DNA of 7,953 nt from an archaeon. GTDB taxonomy: Archaea > Iainarchaeota > Iainarchaeia > Iainarchaeales > CSSED10-239. Below are positions 1-7,953 of the stretch, piece after piece (the stretch's first letter is position 1; every line of letters starts with the position of its first letter). Below the pieces are notes generated by a model, which did not search any database, was not told the origin of the DNA, and worked only from the letters and a program-made list of their open reading frames with translations. The position numbers and the translations under genes are program-made. The stretch spans positions 1-7,953 of the forward strand of contig JBAYPN010000029.1 of NCBI GenBank assembly GCA_041677685.1, read 5' to 3'.

Positions 1-31
1 CTAAAATAAAATTTGTATTTTTCTTTTTCAT
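1..31 (-). CDS. Possible 5' end of a gene running off the left edge (visible codons MKKKNTNFIL)
   Basis: ATG at 31..29 on the minus strand is preceded by GGTGA (42..38) with a 6-nt spacer, and the frame stays open to the window edge. Only 10 codons are visible, so the product cannot be called. Confidence 0.25.
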   Translation of the reverse strand, partial: MKKKNTNFIL

Positions 32-169
32 AAGTTATCACCTTTATAGTAATTTATTTTTTAATTTCTATAATTAATTATGATTAAATGTAAATATAAA
101 GGTATTTTGTTAATTAGGTTTATCCCTAAGTTATATTTTTAATTAAGAATTTTTTAAATTTTAAAGATA

Positions 170-242
170 AAACCAATTGTTTAGATACAAAGATTTGTAG
201 TCAGAAAAGAATTAAATGAAAATTGGTTTGTAAAACAAAAGA
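170..242 (-). terminator. Candidate 3'-end region of the ATPase gene: T4-G-T4 tract followed by a nested inverted repeat
   Basis: Directly after the TAG stop (245..243) the minus strand reads TTTTGTTTT. A 9-bp inverted repeat AAACCAATT / AATTGGTTT (170..178 and 221..229) encloses the palindrome TACAAA-GA-TTTGTA (186..199). AT-rich background makes this weak evidence. Confidence 0.2.
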
Positions 243-1613
243 CTAAAATATCTCTCTATTATTTTCTAAAAGAATTTCTCTAATCTCTTTAATATCTGTA
301 ATATTTTTCTCCACAATTAATCTTAATGTTCTAATTCTATTCTCTATAATTTCTTTAAGTTTATTTTTAGATATGTTAAGTTTATCACAAATTTCTTCTA
401 AAAAATGTGAACTCATAAAATTAACTTTACTTTCGGATTCTACATTATCATTTAAATACACATTATTAAAGGTAATGTTTCCTATTCTTTTAATTTCTGT
501 AATTTCTGAAACATATCTGTAGATTTTTCCATCTATTATTTTTTTATTAACTGTAATTATTACATTTAATAATTTAATATATACTGTTTCTATATTCATA
601 GGACTAGATACTAACTTGTCAACTAAGTCTACACTGTTGTTTGCATGAATTGTAGATAAACAACCTTGATGCCCTGTGTCCATAGCCATAAACAATGCTT
701 TTGCTTCTTTCCCTCTAGTTTCTCCAATAATGATTCTGTCAGGTCTCATTCTTAAAATATTTATTGTTATGTTGTACAGACTATCAGGATCAGCAATATT
801 ACTTACAAGACTAACATTATTTTCAAACATAGAAATATCAATTTCTCTAGTGTCCTCTACACCAATAACTCTATTATCTTTAGATATAAAATGAAGTAAG
901 ATATTTAGAAAGGTGGTCTTTCCAGTGCTTGTCCCACCACAAACAAAAAGATTTGCAGGTTTTATTTTAAGACCGTCAATAACGATCCATAAGTAAGCAG
1001 CAACCTCGTAGTTTATTGTTTTATTATTAATTAAGTCAACAATTGTAAGAGGCCTTTTAAGAAATTTTCTAATTGTAATTAAATTAAATTTAGAAATATT
1101 TTTAGAAACAATATTTATTCTTGAATTGTCAGGCAAAATTCCATCTATAAAATCTCTATCTATAAAGTCTTTAGAGATTGTTTTTTTAATTTTTTTTAAT
1201 AACAATTCATAATTTTTTTCTGTAAAAGACACATCTGTTTTATAGTGTTCATTTTTTCTTGTGATTACAAATATTTCATTATAATTGTTTATCATTATTT
1301 CTTCTAGATTGTCATCATCTATTAATAAAGTTAATTCTCTATAACCAATAAGATAATTAAGTATATATTTACAGAAATCTTTTTGTAGATCTTTTTTTAA
1401 ATAATCTAATTTTTCTAAAATATTTTTTTTAGAATGTATTGTGCTGTTGTCAAGTCCAGTTAGAAAATCTACAATTTTATTTTTATCTTTCTTTTGGAGA
1501 TTTATATTTAGGTAATATTTATTAATATCATTAACATTAACATTTTTAGATATTATTTTTTGTAATATATTATTATATTCTTTATTTTCATAAATGTATT
1601 TTATTTCAGTCAT
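243..1613 (-). CDS. Type II/IV secretion-family hexameric ATPase (FlaI/ArlI / PilB / VirB11 / CpaF-like)
   Basis: 456-aa ORF. Walker A is GGTSTGKTT. Walker B / Asp box region is RPDRIIIGETRGKEA. His box is TGHQGCLSTIHAN. The N-terminal domain carries LEEIMINNYNEIFV and ITIRKF, which are typical of this family. Sub-family and substrate (pilus, archaellum or other) cannot be decided from the sequence alone. Confidence 0.9.
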   Translation of the reverse strand: MTEIKYIYENKEYNNILQKIISKNVNVNDINKYYLNINLQKKDKNKIVDFLTGLDNSTIHSKKNILEKLDYLKKDLQKDFCKYILNYLIGYRELTLLIDDDNLEEIMINNYNEIFVITRKNEHYKTDVSFTEKNYELLLKKIKKTISKDFIDRDFIDGILPDNSRINIVSKNISKFNLITIRKFLKRPLTIVDLINNKTINYEVAAYLWIVIDGLKIKPANLFVCGGTSTGKTTFLNILLHFISKDNRVIGVEDTREIDISMFENNVSLVSNIADPDSLYNITINILRMRPDRIIIGETRGKEAKALFMAMDTGHQGCLSTIHANNSVDLVDKLVSSPMNIETVYIKLLNVIITVNKKIIDGKIYRYVSEITEIKRIGNITFNNVYLNDNVESESKVNFMSSHFLEEICDKLNISKNKLKEIIENRIRTLRLIVEKNITDIKEIREILLENNREIF

Positions 1614-1681
1614 AATAAATCATTTTTAAATGGTAATAGTACTTAATTATAATATTTGATATGTTTATAAATCTTTTTAAT

Positions 1682-3517
1682 TTATTCAACAGTTACAGAC
1701 TTTGCTAAGTTTCTTGGTTTGTCTATTTCGCAATTTTTATGATCTGCAATGTAGTATGCTAATAATTGCATAGCAATCACATTTACAAAAGTTGTAAACT
1801 GGGTATCCATTTTTGGTACAAAAATAGTATGGTCTGATAATTTTAGAATTTGTTCATCTCCTTTTGTAGCAATGGAAATAATTATTCCTCCTCTTGCTTT
1901 AATTTCTTGCATATTTGATATTATTTTGTCGTAGTTTTTATTTTTATTTATAATAAAAACAGAAGGCATATTCTTGTCAATTAAAGCAATTGGTCCATGT
2001 TTCATTTCTGCTGCAGGATAACCTTCTGCATGTATGTAGGAAATCTCTTTTAGCTTAAGTGCACCTTCAAGAGCTATTGGGTAATTGATTCCTCTTCCAA
2101 GATATAAAAAGTTTTTAGAATTTTTAAATTTACTTGCAATCTCTTTAATTTTTTTAGATTCATTTAAAACAATTTTAATTTTTTCAGGCAAATTGTTTAA
2201 ATTATTTATAATTTCTTTAGTTTCTTTTTCTGTAATTTTATTTAATTTTTGCCCAATAAATAAAGTAAGTAACCACAAGGACACAAGTTGATTTGTAAAA
2301 GCTTTAGTTGAGGCAACCCCAATTTCAGGTCCTGCTCTTGTATAGATTCCACAATCTGAAGTTCTTGCAATAGTTGAGCCAACAACATTAACAATTCCAA
2401 AGATTTTTGCTTTTTTTTCTTTAGCTTCCTTAATTGCTGCAAGGGTGTCTGCTGTTTCTCCTGATTGACTAATTGCAATTACTAAGCTATTTTCATCAAT
2501 TATTGGATTTCTATATCTAAACTCAGATGCATAATCTACTTCAACACTAATTCTTAAATATTTTTCAAGAACAAATTTTCCAATTAATGCACAATGCCAA
2601 GAAGTTCCACAAGCAACAATTACAATTTTATTTATGTTTTTAAAAAATTCTTTTGTTAAGCATATTCCTCCTAAGACAATTCTATTATTTTTAAAATCAA
2701 TTCTTCCTGAGAGTGCATCTTTTATTTTTTCTGGTTGTTCAAAAATCTCTTTTAACATAAAATGTTTATAACCACTTTTTTCAATTTGATCAAGAGAGGT
2801 CTTAATTTTATGTATTTCTTTATTTATTTTTTGATTTTTTAGGCTTGTAATTTCATAATTAGTATCTGTAATTTTTGCAATTTCAAAATCATCTAAATAG
2901 ATTACATTTTTTGTATACTCTAATATTGCAGAAGTGTCACTTGCAACAAAGAACTCATTTTTTCCAATTCCAATAATTATTGGAGAGCCTTTTCTTGCAA
3001 CAATGATTTCTCTTTTGTCTTTAGATAAAACAAGCAAGCCATAAGTTCCAGTAATTTGTGTAAGTGCTTTTAAAACAGCATCTTTTAGATTATTAGATTT
3101 TTTATAGAATTTGTTAACAAGAAAGGCAATTACTTCAGAATCAGTTTGGGTTTTAAAAACGTAGCCTTCTTTTTGAAGAAGTAACTTTATAGTATCGTAA
3201 TTTTCAATAATTCCGTTATGCACAATTGCTAGATTATTATCTTCTGAGAAATGAGGGTGGGCATTAATCTCATTTGGAATTCCATGTGTTGCCCACCTAG
3301 TATGTGCAATTCCTATTGTGGAATTTAGATTATTTTCTTTTTTTATTCTTTTTTCAAGATCAACTATTTTTCCTTTTGCTTTTATTATCTTTAATAGATT
3401 ATTATCATGTATGCAGACACCACAAGAATCATACCCTCTATATTCTAATCTTTTAAGTCCATTTATTAAAATTGGTATTGCTTCTTTTTTACCTATGTAT
3501 CCAATTATTCCACACAT
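1682..3517 (-). CDS. glmS: Glutamine--fructose-6-phosphate aminotransferase (isomerising), GlmS
   Basis: 611-aa ORF. The N-terminus MCGIIGYIG carries the Ntn amidotransferase nucleophile Cys2. SIS-domain motifs ACGTSWH and SQSGETADTL are present. The canonical C-terminus LAKSVTVE is present, and the length is typical of GlmS. Confidence 0.97.
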   Translation of the reverse strand: MCGIIGYIGKKEAIPILINGLKRLEYRGYDSCGVCIHDNNLLKIIKAKGKIVDLEKRIKKENNLNSTIGIAHTRWATHGIPNEINAHPHFSEDNNLAIVHNGIIENYDTIKLLLQKEGYVFKTQTDSEVIAFLVNKFYKKSNNLKDAVLKALTQITGTYGLLVLSKDKREIIVARKGSPIIIGIGKNEFFVASDTSAILEYTKNVIYLDDFEIAKITDTNYEITSLKNQKINKEIHKIKTSLDQIEKSGYKHFMLKEIFEQPEKIKDALSGRIDFKNNRIVLGGICLTKEFFKNINKIVIVACGTSWHCALIGKFVLEKYLRISVEVDYASEFRYRNPIIDENSLVIAISQSGETADTLAAIKEAKEKKAKIFGIVNVVGSTIARTSDCGIYTRAGPEIGVASTKAFTNQLVSLWLLTLFIGQKLNKITEKETKEIINNLNNLPEKIKIVLNESKKIKEIASKFKNSKNFLYLGRGINYPIALEGALKLKEISYIHAEGYPAAEMKHGPIALIDKNMPSVFIINKNKNYDKIISNMQEIKARGGIIISIATKGDEQILKLSDHTIFVPKMDTQFTTFVNVIAMQLLAYYIADHKNCEIDKPRNLAKSVTVE

Positions 3518-3526
3518 ATCTTAATT

Positions 3527-4561
3527 TTATTTTTTATTTTCTGATATTAGTTTATTATATCTTTTTTGAACATAGAAAATGCTTTTGTTGTGAGTTAATG
3601 AGTCTTCTACAATTCTTTCTATCCCACTAATAATGTTTGTGGGGATGGTGGTTATTTTTTCTTTTTGTGTGTATTTTGAAAGTAATTTTTCTATTCTTGA
3701 AAAATATTTTTCTCCAAAAACATTTAATTTTTGTCTACGTTCTTCTTTTGAGATTTTTGATACATAAATCTTTTGATATAAGGGGTATTTATCAGTTACT
3801 GATTTTTTATTTAAAATAGATTTTTTTGGAGTTTTTGGAATTTCTTTCTTTTGCACATTAGCTTTTGGTTTATTTTCAAATAACCCTTTAATACTTGCTA
3901 GACCTGTCTTTACAAGGATTGTTGAAACTGCTAAGAATCTATTTTTAGTTTGCAATGTTTTAACTGACTCATAATTTTTTAAAATAAAATTAATATTTTT
4001 TTCAGGTATTCTTTTAGCAATTTCAAATAATTTTTTGTACTCATAAGGTGTAATTAATTTTTCAATTTTATTTAAAGGTAGAGATAACAAATAATTTGGG
4101 GTCATTTTTGCAACTTCTCCAAAATTATCTTTAAAGACAATTCTTTTTCTACGTATTTCTCTACTAATTCTTAAAGAAATTTCAGCAGTTATATCTTTTA
4201 ATATTTTTTTGTCTTTTGGAGGAAGTAGTTTATGGATGTTTTGTAATTCTAATATATTTAAATTAAATTTATTAATTTTTTTACCATCAAAATAATGAAA
4301 TTCTTTTGAAGTAGTTGTTTTATTTAATTTTTTTAATTCTTCTTTAATTTCTTTTGTTTTATTTCTTTTATATTTTCCTAATTTTTTGTTTACACTTCTG
4401 TTTTTTAATTCAGTATTTAGCTCTTTATTAATTGTAAGCTCTGTAATTGATTTTACTGGTTTTGTAACTGTCTTTGGTTTTTTTGTTCCTAGTTTCATAT
4501 ATATTTTCACTTTTGTAATTTTTAATTGTAAGCTTGATATTTTTATTATTATACAATACAT
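3527..4561 (-). CDS. Hypothetical, strongly basic Lys-rich soluble protein; no recognisable family
   Basis: 344-aa ORF with no stops in a genome where stop triplets are very frequent. Its TAA stop lies 9 nt upstream of the glmS ATG, suggesting co-transcription. No hydrophobic segment and no catalytic motif that I recognise. The alternative start at ATG 4498 (MKLGTKKPK...) seems more natural than the odd first 21 residues MYCIIIKISSLQLKITKVKIY. Confidence 0.7.
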   Translation of the reverse strand: MYCIIIKISSLQLKITKVKIYMKLGTKKPKTVTKPVKSITELTINKELNTELKNRSVNKKLGKYKRNKTKEIKEELKKLNKTTTSKEFHYFDGKKINKFNLNILELQNIHKLLPPKDKKILKDITAEISLRISREIRRKRIVFKDNFGEVAKMTPNYLLSLPLNKIEKLITPYEYKKLFEIAKRIPEKNINFILKNYESVKTLQTKNRFLAVSTILVKTGLASIKGLFENKPKANVQKKEIPKTPKKSILNKKSVTDKYPLYQKIYVSKISKEERRQKLNVFGEKYFSRIEKLLSKYTQKEKITTIPTNIISGIERIVEDSLTHNKSIFYVQKRYNKLISENKK

Positions 4562-4604
4562 TTAAATATGTATTTTTCATAAATTATCTGTAATAATTAC
4601 AAAA

Positions 4605-4613
4605 TTATATATA
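4605..4613 (+). promoter_or_regulatory. TATA-box-like element for the methyltransferase gene, implying a leaderless or near-leaderless mRNA
   Basis: TTATATATA is centred about 27 nt upstream of ATG 4636 and preceded by an A-rich (BRE-like) stretch. No Shine-Dalgarno-like motif lies between it and the ATG. Specificity is low in AT-rich DNA. Confidence 0.3.
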
Positions 4614-4635
4614 AGTTTCTAAAGTATGTATATAT

Positions 4636-5250
4636 ATGGCAAAATTAATTACTCCTGAACAAGAATTTGAAAATCCAAATGCTTTTTATACTCAACAAGA
4701 AGTAAAGAGGTATGAAAATAATTCTGGGATGAAAAGATCTCAAATTACTTTGACCAAAATTGCATTATCAATTAGCGGTATTAATCTAAATAATAAAAAA
4801 ATATTTATTTTAGATGTTGGTTGTGGGACTGGTTTTTCTTTAGAATATTTAAAAGATTTAGGTTTTATTAATCTAAAGGGTATTGATCCATCTTTAGAAA
4901 TGATAAAGATTGCAAAAGATAAGGGCTTTTTAGTAGAGGATTTAGGTTTTGAAGATCTAAATAAAATTAAAAATAAATTTGATCTAATAATTTCTATCTC
5001 TGCATTACAATGGGTAATTGCAAACAAAAGGGAACTACTTTTAAAGAATTTAATTAAAAAAATTGGAAAGGGTTTATATAATTTATTAAATGTAAATGGA
5101 AAAGCAGTAATTCAGTTTTATCCTGAGTCAGAGATCGTCTTTAAAGATATATCTTCTTCTTTTAATAGATGTGGTTTTTCTGTTCAAGAATACATCTATA
5201 ATAGTGATTCTTTAAAGAAAAGGAAGTATTTTTTAATACTTTTTAAATAA
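4636..5250 (+). CDS. Class I SAM-dependent methyltransferase, Bud23/WBSCR22-like (candidate small-subunit rRNA guanine-N7 methyltransferase), catalytic domain only
   Basis: 204-aa ORF with SAM motif I ILDVGCGTGFS. Other blocks match the Bud23/WBSCR22 conserved blocks as I recall them. FYTQQEVKRYENNSGMKRSQITLTKIAL compares with ELFYDETEARKY..NSRM..IQ..M..RALELL. ISISALQWV compares with ISISAVQWL. KAVIQFYPE compares with RAVLQLYPE. The C-terminus KRKYFLILFK compares with KKFYLCLF. The Lys-rich C-terminal extension of eukaryotic Bud23 is absent. Confidence 0.8.
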   Translation: MAKLITPEQEFENPNAFYTQQEVKRYENNSGMKRSQITLTKIALSISGINLNNKKIFILDVGCGTGFSLEYLKDLGFINLKGIDPSLEMIKIAKDKGFLVEDLGFEDLNKIKNKFDLIISISALQWVIANKRELLLKNLIKKIGKGLYNLLNVNGKAVIQFYPESEIVFKDISSSFNRCGFSVQEYIYNSDSLKKRKYFLILFK

Positions 5251-5417
5251 TCTGGCTTTAGATTATTAAATACATAACTTTATAAAGATAATTTCTAACA
5301 TATATTGTAAGTATTTAATTTTAATTATTTAGATTTAGGTTGGTATTTATAAGTGTTTTATAAATCTAATTAAATTTAGGTAATTTAAATTTAGAATAAA
5401 ATATTTCAAAAAGAAAT

Positions 5418-5429
5418 GTTTTAAAAAAG
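5418..5429 (+). promoter_or_regulatory. GTTTTAAAAAAG motif (TATA-like) upstream of paralog 1
   Basis: This 12-mer is identical to 6768..6779 upstream of paralog 2. Its T/A core is centred about 25-26 nt before ATG 5449. An AAGGA (5434..5438) also lies about 10 nt before the ATG and could instead serve as a ribosome-binding site. Confidence 0.3.
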
Positions 5430-5448
5430 TAAAAAGGATGTAGATTAT

Positions 5449-5544
5449 ATGACTATTAAAAAAAATAAAAGAAAAGTTGTTATTAAATGGTTATTAATCT
5501 CTGTAATTTTTTTAGGAATTGCATTTTTAGCAACAGCCTATGCA
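5449..5544 (+). other. Predicted Sec-type signal peptide of paralog 1 (cleavage after AYA), or an uncleaved signal anchor
   Basis: The n-region KKNKRK is followed by the 20-residue hydrophobic stretch VVIKWLLISVIFLGIAFLAT and then A-Y-A|S-G. There is no [KR]-[GA] prepilin-type (class III) site before the hydrophobic stretch. Confidence 0.55.
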
Positions 5545-6663
5545 AGTGGTACTAAAGTTGTAGATGATGAGATCTCATTACAATGGGTTTCTCACACTGA
5601 ATATTGGAAAAATGATTCAGCAGCAACAATTATTAGATTAGCAGATTATAGAGGGAATCCAATTGCTGTTAATGAATGTAGGGTTACAATTTTAAATCCT
5701 GATAAAACAGTTTTTGTAGATAATCAATTAATGACAGAATCAAATATTGCAGGGAATTGGTATAGAACAGATTCACTTGTTGATGCTCCTTTGGGAACAT
5801 TTGAACAAGAAGTGACTTGTACTAGAGGGAATCAAACAATTAAGAGTTCACAGTCTTTCCACTTAAATCCAGCTTTAGAGCAAATTAATACATTAACAGG
5901 TATGACTGATAGTTTAAATTTAGAATTATCTGATGTTAATTTATCAATAACTGGGTTAGTTGAAGAAACAGGACAAGAAATTAGTGCAAATGTTACAAAT
6001 CTAAATACTTCCTTAAATAACATCTTAAATGATGTAAACAATAGTATGGTTGCTCAATTTGAAAATACAAATTCAAATTTAAACACTGCACTTTCAAATG
6101 TAGAGGTTTCTGTAAATGGAACTGTAACTTCAACAGGCACAGCTATTCAATCACAGATTACTGATTTAAATACTTCTTTGTCTCAATTAATTAACAATCT
6201 AGTAATTGGAGACTTAACTGTTCAATTAGATGGATTATTAGAAAGTTTGACAGATCAAATTGTAAGTGTTAAAGAAGACACAAATTGGTTAGTAACTCAC
6301 GCTATGAATGATTCAGACATGGATGAAATAGAAGCAAGATTTAATTCAATTGACAACAATTTACAATTGTTAGAACAATTTTGTTCAACACAAGATACTA
6401 ACAGTAGTGCTTTGTGCCAAGAAATATACAATATAAAATCAGCAATAGCAGTTATGGACTCTGAGCAACAAACAAAATTAGATGAAATAAATACTACTAC
6501 AGTAAATACTTGGCAATTGTTAAGTGGAGATGTAACCACAAGTATAAATAGTTTATTATCTGATATTGGAATAATTAAAGAACAGACAACAGACATTAAT
6601 TCTACTGTTCATGAAATATTAGATAGTCAACAATCAGAAATACAAGTAAGAATTATTTCATAG
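5449..6663 (+). CDS. Secreted or envelope protein (paralog 1): signal peptide, two-Cys beta-sandwich-like module, then a long N/S/T-rich coiled-coil-like tail; uncharacterised family
   Basis: 404-aa ORF. The N-terminus MTIKKNKRKVVIKWLLISVIFLGIAFLATAYA-SG has a basic n-region, a hydrophobic core and an A-x-A site. Residues about 45-140 align by eye with the next gene and include Cys77 and Cys124. Residues about 141-404 are helical and heptad-like with recurring LNT(S/A)L motifs, and are acidic and Lys-poor, unlike the cytoplasmic proteins in this window. Confidence 0.85.
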   Translation: MTIKKNKRKVVIKWLLISVIFLGIAFLATAYASGTKVVDDEISLQWVSHTEYWKNDSAATIIRLADYRGNPIAVNECRVTILNPDKTVFVDNQLMTESNIAGNWYRTDSLVDAPLGTFEQEVTCTRGNQTIKSSQSFHLNPALEQINTLTGMTDSLNLELSDVNLSITGLVEETGQEISANVTNLNTSLNNILNDVNNSMVAQFENTNSNLNTALSNVEVSVNGTVTSTGTAIQSQITDLNTSLSQLINNLVIGDLTVQLDGLLESLTDQIVSVKEDTNWLVTHAMNDSDMDEIEARFNSIDNNLQLLEQFCSTQDTNSSALCQEIYNIKSAIAVMDSEQQTKLDEINTTTVNTWQLLSGDVTTSINSLLSDIGIIKEQTTDINSTVHEILDSQQSEIQVRIIS

Positions 6664-6723
6664 GTTTTTGTGGAATAATAATTTTGTTAAAAAAGAAGAA
6701 TTTGGTTTTTAGAAATAAAGACC

Positions 6724-6748
6724 TTTTCTTTTTTTAATTTATTTTTTT
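6724..6748 (+). terminator. Oligo-T tracts (T4, T7, T7) downstream of paralog 1; candidate archaeal-type terminator
   Basis: CCTTTTCTTTTTTTAATTTATTTTTTT begins about 60 nt after the TAG stop (6661..6663). Together with the separate TATA-like box at 6768, this suggests the two paralogs are transcribed separately. Confidence 0.3.
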
Positions 6749-6767
6749 AATTTAAATTTTAGTTTTA

Positions 6768-6779
6768 GTTTTAAAAAAG
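6768..6779 (+). promoter_or_regulatory. GTTTTAAAAAAG motif (TATA-like) upstream of paralog 2
   Basis: Identical 12-mer to 5418..5429. Its core is centred about 26-27 nt before ATG 6800, the same spacing as in paralog 1. This is my reason for preferring ATG 6800 over TTG 6791 as the start. Confidence 0.3.
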
Positions 6780-6799
6780 GAACAATTATTTTGAAAAGT

Positions 6800-7615
6800 A
6801 TGGATGAACATAAAACACACAAGAAAATGCCTTCTGACTATAGAAGATTTAATTTTAGTAATCCTTTTTCTAAAAATAGAAATTTGTTAAGTGTAATTAT
6901 TATAATTTTAATTATTTTAGTAATAGTTTTTTTATTATTTTTCTTTTTAAGAAATAAGAATGCAACTCCAGGAATAAAGATGGTTTCAGGAACAGAATAT
7001 ATCTCTAATGAAGAAGGACAGGTAATTATAAGATTAGAAAATAGTATTGGAAATCCAATTGATGATGCAAATTGTATGATGTCTTTATTATATCCAGACA
7101 AATCCTTTTTTTTAATAGATATACAGATGGCTCCTACAACAGTTCCTGGTAACTATTATCATTCTTTTATAACTCCTGAAAAGGAAGGAATTTATGAGGA
7201 GCATATTGTTTGTAGTGTTCCTGTGGGGAATGATAATTTTAGAGAACTTTACATCTCTTCTTCTTTCCATGTTTCAACTGGACTTAATCTAATTGTGGAA
7301 GTCTCTAGATCACAAAGGGAACAATATGAAGATCTTGTTAATAGAGTAAATGCTTTAGATTCAAATTTGACTGCAAAGATTAATTCTGTTGATTCTAGAG
7401 TATATAATGTTCAAACATTTATTGATAATAATGTTATGGATGAAATTGATAATTTGTCAGTAGATATTGGAGACATTAATCAAAGTATAAGTAGTTCGAT
7501 GGATGGAATTGAGGGTAGGTTAAACACAACTATGCTTAATAACTTTGATGAACTTTACCAGAAATTTAGAGATAGTTATAATGCTATGGCTGGTGTTTTT
7601 GGTGGTGGAGAATAG
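6800..7615 (+). CDS. Membrane-anchored envelope protein (paralog 2): basic cytoplasmic N-terminus, one TM helix, two-Cys beta-sandwich-like module, shorter coiled-coil-like tail; uncharacterised family
   Basis: The ORF is open from 6791 (TTG, 274 aa in the supplied track), and I prefer ATG 6800 (271 aa). The TM segment is LLSVIIIILIILVIVFLLFFFL. The module GTEYISNEEGQVIIRLENSIGNPIDDANC...YPDKSFF...PGNYY...HIVC...SSFHV is paralogous to 5449..6663. The tail has heptad-like spacing, for example LVNRVNALDSNLTAKINSVDSRV. Confidence 0.8.
   Translation: MDEHKTHKKMPSDYRRFNFSNPFSKNRNLLSVIIIILIILVIVFLLFFFLRNKNATPGIKMVSGTEYISNEEGQVIIRLENSIGNPIDDANCMMSLLYPDKSFFLIDIQMAPTTVPGNYYHSFITPEKEGIYEEHIVCSVPVGNDNFRELYISSSFHVSTGLNLIVEVSRSQREQYEDLVNRVNALDSNLTAKINSVDSRVYNVQTFIDNNVMDEIDNLSVDIGDINQSISSSMDGIEGRLNTTMLNNFDELYQKFRDSYNAMAGVFGGGE
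6884..6949 (+). other. Predicted N-terminal transmembrane anchor of paralog 2 (N-in, type II topology)
   Basis: A 22-residue uninterrupted hydrophobic stretch is preceded by a K/R/H-rich segment of about 30 residues (positive-inside rule). No A-x-A-like cleavage site follows it. Confidence 0.6.
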
Positions 7616-7655
7616 TTGTTTACATTTTAATATTTTTTAAATTTAATCTATAAAC

Positions 7656-7686
7656 AAGAATATTCTTTTTAAAATTATATTTTTTT
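7656..7686 (+). terminator. Palindrome AAGAATATTCTT followed by a T5 and then a T7 tract downstream of paralog 2; candidate terminator
   Basis: The palindrome spans 7656..7667, the T-run 7666..7670, and T7 7680..7686 (followed by A7). A flanking 7-bp inverted repeat TTGTTTA/TAAACAA sits at 7616..7622 and 7651..7657. Weak evidence in AT-rich DNA. Confidence 0.25.
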
Positions 7687-7845
7687 AAAAAAATAGAAAA
7701 ATTATAAATTGCTGTTTTCTTATAAACTTTTCTTTTCATATATTATATATAAGTTATGATTAATTATTATGTTGGCAGAGATGTAATAAAAGACAAAATC
7801 AAATTAAAAATAAATAACTTAGAAATAAAATAAAAAATTGAATCT

Positions 7846-7953
7846 GAAAAATTAAAATTAAGATAAATTAAAATTAAGATAAATTAAAATTAAGATAAAT
7901 TAAAATTAAGATAAATTAAAATTAAGATAAATTAAAATTAAGATAAATTAAAA
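7846..7953. repeat. 16-bp perfect tandem repeat (unit GATAAATTAAAATTAA), at least 6.7 copies, truncated by the window end
   Basis: G occurs at 7846, 7862, 7878, 7894, 7910, 7926 and 7942, exactly every 16 nt. The copies from 7862 onward are identical, and the first copy (7846..7861) differs by one base (GAAAAATT...). Stop codons occur in all frames, so the array is non-coding. Confidence 0.95.

What the first reader, a model, noticed from the sequence alone, without database searches (positions are those of the whole stretch)
5449..7615. Tandem paralogous pair of fibrous envelope proteins with no recognisable family; candidate surface or cell-contact structure
Two adjacent same-strand genes share a module of about 95 residues that aligns by eye at roughly one-third identity. 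Paralog 1 reads TEYWKNDSAATIIRLADYRGNPIAVNECRVTILNPDKTVFV..M....AGNWY...G.FEQEVTC......SFHL. Paralog 2 reads TEYISNEEGQVIIRLENSIGNPIDDANCMMSLLYPDKSFFL..M....PGNYY...GIYEEHIVC......SFHV. The two cysteines are spaced 47 and 46 residues apart, consistent with a disulfide-stapled beta-sandwich. The xIIRLxxxxGNPIxxAxC pattern resembles Ig-like or prealbumin-like adhesin domains. Both proteins then run into long acidic, Asn/Ser/Thr/Gln-rich, heptad-like helical tails of about 260 and about 110 residues. Anchoring differs between them. Paralog 1 has a Sec signal with an AYA-SG site, while paralog 2 has a basic cytoplasmic head plus a 22-residue TM helix. My hypothesis is that they form a homo- or hetero-oligomeric coiled-coil fibre displayed on the cell surface, tethered through paralog 2. 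In a reduced, probably episymbiotic archaeon this is the kind of protein expected to mediate host attachment. Tandem duplication with divergent tails is also typical of fast-evolving interaction loci.
Basis: partly seen in the sequence, partly recalled or inferred. Interest (0 to 1): 0.75.

Follow-up and report, generated by a model that had tools for sequence, protein, structure and literature searches.

The report
Conserved DPANN membrane-anchored surface stalk pair
Two neighbouring genes of a tiny DPANN archaeon encode an ancient, well-conserved pair of related membrane-anchored surface proteins, each an antibody-like fold followed by a long rod built on 11-residue repeats; they belong to an undescribed family, probably form a stalk on the cell surface, and their function is still untested.

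Summary
ORFs 5449-6663 (p1, 404 aa) and 6791-7615 (p2, 274 aa) are true paralogs: BLASTP E=1e-15 and family profile-profile E=1e-36. Each has a basic N-terminus, a hydrophobic helix of about 21 residues, a beta-sandwich with an invariant Cys pair, and an acidic N/S/T/Q-rich helical tail.

- AlphaFold2 and Foldseek give a generic Ig/macroglobulin-like sandwich.
- The tails are hendecad (3.67 residues per turn), not heptad.
- p1's shaft alternates helices with predicted beta-hairpins. It varies in steps of about 110 aa (404 to 866 aa) and ends in a conserved, Cys-stapled helical tip.
- The pair is not fast-evolving. The duplication predates several DPANN lineages.
- The p1-to-p2 order recurs in 19 of 24 genome loci, with both genes adjacent in 20.
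- Both proteins are more conserved than the neighbouring methyltransferase.
- Contexts are housekeeping, not proviral. Linkage to type IV-filament ATPases is sporadic.
- The sandwich defines an unnamed domain (1073 cluster representatives). It also occurs in tandem arrays in large secreted or anchored archaeal proteins, some with a SlaB-like layout.

Best reading: a constitutive hetero-oligomeric envelope stalk. Host attachment is possible but untested.

The parts
5449..6663 (+). p1 gene (404 aa): the variable-length member of the pair
   Evidence: ORF. An identical protein, P0001, is found on 8 contigs. The family comprises 65 cluster representatives of 400-866 aa.
5449..5550 (+). p1 residues 1-34: basic N-terminus, about 21-residue uncharged helix, and the conserved AY-x-x-G motif (signal anchor or cleavable signal)
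   Evidence: AF2 helix 3-39. Family statistics: N-side net charge +4, G34 invariant, -3 residue small or aliphatic in 48/58.
5575..5865 (+). p1 residues 43-139: beta-sandwich domain with invariant C77/C124 and the motifs SHTEYW, P-D-K, GNWY, YEQEV and SQSFH
   Evidence: AF2 pLDDT 83-96, seven strands. Foldseek matches macroglobulin, filamin and Ig-like domains. Invariant columns are listed.
5869..6267 (+). p1 residues 141-273: segmented shaft of helices alternating with two predicted beta-hairpins (160-187, 214-239); 11/55/110-residue repeat structure
   Evidence: AF2 secondary structure. Autocorrelation peaks at 11, 22, 33, 55 and 110 residues. Homologs insert blocks of about 110 aa here. This is the least conserved part, at 45-54% identity.
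6268..6660 (+). p1 residues 274-404: conserved distal tip. It has helices 291-312 and 321-373 joined by a loop between invariant C312 and C323, invariant W280, a conserved sequon at N384, and a conserved C-terminal IIS.
   Evidence: Alignment A2. 61-66% identical in relatives. The N384 sequon is present in 56/58 sequences. AF2 result; pLDDT falls below 50 after residue 374.
6664..6790 (.). 127-bp A+T-rich spacer between p1 and p2
   Evidence: Sequence. The gap ranges from an 11-bp overlap to 521 bp across 20 loci, and is mostly 10-130 bp on the same strand. Co-transcription was not tested.
6791..7615 (+). p2 gene (274 aa from TTG 6791; 271 aa if ATG 6800): the constant-length member of the pair
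   Evidence: ORF. The family comprises 104 cluster representatives of 190-320 aa, many 55-70% identical.
6791..6952 (+). p2 residues 1-54: basic cytoplasmic head and transmembrane helix 30-54
   Evidence: AF2 helix 30-54. N-side net charge +3 in the family. No conserved Gly/Ala before the helix, so there is no class III signal-peptide site.
6971..7276 (+). p2 residues 61-162: beta-sandwich domain with invariant C95/C141 and the motifs SGTEY, GQ, P-D-K, GNYY, YEE and SSSFHVS
   Evidence: AF2 pLDDT 91-98. Foldseek hits to filamin, macroglobulin MG and CARDB domains at E about 3e-5. 19 invariant columns.
7280..7603 (+). p2 residues 164-271: a single long helix with hendecad periodicity
   Evidence: AF2 helix 164-271, pLDDT above 90 to about residue 220. 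Best period 3.65 residues, reached by 0/2000 shuffles.

Best explanation
p1 and p2 are an old, vertically inherited pair of paralogous envelope proteins of DPANN archaea.

Each inserts in the cytoplasmic membrane N-in/C-out through its N-terminal hydrophobic helix. This is inferred from charge bias and from the relatives of the domain. Directly outside the membrane sits a beta-sandwich with an invariant Cys pair. It belongs to an unnamed domain family that archaea also use in tandem arrays in large secreted or anchored surface proteins. Its presence, conservation and distribution are shown here.

The sandwich is followed by a rod whose hydrophobic core repeats every 11 residues, which is also shown. 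Tetrabrachion shows the same periodicity.

I infer that the homologous sandwiches and proximal helices of p1 and p2 pack into a hetero-oligomeric stalk. In this model p2 (constant length, helix of about 16 nm) forms the base. p1 continues as a segmented helix/beta-hairpin shaft whose length is set by the number of modules of about 110 residues. p1 presents a conserved, probably disulfide-stapled, probably N-glycosylated helical tip at a lineage-specific distance from the membrane.

The tip and base are as conserved as housekeeping proteins, and the genes lie in housekeeping contexts in one locus per genome record. The structure is therefore most likely a constitutive part of the envelope that docks a conserved partner. 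That partner could be the cell's own outer layer or other surface proteins, or a generic feature of partner cells. It is unlikely to be a rapidly evolving host-specific adhesin.
For: - Paralogy.
- Topology: basic N-side and uncharged segments of about 21 residues in both families.
- Fold: AF2 models with pLDDT 83.7 and 77.5. Foldseek hits the sandwich only, matching MG, filamin, CARDB and Ig-like domains.
- Extracellular use of the domain: a domain profile finds 1073 representatives. Of 120 new representatives, 43 carry 2-4 tandem copies and nearly all of those have an N-terminal hydrophobic segment. Sixteen also have a C-terminal TM. Median sequon density is 3.2 per 100 aa.
- One relative, P0181, has a signal, three domains, a helical stalk and a C-terminal TM. 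This is the SlaB layout (PMC5744192).
- Hendecad periodicity.
- Quantised p1 length with a conserved tip.
- Pair conservation: both genes adjacent in 20 of 24 genome loci (p1-to-p2 in 19, order inverted in one), spanning Woesearchaeota, Pacearchaeota, Iainarchaeum/Forterrea and Nanoarchaeia; also in an Aenigmarchaeota contig.
- Conservation higher than the neighbouring methyltransferase.
- Housekeeping contexts.
- Conserved sequons at N241 and N384.
Against: - No oligomer was modelled or measured, so hetero-oligomerisation rests on adjacency, co-occurrence and homology.
- p2 occurs without an adjacent p1 in 4 of 24 genome loci (L014, L017, L026, L031), so p1 is either encoded elsewhere or dispensable.
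- The predicted beta-hairpins in p1 have only moderate confidence (pLDDT 62-84). They could be artefacts of a monomer prediction.
- Disulfide formation could not be checked because no coordinates were available.
- Overall sequon counts are not significantly above what composition predicts (P about 0.1).
- A two-fold range of p1 length among close relatives fits a protruding fibre better than a fixed-height S-layer strut.
- There are no expression or localisation data.
Confidence: 0.55

Rival explanations
1. Host-attachment fibre. The p1/p2 coiled-coil fibre is the adhesin by which the episymbiont binds its host, and the variable tail tunes host range.
For: - Surface-exposed, membrane-anchored fibrous architecture.
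- The lineage is DPANN, and its cultivated members need cell contact with a host (PMC11329633).
- Variation in p1 repeat number from 404 to 866 aa is typical of adhesive fibres.
- The domain recurs in large surface proteins.
Against: - The distal tip and both sandwiches are more conserved than a neighbouring cytoplasmic enzyme.
- The family keeps the same motifs across DPANN orders with very different likely hosts.
- No lectin, protease or other binding domain is present.
- One locus per genome record in housekeeping context, not a variable island.
Confidence: 0.2
2. Accessory part of a type IV filament (Tad/archaeal pilus-like) machine. p1 and p2 would be pilin-like or ArlF/ArlG-like or PilN/PilO-like membrane proteins that align or anchor a filament driven by the nearby T2SSE-family ATPase.
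For: - In L005, L011 and L012 the order is p1-p2-ATPase, followed by two T2SSF-like genes.
- A FlaI-like ATPase lies 3.8 kb away in the window.
- L026 and L031 have an ATPase 2.3 kb upstream of p2.
- An N-terminal hydrophobic helix plus a beta-sandwich is also the layout of archaeal pilins and of ArlF/ArlG (my own knowledge).
- p2 gives a weak Pilin_N hit, E=0.011.
Against: - ATPase linkage is seen in only 6 of 26 non-redundant loci. It is lost even among close relatives: L008, L009, L010 and L013 lack it.
- In the window the ATPase is on the other strand, behind GlmS.
- Pilin_N scores 17 bits against a cut-off of 25.2.
- There is no conserved Gly/Ala cleavage position before the helix.
- No archaellin, ArlH or ArlJ gene is present, and there are no FlaF/FlaG hits in the Pfam, NCBIfam or top-50 Foldseek lists.
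Confidence: 0.1
3. Membrane-active protein. The 11-mer amphipathic repeats bind lipid surfaces as exchangeable apolipoproteins do, or the Cys-stapled helical hairpin at the p1 tip acts like the chain-reversal region of a class I fusion protein to open cytoplasmic bridges to a host.
For: - The family profile hits apolipoprotein A-IV, A-I and E chains with E down to 7e-14.
- Pfam Apolipoprotein and Baculo_PEP_C give sub-threshold hits.
- There are very weak hits to spike S2, Ebola HR1-HR2 and syncytin heptad regions.
- The tip is helix-loop(Cys...Cys)-helix.
Against: - The matches cover only the repeat region and are explained by shared 11/22-residue periodicity and composition.
- Pfam Apolipoprotein scores of 25-62 bits are far below the 90-bit cut-off.
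- The tail is strongly acidic and poor in Lys/Arg (net charge -30). That is unlike class A lipid-binding helices (my own knowledge).
- No hydrophobic fusion-peptide-like segment exists outside the N-terminal anchor (sequence).
- Foldseek finds no fusion-protein match.
Confidence: 0.05
4. Prophage or virus tail-fibre genes inside an integrated element.
For: - Fibrous architecture.
- Weak PHROG hits to tape-measure families, E=5e-4 to 7e-3.
- The domain also occurs in ORFan-rich gene clusters, L035 and L036.
Against: - No viral hallmark genes lie around the pair in any of the contexts examined. Flanking genes are GlmS, a methyltransferase, IleRS, CTP synthase, DNA polymerases and GTPases.
- Synteny is stable across orders.
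- p1 has no PHROG hit.
- BFVD matches are to generic Ig-like domains only.
- The L035 and L036 neighbours are signal-peptide or TM-anchored proteins without PHROG hallmarks.
Confidence: 0.02

Closest known systems
SlaB, the membrane-anchored stalk of the Sulfolobales S-layer (with SlaA as canopy)
   Same: - Extracellular beta-sandwich domain(s) plus a long coiled-coil rod plus a single TM anchor.
- Heavily sequon-bearing.
- Encoded next to its partner gene in a two-gene unit (PMC5744192).
- A multi-domain relative of the p1/p2 sandwich, P0181, has exactly the SlaB order: signal, sandwiches, helical stalk, C-terminal TM.
   Different: - In p1 and p2 the anchor is N-terminal and the sandwich is membrane-proximal, so the rod points away from the membrane. 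This is the reverse of SlaB.
- The two partners are paralogs of each other, not a stalk plus a canopy.
- No sequence match appears in the PDB sequence searches, and no SlaB entry is among the 50 Foldseek matches listed for each model.
- No SlaA-like canopy gene lies nearby.
Tetrabrachion stalk of Staphylothermus marinus (right-handed coiled coil with 11-residue repeats)
   Same: An archaeal surface protein whose rod is built on undecad/hendecad repeats (PMC5744192). The p1 and p2 tails show the same 11/3 periodicity.
   Different: - Tetrabrachion is a single huge polypeptide forming a 70-nm tetramer with beta-rich arms and a C-terminal anchor.
- p1 and p2 are small, N-anchored and paralogous.
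- p1's rod is interrupted by predicted beta-hairpins.
- Oligomer state is unknown here.
ArlF/ArlG (FlaF/FlaG) of the archaellum, and archaeal type IV pilins
   Same: - Adjacent paralogous genes.
- An N-terminal hydrophobic helix followed by an Ig-like beta-sandwich outside the membrane (my own knowledge).
- Occasional adjacency to a FlaI/TadA-type ATPase.
   Different: - No arl operon.
- No family-profile match: Pilin_N scores 17 bits against a 25.2 cut-off.
- No class III cleavage motif.
- ArlF/ArlG and pilins lack the helical tail of 110-700 residues.
- ATPase linkage is inconsistent.
Exchangeable apolipoproteins (A-I, A-IV, E) and Pfam Baculo_PEP_C
   Same: Long helical regions with 11/22-residue periodicity. 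These give the only sequence-level hits for the tails.
   Different: - The hits are confined to the repeats and fall below Pfam cut-offs for the window proteins.
- One long homolog, P0009, nominally passes Baculo_PEP_C at 42.9 bits against 38 by summing three weak stretches.
- Charge pattern, anchoring, the sandwich and the tip have no counterpart in these families. This is resemblance by periodicity, not membership.
Macroglobulin (MG), filamin and CARDB-type Ig-like domains
   Same: These are the best structural matches to the sandwich: Foldseek E of about 3e-5 to 5e-4, TM-score relative to the target 0.46-0.76.
   Different: - Sequence identity is 6-18%.
- The invariant motif set (S-x-T-E-Y, C, P-D/N-K, G-N-aromatic, Y/F-E, C, S-F-H) is specific to this family.
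- No Pfam or NCBIfam model detects it.

Membership tests
SlaB-type S-layer anchor | C-terminal transmembrane helix with N-terminal Sec signal (rod membrane-proximal, sandwiches distal) | tested here: not met
   The only hydrophobic segment is N-terminal in both proteins, and the sandwich follows it directly.
SlaB-type S-layer anchor | Beta-sandwich domain(s) plus an extended coiled coil in an extracellular glycoprotein | tested here: met
   AF2 models. 12 and 6 sequons. The domain is used in secreted or anchored proteins.
SlaB-type S-layer anchor | Sequence or structural similarity to SlaB, and an adjacent canopy (SlaA-like) gene | tested here: not met
   No PDB sequence hit, and no SlaB entry among the top 50 Foldseek matches listed. 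Neighbours are a methyltransferase, GlmS and an ATPase.
Tetrabrachion-like right-handed coiled coil | 11-residue (undecad) hydrophobic repeat | tested here: met
   Best period is 3.65-3.67 residues, reached by 0/2000 shuffles. There is no 3.5 signal.
Tetrabrachion-like right-handed coiled coil | Parallel tetramer, right-handed supercoil | not testable with these tools
   No multimer prediction and no coordinates were available.
Archaeal type IV pilin / archaellin | Class III signal peptide: short basic leader, conserved Gly/Ala/Ser at -1, cleaved before the hydrophobic helix | tested here: not met
   No conserved small residue before the helix in the 74-sequence p2 alignment or the 58-sequence p1 alignment. 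Pilin_N scores E=0.011, 17 bits, against a cut-off of 25.2.
ArlF/ArlG (FlaF/FlaG) | Encoded in an arl operon with archaellin, ArlH, ArlI and ArlJ; matches the family profiles | tested here: not met
   No such genes in the window or in L001. No NCBIfam or Pfam hit. The FlaX hit of a homolog, at E=0.0086 and 15.7 bits against a 225-bit cut-off, lies in the coiled coil only.
Type IV filament system accessory protein | Consistent operonic linkage with T2SSE ATPase and T2SSF platform genes | tested here: not met
   Linkage is seen in 6 of 26 non-redundant loci and is lost among close relatives.
Apolipoprotein A1/A4/E (PF01442) | Score above the Pfam gathering threshold (90 bits) | tested here: not met
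   p1 scores 25.4 bits. Long homologs score 54-62 bits.
Baculovirus PEP C-terminal domain (PF04513) | Score above the Pfam gathering threshold (38 bits) | tested here: not met
   p1 scores 26.1 bits and p2 17.9 bits. Homolog P0009 reaches 42.9 bits only by adding three repeat matches.
Class I viral fusion protein | Hydrophobic fusion peptide, HR1, disulfide loop, HR2, C-terminal TM; trimer of hairpins | tested here: not met
   - A helix-loop(C312...C323)-helix is present.
- There is no fusion-peptide-like segment.
- The anchor is N-terminal.
- The periodicity is hendecad, not heptad.
- Only marginal sequence hits appear, E from 0.005 to above 0.1.
Prophage tail fibre | Located within a provirus with hallmark genes; matches viral fibre families | tested here: not met
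   Housekeeping neighbours. No PHROG hit for p1 and only weak tape-measure-like coiled-coil hits for p2. BFVD matches are generic Ig-like domains.

The most novel reading that the evidence does not exclude
The p1/p2 stalk could be the conserved DPANN device that makes and holds intimate membrane contact with a partner cell. In this reading the variable-length shaft spans the symbiont's own envelope. The conserved Cys-stapled helical-hairpin tip engages a generic feature of the partner membrane or envelope. That would be a first step towards the cytoplasmic bridges seen in several DPANN-host pairs. It would make this a new, cell-encoded contact or fusion machinery built on a new domain.
Probability: 0.07. 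Interest if true: 0.9.

Novelty: new variant of a known kind. Interest (0 to 1): 0.45.

Why it matters
DPANN archaea have almost no characterised envelope components, and most of their lineage-specific families are unannotated membrane or extracellular proteins (PMC8204110).

This pair is conserved across several DPANN orders. It is easy to recognise from its invariant motifs. It also defines a beta-sandwich domain, not detected by the Pfam-A and NCBIfam copies searched here, that recurs in many large archaeal surface proteins.

That provides three things:
- a concrete marker and target for cryo-ET, proteomics and antibody work on how these cells build their surface and touch other cells;
- a natural series of rods of quantised length (404 to 866 aa) for relating gene length to envelope geometry;
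- another natural example of hendecad-based rods outside Crenarchaeota.

Tried and rejected
Searches that gave nothing above threshold:
- Curated family searches (Pfam, NCBIfam, PHROGs) for both proteins and for long homologs returned only coiled-coil or periodicity noise.
- PDB sequence searches with single sequences and with three profiles returned only apolipoprotein-type repeat matches. The sandwich profile found nothing better than E=0.097.
- Foldseek against the PDB (both models) and BFVD (p1 only) matched only the generic Ig/MG-like sandwich. Nothing matched the shaft or tip.
- The third word-indexed homolog search, using the domain alignment, returned only 13 short proteins and added little.
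- Rfam found no RNA family in the window.
- Literature searches found no description of this family. The papers read cover other DPANN surface proteins.

Ideas considered and rejected or left open:
- Functional link to the upstream methyltransferase: rejected. It is adjacent only in the nine closest loci. By my recollection it looks like a Bud23-type rRNA methyltransferase, which I did not test.
- Operon with the FlaI-like ATPase: rejected as a general rule.
- Sequon enrichment as proof of glycosylation: not significant overall, P about 0.1. Only two conserved sequons in p1 stand out.
- The small ORFs upstream of the pair in L032 looked like pilins. They are the antisense strand of a 396-aa multi-pass membrane protein gene.
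- NEQ255/cls.004306, a DPANN-specific secreted protein listed by Makarova et al. 2019 (PMC6393860), may or may not be related. I had no sequence to test.
- I could not identify PF28217, which is precomputed for a few homologs, because it is absent from the local Pfam copy.

Full report
**What is in the window.** The 7953-bp window has about 25% G+C. It carries six substantial ORFs:
- 243-1613 (-): a FlaI/TadA-like T2SSE ATPase.
- 1682-3517 (-): GlmS.
- 3527-4561 (-): a Lys-rich ORF of 344 aa with no family.
- 4636-5250 (+): a class I SAM methyltransferase.
- 5449-6663 (+): p1, 404 aa.
- 6791-7615 (+): p2, 274 aa.

An identical p1 is found on eight metagenomic contigs. The longest, L001 (10.9 kb), extends the window by a Beta_propel-domain protein next to the ATPase.

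**Checking the observation.**
- p1 and p2 align with E=1e-15, 27% identity over 191 residues.
- The two family alignments match each other with hhalign probability 99.9% and E=1e-36.
- The quoted motifs, the Cys spacing (47 and 46 residues), the tail lengths, the acidity (net charge -30 and -12) and the N/S/T/Q richness are all as described.

Three details need correcting.

First, the tails are not heptad-like. The hydrophobic Fourier spectrum peaks at 3.65-3.67 residues, which is 11/3. None of 2000 shuffles reaches the observed value in p1, p2 or long homologs. At 3.5 residues there is nothing. Sequence autocorrelation peaks at 11, 22, 33, 55 and 110 residues.

Second, the proposed AYA|SG signal-peptidase site is not conserved. 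What is conserved is Y31 and an invariant G34, with a small or aliphatic residue at -3 in 48 of 58 sequences. Cleavage after G34 is therefore possible. However, the uncharged segment is about 21 residues long in both families, which is the length of a membrane anchor.

Third, the start of p2 may be TTG 6791 or ATG 6800.

**Structure.**
- *p2 model.* AlphaFold2 with the family alignment (mean pLDDT 83.7) gives a TM helix at 30-54, a seven-to-eight-strand sandwich at 61-162 (pLDDT 91-98), and one continuous helix at 164-271.
- *p1 model.* The model (mean pLDDT 77.5) gives an N-terminal helix at 3-39 and a sandwich at 43-139. A shaft follows in which helices (141-154, 189-207, 244-284) alternate with two long beta-hairpins (160-187, 214-239). 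It ends in a helix (291-312), loop, helix (321-373) unit whose loop is bracketed by the invariant C312 and C323.
- *Hairpins.* The hairpin segments do show alternating hydrophobic residues (for example VNLSITGLV), and a 2.2-residue harmonic appears in long homologs. Their confidence is only moderate, and a monomer prediction of an oligomeric fibre can mislead.
- *Structure searches.* Foldseek against the PDB and BFVD matches only the sandwich, to macroglobulin MG, filamin, CARDB and other Ig-like domains, at 6-18% identity.

No specific adhesin family is implied.

**Relatives and conservation.**
- *Family sizes.* p1 has 65 cluster representatives and p2 has 104. None is annotated. The named ones come from Woesearchaeota, Nanoarchaeia, Aenigmarchaeota and 'ainarchaeum'.
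- *Genome loci.* A scan of one genome per species returned 24 loci, one per genome record. They include the complete genome of Ca. Forterrea multitransposorum, plus Iainarchaeum, Pacearchaeota, Woesearchaeota and Nanoarchaeia. Local G+C ranges from 0.21 to 0.54.
- *Adjacency.* p1 lies immediately upstream of p2 in 19 of these 24 loci. One further locus (L019) has the two genes adjacent in inverted order, and one of the 19 has p1-p2-p1. Four loci have p2 alone. An Aenigmarchaeota contig has the same arrangement with one small ORF between the genes. The duplication is therefore old.
- *Invariant positions.* Both families are strongly constrained. p2 has 19 invariant positions across 74 sequences. 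p1 has 20 across 58, including W280, C312 and C323 in the tip, and ends in a conserved IIS.
- *Identity against six relatives.* The figures are:

| Region | Identity |
|---|---|
| p2 sandwich | 70-75% |
| p2 tail | 63-73% |
| p1 sandwich | 69-73% |
| p1 tip | 61-66% |
| p1 mid-shaft | 45-54% |
| Neighbouring methyltransferase | 56-59% |

- *What varies.* The number of shaft modules varies, giving length classes of about 404, 515, 640, 746 and 865 residues. These are steps of roughly 110 residues.

This contradicts the 'fast-evolving interaction locus' idea.

**Genomic context.**
- The methyltransferase is upstream only in the nine closest loci.
- A T2SSE ATPase lies within a few kilobases in 6 of 26 non-redundant loci.
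- In L005, L011 and L012 the order is p1-p2-ATPase, followed by two genes with sub-threshold T2SSF matches.
- The equally close L008, L009, L010 and L013 lack this arrangement. In the window the ATPase is on the opposite strand, behind GlmS.
- In more distant genomes the neighbours are DNA polymerases, a GTPase, a Hjc resolvase, tRNA-related genes and the like.

There is no provirus. There is also no consistent multi-gene system beyond the pair itself.

**A wider domain family.** A profile of the sandwich from both families (A3) was read against 1.84 billion cluster representatives.
- It found 1073 proteins at E<=0.001 and 447 at E<=1e-10.
- Of the 120 new representatives among the best 150, 72 are p1- or p2-like: a single domain just after an N-terminal hydrophobic segment.
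- A further 43 carry two to four tandem copies in proteins of 250-2137 residues. Nearly all of these have an N-terminal hydrophobic segment, and 16 also have a C-terminal TM helix.
- Median sequon density is 3.2 per 100 residues, and the C-terminal IIS/VIS ending recurs.
- Eight of the multi-domain proteins have no Pfam match at all.
- P0181 reads signal, three domains, helical stalk, C-terminal TM. P0179 has four domains and a short hendecad-like tail ending in VIS.
- The genomic neighbours of P0179 and P0181 are other signal-peptide or TM-anchored ORFans without viral hallmarks.

The sandwich is thus a recurrent extracellular building block of archaeal surface proteins. This is the best evidence here that the C-terminal parts of p1 and p2 face outward.

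**How it most likely works.**

Shown:
- Paralogy.
- An N-terminal anchor with an N-in charge bias.
- A sandwich with a conserved Cys pair.
- A hendecad rod.
- Quantised p1 length with a conserved tip.
- Conserved adjacency and high sequence conservation.

Inferred:
- The two proteins assemble through their homologous sandwiches and proximal helices into a hetero-oligomeric stalk.
- p2's helix of 108 residues would span about 16 nm if straight.
- p1 carries a conserved tip to a distance set by its module number.
- Tip and base are conserved like housekeeping proteins, and the genes sit in one locus per genome record in housekeeping surroundings. I therefore favour a constitutive envelope element that docks a conserved partner, either the cell's own outer layer or surface proteins, or a generic feature of partner cells. 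Confidence is 0.55 for the structural model.
- The wide range of p1 lengths fits a protruding fibre better than a fixed-height S-layer strut. The docking partner is left open for that reason.

**Rivals.**
- *Host-specific adhesin (0.2).* Fits the fibre architecture and the repeat variation, but not the conservation.
- *Type IV-filament accessory protein (0.1).* Suggested by three independent cases of ATPase proximity and by the pilin-like layout. It fails the tests for profile match, cleavage motif and consistent linkage.
- *Lipid-binding or fusogenic role (0.05).* Rests on apolipoprotein-type periodicity hits (E to 7e-14) and on the Cys-bracketed helical hairpin. The tail is strongly acidic, there is no fusion-peptide-like segment, and no structural match exists.
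- *Prophage fibre (0.02).* Effectively excluded.

**Comparison with known systems.**
- The nearest known kinds are the archaeal S-layer stalk proteins. SlaB has two or three beta-sandwiches, a trimeric coiled coil and a C-terminal TM, and is encoded next to its partner. Tetrabrachion has a rod built on 11-residue repeats (PMC5744192).
- p1 and p2 work like these in the sense of a membrane-anchored sandwich-plus-rod glycoprotein. They are not members. The anchor is at the opposite end, so the sandwich is membrane-proximal. The partners are paralogs of each other. No sequence match appears in the PDB searches, no SlaB entry is among the Foldseek matches listed, and no canopy gene is adjacent.
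- The pair also fails the membership tests for archaeal pilins, ArlF/ArlG, Apolipoprotein, Baculo_PEP_C and class I fusion proteins (see the table).

**Novelty and verdict.**
- The families appear in databases only as hypothetical proteins, and I found no description in the papers searched.
- Castelle et al. 2021 report modules of unannotated, mostly membrane or extracellular families shared by Woese- and Pacearchaeota (PMC8204110). These genes probably belong there.
- I rate this a new variant of a known kind: a reversed-topology, paralog-paired, hendecad stalk built on an undescribed surface domain.
- It is of moderate interest (0.45). It is a solid, conserved and experimentally approachable DPANN envelope component, but its function, and any role in host contact, is still untested.

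Noticed in passing
window 7849-7953 (array begins about 7795): A perfect 16-bp tandem repeat (AAATTAAAATTAAGAT, about 6.5 copies) runs to the end of the window. The longer contig L001 ends shortly after this region and shows only a degenerate 2.5-copy version, so the repeat probably breaks assemblies.
   Followed up: partly
window 3527-4561 (-): A Lys-rich ORF of 344 aa (the gene caller gives 323 aa) has no Pfam, NCBIfam or PHROG match. It is conserved only on the near-identical contigs.
   Followed up: partly
window 243-1613 (-); L001 879-3056 (-): A FlaI/TadA-like T2SSE ATPase (NCBIfam FlaI model at 213 bits, below its 550-bit cut-off) has no adjacent T2SSF/ArlJ platform gene. Its downstream neighbour in L001 is a 725-aa Beta_propel (PF09826) protein with an N-terminal hydrophobic segment.
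   Followed up: partly
window 4636-5250 (+); L005, L008-L014: The SAM methyltransferase upstream of p1 is syntenic in the nine closest loci. By my recollection its N-terminus resembles Bud23-type rRNA methyltransferases. This was not tested, and it is probably unrelated to p1/p2.
   Followed up: no
L005 12897-16170: A T2SSE ATPase has an N-terminal 4Fe-4S dicluster-like domain (Fer4_11, E=3e-5, below its cut-off). It is followed by two half-size T2SSF-like genes of 247 and 221 aa. This looks like an unusual minimal type IV-filament motor directly downstream of p2 in three related loci.
   Followed up: partly
L035 3950-12474; L036 39-10340: These are gene clusters made almost entirely of signal-peptide or C-terminally anchored, sequon-rich ORFans. 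They include proteins with 1-4 copies of the p1/p2 sandwich domain, and may be 'surface-protein islands' of unidentified archaea. No PHROG hallmarks were found.
   Followed up: partly
P0009 (L005 10001-11929): The 642-aa p1 homolog passes the Pfam gathering threshold for Baculo_PEP_C (42.9 against 38 bits) by summing three weak repeat matches. This is a likely source of misleading automatic annotation.
   Followed up: yes
L022, L023, L024: Three MAG records titled 'uncultured Methanosarcinales archaeon' carry the DPANN-type p1-p2 pair at 32-33% G+C. The bins may be mislabelled or contaminated.
   Followed up: no
L029 8770-12031: One Woesearchaeota locus has p1-p2-p1, a second p1 copy after p2. 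In L019 the order is p2 then p1, with overlapping genes.
   Followed up: no
P0026, P0032, P0039, P0040, P0042, P0084: The precomputed Pfam annotation lists PF28217.1 for a few homologs. That model is not in the local Pfam copy, so I could not tell what it is.
   Followed up: partly
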